Shown here: positions 1-64,000 of the stretch, in pieces
How positions within the stretch are numbered: position 1 is the stretch's first letter
Layout of the letters: every line of letters begins with the position of its first letter
Source of the DNA: Botryllus schlosseri
Lineage: Eukaryota
DNA length: 64,000 nt
Reading direction: 5' to 3'
Assembly (NCBI GenBank): GCA_051294905.1
Contig: CM119372.1
Coordinates: 18,106,001-18,170,000 of the forward strand
Program-made: the position numbers and the translations under genes
Notes under the pieces: generated by a model
What the model saw: the letters and a program-made list of their open reading frames with translations, nothing else
What the model was told of the DNA's origin: nothing
Databases searched by the model: none

Positions 1-298
1 CAGCCCCCTAATCGTAGGGCCACCACTGCATATACCTTTTCGAAGTGCACTGTATAGTTTTTGCTTAACTACTCTAATTCAATTGACTGTATTTGAAGAC
101 TTGAACGACGTGCTTTGTACATTTAGATCGAGATTCCTCCGCGTAGGAAGTAGACTAGTAGACTTTGGATAGACTTACGTCACTTCTATCAGTACAATTG
201 CTAGAAAAATTGGATATGAGTTTGAAATTGCAGCTGTGTTCTAGGGTACGCTATCAGGCATAAACACATCGTCTGGGAAGGCATATATATTTCATTAC

Positions 299-1944
299 CT
301 GCATTGTAAGGTAACTGAATTTCCAGCGGTAATCGATTCGACACCTGTCGACATCAGTAATCGGTCGCTATTTTCATCTAGATCCCAACTGCTAGCTGTC
401 GATTTTAAGGTAATCGATACTGCATCCATCCCGTATTCCGCATCCTCCCCAGTTTGCACTACACACCAATACTTTCCGATATCACCTTCGTGAAACTTGC
501 ATAAATTTTGGAAAAGATGTTCACATGAAGGCAGTGAAAACTGTATTTAAAGGGGATATATAGGCTACCCCTACCTTTTTCAGTTTCATGTCATTGTCGC
601 CAGTTCCTGTCACCACTAACCGCTTGGCAAATTGTTTATCAAACACTTTGAAATCTGCATAATGGGTTCCGTGTGAAGTGAGGGAGACGGTGTAGGAAGC
701 GATCCGCGAAGCAGACATAAGTCGTTGCCCTCTTTTCCAAGTGATAGTAACCGGATTCGTTGACTTCGGGCAAGTGGAAAATTTGCAACCTAGGTTGACA
801 GCATATCCGGGTTCGACAAGAAGCGCGTTGTTCTACAACAATACATTGGTTTCGATAACAGTTGGCAAATTGACATGCGTGGTGAATTTTTGTAGGTTAG
901 CGTAGGCTACTTGTCATAAAGCACGAGAGTCGATGCATGAGTGAGTAATGCTATGCAATACATGCTTTAATTATCGAACCACGCAGTTCGCGTTGTAGTG
1001 TGTAATTGATTGCGATCACTGATTGCGATTGCCTATTAGATGAAGTGGTCTGTAACGAAGTAGGCTACTTATTTACTTACTTATTTTTAAACTGTAGACA
1101 TCTTTAAATCAGTGGTTTCAACCTAGGGTCGTATTCGGCTTCCCAAATAGGCCGTGACCAAGGTATTCTAGTGATATCCTATTAAATTTATTTGAATTAT
1201 TCCACGTCAGCAAAAATACAAAAAAATGCGCAATTTTCATCCGTACCAAGGTTGTCATCATCATTGCAATTTTTGTACTCCGCACAAGTGCGTATACCAT
1301 CCCACAGGTTGAAAAGCACTGGTAGGCTACTTAAAATAGGGTTACCATATGTCCTCTATTAAGAGGATTTGTCCTATTTTTTTGACTTTTTTGAGAGTGT
1401 CCTCGGAGGACGCCCTTTTATCCTCTTTTTTGAGATTTTGTCCTCTTTTTTGAGAATTTTGGTGATATTTATAGCAAAATTTGACTGAGATGCCGTAAAT
1501 TAGCACCGAAATGACGGTCCGGCGGGTAGTGGAAAGTTGACCTTTTTTTTAGTCAACCACCCGACAACGTGAAGGAAAAAACTGTATTTTGGGCACCGAG
1601 CGAGAAAGTTGACCTTTTTTTATTAGTCAACCGACCACAAAGTGGGAAATTTTTTTGAGAATTCTACTCCGGTTTTGCAAGTTAGAAAATTCTGAAAAAG
1701 TGTCCACTTTTTAGATTTCCAAAATATGGTAACCCTAAATTATAATCACCTGTGTCGTGGCGGTAATGATTATCTTGTTTTCGGAAGTTTGTGGAAATAA
1801 ATTATTCTTAACCCATGACAGGCTTATTTGGTCTTCTTGAGATTTCCTTGTCACTTCCGTGAGTTCCGCTGTTTTGACTGCTATTCCACGAACGGTCCAG
1901 CATGTCCCGAAAAACAGAAGCAGGCTCAGAAATTTTGGCTTCAT
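299..1944 (-). CDS. VCBP: Secreted V-type Ig-domain protein, VCBP-like (V region-containing chitin-binding protein); 5' part only, continues toward or beyond the left edge
   Basis: Exons 1944-1750, 832-575 and 495-299 join in frame across GT..AG introns (phases 0, 0, then a phase-2 donor). Product: signal peptide MKPKFLSLLLFFGTCWTVRG, then a V domain ITATTQ|NNALLVEPGYAVNLGCKF..PVTITWKRG..FAKRLVV..DMKLKK|FHEGDIGKYWCVVQTGEDAEYGMDAVSITLK, then the start of a second Ig domain (AGNSVTLQC). The B-strand Cys, C-strand Trp and DxGxYxC are all present. The VCBP call rests on my recollection of the amphioxus VCBP3 V1 end (YWC..EFGLDAKSVVLK). No chitin-binding domain is visible in the window. Confidence 0.8.
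1110..1321. mobile_element. Short hAT-type MITE (CAGTG termini) in VCBP-like intron 1
   Basis: Imperfect TIRs cagtggtttcaacc / ggttgaaaagcactg. No clean TSD. Confidence 0.55.
1337..1737. mobile_element. TAGGGTTACCATA-family MITE (hAT-like)
   Basis: 13-bp TIRs tagggttaccata / tatggtaacccta. Homologous copies start at 20103, 24183, 40841, 57142 and 57539. Confidence 0.85.
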
Positions 1945-2118
1945 TTATCACAACAGATGCCGATATATTGGTACAGGTAATAATTAAATGTGCATATGCA
2001 TAGGTGAAGATATACTTTGGGCACCTGCAGGAATCCAATAATCACGATTTCTTTATATGGTATTCTTACTCTTTGTAAATCGCGAAATTTCTCTGCGTAA
2101 TAATGGAATGGTACCCTG

Positions 2119-2545
2119 TTGGGTTGCATTTAAAACAAATGGTTGTTCAAAAGTCTTTGTTTAAAACATGTTTTAAACAGTTTTTTAAACAAAGGCCTTT
2201 AAAAAATTGTGTTTTTTTTCATGTTGTAAAATCATGCCATAAATGTGTAAATACTTTCCAAAAACAAGTTGTATGAGCCCACGGACAATTGCCACACGAC
2301 GTGTACGATATGGGATGGTTGGAACCCTCAAAATAGTCGATTCAACAGCTATAGTACGTAGATATTCCGTCAAAGGAGCTATATCTACCTATATTTTCAA
2401 TTGTCATGCGGCAATCTACTATGACGTCACAATTGAATATTCGTGACGCCATGACTTGAAAAATAACATTAAAAACATGTTTTAAACAGGGGCCCTGTTT
2501 TGAACATGTTTCTTTTAAATTGATTTTTGTTTTAATGAAACCCTA
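2119..2545. mobile_element. hAT-type MITE
   Basis: Imperfect TIRs ttgggttgcatttaaaacaaa / tttgttttaatgaaacccta. 8-bp TSD gtaccctg/gtgccctg. Subterminal aaaacatgttttaaaca repeats. Confidence 0.65.
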
Positions 2546-3333
2546 GTGCCCTGAGATATTAGGCATATATTGTTATCGAATTTACAGCAATGAAAGATCA
2601 GGAGAAAGGTCACGATATGCGATTATTTTAACATGCACGTGACATATATAGAGAATTGTTATGTAACGTATTTTCCAGATTCGCAACAAGGATTAGCTAT
2701 AGGAAAGGAAAGAACGTAGTTTATTTTTGTCCTTGATTTTTTTGCGGCATATACACCGACTCATGATACAGTGATATAGTGATGATACCATATGCTAGTT
2801 TTTTAAACGTAAAAATATGAGAACTTGAATATACCGCTTCCTGCACAGGTTCACTCATGCAGTTGAACATTTCAGGATATCATAAGATTAAACTCAGTTA
2901 AGTTTGTGGCTTACTAAGGTATTTCTTGACTATATGGAACCTTTTATACGCTGAAGTGGTATAATAGACATTGTAAATATCAATCAGTAGATTCGAGAAT
3001 GAATTTCGCTCTACATGCTAGGACTTGACTCTTGATCCTATAATTCCTTTTACGTCAACCAAAATGATGTTCGAAACTGTAGCCTCTCGTTGATACCTCG
3101 ACTCGATCAGCAACACGGTATTAAGAAGCTGACTACTTCACTGAAGAAGAATTGCTTCTTGAAGTGATTGTACGATTGAGAATATGCCTTGAGCATATAT
3201 GTGTTCGGTTCCTGTATAGCAAACATTAGTTTGCCTTTTGGGCGTTCCTATGTATGGGCCTAATTGTCACGTAAAACAAAGCCATGTGGGCAAATTTCAT
3301 GATACGTCAATGTGAAATGATAGTGTACGTGCT

Positions 3334-3861
3334 CATACGTGGACAGTAACGAAATATTTCTACGTTTTTGAGATTACAAGTGGGTTTTGCTTTTACTTTC
3401 GCGTTCCTACTCAAGTGGTTGTGATTTTACACCGCTTCCACCTCTACTTGAGCAGTTCTAGGCAAAAGCACTCACTTTTTGTTATTTGCATTCTGCTAAA
3501 TAGTAAGTAGTTTTGGGATTGGTCTGTATCAGTTTTGCGTGTGAAATCGGCATAGGAACCGCGCGAAATATCCACAGTACGTGCTGGTTACATATTTCAG
3601 AAGATTTTTGTTGTCTTATCAGTCATATTGCATTTGAAATTATAGCCGCCTCCGAACAACTGTAGTATTAGAATGCGAGTTCGACTAAATCTACATTTTG
3701 AAACTACGTACTTGAGTACTTTTCAGACATTTAATTTTCTACTTCCACTTGAAGTAGTTTTGACATGTCTTGAAAATTGCTACTTGTACTTGTAGTTGAG
3801 TAGAAATCTATAGCATTCCATCTATACTTCTACTTGACTTGCAACGCTTTGACCAGTTCTG
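3334..3861 (-). mobile_element. Degenerate short copy of the CAGAGGTGGTCA MITE family
   Basis: Ends and tacttgag/ctactt subterminal repeats match the reverse complement of the copies at 23706 and 29582. Confidence 0.65.
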
Positions 3862-3944
3862 AGTCTGTGCCGCAAACCCCACGATCTGCGACTCATCGCG
3901 TCAAAAGTATGATCATATTTTCAATTCTACCTTTGCAGAATGAA

Positions 3945-6900
3945 ATGAAAAAACTTGAGATACTTTTAGGCTGTTCGGCATTGTTCTTTCTACTATTTGT
4001 TATTTATTCATCTCGCAATATTTTATCATTTCGGACTGATTCACCAAAGGAAGATAAATCCTGGCAGCAAGCCACAACAATAACGCCGTTGAAGAAAACC
4101 AAAGATGATTATCGAGCGCAAGTCGCTGACCAGAAAGGGTATGACAAATCATATCCCATATCTGCCAATATTGTACACTGTACGTACAATCGCACATGTA
4201 TATCCTTTTCGGCCACGCTGGATTTCTTATACGTTTGATGAGGTGGATATTTTTGGAAAGCAGAGTTTACACGACTTAATTACCGCGTTAGCAAAGCAAC
4301 TAAGCCAGTTTTTTCACACTGACAATGTGAATTCCTAGCAATTCTATTGGCATCCTATTGAGACAACTGATTTTCTCCAGCAACGATCCCCAGCTAGTAG
4401 AATGCATTTTTAATGTTTATCACCATACGTATATATAGGTCAAAACTATTCGAATAACTGCGACTTGATGACAGACAACCAAAAAGGGTGTATAACACAG
4501 TCTGCTAGTTTTCCAATATATATTGTCACTTTGTTTGTTAACATTTGTGTATGCCACATGGAGGTGTGTCTGAACCTATACTGGAATGTATTCAATCTAT
4601 GGGTATTTTGATACGCTTGACTGGTTTCATGCACTTGCAGGCACGTAGCCATGGTTCTAATTGACAAATACAGTATTACCAGCGCCGCAAATAGGGGTGA
4701 ATATAATTTTTGAAGTATTGTTGTTATTTTACAGACTTTAACAAAGCGGGTTACTATCCAATGCAGCTTGTCGTGCACACAACATGTGAAATAGTTTGTT
4801 ATAACTATCGAACTAATCAAGAAATCCCACCAACCACTTTTTCTGAAAGCTGGCGTCATTCTACCATGGTGCAAACTTTTATGAAAACAGCAGCAATCAA
4901 TAAAATCAAGAAATATATGAAAGTGATAGCTCATAAATGACCGCAGTCGTGATCGGTCTTGGTGTTTTGCCTTTGGAAAATTGATGTTGCACTGTTATGT
5001 AATGTGGAAAATCTATGTTACCATTTATCGTGCACGCCAAATAATTTAACGAGTCACCATAGTGGTACGCGTGCCAGTGCTTGGCTATAATGCCTACCCC
5101 TGCTATATACTGCTCCATATCACATATGTCTTACCCAACGGAGCCACATGTAGGTTTACATTACCAAGATGGCTCTGGCTAATGGTGGGATTCAAATTTT
5201 ATCATTAGACACGGTTCTATTGCCAGAAAATTGATTGACAGCAACCAGTAATGCCAACCTGTTCGCTGCTCTAATAAATTTCGTGAAACAATTCTATGGA
5301 ACCACTGAATCCGATCACTTATGACTACCGACCAAAATATCAGGGAGCATAGGCTACTCATATGATAATTGAATGTCGAAACAATTTTTCAGACATGCGA
5401 CCGGGGCGAAAACAAAATGCAAACCGCGTAAAAACATTTTCTTCATGAAAACGCACAAGACCGGAAGTACGACGATGCAAAACATCCTTTTGCGTTACGC
5501 ATGGACTCACGATTTAACGGTTGGATTGCCCCTAAAGAGCAACAACTTTGATTACGCCAACAGAAAAAAGTTCGACGGAACAATGGTGCAGCCGGTCGCC
5601 TCTGGTCGTGAGATTAACATGTTAATACATCACATGATATTTAGTAGGGCTGGGGTAAGTTTGAGGAATGTTTGGACTGTGTTGTCACTCGGATATCATG
5701 CCTGGGGTTTGTTCGGACTGTGCTCAACTTGGACAACATGGAGCGTGATTTACAATTAACTCTTCTTTTATACCAGTGGGTCTTATATCCTTTTGGACCT
5801 CGCGGCACCCTTTGAAGGGGTATACTTTAGGGCACCCTAGCAGTTCGAGTAATCAGAGTGCAATCCTGGCCTTCTCAAATGCTACTCAGATTCACAGTTT
5901 GACAATTATCCGTAAATTTTCATATATCTCGACCGCAATCCTCTTTACCTCATTGCTCACGGCAAACCTGAGCAGTCCAATCGTCAACCCAGTTGTGAAC
6001 CACTTTGTGCCGATGAGTTCACAATACAATTATTTCTTTTACGGCAAGAGAAACATATATTTACCTATTAGGCTACTTTGGGAGACAATATATATATATA
6101 TATATCACGTAAGTATAGCCCACACTGGGCTTCTTGTAAGTAAATAGAGCGGCTGCTCTCGTGCGAAAGTATTGTGACGTTCTCTTCCCAGATATCAGCT
6201 GTCCTTCCCCGCGATGCGTTCTACTTCACAGTGCTGCGTGACCCGGCTACCCAATTTGAATCAGTATATAAGTACTTTAAGACGGTCGTCGCTCCTTTTA
6301 CGAAAGCTAAATCGTTCGAAGACTTCATCGCAAATCCACCCAAGTAAATTCCGCGCAATGTGATATTATCGATTACAAAATAGAATTACTATTGCATTTT
6401 GTGACACAGGTATTTCAAAAGCACGGCGAAGCTCACATTCTCGTGGTTTGCTAAAAATGGAATGGCGTTTGACCTGGGATTCGACAATCTGAATGAAGGC
6501 GACGCTAAAATCAAGTCCATCATAAAAGAGATGGATGATACATTTGATATTGTTTTAATATCGGAATATTTCGATATGTCACTTATTTTATTGAAGGAAG
6601 GCCTTTGCTGGACCATGGCAGACATTGCCTACTTGTCAGTTAACGCCAGGAGAACATCCACTGTGCCGTTTGTCGATGGCAAACTGTCCAATAAAATTCG
6701 TAGCTGGAATAAGATTGACAGTCAGCTTTATAAATATTACAACACGACGTTTTGGAAGCGCGTTAAGAAGTTTGGTATCAAACGGATGCAAGCGGAGTTG
6801 AAGCAATTAAATAAAATCAAGAGCGAGCTCAAACTATTTTGCGTCGAAGACGGACTCTTCATCAATAAAGACATCACGGACGGGAAATATAAAATGTACA

Positions 6901-7031
6901 ACCCTCCGGGAGTGGAAATGACTCAATACCACCTAAAGAAGGAAGCGGAGAAAAACGAGACGTGCATTCAGTTAATTCTACCCGAAATACCGTGGTGGCA
7001 AAAAATGACTCAGCATCAAAGAACCGCGTAA
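3945..7031 (+). CDS. GAL3ST: Galactose-3-O-sulfotransferase (GAL3ST family, galactosylceramide sulfotransferase-like), 409 aa, 4 exons
   Basis: Exons 3945-4138, 5393-5654, 6192-6343 and 6410-7031 total 1230 nt in frame with GT..AG junctions. N-terminal type II TM anchor (LLGCSALFFLLFVIY), 5'-PSB motif FMKTHKTGSTT, 3'-PB motif LRDP..QFES, and NGMAFDLG, LVLISEYFD-like, W and LY.YYN..FW blocks typical of GAL3STs. Confidence 0.93.
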
Positions 7032-9174
7032 ATAGTCGAATAGAATCGGCAGCAACAAGTAGTGGCAGCTTGGTTTATCAGCCAGCAGCATATCCTTGAC
7101 CCTCATGTCTATAGTAATCGCCCTGTACGGTGTTGATTGAGTTTGTAGGTATCTGAATACACTGAATGTATCATCACCGATTCAACCGCATGTTGCAATG
7201 TTTGTTAATGACTTAAATATGACATGTAGCTCCCCTTTAATCCAACTTTCATATGCTATGTTACTTACAATTTTCGTGTAGACAAAATTACGCTAGAAAT
7301 ATTTCTAATTCATGTTACGCATGACTGATTTCGAGAGCAATTTGTCAGTAAACCTGAGGTTTGAGAACCACTGGCTTAGGGCTTCCCCACACGATCAAGC
7401 TTTATTACATGGAGACGGTCTTTCAGCTAGTAACGTATCTCGCTAGCCCCCAAAAGCGTGTCCAGGCATCGTGCACAGCTCAGAGTTCAAAATAAAATGA
7501 AATTCATTACAGTGATCCGTTGTTGTATTTTCATTCCTTCAATGAAATACTACTTCTTTGTGCTCGATATACCCATCGCCTGTGTTAGGTAGCACAGCGT
7601 TGTTTTGACATAGAGTTTTTATACGTGGTTGCGTACTTTACATCGAAATTGAATTCATGCGGCCCGCGGTCGCTACAAAACTTGAAAAGTGGCCCGCGAC
7701 CCGTTTTGAGTTGGCAACCCCTGCTCTAAAGGTTCAGGTTTGTGTTAACTCGAATCTTTTTGAAAGATACTGCGTGAGCGCGAACCTATATTGCTAATTC
7801 CTACTCTACATTTCAGCTAAGTGATATTTTACGATACCTAGTGCGACGACTCAGGCCACATTATGCCACAATGTTGAAGTACATGCTGTCTTTTTAAACG
7901 TCACCAAATGTATCAACCGGAGCAATCAAATGATATATTCATTCCATAAAATCAATATCTTCTGTCGCTTTACCAACTATTTCGACGAGGACTTGCAAGG
8001 GAATATAAGCTGACGCCTAGGCCAGACCGGACAATGTATTAGGCGTCTTACTAATGCTACATTGATATTGAGCAGAGCGTAAACCGGATTTCTATACTTA
8101 CTACCGATATTACTCCTTTAACAAGTTATACAGTAGCCAACACCTCAATCGCACAAATTAGTCTTTTATGATACAATAAACATATTAAATCAAGATGGAT
8201 CCCGTGCGCCTGCTAGATTGTTTACATTAGACAACGATGTATTCTTTATATCAGTTAAATTGATAGTTTGAATAAGGATCATACGCCGACTACCTAGATG
8301 TAGTGTATTTCGCTCTTCATGTTGTGTGAATGTGATTGCTGGTCAAGCCTACGGCAAAGTCACTAAATATTCACAAACGGTAAGATGAATATTTCGATCA
8401 AACTTTTGTAACAAAGCAAGTGAAATTTCTGAGATTGGCAAGGTGCATGCTTGTTTGGTGTTGATTTTTTATGCTGCCGGCGCCATATAAAGAGTGGCCC
8501 AGAATTGAAATACAAAGAATGATCTTATAATAACGTGAAAGAATTGTAATGTATGGAAACGGTTGACAGAACAGAACCTACCATGGTTCGTTTGTGAATG
8601 TGAACCTCTAAATTTTTGAGGTTCACGCGCAGGACGCGAACGTGAACCATTGACGTATCCAGGAGGGAGACAAAGGGCCCATGGCCCCTCCCAAATTTTC
8701 CGAACTTTTTCGTAAATTAATACAAGGTGGGAAATTTTTTAACAGATGTATTCAACTTGAAATTTTTCTTTGCGCGATATCTAGTTTCTGTATTCAGTTG
8801 ATTATTGAGTACTCGTCTCTCGATAAATCAATATAAAAATAGGACTGAATAAAAATAGTCCTGCTGTATGAAATTGAATCTAACTGTATGCGTCAGCGAC
8901 GACGTGCTGCCTGCGGTTGCGGAACTAGACACCAGCTTTTCGGCGCCAAAAAGACACTTAAGTCAGATAGGTTTAACTAACACGAAGTGGGATCCCAGAA
9001 AGATCGCCGGCGATAGAACCTTGGTCGAAGATTGCGCGGGATGGCCCTGTCTTTGCAACCTGAGTTCCACTGTAAGAATGCGACAAGGCAATTAATATTG
9101 CCCACCATGAATAAATGCAAATTGGGAATCGTGCGAATCCCACCAAAGACATTTCTCTTTTAATTGGTTGCGGT

Positions 9175-11781
9175 TAGGGCTGGGCGACATATGATTCGAG
9201 TACTCGAATCTTAATCGAGTATTAATCTTAATGATTCGAGTTGAGTAGTCGAAGGTGATTTTTTCGAGTACTGAAATTGTACGCTCCATGTCAATAAGAG
9301 TGAATTTATCGACGAAAATTATAATTTGATACCCTTTCCACTCTGGAAGCCTTGAAACTTCGATTGGTCGTATGACAGCATACGTAACACCATAGTGTCC
9401 TATATGGTGTCGACACAAGCAAATCGCACGGTTCAATGAAATTGTATCACGTCACAGTTTCCATTTGGCTACAGGCAATTTGACGGTGATTTTTGACCGG
9501 CTTGCCGAGCATTAAATTTGATGAATCGGGTATCAATCGAAAGCTGACTCTGCATTGATTACGAAAATATAAATTTTATTCCGCTCGCGGCCCTGGAACC
9601 CCCACAATCAGCCCCCAATTATTCATTGTCGAGTAGATTGGCAGTGTGACGCAACAGAGCTATCTGGCGAAACGTGAGACTAGCTCAAGAGCAAGGATGC
9701 GGCCGAGCGGCGAGAGTGGGATCAGCTGACGTGACGGCAATAGCGATGTGCAAACGCGCCACAGAGAAACGCTGCGCTGTTGATACTTTTTCTATGCGTT
9801 TCGGTACAACCGAGCACACACCAGCCTTTCCTTGACTTGTAAGGGTAGAACTGGGTCCACAGAATGTATTAGGGCCCTACCAATTTTCGCGCAATATCCT
9901 TCAGCTGATAAAGATATGTAGGCTACGTCTAAGTAGTCTACATTGGATATGTCAGATTATTATGATATCGATTGCCTTAGCCCGCTTGTTGCGTAGGGCT
10001 CCAGAGACACGTCGCGCTGTTGATGGCGGGTGTCGATACTTTCTATAGTCGCTTTTATGGTTAAGTGTGAGCAAGGATCATTGACCATGAGCATACATTA
10101 CAAGCTTTTATTTGATCCGTATGGGTAGGACTTGGTCCGCGAATGCAGCAGGTGAAATGTTGATTGTTGAATAAAGTTTAACAGCAGGAGTGTCGAATTA
10201 AACTGGTATCGCTGTCGCGATTCAATCCGTTACTAGAAAGCTTGCGGGCCATACCTGCCAAATGATTCCAAAATGTTACCACCAAATTCATACCTTTGTT
10301 TTTCACTGGAATATATCTGATATCACTGTAAACGTTGACGTTGGAATTTGGTTTAGCATTTTTCAATCACCAAATAGCGTTTTTGAATGCCGGGGACCTT
10401 TTGCGTCAAAAGTACAGTGGTATCGCAGATATTTGAATTATATTCATCCTGTAGCCTGTATATATATTCCTAATGTAACTTACGTAAAACGGATTTGCAG
10501 TATTTTTTTCGCATCTGTGAATAACTGAATTTCCATTGTCCATTCGGCCCAACAGAGTTTGCACTTTTTCGCCTTCTCGGAATTTGGCAAGGTCACCGAC
10601 GTGGTGCTTATGGGGACTAGAGTGAAAACGCAACACTGTAGTTGTATTACTACAATATGACGCGAAACAATAACTTCATATTGTTAATTTATTCGCTAAA
10701 AGCTTTTCGACTAACTCTCATCAGTAGCAATAATAACTACAATATGATATATTTACATTATCTAAATTTGCTGTCTTGAGTGAATCTTATTACTTGAAAG
10801 TATATTTTTCTTACTAGAAATATCTCTAACAGCTGAAGGATTGCGCGAAAATTGGTAGGGACCGCAAATACATTCTGTGGACCCAGTTCTACCATTACAA
10901 GTCAAGGAAAGGCTGGTTTGTGCTCGCTTTTAGCGAAGCGCATAGAAAAAGTATCAACAGCCCTACGCAACAAGCGGGCTAAGGCAATCGATATCATAAT
11001 AATCTGACATATCCAATGTAGACTACTTAGACGTAGCCTACATATCTTTATCAGCTGAAGGATATTGCGCGAAAATTGGTAGGGCCCTAATACATTCTGT
11101 GGACCCAGTTCTACCCTTACAAGTCAAGGAAAGGCTGGTGTGTGCTCTGTTGTACCGAAACGCATAGAAAAAGTATCAACAGCGCAGCGTTTCTCTGTGG
11201 CGCGTTTGCACATCGCTATTGCCGTCACGTCAGCTGATCCCACTCTCTCCGCTCGGCCGCATCGTTGCTCTTGAGCTAGTCTCACGTTTCGCCAGACAGC
11301 TTTGTTGCGTCACACTGCCAATCTACTCGACAATGAATAATTGGGGGCTGATTGTGGGGGTTCCAGGGCCGCGAGCGGAATAAAATTTATATTTTCGTAA
11401 TCAATGCAGAGTCAGCTTTCGATTGATACCCGATTCATCAAATTTAATGCTCGGCAAGCCGGTCAAAAATCACCGTCAAATTGCCTGTAGCCAAATGGAA
11501 ACTGTGACGTGATACAATTTCATTGAACCGTGCGATTTGCTTGTGTCGACACCATATAGGACACTATGGTAACACGTATTGCAAAGATACAAATTACCTT
11601 TACATGGTGTACGACAGGCTTTATATTATTTGTGGTTGGATAAAAGTTCATATTGGAATTTTGTCATCTCCCATACTGATATGACGTCATAATAAGTGAT
11701 ATTCGAATACTCAACTCGACTCGAAGCAAAATACTCGATTCAGAATCGGATCACTCGGGTCCTCGATTTTGCCCAGCCCTA
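9175..11781. mobile_element. TAGGGCTGGGC MITE (about 420 bp) split by the foldback element
   Basis: TIRs tagggctgggc / gcccagcccta. Degenerate TSD gttgcggt/gttcgggt. tcgag/ctcga subterminal repeats. A related fragment lies at about 17185-17280. Confidence 0.75.
9391..11568. mobile_element. Foldback element with 610-bp terminal inverted repeats (P/Galileo-like, non-autonomous)
   Basis: 9391-10000 is the reverse complement of 10959-11568, with about five substitutions by eye. Termini CATAG...CTATG. Perfect 7-bp TSD gtaacac. Confidence 0.9.
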
Positions 11782-11926
11782 GTTCGGGTATGTGAGAGCG
11801 ATCTTTTCAGTGACGACAACTTTCTCCGGAGGTCACGAAATAAATCAGTAATTAAAGTGACACGCCAACGCTCACCCTCCAGAAACTATAGTGAATAGTC
11901 TTATCGTGTTGCATGAACATCTAGCT

Positions 11927-12816
11927 CAGTGGCTCCCAACCGGGGGCGAATTCCCCCCTTGGGGGAATTTTGAAATTTTTAGGAGGGAATCTGGCTTTGG
12001 CATTGTATCGGAAGATACACTGGGTTTACAAGGTTTTTAGATTTTTATGGTATAGAACTGTTATGTAGAAATGAGTTCTTAAGAATTGTATGTTTCTTTG
12101 GCGGATTTCAAGCTAGGTGTAGGCCTATGTTTAAATGCCTTCCGTAGATATTACACCCCCTGATAAATGGAGGCTCACGAGACGATTTCGTTGGGCCCGC
12201 GACCAATGTTCCCTCTAATTGTGGACGGGTCTGCGCACGCTCACCAACTCACTGCGCAGACACTTGGAAAGCAGTGCGTAACGACTAAAAAAAAGGTCAT
12301 CACTTCGGATTTTTTGTGCGCAACTTCGATTTTCTCTGCGCAGAGACCGTGTCAGCACTGCGCATTTGCGCACGTGCGCAGCTTAGAGGGAACATTGCCC
12401 GCGACAGCCTCTCGACCAAATTTCTATCAAGCAGGAATACGTCAAGCCGAATCCAGCAAGAAGGCCGCTGGTGAAATTGCTTAAATTCTTAAGCCAGCAT
12501 ATGAGCTAACGTGAAAAACATACCAAATTCATCGATTCAATTCAAGTTCATAGCAAGAGGACTTGTTGATTTATTTTTCGTCAGCGGCTACATGAACGGT
12601 CAAATTTAACTGTACTTTACCAAAGTTTAGTGCGATCCGCATTCGACATAGTTCGGACGTATCTGAATATGTTTGGCCATTAATTGCTCAGTCAAAAATA
12701 GGTTGCGCGTTAAAAAGCACGTTTTTTTAGTCACAGGCAACTTTTTCATAGGGGGGGAATTTTAGCTCAAATATTTGCCAAGGGGGGCACGAGACGAAAA
12801 AGGTTGGGAACCACTG
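11927..12816. mobile_element. hAT-type MITE (CAGTGG termini)
   Basis: TIRs cagtggctcccaacc / ggttgggaaccactg. Perfect 8-bp TSD atctagct. Confidence 0.9.
12204..12397. mobile_element. 194-bp hAT-type MITE nested in the previous element
   Basis: TIRs caatgttccctctaa / ttagagggaacattg. Perfect 8-bp TSD cccgcgac. A second copy lies at 17844. Confidence 0.9.
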
Positions 12817-14296
12817 ATCTAGCTCAACATGAATAATTGCGTGCTTTGCAAATCTTTGAGCACACCTCAGCTCTACCGGTAAATCCTATAATGATAACGT
12901 ATATATGCCAAACCGTCACAGAGTCGCACCCAATAACCCAATTGGGTGCGAGCTCGAATGGGGCCCAAATTATATCGTAAATAAACATAAATTTATAGAG
13001 TGTTTTTTTGGGTAGAATCATTAAACCTGAAAAGTTTTTTCGCGCTTGGCGCGATTTAATGTCGCGCTACAGGTCTCACTTTTAATATGAGTCGTCTACC
13101 TCATCCCCCCGAAAATATTAATATAGTTTATTATGTAGACGTATAGGCGTTTTTCCGCCCCATGTTCAATTGTCAGTTGTTCATATACATGGCTAAATGG
13201 TCGGCACCGAATAGTACTGCCTTGGCAATCTTAGAATTTACCGCACCCCGTGATGAAATGTCAACTTAGAATCATGTTTCTCACGAAAGACGATCTTCTT
13301 TTTGTTCAGTATGGTACATTTCACGAAATAAGAACATGCAGCGGATTAATTATTGACAGCGCCCGTCCCCTCGTGGATGGCTAAATTAATGAACTGTATA
13401 TCAATAATGTGCCCCAAAGTTTCGAAGACACCACCTCCCTTAGCTCCACCGGTAAAACTGATCACGTATGAAATTATATGAAATTGACAATATCCAGGCA
13501 TAAATTGGGACATTTCTTCGCACTTTGCGCCAGTATATAAGTTATACACGGTGTGCCTACATGACAATGAAGTCAGGCTTTCGAGTAGCCGCGACATGAG
13601 AGATCTAGGGGACAAAGCCCCGGGAGTTCAGTTGATCGCCCTATGAGGTGCCCAAGACCAGTGCAAGTAACAATATTATTGGCCAAATCAAACCTTCAAC
13701 TTTGAAAAATTCTCGCGCTGCATGGGCGCGGAAGTAGTGGCCCATTTCTCTTTTATAACATTGTGTCTGTGGGTGAAATATCTCCCTAAAAATTGTGTAG
13801 TCACCCAATATGAGCTCAAGACCATATATTTTTACTATTTTGTCTTATCTTCAAAAGGGGGCACGTCTTTTACCTCATCAAATTTTTTGTCCCCTCAAAA
13901 AAAATTTCTGGTTACGTCCTTGACGTTAACCTCACGTGCACACCATCCCTAGTAAAGAGATAAGCCCTTATAGTGCCGCTTCCTGTACACAGTGAATTGT
14001 CAATCATAAACCAACAAATTCCTCTGGTTTAATTGTGATGTTGAAGTTTTTTCTGTAAGATCATTCAATTCCCTTTAAGATGGAAATGGGATTCCGAAAC
14101 GTTGTATGTAGAATTCAGATCAACATATCCAAGCAATGTTCAGTTATCATTATTATAGGCCTACGTTTTGTGGTAGGTTACCACTGGCAAGCTTCACTGC
14201 TACGAGCAGGTGCACCGGATGACGGCATACTTGGATTAGTCAGGGATTTTCCTCCCTTTACCTTTCGATACTTGGCTATGCTTAATACTTACTACT

Positions 14297-15170
14297 TAGG
14301 AAGGGTGTGAAGTGAACCTCTGAAAGGTTCTGGTTCGTGTGAACGCGAACCTTTTTGAAAGGTTCTGTGTGAACGCGAACGTGATCGTCATGACGTCACT
14401 GAACGTCATATTGCTAATTCCAATTTCCAACCAGGGATATATAGAACTCTGAACTCTATATATCCCTGATTCCAACCCTACATTTCAGTGAAATAAAAGC
14501 CTATATTAGTATATAGTTCACAATACCTAGCGACGACTCGGGCCAGTTAATGCCACAATGCTGAAGTAGGCCTACATGTTGACGTTTTAAACGTCGACAA
14601 ATGTATCAACTGGGGCAATCAAATGACATAATAATCCCATAAAATCAATATCTTCCGTTGTTTCGCCGACCATTTCAACGATAACTTGCACGGGAATATA
14701 AGCTTACGCCTTAACGGTAGGCCAGACCGTACAATGCAGACAATGCAGACAACGATATCAATTCCATTGATTGGTTGAATAAGCATCATTAGCTGACTGC
14801 CTACATGTAGTATATTTCTCTCTGGACGCTGTGTGATTGCGGGTCAAGCTCACGGCAAAAATCCATTAATATTCACAAACGGAAAGCTGGATATTTCGAT
14901 CAAACTTTTCTAACAAACCTGGTAAAATGTTTGAGATTGTCAAGGTGCATGCTCGTTTGATGTTTATTTTTTATGCTGCCAGCTCCATACATAGAGTGGC
15001 CCACAGTTGAAATGCAATAAATTTCAACCAAAGGTGTTATAGTGAAGTGAAAATTGTAATAAATGAAAAAAGGTTCACAGTACCAAAGTTCGTTAGTGAA
15101 CTTGAACCTCTAAATATATGAGGTTCACGCACAGAACGCGAACGTGAACCTCGCGTTCACACCATCCCTA
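14297..15170. mobile_element. Complete copy of the gaacc/ggttc-repeat MITE family
   Basis: Imperfect TIRs taggaagggtgtgaa / ttcacaccatcccta. Flanks cttactac / cttactag. Homologous to 7729-8647. Confidence 0.8.
14432..14468. mobile_element. 37-bp TIR-only micro-element
   Basis: cagggatatataga-actctgaac-tctatatatccctg, with 8-bp TSD tttccaac/attccaac. Absent at the homologous position (about 7800) of the sister MITE. Confidence 0.7.
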
Positions 15171-17843
15171 CTTACTAGCATAAACCCACTATTATAATCA
15201 GGGCTGTGGAGTCGGAGTCGGATTTAGGCTAATTTTCGCTAAATGAACTCGGAGAGTCGGTGTTTCTTTTTACCGCGCCTTGGAGTCGGAGTCGGAGTCG
15301 TGACAACTATAGTGGCTGAAAGTCGGAGTTGTGGAAAAAATACTGACTGGAGTCGGAGTTCGTGAAAATGACCCTGACTCCGGCCCCGACTACAACTTCT
15401 TCATTATGAAAACAGTTGCTTCCAAAGGCATCTTTAAATTAGTAATAATACCTAAAATAGGAATTTTATGTACTATCAATCACTATTATCAGTAACGATA
15501 TAGATAAGGGGCGGTTAGCCCGTGGCCCGCGAGAAGGTTTTGTGTGGCCCGCGAGGTAATCATCGAAATTAGTTATAGCATCAGGCATGCATCAGGTAAA
15601 ATTGCAAGGCCAACCCAAATTTGATTAGCCTGACCGCGAAATTGATGACTTAAACATCAGTTCGGGCGCATTGACGTAACCAGGGGCCAGCCACATTCAT
15701 AGCAGATCCTCGTATATGACCATAAAGTAGAATATTTCGTAGCAGATTTAGTTGACTTGAAATTTTTCTTGGCTCTTCGTATGATTTATCGTCACTCGAT
15801 TTCTTCCATTTAGTACGCGTAATTTAATTGAGTCTAACTATATTCGCAATTAGGAGATAACGTGTCGTCCAACATGTGACTTCGCTTGTGCGCTCGCAGC
15901 GAGATCGTCGGCGATGAAACATTTGCACGAAATGATAGAAGCATGTTCACCGAAACCTTCGATATTGATCGAATTCATTCATCAGAATTCAGTTGCATAG
16001 AGGAAGAAAATCGCAAAATGCATCTTCGCGATGCAGTCATAGAATGATGCAATTTTTGGAATAATACCATGCTACTGTGACAGAGTAAATACATCGTCTG
16101 GTTTTGTAAAATTGTGAAATTGATGTGAATATATAACCAAACGCTGCTTACCACTGGACAAAATTAAAAATATTTGTAGTGTAGCTTAGCTGCTTGGGTC
16201 AAACAAATGATTAAGAAATACTGAATGTCCTAGTCGTTGAATACTTGTGTAAGTGCATGTTTTGCTTGTTTGAGGTATTCATGGGGTTTGTCGTCTACTA
16301 TGGTCATTTACGTCAGGCCAATTTTCTTGCTCGAGGGTGTTCAAAATTGCCTGCGCTTGTTCTACGAAACCTTTGATAATATTAATAATTTCCGTGCCGT
16401 CGTAACTGTATATATTAATTATCGCTCTCCCCAAATTACTGTGCGCGCAATGCATAAGGCCCGGACAGCGAGAGGCCTTAAACTGCCTGAAAATGGGCAT
16501 TGACGCCCTCGTGTCGGCGAGGGAAACTTGGAAAGGCACCGATACCATTCCACGAGGTCGTGGTGCCGTGGTGGACGTTGGTGTAAGTGAAATCCCTGCT
16601 TGACGTGGCATCGTAAACGATGCGAAGGGTACCTATACTTGATCACCTAAATATTATACCATAAGCGAGGTTCATAGTAAAAAAAAATCGGCGTTACTGT
16701 ATTTTCGTTTGTATGGGCTACATTAAAAGTTTATTGACATACAGAGCTAAACGATCACATATTACTCGCCGTGCGCTTAAGGTTATATTGATTGCTCTCC
16801 GTTCATTATGTTTGTCTTTATCGACACGTATTTGAAGAAGCAGATCCTAACTCATGCGATAACTGGCCAACGGGCAATGTCTATTCTTATATAGGCTAGC
16901 ATAAAATGAACTCACTGACATTTGCCGAGATGTGGTAACGCAGCCACTCATATAGCACAAGCACAATCGAAGTGTATGGAAATCTTGTATTAGTTAAAAT
17001 AAATTCAGGAAATAAGAAAGAATGCAAGCGAATTATATCTAGCTATACGATAGACTGGTAGTGGGTATGGATATTATTAATAATGATAATAAAGTTTCTT
17101 TTTGTACGGGCCTTCTCAGGCTGTGGTGATGTCAATTAGGAGATATAGTCGCGCCTCCGTGCATTTAACTCGACGTTGCGTCACTGGACTGGGCAAAATC
17201 GAGTACCTGAGTGATTCGATTCTGAATCACGTATTACGCTTCAAGTCGAGTATTCGAGTATCCCTCGTTATGACGTCACAACAGAATGTACTGCGTCAAC
17301 GTTCAAATATGTAAAGATATATGTAAATAGCAGGATTACAGGATTTTGAATTGGTTATGGCATGAATCCGCTAGTTTTCAGAAAACAGGTTGTAATCCCG
17401 ATTACACGGTCCATTGATGCTAGGCTTGAACGAATCGAGGATGCGAAGGCAGATACGGCAACACGGCCGGTATTGTAGGCCTATCTGGATTCCATTTTGT
17501 TTAGCTAGATTAGATCCGGATCAAGCTGTGGTCCGTTTTCCGTTATCTCTATTCTACCTTCAATATTGTTCACCGCTCCTGTTGTAATAAGATGGCTGCT
17601 ACGCACTTACGTAAGTATTATCCTATACTACTTCATGACATCCATTATTGCAGTGGTCGGCAACCTTTCGTGTGCTGCGTGCCAAAATATGTCAATTTCA
17701 AAAATATTACCAACTGGCGTTCCAAACATTTTGCGTTTTGGCATATTTATCGTTTCAAGCAAGGAATTCCACCTACCACTTATCTGTAGCGGACAACGGC
17801 ATCGGCTATGCCGGTGGTTCTCGAAGCATATGAGTCTCGAAAG

Positions 17844-18034
17844 CAATATTCCCTCTAATTTTTCACGAGTTTGCGCTCTCTCACCAACTCACTGCGCGGT
17901 CCCTTGGATAACAGTGCGTAACGACTAAAAAAACTTCATCGCCTCGGTTTTTTTGTGCGCAGCTTCGATTTTTTGCACAGAGACCGTGGAAGCACTGCGT
18001 AATTGCGCACGTGAGCAGCTTAGAGGGAACATTG
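17844..18034. mobile_element. Second copy of the 194-bp CAATGTTCCCTCTAA MITE
   Basis: TIRs caatattccctctaa / ttagagggaacattg. Degenerate TSD ctcgaaag/cctgaaag. Colinear with 12204-12397. Confidence 0.85.
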
Positions 18035-18800
18035 CCTGAAAGGTGTAATTCTGGTCGCTACCGCACCAAAGCTACCATTCAATATACGTAGGCTAATATT
18101 TGCTCAATTTATAGAACAGAAAAATTCGCGCTAAGATCGATCATCTGTGATTGCTTTGTAGTTTCCAAACCAGCTGTGTCGGTACCATAGCCAATAAGAG
18201 ACAAGTGCACTAACGTTGTTACGAGGGTATGGCTTGATCATGAAGAATGTGCCCACTGCCCAGTGCCTATATACCCCTGTATCATACAAGTCGGTTTGAT
18301 GATACACTAAAGATCGCGGTAAAGACTGACGCTGTTCAAAATATATTGAAATCGCTTGCACCTACCAGACGCAACTAGAATAAAATATCCTTTCGTGGGA
18401 CGAACACGACTCCAAATCCGCGTTACGTCGCGGAGCTCATTATTTTCTCTGTGGGTCTCATTTGCACGGTGTGGTTCAGACTTCCAGCTCAGCCCTATTC
18501 GCCGCCGACCATTTCGGCGCCTGGGGACGTATCAATATCGAATGCACATGCGGCGGTTATTTATTTCAAGGCTGTATCCCCGCCAATCACTTCAGGAGCG
18601 ATTTTCACAGAGTCGAAACGTTATATATCTTTGTGTCCCCTAGCTTAGAAGCACCCGGGGCCGAAATGCCGGATCCTAATAGTCGCGCTCCCACAGGCTG
18701 AACAGAGCGCACCTCTAGACTAAAGCATTCCAATGGCCACATATGCTTTTAGCGCCGTTCTCTCGCAATTGCTAATACGTTTGGAGACATTGCTGTATAT

Positions 18801-19677
18801 CAGGGGCGGGCAACATACGGCCCGCTGGTCGGATCCGGCCGGCGAAGGCATTTTGTCCGGCCCGCGGACAGTTTTCCTTCTTACATGTTAGTGTGGCCCG
18901 CGGCCCCAGTCATCCGAGATTTCCCACTACTTGCTTACATACGTCAAATTTTATTGACTGTATTACATTATACACGTATATGCGCAGCGAGCGAGGGTGG
19001 ATCATACGCGTAAGTTCGTCGAAGCGAGAAGACCTGTTGCATTATCGGCATTTACGATGTACTCAACCCTAATGTCATTTGTGGTAATCATGGTTTTTGT
19101 TGACTACAATGATCATTGACACCAGGCCGATATTTCTTATTTTTGATTCTGTAACCGTCGACTTGTAGCACGGCACACTTCTAGGCTTCTGCAAGACACC
19201 GCTTATGTCAGGGGTCGCCAACTCAAAGCGGATCGGGGGCCACTTTCTAATTTCGTAGAGACCGCGGGCCGCATGAATTCGATATCGAGATAAAATAGGC
19301 CACATAGTTGAACAACCACGCTATCTCGTCACCTACTAAACCCTGATGAATTGATATCTTGGTAGATTTGGGGTACCGGGCTTACCGAACGCCTTGAAAT
19401 CCTAATACAGAATTGCACCGTGTGTTGATTGATCAGAGAGAAGCAGACATGGTGGTGCCTGTATGACAATGATGTTCTCAAATCCACATTGTCTTCGTCA
19501 TTACTGGCGAGAAATGGCTTGTTACATTGCTGTCGTTAGAATAAATTCATTAAATACGATTTATTCTTTGAATATGTGAATAAATAGGCGAATAATGTAT
19601 CGATTCAGCAATCCGGCCCGCCAAGTTCTTAATTTTCCTATATCCGGCCCGCCCACCGGAGAAGTTGCCCGCCCCTG
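18801..19677. mobile_element. hAT (Charlie-like) MITE
   Basis: TIRs caggggcgggcaac / gttgcccgcccctg. Perfect 8-bp TSD ctgtatat. ggcccg subterminal repeats. Confidence 0.88.
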
Positions 19678-20102
19678 CTGTATATGAAGCATATTGTATA
19701 AGTACCATGGCCTGGTCAAGTATATTTTCGATGTATTTTGCGGCGTTATCCACACTAAATTCAAATCCGGTTCCAGTAACTCGCGCCAAGCGCGGAGAAA
19801 ATTTTCAAGATAAGTAAATCTGCCCCAAAAGATTAGATATTGATGTACAAAATAATTTTCAGTCACCTTCGAGCTTTTTCCATTTTGAAAACTTCTGTTT
19901 CACTTTTTGCAACAAACATGATCAATGATCATAACATGTCGTGTGCGTCAATTCATTTGTCGAGCCATGATAAATCATCTCGGGCGCCACAGTTGGCACG
20001 CGAGCCAGGGGTTGCCGACCCCCGCATTGCTGTGTACGGTCGTGCGGCTTGGATAAAGCCTGAGTGTTGTGCGTTGTGTAGGGCTCCGTAGATAATGTGG
20101 CC

Positions 20103-20428
20103 TAGGGTTACCACACGGCCTCTTTTGAGACGGTTTGTTCTCTTTTTTGACTTTTTTTAAAGTGTCTTCAGAGGACGCCCTTTTGTCCTCTTTTTTGAGA
20201 ATTTTAGTCAAATTTACGACCAAAGACGACTGAGATGCCGTAAATCAGCACTGAAGTTGGGCTCAGGCGGGTATTTCGGGAGCTGAGCCGGAGATGACCT
20301 TTTATTTAGTCAACCGACCACGAAGTGAGAAAAATTTACCATTTTTTCAGAATTCTCCACCGGTATTGTTAGTCTGAAAATTCTGAAAAAGTGTCCTCGT
20401 TTCAGATTTACAAAATATGGTAATCCTA
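20103..20428. mobile_element. TAGGGTTACCATA-family MITE
   Basis: TIRs tagggttacca / tggtaatccta. TSD atgtggcc/atgtagcc. Confidence 0.85.
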
Positions 20429-21246
20429 ATGTAGCCAATATCTGATTATCTTGATCGTGATGAAGTTATGCAAACCTACATAACGCAGTAAGCTACATGT
20501 AGTGTGAGTCCACTTAATCCCGTCGTGAATGAAAATAGGACATCAGATATAAGCAAAAATAGGTTTTATTGCAGGGCAAACAGTGTCTCTAACTATACTT
20601 ACTAATGATCGCTATACGAGCTCATTCAGATCACGTCGCGTCCGTGGTCTATGGCAGGGGCGTGCCCGTGAATGTTTGAATGTTGCGAGGCCCGCGAAAT
20701 GGCTTAAATCTGGTACGTTTGAGCTAAGGTAAAAACACTAGAATATACATGTACTGGCTTCGCAAATGAATAGTTTTTCAACATGCATTAAATAATTCGC
20801 GATTTACCACAAAGTATATTAATCATTGTCACGTGTTCCGTCCAATATCGAATTAAATTGACAAGATACGCCATCGCCGTTACCATTCGCGTAATGACAT
20901 TATGGGCTTTGTAACGACTCTATAGCAAACTGACGTCGACTCTATAATTCCTTCCCAAATGTTGGAGGTTTAAGTATGCTCCTCCTTGTCACGATGTCCG
21001 CGTATTTCTCTTTAAAAGCCTAGAAGATGACCGTGCTACAAGTCGTCAGATTCGGAATCATAATAAATATCGGCCAGGTGTAAATGACCAATGTCGAAAA
21101 TCGCCCTGAATAATCAAAACAAGAACTTAGTCAACCCAAACGAACATTAGTTTCACCGTGTTAACCTATCGGTGCAATTTGTCAAACAAGTTTCACACGC
21201 ACATTGCACATAGCACTGCGCAATGCACAATGCACATGCACGCCCC

Positions 21247-21956
21247 GGGGCGCGTAGCCAGCCGAAAATTGAGGGGTTTTGAAATAAAAGGAGAGGGGTT
21301 TCAATAACATTCAAGTACATGCTTCAAGACGATTATACAATCTCCTCGTGTTGACAAACTTACGCGCATGATAGGCTTGTCAACGAGTGCTGTCAATTAG
21401 CGAGTTCCTGATCTCTCGTGAACAATTAAATACGCGCGCTTGTCGGCGACGGCGACGATTTGCGCAAGTCAGAATGTCCCAGTAATGGAATCTGTTCTAT
21501 AATGGCACCGATTTCAGGTTATTCAAACCTTTCAGTGATTATATCTTTCGTATCAAGTCTATTGCAGATGCATTGTGTAGGCCAACTGTGATATCGTGCG
21601 CACCAGACGAAGCAGATGCGATTGTGCAGGCCAGCGATGGTATAGTGCGCGAATTGCAGACGCGTTGGAGATGCGATAAATCAGGCCAGCAATGATTGCC
21701 GAGCGCGGCAATCAATGGCCTAATTTCACAATCATATCAGCGGGAGATCGCGTCGCGTTACATTGTGCAATGCGCGCAGACGAATCTCGTTAATTGGCAA
21801 CGAGCTTCTCGCTAATTGGGCTGTGGGTGTGGCCGCGCGCGACACTTATGATACGACTAACTGAATTGCAGCTGAATATTAGTGACAGAATGGTTATTTT
21901 TAAAGGACGGGGTTTTGCGTTTCAAAAGGGGGAGGTTTCGACCCGCTACGCGCCTG
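21247..21956. mobile_element. hAT-type MITE immediately upstream of the scramblase CDS
   Basis: TIRs ggggcgcgtagc / gctacgcgcctg. TSD cacgcccc/cacacccc. Confidence 0.7.
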
Positions 21957-22140
21957 CACACCCCTGGTCTATATGTCAAGCTCGTTTGATTTCAAATCAG
22001 TGTGATTACAGCATGTATCGGCTATGCAATGGTAATTTTGAATAATAATAATAATTATAGTATATGATATATTCCTATATATTTATACGTTGTTATTCGT
22101 AGCCCTACATTTAATTGCTAACAACTACTAAAATCATCAG

Positions 22141-22932
22141 ATGGATACATCAGACGTGAAAATGCAGCCTGTCGCGGTTCAGGGTGGTACGGCAGTCGGA
22201 GTGCCTGTGCCTCCTGGAACTCAGGTAGTCTGGATGTTAAAGCCTCAAGAAATTCCGGGAGTTCCACGGGGATTGGAGTATCTTTCCGAGTTGGATCAAA
22301 TCCTAATGCATCAGCAAGTGGAACTATTCGAGGCTGTAACTGGAATCGAGACTAAAAACCGATACGCAATCAAAAACACAGTCGGCCAACAGTGCTACTT
22401 TGCATACGAAGAATCGGACCTGTGTATGCGTATTTGTTGCAAAAATCTTCGTGGATTCCAAATGCACATTGTCGACAACTTGGGCCAAGAAGTAATACAT
22501 GCATACCGGTCATTCCGATGTTGCATTGGTTGTTGCTGGTGCATTAGGGGAGATTACTGCGCCTTCACATTGAATGTGGACTCCCCGACAGGAATACCCA
22601 TCGGTAGGATAGTTCAAGAATGTTCTTCATGGAAGCCAAGATACGCCATCGAAAATGCGGAAGAAGATACCATCTTAGTTATCAGAGGTCCATGTTGTGT
22701 ATGGTCTGGAGCTTGTTGCACTTGCGATGTCTCCTTTCAGATTTTCACGCCAGACGAATCGCAATGCATCGGAGAAATAGCCCGCCAGTATTCCGGTTTC
22801 GCAAAGGAGCTCTTCACTGACGCCACAAACTTTGGCGTGACATTTCCCAAAGACCTTGATATCAAAGCAAAGGCTCTGCTCGTAGCAGCAACATTTTTGG
22901 TGGACATGATGTATTTTGAAAGGAACAATTAA
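22141..22932 (+). CDS. PLSCR: Phospholipid scramblase (PLSCR family), 263 aa, single coding exon
   Basis: PGVPRGLEYLSELDQILMHQQVELFE..ETKNRY..KN..GQ..YFA.EESD, Cys-rich CCIGCCWC, I.GPCC, the EF-hand-like motif DATNFGVTFPKDLD and C-terminal KALLVAATFLVDMMYFE are all PLSCR hallmarks. Confidence 0.96.
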   Translation: MDTSDVKMQPVAVQGGTAVGVPVPPGTQVVWMLKPQEIPGVPRGLEYLSELDQILMHQQVELFEAVTGIETKNRYAIKNTVGQQCYFAYEESDLCMRICCKNLRGFQMHIVDNLGQEVIHAYRSFRCCIGCCWCIRGDYCAFTLNVDSPTGIPIGRIVQECSSWKPRYAIENAEEDTILVIRGPCCVWSGACCTCDVSFQIFTPDESQCIGEIARQYSGFAKELFTDATNFGVTFPKDLDIKAKALLVAATFLVDMMYFERNN

Positions 22933-23705
22933 CGAGGAGTATAAACCAAGGCCATGCATGAATTTCAAGACTATGTGACAAGATAATAATTGTTTTGTCG
23001 TTGATATTTTATACAGCGTAATAACGAACGGACACTTCACTATACCATGTGACCCTTGCCAATTTGGTGACAATGATATTTCATTGATTGATCAATTTTA
23101 TTGGAACATTGCTTTTGGATTTCTATTCGATATTAATTCATAGGTAAAACTCAGCACTATTGGTGCGGTATAACATGTATAGTAATAACGACAGATGACG
23201 GTTTGTTTTTCATCGATTATATATTTTGTATTGTGACGGTGTCCTGTTTTCGAAGACACCTGCTGCATAGGACCGAAAGCAAATGACGCTGATGCTGCAA
23301 TAGCATAATAGCGATTACATAGCTGGCCTCAGGATACACTGTCGGAAGAGTCGTCGAATTGCAAGGTTTCGGCTCGTGTCAATTGTGAGCGCAAGTGGTG
23401 CTGCAGAATGTTAGTCAAAACGATTTGATGAATATCTTTTGATAGTCAACCAGCACCAATAAGCACTGAGCGAATGCTTTCTATCGTTTTAACTTAAACC
23501 CAATGTACCAAGGAAAAGAACAGGTTTAGTTAAAACAACAACCAAATCTCTGCTGCAGGTAAACCTAAAAGTAAGCCTTGACCATTTAACCAAATATGCG
23601 ATGAGCTACACGCAGGACCAAAACAGCACTTTGTCAGCTCCTTATGGTATATTGGGGCCATATAGTGTTTTCAGGCAAACCTATGTGGGGGTCGGCCCAC
23701 CAGAC

Positions 23706-25502
23706 CAGAGGTGGTCAAAGTAGTCAAGAAAGCTACTCAAGTAGAAGTAGCGACGAAAAAATCTACTCAAGTACGAGTAGAAGTACTTCTTCTATGAACA
23801 ACCTAAACTACTTGAAGTAGAAGTAGAATTGACTGACTTTAAAAGTACTCAAGTAAGTAAGTAGTTGTGAAAACGATCCTAATTCGTATTCGTTCACATG
23901 GATTGTAAAAAGGTGCAAATTGAGCTATGCGAAAGGTGACGAGCTTGATTCATATTGATGCATACCAGCAGGTATCCAATTTTCGATAGCATAAGGATAA
24001 GCATTCGTCCACATCATGGGATGAAAATGATAGTTTTAATACGGAAATTTGATACTAATCCTCTGTTTACTCAAACAGCACGTTTTAGAAAATATCATGG
24101 TATTGCGCACTCCCCCATACTATAAGGCCTGTAGTTTAGTCGAAGAGCAATACGGAGATGGTGTGTTGGATACGGTGTAAACTAGGCTTACCATACGTCC
24201 TCTTTTAAGAGGATTTGTCACTTTTTTGAAAGTGTCCTCGGAGGACGCCCTTTTGTCCTCTTTTTTGAGATTTTGTCCTCTTTTTTGAAAATTTAGGTCA
24301 GATTTAGAGGAAATTGCGAGTGATATGCCGCAAATTAGCGCAGAAGTGAAGCCCCGGCGGGTATTTCGGAGGGAAAAGTGGTGATTTCAGCTGTGAGCGG
24401 AAAGAAGACCTTTTTTTTTTTTTTTTTTTAGTCATCCACCTAGCTATGTGGAGTGAAAAACGTGTTTTTGAGTTCTGAGCGGAAGTGATGACCTTTTTTT
24501 TTTTTTTTAGTCGTCCACCTAGCTATGTAGAGTGAAAAACGTGTTTTTGAGCTCTGAGCGGAAGTGATGACCTTTTTTTTTTTTTTAGTCAACCGATCAT
24601 GAAGCGGGTGAAATTTACCTGATTTTGAGAATTCTTCTCCAGTTTTGCTTGTCTGAAATTTCTGAAAAAGTGTCCTCTTTTTTCATTTCCGAAATATGGT
24701 AAGCCTATGTAAACACATTGTGCGACTAGTAAGCGTTAATAAAAAATATGGTGGACCGTAAAAATGCTATATTGTGTAGCTTTATTTCTGGAAATTGAAG
24801 GCATTACTTCACTTGCTTTTATACTTCAACATGTACGTTATCCAGACAGAAGAACTGATATTAATTAGAAATCAAAATATATGGTACTGTGAATTGAAAG
24901 TGAAATATAAATCTAAAAACAGAACATGTATTTCATGTCTTTAGTCCAGAAAGTTTCGAAGGTTGGTATGCTAAAACAGCTCTAAAAATAAAGAAAAGTC
25001 AGAGTCCACTTTTCCAGATTAGAACACGCCATGAACAGCTAGATTACGATATGATAACTATAATGCTAGATTGCGAAACGTCAGTTTCAAACATTATGGT
25101 AAGCCATATATACTGTGATGAAATATTTGATATGGCGAAGGGTGACAATGCGGTGTGAACGAAACCACGCCAACCTGCTACCTAAATTATATTCACCGAT
25201 GCTTTCGTGAAATCATACTGGAAGCGCCACCAAAATTCCAGGCTTAACTCGACTTTTATGAAAATTAAATGTCGATACTCCGTGAAAACAGCCCCGAAAT
25301 TCCTCATGAGATCTTCCTGACTGAAGGATTAAACTACTTCTACTTGACAAACTGGAAATAGCGAAAAGTAAGTAAGTAGATCACAAAATATTATGAAGTA
25401 GAAGTAGTGAAATTCAGATCTACTTGAGTAAGTACCAGAAGTAGAGGAAAACTACTTGAGTACTTCGAAAAAGTAGAAGTACTTCGTTACTGACCACCTC
25501 TG
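23706..25502. mobile_element. CAGAGGTGGTCA-family hAT-type non-autonomous element
   Basis: TIRs cagaggtggtca / tgaccacctctg. Perfect 8-bp TSD caccagac. aagtag subterminal repeats. Colinear with 29582-30830. Confidence 0.92.
24183..24707. mobile_element. TAGGGTTACCATA-family MITE nested in the 23706 element
   Basis: TIRs taggcttaccata / tatggtaagccta. Direct repeat tgtaaac on both sides. Empty site in the sister copy at about 30055. Confidence 0.9.
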
Positions 25503-27082
25503 CACCAGACACCCCATCCGTCTACATCAGTGGTTCCCGAAGTGGCCGCCAGCCAGTTGTCGTCCTCAAAGGGGGCGAGAGCTAAAAATTGGGCTATTGG
25601 AGGGGGGGGGCATTGAGAGTAAACGTGGGAGGTATGGACCATGGAAAACTGTTTGGAAAAATCCGTAAATTAATAGCTCTCTCTGTGCACCAAAGTCATA
25701 TTTACGAATATTTGATCTCGTTGTTAGAGGTCGTACATTCAAACGCATGTGTACGTACAACAAGGTCGATGAAATTTTAGGCGTATATCGCTCCAAACCG
25801 AAGTACGATGATTTGGACGGGAAATTCCCTTGTGTGATTGTTCTCACTGACTTCATCTGTCCAAGAATTCGTAAAACATGGGACTCCGACATATGGCGTA
25901 CATAACGTATGTCTGGCTGCCAATAAATTAGATCAACGCAAAAAGTATACACAATCTAGTTACTGTGCATTGCAATGAATCAAACAACTTATCTTTTGAC
26001 GCACAAAACGCGAAAATTTTCACAGTCAATGAATGAGATGCGCAATTAGTAATGGTACTTGCATATATCACTACAGTTATTTAACCATGGTGTTCTACAA
26101 TGGCGTGGACACAAGCAAATCTCACGGCTCACTTTCCATATTGAAAGTGTTCTGGTATCAATCAATCAGTTTTATTAATATTTTCATCGTTTCAAAGCAC
26201 CACAAAAAAGGCGATACAATGAAAAGATAGGAAGGTGTCGAAACAACTTGTAGTAGTCTTTTAGCGTACCAGACACCCACCTTGGCCTAGGCGAAGTAAA
26301 GAAGAGGCATGCACACTTGCACAGTTGCACACTGAATGGAAAGTAGGCTACTGCAAGCGACAAAATGAGGTGGCATGTGGCGGAAGGCGAGGTTAGGTCG
26401 TTGTCCAATAATCCTGAAGGCTGGCTAGTATTCATTTAGAAGAAAATGCTTGTATTTCGACTTGAATGCGGACAGGCTCGACGACTGTCGAATAGACGGA
26501 GTTCCACAATTGGGACCGGCATACTTGATATAGAGCCAGGGCCGTAACAGGACTTCGTCAGCCCCCCCCCAAAAAAACGTTGGCCTTGGCCCCCCCGATA
26601 GGGTGATGAACCGGTGTATTTGGCATTTTTAGCGTTGAAAATATGGTTGGCCAGCGATGTCAACGGTTAGGTTATCACAGGATTTCACGACCAATAATTG
26701 GGATTTCGCAGCGTTAACCCGAAGGCTATTATGGGAAGACCACTCATACACTTTGGGCATTTGATCGCAGGTGACGGCAATCAAGCTTGGTATCTCGTGT
26801 ACGTTCGAGTTAATGTTTTGATACTCGGGGGTATATTTGGTTTCATTCTGACTCCTCTCAGGGTAGTTCGATACGTCGCTCGCTGTATGAACACTGAACA
26901 GGTGCGCTAAAATATACTATGCTGTGTGTGTTGGACTGGTTTTTGACAGGAAGGAAAGGAATCTCAAGCCGCAGGTAGAACGGCGTAGAATTCTGAATTT
27001 CACCAAGTAGAACTTGAAACGTCATGACATATATATCATAGACGAAACCAAACATTAACGCTTTCTCAAAAATCTCAATCTC

Positions 27083-29453
27083 CAGTGGCGGCTCGTGACA
27101 ATATCGGGTGGTGGGGCAAGGGCTGCGAGCGACTTTTATCAACATGACGTCACAATGGCGTTTTCCAACGTAAAAAAGTAACTTTATGATGGTCACATGA
27201 ATTTCCCGACAACAGTGATTTTAACGTAGGTGCCGCGAGAGGTTTGCCGGTGAGCCGTGACTTGAAGTGTGGTAACAAATGTTTTATTCATTTATTTTTA
27301 ATCAAAGGATTATTTTACAAAATGTACGTGAACTAAGAATCGTCCCTATGCCACGAATCAAGTATCAGGTCATCCTTAGTAGCATGCGTTTTGATTTCAT
27401 GGTAGAGTTATAGATTACGCAAATCGATAGACCCTAAAATCCGACCGTCACCCCAAATTCGAAATCCGGATCCAGTCCGGCCAGGTAAAAAAACATTGAA
27501 ATCCTGCTCCGGCTCCTGAACCGGACTGTGGCCATCTCTGGTTACGACCAGGTGATAATAGGCAACCAAAGCGGAGGCACCCGGCGTACGATTGGATCAA
27601 TAGACTGGACAACTTCTAGACCTCTCATTTTTGCTCTAAAGGCAACTGCGTAAACTACGTACGGAATAAAGATTCAATACGATTCATGTTCGCACTTGAC
27701 TTGACCTGACTAATTCCAATGACTAGAACTCGAGAGATTGCGTAAGCCTAACTGGAAAGGTCAACGAGTTCGGACACATACGCAATTGTTATCTCATAGA
27801 TTGGGCCTGTCATATTGAATCCAGAACATCAATTTGAATGGTCTTTGAAGAACTAAGAACAGCAGCCTCGGAACTTCGGTCTCGGAACAACGTAGGACAT
27901 TTTGGCCTTGAAACTGGAGACTGTGACACAACACATGCGGCTTACTGTCTATAAGTCTGCTGCGAAATCGCCGTTGGAAAATATATTAATCAATAAATAC
28001 ATGAATAAAAGCCGTAACTTAGTATACTGTTACAAGAAATCATCGAGAAGTAGCATACGCAATCTCATAACCCATTCCGGTATGGTACACTGTCAAAATC
28101 AATGCAAACAGACGAACACCTAACTTTGAGTAAAATAGATCGAGGAATAGGCTGATCGAATGATCAGCTGTTAGCCGACATCGAAAATGAAATAGCTATC
28201 GCAATTGACAGGGGATTGTAAGCAAATGGTTTGAAGGCCACAATTTCACAGTGAAATGGACATTGGCGAACATAAAATTATGTGAATATTTGAATGCAAA
28301 CCGAGAATCTTGGTTAGCTGTTTCATGCGATCATCGAGATATACCATTGGAAATATCATCACCGATCTCGTTATGGAACGCAGACTATATAGATTAGCAC
28401 AGACCGACACCGGCTTTTGCGTGAGATCCGCAATGACGTAGGTAGGCTAAGTATCAGATCAGCGCGCATCTCTACCATACTCGACCTCGAAAACGAAATA
28501 ACTGCCTCAATCATTGAGTGTCAACTTTAAGACTTGGCACCGTGTTCGATACTAAAATCAAGACATACCGTGTGAAAGCTCATGACAGATCTAGGTATGG
28601 AACATCGTTAAAATCAATAGAGACCAATAACGGCTTTTGCGTAAATTTGTTGGCGATAAATGAAGAGTCAGCTCTTACTCGACTTTGGAAACGAAATTAC
28701 CACCCACATAGTTCAGTGACAAATTTAAAACTTGTTACAGCGGTCGATACTAACACTTACCGTGCCAAATGTCATGACCGATCCCGGTATAGAACATCTT
28801 CAAAATCAATGGAGACCAATACCGGCTTTTGAGTAAAATCTGTTTGCTGTACTATGTACATGATAGATCAGCACACACTGAACTTCGGAAACGGAATTAC
28901 TACCATTATCTTTAAGTAGCAAGCCTGAAACTTGGAGCAATGTTAAATACTACCTTCACAACATATCATAGCAAGTTTCAAGAATTATCATGGTGCGAAA
29001 CACCGTCAAAATCGACCTATTCCAGCAAAGGTCGACTCAACGCATATTACGGTAACCGAGTTCAGATATAGATACGATTGTTACATCACACCTTAAGGGC
29101 GAGTAGGCATATTTGCCCCGGTTGCTCGGCCATTTTACGAATAGGAGAGAGTAAATCATCATTTCTTTATTGTGCGCGGCTTTGAGAGAATAGATAGTGA
29201 AAGCTTGTTATGAGCGCTACCGGGGCAAGCCCCGGCTAGGCATTCACAAAGCGAAAACACAGAAGAGAATTCGATTTTCGCAGAGACTTCGCTATGTATG
29301 GGCGTTTGCAAGCGAAAGCACAAGAAGAACGCGGGTTTCGCTGTGATCTCGGTATATATTGATTGCTGTGCGTCTATAAATGGTTAAATTGTTATTGAAC
29401 AGAATTTTAGGTGGGGCAATGCCCCAGTTGCCCTATAGGACGAGCCGCCACTG
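27083..29453. mobile_element. hAT-type non-autonomous element with composite interior
   Basis: TIRs cagtggcggctcgt / acgagccgccactg. Perfect 8-bp TSD tcaatctc. Confidence 0.88.
28050..29030. repeat. Degenerate tandem array of about 5 units of roughly 200 bp
   Basis: Recurrent blocks aaacttgg..gatacta..tcatgac.gatc..ggtatggaac..caaaatcaat..gacc..accggcttttg.gtaaa at about 28060, 28340, 28530, 28730 and 28930. Confidence 0.7.
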
Positions 29454-29581
29454 TCAATCTCACACAAAATCTCAAAAATTAGTTCAAATAAGCTTATGTC
29501 ATTTTCGGACTCAGCAGTCTCAACATACCCAGAAACCATTATAATATCTTTGCCATTCAAAATTTTGTTGTTGTTAGCCAG

Positions 29582-30830
29582 CAGAGGTGGTCAAAGTAGT
29601 CAAGAAAGCTACTCAAGTAGAAGTAGAAGTAGCGACGAAAAAATCTACTCAAGTACGAGTAGAAGTACTTCTTCCATAGGCCACGTAAAACTACTTGAAG
29701 TAGAAGTAGAATTTGCTGACTTTAAATCTACTCAAGTAAGTAAGTAGTTTTGAAAACAGTCTCAATTCGTTCGCATGGACTGTCAAAAGCTGCAAATTGA
29801 GATATGCGGAAGGTGCAGACGAGAGCTTATTGACTCGTATTGATGCATCTCATGAGATATCAATTTTCGACAGAATAAGCATTCTTTCTCATCATGGGAC
29901 GCAAATTAGTATTGATATGAAAATGCGATACAAATTCTTTGTTTACTAGAAGACCCCGTTTTAGAGAATATCATGGAATGGCGCCCTACCCCATATTATA
30001 AGGCACCAAGTTTAGGCGAAGAGCAATACTGAGAAGTCGTATATCGGATACGGTTTCAACACTTTGCGTGATTAGTATACGTTACAATAACAAATATTGC
30101 GGATCGTAAAATTTATATTTAGTGTAGCTTTATTTTCGCAAAATAGAGGCATTACTATACTTGCTTTAAGAATGTAAATAAGTAATTAGAACTCAAAGTA
30201 TGATACTCGGAATTGAAAGTGAAATACAAATAGGCCTACCACTTATAAAAAGCGGAAAATATATTTATTTTGTCCATAAAGTTTCGAAGGTGATCTGCTA
30301 AAACAGGTGTAACGTTGAAAAAGTCGGATTTTCGAGATTAGCATGACACGTCATGGGCTGCTAGACTACGATATGATATGTAACTGCTAGATTGCGAAAC
30401 GGTAGTTTCAAACGTTATGGTGGGGCATATTTACTGTGATGAAATATTTGATACGGGGCACAATCCGATGTGAGCGCAACCAAGCAATCCGGTACCTAAA
30501 GTATATTCACTGATATACTTTCGTGAAAACATATTTGGCACTCCATAACTACTGTGCGCGAAGCGCAACAAAATTTTAGTGCTTTATGAATATTAAATGT
30601 TGGTACTCTGTGAAAACAGCCCCGATATTCCTCAGGCTATCTTTCGTATTGGGGGATTAAGCTACTTCAACTTGACAAACTGAAAGTAGCGAAAAGTAAG
30701 TAAGTAGATCACAAAATATTACGAAGTAGAAGTAGGGAAAATCAGATCTACTTGAGTAAGTACCAGAAGTAGAGGAAAACTACTTGAGTACTTCCAAAAA
30801 GTAGAAGTACTTCGTTACTGACCACCTCTG
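29582..30830. mobile_element. CAGAGGTGGTCA-family hAT-type non-autonomous element
   Basis: Same TIRs as 23706. TSD ttagccag/ttggccag. Confidence 0.9.
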
Positions 30831-30964
30831 TTGGCCAGTGTAATCATCATCAGTGCATCAAAGTCACTCAAGTCATAGTTGAGTGACTTTGATCATCATG
30901 TGATACATGGGAAATCCCCTATATTGATAATCATAAGTCACGTGAGCAGAGCACCACCAGAGAT

Positions 30965-31390
30965 CAGAGATGAGCACGGATTAGGATTAGGTTTTGAAAA
31001 AACAGGATTTGTGAAATTTTGTCGGATTTGGATTGGACTTGGATTAGACATTTTTTTCATAACGGATTAGGATTTGGACTGGATTTACATATTTTCTGGG
31101 AGATTGAAATGTCGTGTGGCGAATGGCGACAAACTTTATTCAGATCAGTTATTAATGTACTTATGGTTACTAGGTTATCTTGAATCAAGTGAATCGTTGG
31201 TTGTGAAAGAAAAATATCGAATCATTCCATTGCATATATTTTTTTTCTTCTGAATTTCCAGTTGGAATCGGATTAGGATTGGACATGGACTTGAATATGA
31301 AAAAGTTATGGATTAGGTTTTGGATATGGATTTGAAGGTTCGGATTTGGATTGGATTAGGACATAGAAATTTCAAATCCGCTCATCTCTG
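30965..31390. mobile_element. CAGAGATGAGC MITE inserted inside the left TIR of the 30958 element
   Basis: TIRs cagagatgagc / gctcatctctg. Perfect 8-bp TSD ccagagat. ggatt repeats. Confidence 0.9.
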
Positions 31391-33379
31391 CCAGAGATGG
31401 CCACAGTCCGGTTCAGGAGCCGGAGCCGGAGCAGGATTTTGATGAATTTTACAGTGGCTGGATCGGAGCCGGATTCTGAAAATGCCATATGAGCCGGATT
31501 TAAACAGGATCTGATATTCATAGCAAATATTGGGTAATAAAGGTTCAAGATATCTTATATTCAATGAAATAATCCGCTTCGATATTATTTTCATAGTTAA
31601 ATGCATTCATTGCTATGGATCAAGCCCAGGCTGGTTCCGACAATAAATGACAACGTTGAGACCGCTGATACCGGTCACGTCGTTGAAATGCGTAAGCAAC
31701 ATAAGTAAAGTTTCTGCAGTGAAGTGATGAGATTACTGCTGGATGTGATGAGGACGAAGGCAGGTTCCAGCAAGCGTGCTGCAGAAGTGTTTATTTTGGA
31801 ATTCAGTTGTTCCTGAGATATTGATTCTTATGCTTACTGTTCATCAGCCATTAGGGTGCTTGATATCAGTTGTCAGGATGACAGAAAAGCGGGGTGTTGG
31901 TGCTGTTGCAGCAGTAACTGGTGGTTCTGATTTCTGATGTCATTTGGAATGATTGTGTGGTGTGGTAATATATGAATATATGCTGTCATGGTCAATTTGT
32001 CATTTTTATGATTTCGGAAACACTAGAACTGAAGCACCACCGGTACTCTCTGATTGATTGTGCACATCATCATGCTGATTATATAATATTATATATTTCC
32101 TATTCATTGCTGCTCTATCAAGTGATCATTTTGATTGATTCATCCATTTTGTTTGATACATGTCTGTTCTGTGACTATGCCACTTCTTGTGAAAATTTAG
32201 TTCCATTCTTCAGTGTACTATTGGCCTGGTTGTCTTAGCCACGTCACAATGCACAATATCTGATTTTGTTGTTGGCATCATGGCATGCCTGGGTTACTAT
32301 GTTTACCCTCTCCGTAAAGCAACTAATATTGCTTTCTCTGTTCTCACAGTCTTTTTAGCTCATTTCTCCTGCCTAGTTCCTACTACCCGTATTTATATTC
32401 AAGATATATACTGTACCTAACATTATTGATTCGAAATGTGATATAAATTAGGCAGTGGCTATTCGTCCGGAACCGGATGAATAGCCCGCAGCCATAGTCC
32501 AGGCTATTCGTCCGGAACTGTGTGACGTAACTAAGCACCGACAGCATCTGATGTGTGACGTAATTATGCGCCGCCAGGGCGCCAGCATATACTGACGTTA
32601 TTGAGTTGACGGACTTCGGCTAGGCTTCGTTTTTGCGTGTTTAGTTTATCTATTATCTCTGTATATTACCGGAACATAATACTGTCGCAGGTTAGTGGTT
32701 ACCTATCTCTACTAATATCCAAACAAGGGAACTCTAGCGTAATGCTGACTTCCACCACGTACAACGCTAGCGGCTTGGGTTCAATTACCAGAGGATTATC
32801 TGGGCTACTTTCGCCCAGTGTTACTCGGTCCTAAGTCGTCGATAAGCGCAGAGAGAGACTAGTTGAAGGACCGGAACTAGAGATTGTACAATTCTGCAAT
32901 CTCTATACCGGAACAAAGAATCGAATGAAAACGAGAAAGAAGGGCTGTCTGAAAATGCGACAAGATCAAGATCGAACCTACACGATGCCGAGGTGGAACC
33001 GGCATCCTAATGTCTGTTCTGTTCATTACATCGCATTATGTCCTGTATATCGCATTTTACGTGTGTATATTTGAAAATGTATGACCCGACGATAATCACT
33101 ACGAAATTGAATTACAAGCGCCGTGATCAAATATAACGTGCATTCTATACTTCATAAAATAGACAGATTGGATTGGCGATTGGAGGATCCACGTAGGTAG
33201 ACTACGAGTAGTAAGAAGACTCTGGCAGTTATCGCAGTTGCTCCCTATCACAACACCATCAAATTACTCCTGCATGAACTGAACGCTGATTATGTCGCAT
33301 TCGTTTCTATGACGATCTCCCGATCCTTTCGCTGCAGCGCGACTATAGGCTTTTGTCCTTGCTTGCTGTAGTTTTTGTA

Positions 33380-33628
33380 TATGGCGGATTGGTGTACCGC
33401 ACATACCCTCTCGACGACGGATCATCCAATTAACAATCATTGCTGATCATGTGCGCGACGGTGTCTGCGTTCCGACTATTTAAAGAAGACCTTTGTTAGA
33501 TGCACGACGGCCTTTCTACCTGCGGCCTTTCTACCTGACGACTGCCGGCTTTTTATCTTACGATCGACCGACGCTGCACGACCAACGCTGTTTATTTTAT
33601 CGAATCAATGTTTTATCCTTAGTCTGCT
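33380..33628 (+). repeat. 5' LTR (3'-truncated)
   Basis: Matches the reconstructed 3' LTR up to ...ccttagtctg with 1-2 differences, then jumps into protease-coding sequence. Confidence 0.92.
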
Positions 33629-33629
33629 C

Positions 33630-36600
33630 GTCTTTTTTTCACTGATGCCCAGCACATGGCAAGATCGTCGTAACAAAGACCGTGGACCAAACCTGTATGC
33701 AACGAACGGCACCGCTATTCCGACTCCGTGGTATGAAATCTCGCAAGATCCTACTCTCAAACGGGCACACGTATGATTTTGTATTCTACGTAGCTGATAC
33801 AAAAATTGCGATATTAGGAGCTGATTTTCTGGAGGAATTCTCTTTTGTAGTCGATATTAGAAATAACGTAATGTTGACCCAAATTAGAACACTCTCGTGA
33901 GAGGTCGGAAGAAACGTGCGTCTGTTTTCGGCCTTAACTTAGTCTCACCCCACCATAAGCAACCATATGCCGATATCTTGAAGGAATTCAAAGATTTGAC
34001 CACACCGAAGATTGCGTCCCTACGTGGTAAGCATGGCACTGTACATCGGATATTGACTACTGGCGTTCCTGTGCGTTAGCGTTGTCGCCCATTACAGCCG
34101 TATTTGAGACGCAAGGTAAGGGATCGATTGGAGGAGCTTTTAGCGTCCGGAGACATTGTCCGTTCAAAATCACCGTATTCGTCACCTATTACCGTTGTTT
34201 CTAAAGGTGAAGACGACATTAGGATTTGCGTCGATTACCGTAAGTTAAACAATCAAAGATCGCTGGCCAGTCCCCTTTTTACGAGACTTCACTAACGAAT
34301 TGCACGGTTGCAGCATATTCAGCAAGATTGATTTACAGAAGGCGTACCGTCAGATTCCTCTCCATCCCCAGGACCAAGAAAAGGCCGCGTTTATTTGCCC
34401 GGAAGGACTGTTTCAACCAACTACCATGCCGTTCGGATTGACGAATGCATGCAGCACTTTTAGCCGTTTTATCTCCGAGGTTACATCCGGAATCGAACAT
34501 ATCTTCGTGTTTTTAGATGACATTTTAATCGCCACCCGCACTGAACAGGAACATTTGACGACGCTCAGAACACTGTTTTCGAAGCTACGTGAGTTCGGTC
34601 TGGTTATTAACGTTGACAAATGCGAATTTGGTAAAGAGGAGATTGAATTCCTTGGACATTTAGTTGGCTTCGAGGGAATCCGTCCCCTGCCTGCAAAGGT
34701 CGATGTTATTGCAAATTATCCTCGCCCAGATAATGTAAAGCAACTGCGATCCTTTCTCGGCCTTGTGTGTTACTATCATCGATTTGTGAAAGACTGCGCA
34801 ACTATATTGAAGCCGCTCTACGATATCGCAAATCAATCATCCAACAAACGCAGACGTATTGTATGGTCGGACTCTGCATTATCAGCATTTGACCGCATCA
34901 AATCTGATCTCTCCGGTAATGCCTTGCTTGTCCATCCTATTCATGACTCGGACCTCTCTCTAGTCGTGGATGCAAGTGAAGTAGGCATGGGTGCAGTTCT
35001 GCAACAGCAACACAAAGGTATATGGTCACCTCTTGGGTTTTATTCAAAGACCCTTAATCGTACCCAACGAACGTATTCAGCATTCGATCGCGAGCTCTTG
35101 GGAGCGTATTCTGCTATTAAACATTTTCACGTACAATTGAAGGGCAGAAAATTTCAACTAGTCACCGATAATGATGGTCTTGTTAAAGCATTGCAGAACC
35201 CTACTGAAAGACTCGTCGCGCGTCAATCAAGACAATTAAGGTTCATCACGGAGTTTACGAGCGACGTCCGCCACATCAAGGGGTCGTTGAACACTGCAGC
35301 CGACACTCTATCAAGATTAGAAGTCAATGTGGTTTTCCCAGATACCGTACCGATTTCTGCACAGATGCTGTTTGACGCCCAGAAGAACGACGATGAATTG
35401 CGAGATCTACTGTCGAACTCCAACGAACATTCTTTGGATCTTGTGGAGGTAACAGTTGAAGGGTTGCTTGGCCCCATTATTTTCGACAGGTCAATGCCTG
35501 GCAAACATCGCCCGTTCGTGCCGCATTCTTTGCGCGACGCAGTGCTCAATGGACTTCATAATATTTCTCATCCTAGCATTCGAGCAACTACGAAACTGAT
35601 AACGGACCGGTACGTATGGCCTCATATGAAGCGGCACATAACTGAGTTTGTTCGACAGTGTCTTCCGTGTCAGCGCTCGAAGATAACCCGGCATACTCGA
35701 ACGCCAATAACCAACCTTCCAGTGCTCTCTGAACGTTTTCATACCGTAAATGTTGATATCCTTTCCTTACCTAACAGTTGCGGTTTTTCATATTTATTGA
35801 TGTGCATTGATAGATTTTCTCGTTGGCCGGAGTGTATCCCTATGTGTGATATGCGCACCCAAACTGTCATTGACGCTTTTAACCTTGGCTATATATCTAG
35901 ATTCGGCGCACCCAGGAAACTTATAACTGATCGAGGTAGCCAATTTACGTCTAGCGAATGGTCCCAACTTATGCAATTGCTCGGAATTCATCATATTACG
36001 ACTCTAGCCCGTAAACCTGAGCAAAATTCAATGGTCGAAAGATTTAATCGCACGTTAAAAGACGCGTTGCGTACAAAGGAGAGCCCGTCCGATTGGTATC
36101 ATAATTTAGGCTTAGTACTCTTGGGGTTGCGTTGTGCAATAAAAGAGGATTTAGGGTACTCGTCTTCCGAATTGACTTATGGTACTTCATTACGCTTGCC
36201 TGGTCAATTAGTTGATCCCGTTCCGTGTAGGAATAGCACCGACAATCCAACCTTCGTGAGCAATATGAGACGATTCTTTTCGGCCATTGGTCAAACCTCC
36301 ACTAATTTTCACTGTAACCCAAAGTCACACGTTCCCAATAATTTAACCACTTGCACCCACGTTTTTCTAAGGATTGACGGCTCACGCCGATCACTTGACC
36401 CCGTTTATACTGGTCCGCACAAAGTGTTGAAGCGCACTCCGAAGTGTTTTACTATCGAGACTAGTAAAGGTCCTTATGACGCCTCAACTGATCGTTTGAT
36501 TCCGGGTCGGTTGCCCTTGCAATGTTTTGAAAACTCCCAATCTAATAATGATACCGCTCAGAACGCAACCCTTCCCGAATCTCAAATTACATCGATTACG

Positions 36601-36678
36601 AATAGTGGTCGTGTTGTCAGAACACCCAGTCACTTGCAAAATTTTGTACTCGCACCAGTGTTTGAAATGCAGATTTGA
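33630..36678 (+). pseudogene. pol: Disrupted Gypsy pol (protease C-terminal half, RT, RNase H, integrase); intact 792-aa ORF 34300-36678
   Basis: Protease ILGADFL. RT SPYSSP, RICVDYRKLN, FSKIDL..AY.QI, MPFGL.NA and FLDD. RNase H VDAS..G.GAVL and DRELL. Integrase H..H..C..C, IDRFSRW, TDRGSQF and NSMVERFNRTLK, plus GPY/F-like YTGPH. Frameshifts near 33725, 33898 and 34255, and a stop at 34077-34079. Confidence 0.93.
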
Positions 36679-36850
36679 TTTTTTTTACCGCTCTGTTGTG
36701 TCTCACTGTTTATAACCCTTCGGTATGTACTGAACATGTATTGTTTATTCGATGTGTGAATTACATACCTGATAGCTATGCTATTTCACTCCGTTCTAAT
36801 GATTTTTTTCTCGATCTGAATCGCTCTCGTCCTGTAGCTAAAGCTTTTCC

Positions 36851-36865
36851 GAGCGGGGGGACCCT
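36851..36865 (+). other. Polypurine tract (plus-strand primer)
   Basis: gagcggggggaccct directly before the 3' LTR. Confidence 0.7.
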
Positions 36866-38217
36866 TATGGCGGATTGGTGTACCGCACATACCAGTGTTG
36901 GGATCAAGTCACTACCTTCGAGTCACGAGTCATCTCGAGTCATTGCACATTTTGACTCGAGTCAAGTCAAGTCAATCGATTTTCAAAGGTGACTCGAGTC
37001 AAGTCAAGTCACTCGTTTTTTGGAGGTGACTCGAGTCAAGTCAAGTCAAGTCACGAGTCAAGTCACGATTCGACTCAAATTGAATTTTCGAAGTATATGT
37101 GATGAATCAACTGTGTGACTGTGTGCTAACTGTGTGAAGGATAGATTAATTGACCATTTATCTTGAATCAAATGACGATTATAAAGTTAACTATTCATTC
37201 AAAAAGGTGTTTTATCGCTCACGCACACGTAGAACTGATAATAAAATACGTGAGTAACGTTGAGCTACATGCTACAGTCTGATTTTATCAGCCAATATAA
37301 AGGATCGAATACGAAGCCTCGAGAAGTTGAACAAATTGATATGGTACAATAGGCACTACCGACCTACACCTCTGTGAGAATATAAAGGCATAAACTATAT
37401 TCGTTCGATTTAAATCATACAAGAGTGTTGGTAAAGGTGAGCACTGCGCAATGTAAGCACTAAGCTGCCTAAGAAACAGAAATACGATGCGATTAGATAA
37501 ATCTACTGCTACTACGACAATGTAGGTGTGATGGTTTCGTAAGCGGTCAATTTATTTGTGATGTAACAATGGATGATCAGTGAAACTTATAATGATTGAA
37601 GACTGGTTGCTCTCGCAAGAGACACCGGCGTGTCGTTGACAACCAAAACATACATAATATAGGGTGATTTAATCGACACCGTTTACTTAATGACTTGAAA
37701 TTGACTCGTGAATTTTGCTCCGAGTCACGAGTCAATCCGCATTTCTGAGGCGTCGAGTCAAGTCAAGTCAAGTCATTTTTGCAAAGTGACTCGAGTCAAG
37801 TCAAGTCATACGAAAAAGGTGACCTGAGTCTGACTCGAGTCAAGTCATGACTCGAGTCATCCCAACACTGGCACATACCCTCTCGACGACGGATCATCCA
37901 ATTAACAATCATTGCTGATCATGTGCGCGACGGTGTCTGCGTTCCGACTATTTAAAGAAGACCTTTGTTAGATGCACGACGGCCTTTCTACCTGCGGCCT
38001 TTCTACCTGACGACTGCCGGCTTTTTATCTGACGATCGACCGACGCTGCACGACCAACGCTGTTTATTTTATCGAATCAATGTTTTATCCTTAGTCTGTT
38101 CGAGTTCATGTTGTACAATAAAGTGCTGGCCAACGTATTCGCCGACTCTCTGTTGCGGACCCTAAAGGGAACGCGGCGTTTAGTCCATACTGGTAGCGTG
38201 CCGTAGCTCGCGCCATA
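36866..38217 (+). repeat. 3' LTR (366 bp after removing the MITE and one TSD copy)
   Basis: Runs tatggcg...cgccata. Contains a TATA-like tatttaaa and an aataaa polyadenylation signal near 38117. Confidence 0.92.
36893..37870. mobile_element. CAGTGTTGGGAT hAT-type MITE inserted in the 3' LTR
   Basis: TIRs cagtgttgggat / atcccaacactg. Perfect 8-bp TSD gcacatac. Absent from the 5' LTR. gactcgagtcaagtc arrays. Older relatives near 45190-45345, 61075-61145 and 63580-63780. Confidence 0.95.
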
Positions 38218-40840
38218 TGTATACTTTTTGTTGATCCTAATGTGTAATTGTATTGCAACGTGCCTGTAATACCATCGAAATGCCTACATCAGTCAATGAA
38301 AGGGAATTGGTCGTTGTACATGAGGTACAGAATACAGCCATCCACAACACGATGTATCCCGGGTTACGATATATATCTTCATCTTCTAGCAGACGTGCTG
38401 GACTGGAAAGATAGAGATGAAAACAGGGCGAGTTGGACCAGTGTCCAAATACCAGGTCTAATATCAGTTCAGTTCGGTTTATAAGCATTCTTTATCAGTT
38501 CAATGCACCACAAAAATTACTTTTGGGAGAAGACGGCGATTATTTATTGTTAAGTCTGCAAAGCAGAGGTAGCATAGCAGAGATGCGGTACTTTGCTTAA
38601 ATTTTTCTTCGGATGGTACCATCGCATAGCAGTGGAAAATGTTGGACTGGCAATCATTGAACTGCACAATGTACCGCGTGCTCACTGCTCACGCATCGTG
38701 TACTGTGTCTTTGAGATTGACTGTGTGCTGCCATACAAACAACGTATTCGTTGGCGTTGACATGGCGCTATTATGTACCGATAACCTAAACACATTAACA
38801 GCCGAAGTCCGTCGATACTCAATAATGCCAGAATGCAGAATGTTGGTTTTTAACAGTTACGTCACACAAAACATTTATTTCGGATAGTTACGTCACATGG
38901 TTCCGGACGAATAGCCTGGACTATGGCTGCGGGCTATTCGTCCGGTTCCGGACGAATAGCCACTGCCTATAAATTAACCCTTGTAAGGCATTACTTGATA
39001 CTAATTTGTTGATTTTAATGTTCATATCTGTTTTGCAGGCTATATTTAATGTGAAATAGCACTAAAGCAATAGCAGGATTTTTTCGGATTCTAATTTTGT
39101 TGCTCAACTGTCGGACTCCGAAATCCTATTTGACTGTCGGATCAGGACGGATACGGATTCCCAAAATTTGGAATCCGCCCATCTCTGAGCACCACCCGAG
39201 CGTATCACCTTTTAATAATCAAGGACTCCATAAAATCCGAGAGTGATTATTAGCTCGTCCGGAAGTCAAATGAGCTGTGTGAATATTAATTATGAATGAT
39301 AGAATGGTTGCTTTCGCACATACGGTGATGTTGTAAGGTTCGATTGTCGATATAGACTATTGGTATTTATGGTAGAGGCATATTATATGAGAATTATAAA
39401 AATGTTCTTTGAAGTAGATTAACCTCGCATCGAAAAGATGGCGTGTTTCCTTTCTTTTGCTGATCTCTAAACGACACGGCCGTGGATACTCGAAAGAACC
39501 TTTGGGAGAATTATAATAATACGGGTTGAAATTCTCTTTTCACGATATCAGCAGCTGCTGCTATTGAATAATAAAGCCAATTTCCATGGTAGTATTTCCA
39601 CCTTATTTTGCACGTAGCAACTGACCTTATTTTGCTCCAATCACACCAACCCTCCCTCCCTCAAGGAGTGGGGGCCCTATATTCGTCTGAAGTGCGCGTA
39701 AAGAATCCACATATCGGACCTTGTACAGCACATTGCATTGGACGAGCATGGTTGTAATAACTCGTATTGTGTTTGACTCTTGGGGTCAATTTGTCAGAAT
39801 GATCAGGATTCAGGATCTGGACGAGTGTAGTGAACATGACCCTTTAGATTGCTATGATTGGGAAAGTATGGCGAACTTTGTTCGCATGACCAGGAGCGTT
39901 AGTTTTAACACTTCTATCCACGCACGCCACCTGGCGCACCTGCTGAATACATATCCGTGATTTTGACGTTGTACTGTGGGTCTGTGGCGCGCATAAGCCA
40001 TGGTAAACGTGCATGATGTTTGCTGCTCAAAAATGGGTGATATCAGATATCTTTGAAAAAGAATTACTAGAGAATCGTAACATATTTTTCACTAGTGGCT
40101 AGATTTATCGCTAGTCACTAGATCGATATTTTTTGTCGTTGAACCTAATAAAAAATCGCTAGATGTAGCAACGAAATCGCTAGCATAAATTGGCACTGTT
40201 GACTTTTCTTGTTTCTGCTTTGGAATTGTCTTCCGCTGTGCTCTGTTGTCCGCTTATTTAGGTTCTAATCTCAGCATATTGACCTTGATTGGCGTTAATA
40301 ATTTTTTTTAAGGTCGTAAGTTCACTATTTTTCGCTGTTTCCATGTTTTAGAGTTGCTATATGCGGTGTGTGCATATGTCTTTGAAGGTCAATGACCGAA
40401 AGTTCCACTGTTCCGTCGTTCCTGTGTTTTACTGTCCATTTCCCGCCATTTCTGCCTTTCCCACTTTTAGGGATGCCCAGCAGTGAAATAGAAGCTATCA
40501 CACGGTCCTAGTCTCATCACCCCACGAAATCACAGTTAATTCCAGGCTTTCCACATTTATCAGGTCTCCTCCCATATATTGTTATCCGCTGTTTATTCGG
40601 AGTCTTATTTTCATCGATCTCTTATCGTCTGCGGTTCGGTCACTGCGTTTTACTAGAAAATCACCACCACCGCCGTGTATCATATGAATTTCGAGTCTTT
40701 TGTTTTGTTCTCCCTGGGCCTGCTATAGGTTTCTCATATTTTGAATATTGCATTTTACTCTATGTGACGTCATAATTAGCGATACTGATTGTTGTTATTG
40801 TAGAACATACTTGTTTTAATAATCTCGGTATTGCTGAAGG

Positions 40841-41369
40841 TAGGGTTACCATACTTTGGAATCGGTAAAGGAGGACACTTTTTCAAAATTTTCAAACCTA
40901 GAATTCCAAAGAAAAATCTCGAGAAAATGGTCAATTTTTCTCACTTGTGGTAGGTTGACTGAAAAAAAAAGGTCATTTTTCCTGCTCATCTCCCGGAATA
41001 CCCGCCGGAGCTTTACTTCAGTGCTGATTTATAGTATCTCACTCTAATTTGACAGTAAATTTGACTAAAGGGGGGCGAAAATGACGAAGGGGGCGAAAAT
41101 GGACAAAGGGGGCGACGGGGGGCGATAGGGGGGCGATGACGCGTCAAAACAGCTGATGTTTTTTTTTTTTTTCAGTCAACCCACGGAAATTTAGTTACAA
41201 AAGTGTCAAATTATTAGACCTCGAGCCGAAAAATTGACTTTTTTTTTTTAGTCAACCCGCCGGTGATTATAGTTTTTATGCCCAATTTTCGGAACACGAA
41301 ATTTGGGGGCGATGATCGGTGTTGAGCTTGAAAAGAGGGCAATGGGTCGAAAAAGGTTGGGAACCACTG
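40841..41369. mobile_element. Chimeric MITE: TAGGGTTACC-family end fused to a CAGTGG-family end
   Basis: Starts tagggttaccata and ends ggttgggaaccactg. The junction near 41068 lies at gggggcga repeats. No TSD. Confidence 0.65.
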
Positions 41370-41582
41370 TCTTAAGCAGTGCTATATATCTAGATATAAA
41401 TTACTGATTGTATCATCATTCCATTCCTGTTTGTGTTAATGTGTCATATATAGTAATTTTGATTTGTTCAATTATTATATTGATTCTTTTCTGTTTATTA
41501 AATAAATCATTTAAATATAGACAGATATCTTTCAGAATACTGTATTATTAATTTATTTTTTTTGAGTTTGACTACAATTGCC

Positions 41583-44500
41583 ATGAGTAACCCGACAGCT
41601 CCGCCTAGCTATGATGCTGCAGTTGATGAGAAAGGGTATGGAGGTTAGTACTGTATGTATGTTAATTTAAATTTTATTGTTCATATTTATTACGTTGAGT
41701 GGTTTTATTTGGTCACATCACAAACACATACAGTTGAAGCTAGCAGATTGACCAGACCTACTCAGATATATTAGTTGTGTGTCTTTATGAGACAGGATAG
41801 TTTTTGTCAGTCTCCAGACGCCTTATATCACAATATCCCCAGCACAATCGTAAATTTATTTGTAGCATCTCCCGTTCCACTGATGTTTGTGTCCCCGTGT
41901 GTCTTGTTTGACAACAGACTGCATGGCCATTGTACTCTTTACGACAAATAGATTTAAATTTATTTATATCTCCGCACAGAGATAGAAATACTTATGGTGC
42001 AGTACAGTTCACCTTAAAAACTTCAGCTTGGGGGTATTCTTTTCATCTATGCTATGCATGTATTCCTGGTATGTTATTGTGGTGCGATATGATATGATAA
42101 GATATGAATGTCGTTCTCATGTGACAGCAGTAGTGTTAATAGTAAAATTACTCAATGATGTTGGACAATGTAGTAATCACACACTCAATTTGCAAGTAGA
42201 AATAGTGATTTCCTCGCTCATACTTTTTATGAGCGGAAATATAAATTCAAGGATTTGAAAAGTAATGATATAGATCTCTAAAGTAGATTTGGATGATATT
42301 ATCATGGCTATAATTTGTTGATTATCCTAACAGCTCTATCAAAGTTTCAACATATATCTCGTCAACAAAAATAGAAAGGCTAGTGATGCTACAGTGTCTG
42401 TAATATTTATTCCTAGGCAATCGATATATTTCCTTGATAACTGTGTCATCATGTCATATTGCCCGCTGAATATTAAAGTTGGTTATGTAATCAAAGAATA
42501 AAAGTGCAAGTACTACACAAACCGTTGAAAGGAGTATTCTGAGAAGCAGCACTTGTTAATGACCGTATTTTGTGTGTCCATACTCCATATCGATGATCGA
42601 TACGTATTGTTGTCTCATGGGATGACTGCTCGGGTTTTTGAACTGGGATTGATTTAGAAATCGATGAAATCTTGTAACCGTAACTGCATGTTTTCGGGAG
42701 ACTTGCGGATTGCCTGATTGGATTGCATTTTGTGCACGAAACACTGTATCATCATGTTGAATATTTTAAAAATTGCGACTTTGATGGACTGCCATATAAA
42801 ATGAGTGGGATTTGTTGAATCAACTAGAATCATTGATCTCCAGCTTGGGAGCTCTTATGCTGAAGTTTCTTTTGGATAGACCTACTAATTTAGAATATTT
42901 TTCCTCAGATGTAATATTGCTCTCCTGGGTGAACTGAACACTGAACAGTTTCTTGCGTTGTGTGATTTTCAATTGTTACTGAACTGGTGAAATGAACAGT
43001 TGTAAATAGTTTGTGTTAAAACCCTATAACTGATCCCGTCATGTCATTGTCACCCATCATTCAAGCTCTGATTTTATATGTGAATGACCTTCATTGCTTA
43101 TGGCAATTATTTAACGACTGGCAAAGAAACTTAAATTTCGTCTTCCAGCATTTTGGTGCAGTAATTGATATCTTTTGGTACATGAACCAGAGTTCAGCCA
43201 CATTGAAATGGCAAATCGATTTCCGTGTTGACCAAAACATGAAATTGAATCAATCTCATCTCAGTCCTCGATAACAGATTAAGAATTTGTCATTACACCA
43301 GGTCAAGTCAATCCACAGTACGCAACTCAGTATGGTACTGAAACCCAACCGCTGACAGGTATGGCTTACTTGGTGAATGAATTTCTAAGCGTCAATTGCA
43401 TATGCTTTTTGAAGATGTATTGATATAGCATGCATGGGTGGTTTCAGTTCTATTGATTTCTCTGTTTCAATGATTTGTACAGAGACTCATCAATTTTTCA
43501 GTCAATTTTCCATATCGAATATGAGCCTGCTGCATCTGCTTTATTAATTTTGTCTGATCCTCAATCTTCATCGATATATTATGACAGATAGGCTAATACA
43601 ATAGAACTAGTGTGTTAGTAGAATGGGATCAATACAACTATAACTGAACAGTAGCATAATTAGTGGTACCGGTACTGGTATGCCACACAGACCACAGCAT
43701 TATCCAAGACGACCATGCCGAAAGAATTGCATTTTTTTATATATCATTTTATCCAATGCTACTGTAGCTTGTGTGCTAGAGGTGTCTAATCCGAATGCCG
43801 TCTTAGACTGACTGAACATAATGGGTTTTAACTTAGTTAGGAATATGTTTGACTAATATTGACACCTTCCACAGCATGAATAATTTTCCCATTTTCATTT
43901 GTCGTCCGTCAGAAGTTGATTTTTTCGGGCTAAGGTCAGTTTTGAGAATACACCACCATATAATATTTTTTCTTTATTTTTTGCTTGTTCTGAAACTGTC
44001 CTGCTCGTTCTTTACCATGTGTGTGACTGCATGTAGGTCTGTAGAATCAAAATAATTATCTATTATGTTGTGTTTTATTGCCGCTCAATCGAAGTACAGT
44101 TGGTAATGTCATCATGACACTTCCATTTTCAATGTGCGACTCGAAGAATAAGCTATGTCATTTTCCACTTGGCAAATTAGAGGCACAACAAATACATGTA
44201 GCATTAATCCACAATCTATAGACAAGAACACGGTTTTAAATTCATTTTCAAGCTATTGATCCATTCTTGATGCACATACGGTAGCTTACTTTCGACATGT
44301 GTGTGCGATTGTGCAGTGCATATGACAAACCTTGATTCAGCCTTTTAATTTTTTTCTTATCAACTGTATACTAATATATAGGTATGAGTTGCCTGAATAA
44401 CTTGACATTGGACTTGCAGTATATTTTGTGTCATTACAGGCACCCCTTATCCGCAAGCCACTGGCTATCCCCCTGCTGGAGGGTATCCGCAGACAGGATA

Positions 44501-47500
44501 TGCGGGATATCCACAGAGCGGCCCACCACAGCCTCAACCTCAACCTTATGGATATCAGCCGCAACCTGTCGCCAGTAAGTTATTTTCGAATGTTTATTGA
44601 ATAGACTGGATGGGTGGTCATGCAGGTAATATGGAAAGATGAAGATGGTTTCACGGGCTGCAAAAATAAGAAAGCGGCATAGTCAAATGGTTTAATTTGC
44701 TGTGCTAATCAATCTAATGCTTTTCTGAGTGTTTCGGCTGATGAATGTCTCTGCTTACTTTGGGCTCAAATTACGATTTCCTGCTAGCGCAATGCAATTT
44801 CGGAGTGGAGTTCATGACAGAATGATTTTACTATGCAGAACGTTTCTATCAAAATTTACGATTTTTAATAAGTAACAATGCAAGTAAATAGTCTCTCAAG
44901 ACAGTCAAAGTCAACTTTTACATCTCCTGCATTATAGTCGTCCGTTGACAATGTGACGTTTCACTTAGCTAGGCATGCTTGATGTAAAGGCTGCAAAGCA
45001 TCAAAATATTGATTCTTGTCATTCATCCATGGTGCAATGTTTTGTACAATTTCTGTAGTCGACATTTAGCAACCATTGCATTCATTAGATTTTCTTTTTT
45101 ATGCGTCTATTTTCAGTTGCTCTGTTCCAGTCGGAGTCAACTCGTCCAACCATATATCTTTTGCCCTCATACCCTGGTTGCCGCCGCTTAGATCAAGTCA
45201 CTATCTTCGAGTCACAATCAATTTTGACTATTATTCAAGTCAAGTCATTTCAGAATTTTTCAAATCGAGTCATGAAAAATTTTTTGGAGTCTCAAGTCAA
45301 GTCATCTCAAATTTTCCCATTTTGAGTCATTTTCAAATCACCAATATTGACGAACTTGGTCCTATGCTACTAAGATCACATGAGTCGCTGGTTACTTTTG
45401 TAAGTTACTGAGAATATTGCTCACTTGCTACATATTATTGCGTTATAATTCAATTTAAACGATATTTATTTACTGAAATCCTGCATGCTTGAGCGGAGAG
45501 CCGACCACCTTTAGGGGGGAGCCCAATTCTTCTCCTCAACTAAGTAATGCTCAAATGCGTACCTCCACTCAACTAAGTATCGATCGAGACTCATCGTTGA
45601 CTGCGCGCCAATTCTCGCTGCTCAGTTAAGTATCGATTTCCAGACGACATTTTCGGAAAGTGCGTTGCCAGATTTTTTTAGCCTTGACCCAGACACGCGT
45701 GGACGATTTTGTCATGACAACCAGACGCTTTCCTCGTTATTTTGTCACAAAACCTGCTACGTAGACGTCGATCTCACTGATTTACCTCATCCAAGCCCTT
45801 TCAAGATGGCCCAATAGAAATAATAGTAATCCTTGAAGATACCCAGAACATTCCTTTGCCCCACAGAAGTATATTTGCAAGATGCTACAAACCCATTCGA
45901 AATTTATAAAGATAAGTTTCACAGCGGGCGACAACGTAAGTCCAGGCCTCAAAGAACAAAAGAATGCAACGATATCAATTGAAAATTGACATTTCTTCAT
46001 GGTTTCTTTTCAATTGAAGCTCCTCTATGCACGATTCACTTAGCTCCTCTGCGATTAAACTTTGCCATATCCACCCCACGTTTTCTCCTTGATATATTCA
46101 GCATTTCTTGTTTCCAAAAGCTTATTGCTGCTCTGTTGGCAAGCGAGTCTCGTCTGACTATTGAAAGGCCTGAAGGTATAGTGACTCCATCCCAACACTG
46201 ATATCACCAAGAACTCTATCAGCTCAGGTTCAAGATAAGATGCTGCATCTACTTAATTGTGGGAGGAGCATTCGTAAAGTACCAGCAGCGTGAAATTCAA
46301 TAGCTAGCAGCGGCACAAAACTTGTCGGTTTTGCTTGACGATCGCCCTTTGTCGCCATTTCTGTACCTATAAATTTCAAAAGGCAGTTGGCGTGACTTTT
46401 GTATAATAAAATTATATGAAACAAAATCCACCCAAGTGCCATCTCACTCATTCACTCAACGGAACTTGACGCTAGTGCATTTTAGAGAGTATAGAAGTTA
46501 CCATTCCGGTATACCGAGATGCCGTACGACAATAAATCGAAAGGGTACAAAAGAGAATTACAAATACAATTATAAACACAAAATCCACCCAAGTGCCACT
46601 GATTTCATTTGCTCAGCAGAAACTCACATCTGGTGGTGCGCTGACTTAGATTTGAGTGCCGATTCGAACGCATTTGAGTGTGAGTATACTTTTTGGCGTG
46701 AGTTGAGTAACGAAATCGTTGCTGAGTAGAGAATCGCTACTCAGCAGAGAAATTGGTCTCCGCCCTTAGTCAGCAACGAGTCAAAAGATTGTCGAATATT
46801 TGCGCCATCGGTGTGGTTTCCACCTCGTCTCCACAATACATGCAGTTTGCCGTCCTTTCAGTGTGGATTAAAATACATCAAATATTAAGATACTATTGCT
46901 GATTATTTTTGCGAAAAATCCTATTTATTTATAATCCCTCATAGGCTAACGCCCAAATCTAAATCAATTAGACCGCTTGTTTCTGTTCACAGCCAGTATG
47001 TATTTTAATCAATTCCGTCCACGTTCACTGTTTTGAGCCAGTATGACATCACAATCACAGCAGACGCGATAGCTCCAGCTGGCTTGCCAGATATCGTATT
47101 TCTACCTAGTGATGACAATCGTTACATTTCGCGCCTATAGAAATTGGCATCTTTAATATCAAGGTCTCAGTGTTGTTGCCTTGCATCACGTCTTCTAATT
47201 ACTCGTGTTCGATCAATGTATTGCTGCTGATTTGCTCGCGTGAGCAGCAGCATTACAAAATACAGTGTTCATTTCCAAATCCCAGTTCCATGCCTAACAG
47301 AATTTGGGATATTCCGCATACCAAAAAAAATTCCTAGCTATTCCCGGCATATTTAGCTTACCTGAGATCAGCACCTGTGGGCAGTGACTTGTGTCAAGTC
47401 ATTAAAAAAATGTTACTTGAGTCAAGTCGAGTAGTGTTACAGTACGCTACAGCACTGCCGGACTCAATGGCAAACACGAGAAGCTTATATAATAGTCATT

Positions 47501-50500
47501 TCCGCATGTACTTGACCCTAATGATTTGATGCTATATTGGTAAATTTGAAAAACATCCAAACCTCTTCCTTTTTTTCAAACTTTTTTTTTTCTGGCTGAC
47601 TACGCGTCTGGTTGGACAGTGTGTTATTGTGTATGCCTGTGGATTGGAATTCTTTCCTGCGCGCAACTGTTACTATAATCATGCTTTCCGAATGTTAATC
47701 GTGAAATGCAACAACGCAACTCGAAACGCTGTTGTAGTCAGCAACCAATTTCCGTGAGGCCAGCAACTTGAAGCGACGTCAGACCCCATTGTATTGGCGT
47801 ACTGGTACCTGACGAATTATTGGTTAGCTGCTCTTTCTCTTCCAGTACCTGTAGATTGTTCACATTTACATCTTTCCATGAATCTAATGAGCGCAGTCGT
47901 ATCATTTGTCGAACATATCGTTTGATGCGTTCCTGCCGTAGCTGGATTGTGCTTTCCACGTACAATCTCAGTGGTACTTGAGTTGATAAACTATATAGCG
48001 TTGCTGCGAAACAGGAAAAACATCTTTGTGCATTGCTGAATATAATTGGTAGTGAAATGAACACAACATGTCGCAGCAACAATATTCAACAATATTCTTC
48101 AAAATTGATTGGCTCAAATTGGGTGTCAGCAGATCTTTGTGACAACCAATTAACCATATTGAATATGAAGCAAAATTGTTTAGATTTAGGCCTACAGCGC
48201 ACATTGAAATTGAAATTGCTCTTTCGTATCAACGAGTTCCTTATAGAAAATCAATTTATGGCCCTTCCACCCATTTAGGATTTAAGCTTTCCCGTGGCCT
48301 GTGCGTCGATGTATACCATGTGCAAATGATATGATATCCAGCTCCTATCAAGTTGGTTCTTTTTAATATCATATACCATGAAGCTATAGGACTGTTACAT
48401 GTTACAGTGTTCCTAATTAATCATCGTATGATTTAATTCCATTGCGATTTCTATATTAGCAGAACTTGACATCAGCACGAGTGATCAACTGATAGTGACT
48501 AATATGCCTCTAGCTTTGTTTGCTTTGGGAATGTTAGTTTGCTTTCAATTCTATCTCTCGAGTCCTTGATCTGATTCCACACTAAGCAACACTCACAACC
48601 ATGGGAATTGTGTTTCATAAAATCCATTCACATTATGGAGCACCTGATGTGAGTTTTTCTAATTCACTTGTTATAAATTGTAATTATAGATAATGAATAA
48701 TGAGTGATTGCAGGTAGTACTCACAACAATACGGTACTGGGCGTACATCTCGAGATGTTTAGCCGAGATAGCCACATAGCCTGTATGTGTAGCATGAAAT
48801 GTGTGTGTGTAGTGTGTACTTAGTACAATAGTCAGTGGCAACTGGCAATTATTTATTCGAATGTGAAATCTAAACAAGTGCGTTGTCAGTTCAAACTTTA
48901 AACACAGTAGACTGACCTGGCTTATTCAGGTTCACTCTATACCAACCTAATATTAGTATTTTTAGCCCGTACGAATATCGCCATCATAACATGCTTTTGC
49001 CAACAAAGTCAACAGGCTGAAAAACTAGTACTTCCAGTCCAAAATGGGTTGTGAACAGGGGTAGCTTATCGAAAAGTAGTGAACCCTTGCCATCCGCCTA
49101 AATCAATCCGACGGTAGTGAAGACCATCTCGTTTGGAACAGTTGTGTGAGCGATGACATCAATGGACAGGCCGATACCTATATTTGTACGGAGATTGATA
49201 TCGGCCTGCAGAAGTGTACGTAGCCAATACAAATAATGGAGTTAGCAAATTTTCCAAAATCTACCAATGTAGCATCAATTTGTGGTCTGTCGATTCTCGC
49301 TAATTGGTACAGGGCAGATACGCGTCGCAAGTGAGATGAATTCCCGGCAACGCAAAAGCGTGCTATGAATTGCAGTTGAGCTGAGAAATATAGGGGATTA
49401 AATCGTCATTTGATTTTTAAAACTGGGGTTTTGACACCAAAGGCCCCCTGCATACGCCACTGTCAGTATGGTACGGTATATCTGTCGGACTCTAGCTCAT
49501 TCTAACATGCAAAAATCGTTACCATACTTGAATAGTCATTCAGTTTTGAGATTCTCACCTTGCTGGGGCATTACTTTTACTAGGAAAATTTATACAGTTA
49601 TTGTCGTCTTGCAGGCCCAGTATACAACGCTCCTGTTGGTTCTGGTCCAAGCGAAAGCGAGAATGGAGGATTTTCCACTCGGTAAATCCATCGCTGCGTT
49701 AATTGGTTGCACTCAATCACTGAGGTCTCATTTACTTTTCCAGAGGTACATTCAGTGACAAGAGTGTTCGGAGAATGTTCATCAGGAAGGTCTTCATCGT
49801 ATTGGGTTTACAACTGCTTGTTACGTTCGGGATTGTGACCATTTTTACCCTGGTGTGAGTTGAGTATGGCTGTGACATTATATCCATCTTCTGTACTGGC
49901 ATCCATCAATTGCTATCGAAGATAGATAAATACAGTAATAGAAATGACATTGACTGCTGATAGCTATTGGTCTTCTCCGGCAGCCCTGAGAGATGAAACT
50001 CACTATTAATTAATTTCTTGATAATTACACCAGGTTCACCTCCAATTGAATTATTTAAATTCTCATTCAAGTGTTCATATCTACTTGTACTATATATGTA
50101 TATATATTTGGTGTAGCTAAATACTTAGCTTTTGATATTTGGTATAGCTAAAATGTAGATACTTCTACTAGAGTAGAGAGTTGTTTAGCATAAAAAAAAG
50201 TGTCTCCCTAATATATATTGGGCTACGCAAACGAAAGGCCACTGTTGGTGCATACTGCACCATTAGGATTGCGTTTCTGTAGCGTCGGTAAATGAATGCG
50301 ATATTGCTTCTAAGACAGACCGCATTACAGTCAAACATTTGTTTATCTCCGATAATATGTCGTCTTGTGAGTACGGCATTTTAGCATCTTGTTTCGCTGT
50401 GTGTAGCCATTGCGAGAATGACATTGTCAGAAAATATATTCAAATGACACATTGGGTTCATCACCTGGTATCACATTGCTTTTACTACGTTTGTTCTGAC

Positions 50501-53500
50501 AATGTGATGAGGATAACGCTAATAATAATAATAAATCAGAGTTAAGCAATTTTATGACTTGAAATTAATGTGCACCACACAATTTATTTCAGGGATGATG
50601 TGCGAGAATGGGTCAAAGCAAACAGGGGATTTTACTATGCCGCATAGTGAGTACACACTACCCATGGTTTGATTGACTTCAAGTCAGGACTCCTATTTTC
50701 CCGCAGTGCTGTTTTTCTTGTGCTGTACATTGTACTCGTCTGCGTGGAAAGCGTCAGGAGAAAGTCGCCACAGAACTTGATCATGCTTGGCATCTTTGTG
50801 AGTAAAATTTTCTCAGATCAAATGTGTGCTTGTTGCTAAGTCCTTCTTTTGCTTTGCATATTGGTATGCAAATAGTTGTTGGATTGATTATGGCACACGG
50901 TTTGGGCTAGCTTATTTCACCATATGATTAACTGTTCACCGACCATATGTACCATATTATGAAAAGCCAACACCATACCAATAAGATTGAGAAGCAAAGC
51001 TGTTTCTTTATCGACTCATAAGCTACTAGAAAGTTCAATGAGTTGAAATATTTGACGTTAAAGGAATATCAATGTCATTGTGACACGAGGCATGAATTAT
51101 CATACCAAAAGCGAGTGTAGAACTTTCAAATAATTTTGAATAAATATTTCCTAACATCCTTGTTTTTTGTAATTATCGTGTTCCTTACTGCGGACATAGA
51201 TAAAAATCATAAGATGATATACAATTCTGTATTCATACCCTTGGCCTGTTGTAGGTATTGTTTTTTTTATCCACGAGACCGAACACAGTTTTGACATACG
51301 GTACCATTTTCCCAATGTTAACTCATACGTCATACCTAGTTACAAAAGGAAATTTTTTCTTACAGACACTCTCGCTGTCATATATGACAGGTACTATTGC
51401 TGCATCTTACAATGTTAAAGCAGTGATGATCACGATGGGAGTCACAGTGGTGAGTTTTGCCGATTAGCATGCCACTATTCTTTCTACGCTTTCCTGCCCT
51501 GAGCTGTTTTCAGTTTCAAATTTTATATTCACATATCTCGTTAGTACCGATATAATAGCTAATCTTATTTTGAATATTTCTATACTCTCACTGCAATCCA
51601 TTTTCACAGATACCTGGCATATCTTGTCACCGTAAGTGAGAAAAGTCTCGGCTTTAAAAGCCATGCCGATTGTCCATCTCCAGAAGATGTATATATAGGC
51701 TTTCTGTTTCCGTATAAGTGTGCATTTCAAAATCTATATATCTGTGCAGGTTATCAAGAGGCTGCTGAATTGTATGAAATTATAGGGTCTTGTGTTGTGC
51801 TTCAACCGTTGGAAGACTTGTTTCAACGTTAGAAGAATTGTGTTGCTACTGTTTATGAACTGATCGACGGAAATACAATTCATTTGAGTTGCCACATTCT
51901 GTTTACATCAATTGAGTCCATCTCATTATCCTAACCCCAAATTATTTGTCACTTATATGAGCTGTTATTCAAGTGAGTTTGAAATGAATAAAACTTGAAT
52001 GACGTCTCCTCACTACAATGAATGCCGGTGCCATGTGTCACCTAGTTCAGTGGTTCTCAACCTTTTTCACCTCGCGGACCGGTAAAATTTGAAAAAATTT
52101 CTAGCGGACCGGTGAACTTTCAAAATTGAAATGAAGCCAAAATGTAAAGTATACAACCGTTTATTGCATTATATGGTGCTAGAGAGTGACATTTAGAGGG
52201 TTTTGATCGTATTTAATTATATTCATGATTGCATCTATGAGCTTTTATGGTAGTGAATCTGCCGAGTCGAGGTAAAATTGCCCTGTTCAGATAAACGTGC
52301 TTCCGCGGAGAGTCATTTACAGTCTTTCGCGCCGAAGGCCGTGGATTTAACCGACCACGCCAACTCTAATAATATTCTTCTCTTTGACAAAATCAAGAGA
52401 GAAAAAACGTATCGGATTCAAACCAAGCACCTTGTCAAGCTACCTTGCTCATTGTCCACTGCCACCAGACGCAGGCTACTCTGGCAACTACGAATGCAAT
52501 GCTTGCCGCAAGAAAACACATTACAGCAGCTATACCGGCCATCCGCAAATCCGGCCGAAAAAACACTTCGTCAGCCCACCCCCGAAAACATTGGTATCGG
52601 CGCCCCCACAGGTCGATAAGCCAAACTTCCGGAGGCTTCGCCCCCAGACCCTACAGTTGGGTGGATGTTTTCACCTGTACCTGTGAGCACATCGATTCTA
52701 CTCAGCGTAAGCAGAGAGCTCACGTAGCTTAATCACGCCAATAGCGAAAATTTTCGATCATTCACGACTGAAGCGGTTTTCTAGCGGCCGAATTTTTGGC
52801 CCACCGATCGGAGTCCCATTTTAACCTAAACTTCATTATGTGTTGGTACGTCATGGCGCGGTAATGGCTGACGCCGAAATGCATATAAATCATGCGTATT
52901 TCTCGAAGAAGGGCACCTAATCAGCAAGACATTTAGGGACACTAAATCGTGCAAAGCGCGAAAGGAAATTGAAAAATGTTGGAAAAAGTTTCAAATTTGA
53001 TGTTTAAATTATTTTATCAATGGACAAGCCTTCGACATTGCATCTTGAAATTAAAGTACAAAATTGTAATATACCTGGCGGACCGGCAGGAATGTCGTCG
53101 CGGACCGGCACCGGTCCGCGGACCGGCGGTTGAGAACCACTGACCTAGTTGATCTTCGACCAGTGATTTATATCTAATACCGATATATTTATCATGTTCC
53201 AGCTTGTATGCGCGGGGATTATCCTATTCTCGATGCAGACTCGATTCGACTTCACAAAATGCAGCGGAGTTCTGTTTGTGCTGGTCTTGGTGCTCTTCTT
53301 GTTTGGCTTCATCATGATCTTCGCATTCAGATACGATTGGGTATGAACAACATGTAGGCTACCTCATAGCACCCGCAATTTTTATCAAGATTATCATGGT
53401 CTCAGATGTAGAGATCACTATATCAGCTCAATAGTTACATATGTGGCGCAAACAATGAACACTATCTAAATCATGTGCGAAAGGGCATTGCCTTCGTCTG

Positions 53501-55608
53501 GTACATACCGTCGGTATACTGATGTTCTTGCTTGAAAGCTTGAGGCCTTGAAGGTGTGAGCTGCACACTGCACAGCCCCTATAGCCAGAGGTGATCAAAG
53601 TAGTCAGCGTTATTAGCTAGAGTGGAAGTGAAAAGAATGCTGTAAATTTCTACTCAATTACAAGTAGAAGTAGCTATTTCTAAGACGTGCACGGACCATT
53701 TGATGTAGAAGTAGTAAATGAAGGCATGACGAATTAACGGAATTTTCGAATGTAGATTCAATTACTATGATTCAGAGGCCTATGACGCTGTTATTACAAC
53801 TTAACTCGTAAATTGAGGCTACACTAATTTATCCCAAGTGTAAAAGTGGAAGTAGTCTGAAATCATAACCACTTCAGGGAGTCGCGTAAGAGACTGAAAC
53901 CCACTTAAATAATTGAAAATATAGAATTACGTCGTTACTGACCAGCCCTTAACAGTTATTTCTTCCGTCAAGAAGGAATGAATGTTACTGGGGCAGGGCT
54001 GGGGTTGGTTTTTATCCAGTAAAGGCTAGATTTTCACTAGGAAAATTTGTAGTCGAGAGACACATTCCATGAATTCGTATACACACACAAGTAATTGCAA
54101 AAACAAAGTTGCCTGCAATCAACATTACCTGCGAATTTGATGTGTCTGACATATTGCACGCCTTTAATCAGCATTTGGCATAATGATATTAGCTAACAAT
54201 TTCCCTTGACGCTGAAGTTATATCCCGGTTTGTAGTAACTGTGTGAATATGCAGTCGTATGTCTTGTTAAGCCGTTGAAAACCACATTCGTACATGCTTG
54301 CTTCTCTGTATTTGTTAATGGCGATCACGGTTGCCCTCTTCCCTGCGATGGTTAATTCCATCGCCTATGTGGCAATGTATTGTGAAATAACCTTAAAAAT
54401 ACTAGTAACCTGCACCCCGAAGTGTTTTATTCTGACGTCATGAAGACAAAATATGATAGCTTGGTGCCCCCCGCCCTTTGATCTCAGCTGGAGATGTCAC
54501 TGAGTTGAGATGCAATCCATGTTTGGTAACAGTGGAAGTACTTCCTCAGTACTCATTTATGAGGAGACTAAAAAAGTGTCATACGGAGCGAAATGGTGAT
54601 TTGTAATTGATCACGCCTGTTACCACTGAAACTAATCGAACATTTGCCGGATAATGAACGACAAGAAAACCAATATATTTTCGTACCACAATTCAGGTGT
54701 TTGACTATAAACATCATTCTATTGTATGCTGATAATTGTATTTTGAGTTTCAAATAGTCAGCTATGAGCGAAAGTAAGCCCACATCTGAAAAAGCATTAG
54801 CACGAATAGGACAGTGAGTTGTGCCGATTGATCACATTGTAGTTCCCCTTTTGTGGCCCTCAATGTTTGCCTCATACTTAGAACTGGCCTTTCTCGGTCA
54901 CACGACATTTGCAGAGATGGAATGCGTAAAGACATCGTAAATTTGTACCAGGCAGCAATTTCCGCAGTTGTACTCATCCTTATTTTTTTCAGTATATGCA
55001 AGTCGTCTACGGTTGTCTTGGAGCCCTTGTTTTTGGACTGGTGAGTGCGATTACTTCTTATATGACTTGCATGTAGCAAGCGCGCAGAGAACGAACTTTA
55101 GATAGTTGTCAGCCGATGTGATGAAGGACATATGTCAACAACTATCTAAAGTTGGTTCTCTGCGTGACAGCCATTGTGCCATGTAACAGGTTAAGGAATG
55201 ACGCGCAGCCGTGACAGCTGAAGCGTGAAGGTCCTGTGGAAATTTCAATAAATTACAGCCCCACTACTGTGGCGTTCTGTGGGAAATGGCTGTGGCCAAA
55301 AATTTTTTTTCGTTCAGCCCTTCAATTTGAGACCACATCATTTTAGAGCCCAGCTCCCCTTAAATACCTGTATACGTTTCATAGGATAAATTAAGAGCAA
55401 CGCAGTATATGAGTAGAAGCGAACCTATTGCAAATCATAGTTACTTTGTCGCTTGCAGTTCCTGGCATTCGACACCCAGCTCATTATGGGAGGCAGAAAG
55501 TACGAGCTCGACCCGGAAGAATACGTGTTTGGCGCCCTCAACCTGTACATTGACATCGTTTATATATTCCTCTTCCTTCTGAGCATCTTTGGTGGTTCCG
55601 GTGACTGA
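41583..55608 (+). CDS. TMBIM: Protein lifeguard (TMBIM/Bax inhibitor-1 family, GRINA/FAIM2-like), about 331 aa, 11 coding exons
   Basis: Exons 41583-41643, 43302-43358, 44440-44574, 49615-49681, 49744-49854, 50593-50646, 50707-50797, 51366-51449, 53203-53340, 54993-55040 and 55459-55608 total 996 nt in frame with GT..AG junctions. Motifs: PPSY, a Pro/Gly/Tyr/Gln-rich N-terminus, FSDKSVRRMFIRKVF..QLLVT, RRKSPQNL, QTRFDFT and FDTQLIMGG..LDPEEYVFGALNLYIDIVYIF. Additional N-terminal micro-exons cannot be excluded. Confidence 0.93.
45514..46765. mobile_element. Possible PIF/Harbinger-type non-autonomous element
   Basis: Imperfect TIRs ggggggagcccaatt / aattggtctccgccc flanked by tta on both sides. 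ctca/tgag subterminal repeats. Confidence 0.5.
47700..49200 (-). pseudogene. Possible highly decayed hAT transposase remnant
   Basis: Minus-strand fragments in the expected order: TRWSS (about 49118-49132), then YWK..P (about 47845), then a SERxFSxAG-like block (about 47760-47785). All require frameshifts. Confidence 0.3.
52048..53142. mobile_element. hAT (Charlie-like) MITE in a TMBIM intron
   Basis: Perfect 15-bp TIRs cagtggttctcaacc / ggttgagaaccactg. Perfect 8-bp TSD acctagtt. gcggaccgg subterminal repeats. Confidence 0.93.
53586..53950 (+). mobile_element. Degenerate short copy of the CAGAGGTGGTCA family
   Basis: Runs cagaggtgatcaaagtagtc ... cgttactgacca. Similar to 3334-3861. Confidence 0.65.
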
Positions 55609-56261
55609 TGCGTAGCACACACACACCTGCTGTATTTTCCTGAGTCAATAACTGTTTATGCCATGGGAATGATTCCCTGCCGTTTGCATGTTTGTGAGAC
55701 ATGTTTCATCCCGCTATTGCATCGAAAATTACAATTTGCTATTGTGTGCGTGTTTACTGTGAATATTAAAGATCAATTAATAATCATTCTCGTGATATAT
55801 ATAATCGTCCTCAAAGCCGACGAATGATATTCACTTCAATCTCCATATAATTCCTGAAATGATTGATCTTGCTGTAGATCTTGTAATTTAGCCTGAGATA
55901 TTGCCCTGAATTAATAAAATCGCACATATTTACGATGTGGCGTTTGCAATTCGCTATAGTAAGTGATATACCTGTGAGGCTATGAACTTTGACGTACAAC
56001 CAGTGTCGGAGTACAGCTAACACAACCATCAGAGTTAGATTAATTAAACGAGCACAATGTTATTTAATTACATTATAATTGTATCTGTAATTGTAATTAC
56101 AATTGCTTTTATCAATTACAAGCGTAATTCTAAAATTTTGAGCTTAATTACAATTATTTTACATTTTAGACGTCATAAGAAACAATTTTACAAGCAATTC
56201 AAATAGGTTTAAATTATTCAACGAATTATGACTTCCTAATACAGGAGCATAGCATGTAGTA

Positions 56262-56775
56262 CAATGGTTCTTGACCCTGGTGTTCCTAGGAACCGCTGGG
56301 GCTCCCTTGGCCAGTCAAGAGCCACTCAACTCATAAATATGATTGCTGATGACACGCAGGCCATTGGGCCGAATCGAAAGTATTCGACATCGTCCTTCTG
56401 AAATGTCAATTCTATCTCCAATATTTATCAGCTAAGCAATTAAGTAATTGATCACGCTGTATCGTTTCAGCCAAACTATACGATGAAACTTTTCGAGATT
56501 AAGCCTGTTATTTTTGAACTGCATGGTAACTGAAGCGTGTGCCACACTGATTTGCTATAAATAAACATTTTTTTCGTTTTGTGTGAAAATCATAATTCAT
56601 TTGTTTTGTTTTTTATCACTCTGTTGTGCATCAGTAATCTAAAGTAATTATATTGTATGTGTAATGTGGTCGATTTTTGTTTTCATGACGAAGCGGGAAT
56701 ATGAGGTTCCTGCAGGCTTGATGATTAGCTCAAGTGTTCCGCTGGTTCGTAAAGGTTAATAACCAATAACCACTG
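56262..56775. mobile_element. CAGTGG-type MITE, apparently nested in an older taattaca-rich element (about 56030-56934)
   Basis: Ends caatggttctt / taaccactg. TSD atgtagta/atatagta. Confidence 0.6.
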
Positions 56776-57141
56776 ATATAGTAAGCTGCTATTAGACATA
56801 ATTGAATAAAGTTCAAAAAAACCAATTAGGTAACAGAATTCACATGCATCACATGATACTGCATAATTGCAGTAATCTTGTCTATTTAATTAGCAAATTC
56901 ATTAACATGCAACTATATTAACCTGTCAACTCTGGTCACTGTGATTTCCTTTAACAGGACTGGTAAACAAGCCCAAAATAGCTTCTTAGTAGTGACTAAA
57001 TATCAGTATAAATTCAAGTAGTCCATATTTTAGCATCACGAGTATTTTGAGGCCTGAGCTTGAATAGCCCATGTCTTTTTTACTTTCTAATTTCCCCCAA
57101 TGTTTTAATACCTATATAAGGAAAAGTGACATTACTTAGGG

Positions 57142-57535
57142 TAGGGTTACCATATTTTGGAATCAGGAAAAAAGGACACTTTTACCAAATCATAAAAGAT
57201 AGTTGATCGAAACTGAAAACAGCTGATTTTGCAATTTACTGGAAATTTGGTTGTGTTCACTTCTATTGAACTCCCGATTTACACACTTTTTACTCCAATT
57301 TTCTAGAGTTGACTATTATAAAGGTCATCACTTTCATTCGACAACCGAATGACCCGCTCCAATGTCCATGTTACCTATTTCACGATAGTTAAGCCGATTT
57401 TCAGTTGAACCTGTAAAAGCTGTAAAGGAGGACGAATTGCCAAAAAATACCACATTTAGGCGTCCTCGGAGGACAATTTCAATTTCCAGAAAAAGGAAGA
57501 CAAATCCCCATGAAGAATGACATATGGTAACCCTA
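57142..57535. mobile_element. TAGGGTTACCATA-family MITE inserted into the terminus of a sister copy
   Basis: TIRs tagggttaccata / tatggtaacccta. Perfect 8-bp TSD acttaggg. Confidence 0.88.
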
Positions 57536-57538
57536 ACT

Positions 57539-57925
57539 TAGGGTTACCATATTCTGGAATCGGGAAATAGAAACACTGTTTGTTGACCGAAATTGAAAAC
57601 AGCTGATTTTGTAATATTTACTGGAAATCTTGTGGTGTTGACTAAAAAATGGTCGTCACTTTGATTCAATCCCCGATTTACCCACTTTTTACGTTAATTT
57701 TGCAGTGTTGACTAAAAGAAAAAAAGGTCATCATGCTCATTCGGCTCTTGCTGAAACGTCCGTATTACCTATTTCACATCATTTATGCCGATTTTCAGTT
57801 GACTCTGTCCATTATCGTAGCTTTAAAAAGCTGTAAAGGAGGACCAATTGGCGAAAAGGAGGACACATAGGTGTCCTCGAATGACATTTGTAATTCCCTG
57901 AAAAAAGAGGACAAATCCTAAAGGA
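57539..57925. mobile_element. Older TAGGGTTACCATA-family copy, far TIR degenerate
   Basis: Colinear with 57142-57535. Confidence 0.75.
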
Positions 57926-59330
57926 GGGTGTATCGTAGGCTTCGTAGCCCAAATAGAATTCAAATAACCAGCTGTGTCGTCTAATAGAATATTATCATAG
58001 TGGCTGAGAATGCGTGAGCCCAAATATACTTTGCTATCTTCACCCATCATTTAGTCATAACGTCATCAATTGTAAGGTGATGGGCACAAACCGAATGTTG
58101 GTGGGTGGAGCAATCATAAGCATTGATATCACAGAAAAGGTCACGGTTTTGTAATATTGCAATTGCGACTTAGTTTATGGCGGCCATTGCTGGTGCCTCA
58201 TTGGTAAAGACTTCGACTTCACTGCATCATATAGTACAAAGCGGTGTATAATTTGCTTTTGTCGTAACTGCCTGTTGTTTACTATCAGTTGCAATGAGAA
58301 TAAATCGAATATGTGCTAGGGCCAGTGTTCTAATTTTAGCTTAATCTCGGTATCACAATATAGCGAAATGTCACAGCAGATGAATCCTATTTTTCGGAAT
58401 CATGCTGTGGCCCACTCAAAACCCTCGAGCCTAATTTCTCGGCCGCTTCCTTCATTTTGTTAACCACTGGTATATACCAATTATATCTATTTCCTTTCAC
58501 AAAAGAAAGGTTTTGGAAAGTGACTATAATTACGAGGGCTAACAAATCCTGCTAATATCACTCAACTACAATTACTCCTACTCAGCGGCCCATACACAGA
58601 ATGTACTACTAATGGAAGGCTAAAGGATATCTTCTTAAGGAAACTAATTTTCATATGGATTCTAGCTGTTTGTTTCAGATGTTGGAATTTCAGGCGACAG
58701 CAGTTCTGAAACTATTCAAAGAATCTAACGGGCGTCTGGACAAGTTTTCATCCCGAGTTATCAAGCGGCTTTCGCTGTCCAAATTTCTGACTTGTACAAT
58801 GTACATCAATTGGTTTAATATTATTTTTATCAGTTCATAACTAGAAGATTGTGATGTAATGAAAAGGAGTCGAGTTGATGCAGATGATTATACCTCCAAC
58901 CGCAATGGAAGAGTCAGTGGGTTACAGTCTCGGCTCTAGCACATTTGTCAGAGGTTTATCTTGGCTCCTCCCCCGACTCACTCTTTATACCAGTTATTTT
59001 ATTTATATCCGCATATGTCATATGGTTTGATGTTTAAGATATTTGCGTTCTACAGAAAAATCACTAGCAACATGCTTCTCATGCTCCTGAGCGCTGTCTA
59101 CGCATATCATATGAGCCTGCTATTGTGTGTAGCTGTGCTATACATAAACATAATCTTTGTTTGTCTATAATTAATTTATAGATATTTGGCAGTTATCCGT
59201 TAAATCAGGTAATTTGGATTCGACCAAATATTGATTATTTTCTGTGTATTATAAAATTATTTAAGATAGAACAAAAATATTTTGCAGCATACTTTACTAT
59301 TAATCAAGTGTAAGTTTGACTACAATTGGC

Positions 59331-62300
59331 ATGAGTAATCCGTCAGCTCCACCAACCTACGATGTTGCAGCTGATCAGAAAGGGTATGAAGGTTGGTATT
59401 ATAAATGATAGGCTATAGGCCTACTTTATTGTTGTATATTTGTACCGTTGAAGCTGGGTGGTATTATTTTGTCATACAAGCAATTGGTACCATACCAGGA
59501 ATATTGCTATGATATCTATACGTCATTCCGTTTGAAGTTGTTGATGCGTGTAAATTTTGTGACATAATGCACACCTTCCCAATGGCGCATACCTTTTCTG
59601 CATCTCCCTTTCACTTAGATTTATGTACGGTTTGCCTTCGGCTGTGATGACAATTTACTCCATACCAGAGGTGTGCAACCCAGATATAAATAATGCGGTG
59701 CGGATGTGGGCCGCACATAGGTATTTTGTAGATACAAGGCCCACCATTTCCTTGATTAAACATGCACCAGACTATTCATAGGAATCGTGAATCGCTCTAG
59801 AAAAATATATTCACTGTTCAGGTTATTGAATAAATTAGTCAATATTCAACAGATGCATATTGGTGAATTTAATGATTTTTAATCCTTTTGTTGGTTTACT
59901 TGAGCTTGACTCAATTGTACCAGACTTAGATAAATTTAAAACCGAATTCGTAAATAACCCAAAATTGGCTGTTATGCGCTTCAGATGCGACCCACACGCT
60001 GCATACACCTCTTTGCTACAAATGATATGAATTAATTTTTATCTCTGTGTGCAGAGGGAATACCATTTTCATTATATTGCAATATCTCTGCAGTAGTGTT
60101 CATTGTCAAATAGTTGTTGATGCATGAAATATAAGTAATCACATAAAATTATACTTGAATACAAGTAGAGTTAGTGATTTCAAGAATTTGTAAAGTATGG
60201 TTGTGTTGTAGTCATGTCCAAGACAGTACAAGAGATTGGAACTGACTCCAAGTCATTGTATGAAATATTTATAGTAATGAGTCATTTGCTAGTGGTTTCT
60301 ATGGTCTTACTATGTTGATATTATAAGTATCACAAGAATTGGTATTGTTGGCTGATTTCCGGAATCATGGGCCGATGTAACGAATATTTTGAAATTTTTC
60401 TTGCGTGGGTCACCACTGCCTTGCATGAAGCAGATAAAACTGGTTAAGTGGTGAAACAGGCCGGCAAGCATTTTTAGTTCCGGCAGAGGCGAATTTAGTT
60501 GGTTGAACGTGAAAAGTACATAGAGCGATAACTTGGTATTAAAAAGACCAAAGTGATTCTTAATTGTAGGAAATACATAACCATCATCAATTTTGAAACA
60601 ATAACTTTCCTGCATTTCATGCTAGATATGACGAATTGGTCTATGCGTTATTAGCTTTACACTTGTCCGTGAATCGTTGAAAGGGTAACTACGTCAACAC
60701 TACGCATATTGGCCCTACTCTTTCCATTTTGAGGACCGCTATGGATTAGGTTAAGAGGCGTGTGTTCTGCCACTGTGTTCTCTGAGAAAGTTTTAAGTGA
60801 ACCACATTACATATAAGCACTGTTGCAACGTTGATTGATATTGATGAAGTTATGAAGGATATTGTGTTGCGATTGGACATTGCACCATCCGGATATGCCT
60901 TAAGTGCACGAAATATGTGCTGAACTGCTCATACTGTGTTTTAATATCCCGGAAACTTGAATTGTCATACAACAATCACATCGTTCTCAGTCTGTGTGAG
61001 AGGTTAATTGATTAAAAAACTTGAGAAAGCCTATACAAATAGCCTACATGACTGGGAAAATGTCATATAAACTGTCTCGAGTCATGAACAATGACTCGAA
61101 TAGGTTTGAGTCAATCTAAAATGTGATTCAAGTTGAGTCGAGTTCTGCCTGTCTGAGAAAAATAAGAAATTGGTTATTCACGTAATCACAACACTGTATG
61201 TAGGATGAGAAACGGCAGGATCAAATAAATATTTCTCCTTTTTGATCAATCCGGCCCTTGATTAAGAATTTGACGTTACACCAGGGGAAGTCAATCCGCA
61301 ACACGGTACTGAGACTCAACATTGACAGGTATTTTGTGATATTGGAATGAATTACTGAGCATGATGCTTTTTGAAGATACCTTAATACGTCCTGCATGGG
61401 TGGTTTCAGTTCAGTTTCTTTTGTTATGATTCATTTGTAGAGAGCCTCATCAATCTTCTGGTCACTTTTTCATGACACATCTGTGCTTGTTGCACATGTA
61501 TGATTGATGTCCGATCCTCGTCAATGTATTCTGATGAATATGCAGTAGAACTTGTGTTATGGTAGAGCATTATCCATGACCATCATGTCGGAAGAATTGT
61601 CACTAACCAGTTCTTACAATATTTTACCGAATCACGCTGTAGCTATGGGAGCCGTCCATTCTAAATGTTAAAACTTGTAATGTGATATTAGTATTGTATT
61701 AAAACAAATTATCAGTATAATTATTCTCAAAATATAGAATATCGAAATTTCACTGTTCTATAGAAGCTCAGTCTAGTTGTTGCAAGCTTCTTGTTGATTG
61801 CAATCGACTGAAACTATATTTCAAGGACTCACAATTCACCAGGGAGTCACAGGAAGAAATGTCACAATTCACTTTTCTTCTGGCAAATGTACTACGAATT
61901 AGTTGGATGTTTCTACTTGATAAAACTCAATCTCATGCACACAGTTTATTATTCACATACAGTTGCCAGCATTCCACAGGCTTGTGTTGTGGATATATAA
62001 CAAAACTTTATCTGCTGTTGCTAGTGAATCTTTCAGTTGACGCATGGCTTGCTATTTTAGCCAGCTTGTTTTCCCTTATTAACTGCACTAATACAATGCT
62101 TACTTTTACATGGATTGGATAACTTGATGTTGGACTCGCATTATATCTTGTGTCATTGCAGGCGCCCCATATCCGCAAGCCACTGGCTATCCCCCTGTTG
62201 GAGGGTATCCCCAGACTGGATATGGGGGGTATCCACAAAGTGGCACGCCACAGCCTCAACCGCAACCTTATGGAAATCAGCCACAACCTGCTCCCAGTAA

Positions 62301-62718
62301 GTTATTATGACTTACTAATCAGATAACCTTTGGAAATTGATTAATGTGTGGTTGACACGCTGACTTATTGCGCATATCGTAGTAATACTTGATTTGACAC
62401 AGTCCGATTCGCTTAATATCTCTTTTCACACTTTGTATTATCTGATTTTTTCAACTGGGCATACGAATACCATCCTGATTTCACAATGCATATATATGGA
62501 TTCGAACCGCTGTAATTTGATCAGTAAAAACAATTCTTAGACTTTTACGACCTTCAATCTGTGCACAGGCAAAATCATGATCTTTGCATCAATTGCTCCA
62601 CCTTACCTATTTTAGTTTTCTTTTATGCTATGCTCTCATCATTAGTAATTCTTCTGTAAGTATTCCGTGACGCTCTCTGTGTCTCCAGGTTCTGCTGTAC
62701 GATACAATGGTAACCAAG
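59331..62718 (+). CDS. TMBIM: Second Lifeguard/TMBIM paralog, 5' exons only; exon 2 frameshifted (possible pseudogene)
   Basis: Exons 59331-59391 (MSNPSAPPTYDVAADQKGYE), 61285-61328, 62162-62296 (GAPYPQATGYPPVGGYPQ...) and candidate 62689-62718. The first three and their intron flanks are homologous to the 41583 gene. The TM exons would lie beyond the window. Confidence 0.8.
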
Positions 62719-64000
62719 GTATGGTAAAATGTGAAATCTAGAATTGACAACGATAATTTGCACTCAAATCAGACTAAGCTCTCAGACTATGATATGCTAA
62801 GTTGTTGGATTAGCAATGCCAGTTGAATTCCCCATTTCTATGCATGTTATGTTGCAATAAATGATTTTGAATGAGTGGATCCCTTTTGATTCCGATTGTT
62901 TCATTTTTTATTTGATGTTACGGTACTCCTGTAATGGTAACTCTTCCTGGTTATCCCTCCATTACATGCTCAATGCTTGGTAATTTTTTTCACTGTAAAA
63001 ATTGATTTGTTATGAATTTGTCTGATTTATATACATCATTAAATTTTCGGCAATTCGTATAGTCTTGTTTTTGAAGACTTCCTTTACTCACTCCAAAACA
63101 GTCCAAAAAGTTTCTTCATTTTCAAACATTTCCAACTAAATGTGTGTAAATTCTATGAGCCAAACCAATAGCGCTGCTAGTCATATTAGGCCTATCCGCC
63201 TATAACCCATGTACCATGATTGGCGATCATGGAATATAGCCCCAAACTTCCACATATATAGGCTAAAGTGCAATTAGCCGCTATTGACAGTTTCTAAACT
63301 AGTTTAAGTGATAGTTTCTTAGTCCAATAACTATTCACAGCTAAAATGCAGTATTGTAATTTCTCTTGCCAAACAAAGAAATATGATTGTTATTCCTAAT
63401 TTGATGCAGTGAATCCTCTGGAAGTGCCGGGTATGTAAACGTGATTCAACTATCGAATGTCACTATGGAACGGCAACTCCCGTTTTTCATTGTTATGTTC
63501 CGCTAGACTAGTGACTACATCTACCACCTTTGGTCAAGCATAATAATCTGTCGTGGGTTAGATGCCATATCACAATTATAGATACTCAACTCGAGTATGT
63601 ATAAGTGTGCGTATATCTCAAGGTTGTAGTGACTCGAGTCGCATTTTTTGTGACTCGACGTGACTCGAGTCATTTTTTCAAATGCGAAAAAGGACTCTAC
63701 TCTGTCAATTTTTGTATTGACTCGACTTGTTCTCTAGTCATTGTGCATGGCTCGAAACTGGTCATATGACTCGAGACTAGGACGGCCAAGACAGACATTT
63801 CACAGTAACTTCGAGAATAGTAAAGTCACCACATTTTTGATATTTCGTCTATCAGTACCTATTATTGAGAAATAGGGTCAGGAAATGTTGAGACTGAGGA
63901 AAATTACAATATTATGAGTACGACCCGTTCTATATCACTCGCGCAGAGTTAAAAAAAGTGGATAGAACCTGATTGAACTTAAAACGGAACAGTGAACACA

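Follow-up and report, generated by a model that had tools for sequence, protein, structure and literature searches.

The question raised by this locus is whether the minus strand near the left end of a stretch of Botryllus schlosseri DNA encodes an immune effector of the VCBP type and, if so, whether that protein carries a chitin-binding domain. VCBPs are a main example of V-domain immune effectors predating antibodies, and the work on them found in excerpts of the literature concerns amphioxus and Ciona only. The stretch comprises 64,000 nt of contig CM119372.1 (here C2, positions 18106001-18170000) and is referred to as the window, with positions counted from its start. The 60 kb to the left of the window was also analysed; positions in the coordinates of the piece L008 are converted to window positions by subtracting 7900.

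Gene model and transcripts

The VCBP-like gene consists of six exons on the minus strand, which encode 317 aa in the form without the insertion described below (the empty-site form), and it extends leftwards beyond the window. The layout of the 317-aa model is a signal peptide, an extension of ~40 aa, two V domains (V1 and V2) and a 6-aa tail; its mature chain has seven cysteines, and the intron phases are 0, 0, 2, 1 and 2. An earlier note, made from the letters of the window, had assembled three minus-strand exons into a signal peptide followed by a spacer, one complete V-type Ig domain and the beginning of another. These are exons 1 to 3 of our model, which have GT..AG ends, splice in frame (phases 0, 0, 2) and are joined in spliced contigs.

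The coding part of exon 1 (window 1750..1944) holds the predicted signal peptide (approximately residues 1-22) and an N-terminal extension of ~43 aa reaching into the first V1 strand. The extension is the spacer of the earlier note, which was right about its charged mix (5 acidic and 5 basic residues, in equal number) and short on its length (~35 aa). The 5' UTR part of exon 1 covers at least window 1945..2026, as the X1 contig starts at L008 9926 (window 2026). Exon 2 (window 575..832) encodes the part of V1 with the B-strand Cys81, the unconserved Cys86 and the C-strand Trp, while exon 3 (window 299..495) encodes the end of V1 (F-strand Cys162 and a VCBP3-like G-strand motif), the linker and the start of V2 (Cys216). 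Intron 3 begins in window 1..298 and the gene continues to the left, where exon 4 (C2:18104884-18104730) is spliced straight to exon 3 and supplies the remainder of the C-x-C-x-x-C motif of V2. Exon 5 lies in two parts on either side of an inserted element: the first (C2:18104663-18104605) encodes the V2 F strand up to Cys287 and includes the first copy of an 8-bp target sequence, and the second (C2:18103356-18103299) resumes beyond the element. The coding part of exon 6 (C2:18102765-18102726) supplies the G strand, a tail of a few residues and the stop. All of these features are on the minus strand, as is the 3' UTR, which in transcript contigs runs to C2:18102506 or beyond (at least 220 nt). 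No AATAAA or ATTAAA was found within 825 nt of the stop. Hydropathy of the 317-aa model peaks at the N-terminus only, the best 19-residue window past the signal peptide scoring 0.79, and no hydrophobic segment follows the signal peptide. With a leader peptide and no membrane segment, the VCBP-like protein is predicted from its sequence to be secreted.

Transcript evidence comes from three runs, X1, X2 and X3, of two studies, which were taken as RNA-type by guess from the run data (tissues not given) and whose contigs do skip introns. Position 1750 is joined to 832 in contigs of both X1 and X2, and ~575 to ~495 in the X2 contig, so that exons 1 to 3 are connected by spliced contigs in both RNA-type runs inspected (2/2) at the junctions expected in the earlier note. 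The exon 3-4 and 4-5 junctions were derived from exact contig-coordinate arithmetic and the match to a related protein, P0001 (see below). The last exon, with its stop after V2, is used by contigs of all three runs: the 533-nt GT..AG last intron is spliced in X1 and X3, and the same exon 6 is present in X2. The stop of X2, read by eye, is at the assembly position, and those of X1 and X3 come three codons later. In the raw reads of a further run, X10 (6% of the run read), depth over the exons is ~0 to 2, with no junction among the rows shown. Exon pieces shown differ at 8-12 positions per 198-277 nt, and alleles differ by ~3-5%. In amphioxus, VCBP2/5 are hypervariable. One X1 contig, at L008 4963-5226, continues past exon 5 into the sequence of the last intron and carries 24 differences and 11 gaps; it represents either RNA that was not spliced or DNA from another, divergent allele.

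A 22-bp micro-exon (window 179..200, minus strand), suggested in the earlier note as an extension of V2, did not survive this analysis, as its junction 299/200 is absent from the transcripts examined and the segment is intron sequence. It has AG/GT ends, but its inclusion shifts the frame and brings a stop four codons into the next exon. The spacing in the contigs is 206 nt in X2 (expected 206 without and 228 with the micro-exon) and 405 nt in X1 (expected 405 without and 427 with it).

Several other genes and gene-like frames were seen in the window. A gene for galactose-3-O-sulfotransferase is present on the plus strand at window 3804-7031, with two exons matching Pfam PF06990 (E 1.5e-45 and 1.8e-20). 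This gene and the VCBP-like gene form a head-to-head pair with starts ~2 kb apart. A phospholipid scramblase (PF03803, E 1.5e-73) is encoded at window 22132-22932 (+) by a single open frame of 266 aa, and this intron-free frame could be a retrocopy. At window 34249-36678 (+) lies the pol frame of an LTR retrotransposon, which encodes 809 aa and includes reverse transcriptase, RNase H and integrase in a gypsy-like order. A separate search for GH6 gave two genome matches above the Pfam cut-off, which indicate a tunicate (PMC7464555); the L016 frame is 128 aa long and carries GH6-like motifs.

Kinship to VCBP3 without a chitin-binding domain

Taken singly, the exons are barely recognised by Pfam, exon 2 matching V-set at E 0.034. 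Against solved structures, exon 3 matches only 2 of 177,635 sequences at E ≤ 10, and both are VCBP3 (best 2FBO, E 1.3e-5). The likeness of the G-strand motif to amphioxus VCBP3, to which the earlier note had pointed, is therefore upheld by exon 3 alone. Exon 2 gives weak PDB matches, mostly to antibody chains (best E 0.059), and exon 4 alone gives no useful PDB match. A search of 1.84 billion protein representatives with exon 2 returned 23 matches at E ≤ 0.001, among which P0001 (319 aa) and the fragment P0004 align along the whole exon; the rest are long proteins whose scores add up from several short stretches. P0001, the best library match of exon 2 (E 6.6e-11), comes from one Logan contig. 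It is identical to the 317-aa model at 135 of 315 residues (43%, E 2e-85), distributed as 58/118 in V1, 56/115 in V2, 15/43 in the extension and 2/13 in the linker.

In Pfam, P0001 matches Ig families above the cut-off and no chitin domain, and in the PDB it matches VCBP3 only at E ≤ 0.001 (E 1.7e-11). A two-domain profile built from P0001 and three exon pieces likewise finds VCBP3 only, with both V domains of 2FBO aligned (E 3e-15). The gene thus encodes two tandem V-type Ig domains homologous to those of VCBPs, and these results support a real, VCBP3-related gene. Word-based homologue searches brought nothing beyond P0001, no Ciona VCBP was among the homologue-search matches, and the protein-cluster atlas returned generic V-set clusters only, none of them named VCBP. 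The earlier note had considered nectin/CTX/JAM-type proteins, which have a membrane segment and a cytoplasmic tail after their Ig domains, as the competing identity. Neither part is found in the model, and no such protein is among the PDB matches at E ≤ 0.001.

P0001 has the same layout as the B. schlosseri protein from the signal peptide through to the short tail, shares its N-terminal extension and ends shortly after V2. Unlike the B. schlosseri protein, P0001 lacks Cys86, has its V1 C-strand Trp replaced and has a longer loop between the extra V2 cysteines. The extra cysteine after the B-strand cysteine, to which the earlier note had drawn attention, is thus present here as Cys86 but is not a family feature, because P0001 has Ser at that place. 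Judged by its sequence, P0001 is likely an orthologue from another species. Two structure predictions for P0001 both have a pLDDT of ~30, too low for reading the packing of V1 on V2.

Since transcripts of all three RNA-type runs stop after V2, the protein has neither a chitin-binding domain nor a membrane segment. The canonical VCBP, as defined in part of one source (PMC4008424), consists of a leader, two V domains and a chitin domain. The B. schlosseri protein has the leader and both V domains, and it is not a canonical VCBP because the chitin domain is absent, the stop following V2 in the assembly, in the contigs of 3/3 RNA-type runs and in P0001. The CBM14 domain that the earlier note had expected to the left of the window was not found. 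Its proposal of a VCBP therefore holds for the kinship, the PDB matches of the profile being all VCBP3, and fails for the chitin-binding domain. VCBP V domains without a chitin-binding domain are the arrangement of VCBP-D, and the gene probably encodes a VCBP-D-like variant of the family without a chitin anchor.

A transposon insertion in exon 5

The element that interrupts exon 5 is 1,248 bp long (C2:18104604-18103357, equal to L002 7157-8404) and splits the exon one codon past the V2 F-strand cysteine. It is bounded by an 8-bp target duplication and has short inverted ends starting with CAG, a combination which we take to be the hAT pattern (Ac/Ds type), and no long open frame or transposase was found within it. 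The genome contains 77 matches to it, from 40 scored of 9,299 candidates, and the long ones are 90-99% alike. Target duplications of 8 bp were present at five of the six loci examined (this one and four of five others), one end not being recovered. Other copies of the family include L010-L014; this copy and L010 lack a stretch of ~50-60 bp near the 3' end that is present in most other copies. By type, we class the element as a young, non-autonomous, hAT-type transposon.

Contigs of X1, X2 and X3 cross exon 5 without the element and with one copy of the target site. Splicing does not explain its absence, as none of the nine possible registers gives a GT..AG intron able to remove it, and the animals of X1-X3 therefore carry an empty-site allele. 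In another run, X6, the DNA-type contigs fail to span the insertion site. Translation of the interrupted exon would continue for 27 residues inside the element and meet a stop ahead of both the G strand and the last intron; the likely outcome for the insertion allele is thus a V2 that does not fold, or a message that is degraded. On this reading of the sequence the insertion allele is likely null, and the insertion would likely hide the gene from annotation of this assembly.

Possible function and comparison with known VCBPs

Our analysis on balance favours a six-exon gene for a predicted secreted, VCBP3-related protein with two V domains and no chitin domain, likely a free microbe-binding opsonin, whose assembled copy is split by a transposon and likely null. 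In the parts of the sources available, the V domains of VCBPs bind bacteria and opsonise them (PMC7947342), the domains of VCBP3 pack head-to-tail (PMC7916673, PMC12051499), and recombinant VCBP-C without its chitin domain induces biofilm more weakly (PMC4757023). The weaker biofilm induction suggests that a natural V1-V2 protein would likely work as an opsonin that is free in the lumen of the gut or in the blood. By analogy with the Ciona and amphioxus VCBPs, the protein would be secreted by gut epithelium or blood cells. Its V1 may pack head-to-tail on V2, aided by a putative extra Cys218-Cys221 disulfide in V2, and its V domains would bind bacteria that phagocytes then take up, as in known VCBPs. 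Lacking a chitin domain, it would have no hold on the chitin mesh of the gut and would diffuse in the lumen or blood. One guess for the conserved extension at the N-terminus is a propeptide or an oligomerisation helix.

It is also conceivable, if unlikely, that the protein derives from a VCBP and is secreted for a non-immune task, such as gut patterning, mucus or tunic structure, with the extension giving it a new partner. Excerpts of the literature report that part of VCBP-C activity needs the chitin domain (PMC4757023), that VCBP messages delineate territories of the gut before feeding starts (PMC4008424) and that a VCBP is present in the tunic proteome (PMC7401272). The extension is also conserved in P0001 (15 of 43 residues), and the mature chain exceeds the V1-V2 part of VCBP-C (residues 22-280) by ~36 aa. 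However, the same body of excerpts assigns bacterial binding and opsonisation to the V domains, and both of these domains are intact in the present protein.

Less probable still is a decaying VCBP remnant, which has lost its chitin domain and accumulates null alleles under weak selection. The coding insertion in the assembled copy, the three-codon variation in stop position between alleles and the very low read depth in X10 would fit such a gene. However, the empty-site form keeps an open frame of 317 aa that is spliced in three runs, and it is 43% identical over its full length to P0001, with the same two ends. Moreover, the V domains are far more conserved than the linker (58/118 and 56/115 against 2/13 identical residues), which is the pattern of purifying selection. 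The chitin-free form is conserved in what are likely two species, and this layout therefore points to a maintained gene and not to a one-off truncation.

It is highly improbable that the gene is a canonical VCBP whose V2 is spliced, in minor or tissue-restricted messages, to a chitin-binding exon far away or to some other C-terminal module. Contigs can drop rare forms, and for amphioxus VCBP3 both alternative exons for the chitin domain and messages with V1-V2 only are described (in part of PMC2632668), but the stop exon is in all three RNA-type contigs, P0001 stops after V2 too, no loose end at the exon 5 donor is seen among 24 of the 27 rows listed, and none of the 42 CBM14 matches in the genome (from 49 candidates) falls on C2 between 5.30 and 26.13 Mb. 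Downstream, 0 of 16 open frames match Pfam; one of the candidate exons proved to be a repeat, of which 40 copies were scored, and the last candidate has its 3' end inside a repeat.

Whether the free V1-V2 protein stands alone in this animal was approached by several searches, and no second VCBP was found with exon, P0001, motif or profile searches, which have little power to detect V domains that are divergent and split among exons. With exon 2, exon 3 or P0001 as the query, the genome gave this locus only, apart from one signal-peptide match at E 0.41. A degenerate form of the G-strand motif gave 5 genome matches against 3 for its reversed control, and only this locus matches the two-sequence profile. 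No V domain lies beside CBM14 in 14 stretches (5,430 frames) at 10 of the 42 CBM14 sites. These negatives are weak because the present gene itself escaped the Pfam V-set search of the genome (16 matches of 107 candidates) and only 10/42 CBM14 sites were inspected. Two side observations were made. At L037 ~1430-1530 (C3:18425900, +), a short frame resembles Ig E-F strands, has no cysteine and does not match the VCBP profile; it may be an exon for a V domain that has no disulfide. At L026-L030 (C9:18.72-18.78 Mb), three tandem genes end in CBM14, and by motif the L030 frame presumably resembles a GH18 chitinase.

A wider scenario, which we regard as rather doubtful, is that the lineage has lost all chitin-tethered VCBPs and retained a single two-V protein that has no tether and carries a conserved pro-segment at its N-terminus, and that the gene for this protein segregates a transposon null allele. 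If true, it would provide a natural knock-out separating microbe recognition by V domains from chitin anchoring. Gut immunity would work here without a chitin tether if this is the only VCBP of the animal, and the insertion allele would allow animals with and without the protein to be compared.

Among known systems, amphioxus VCBP3 (Branchiostoma floridae; 2FBO, 1XT5) has in common with the B. schlosseri protein two tandem, alignable V domains (E 3e-15), the F-G motif of V1 and the C-x-C-x-x-C after the V2 B-strand cysteine (also in 2FBO); the available excerpts describe its V domains too as divided among several exons. In contrast to VCBP3, the B. schlosseri protein has no chitin-binding domain, carries an N-terminal extension and has a lone extra cysteine in V1. 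The exons of amphioxus VCBPs are all in phase 0, whereas the phases here are 0, 0, 2, 1 and 2, and haplotype-specific mobile-element inserts are known from amphioxus VCBP loci (both from part of PMC2632668, where Ciona VCBPs are described as VCBP3-related). Ciona VCBP-A, -B and -C share the leader and two V domains but, in the excerpts available, end in a chitin-binding domain, which in VCBP-C tethers the protein and its bound bacteria to chitin. Ciona VCBP-D, named as lacking the chitin domain in one sentence of a review seen in part (PMC7947342), shares this absence, a likeness by description alone and not by sequence. No description of the present gene was found in excerpts of the literature on ascidian, Botryllus and Styela VCBPs. 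A VCBP without a chitin domain is, by the same excerpts, already known from Ciona VCBP-D and the V1-V2-only messages of amphioxus. What is new here is the conserved extension, the chitin-free layout in both the B. schlosseri genome and the source of P0001, and the coding insertion allele.
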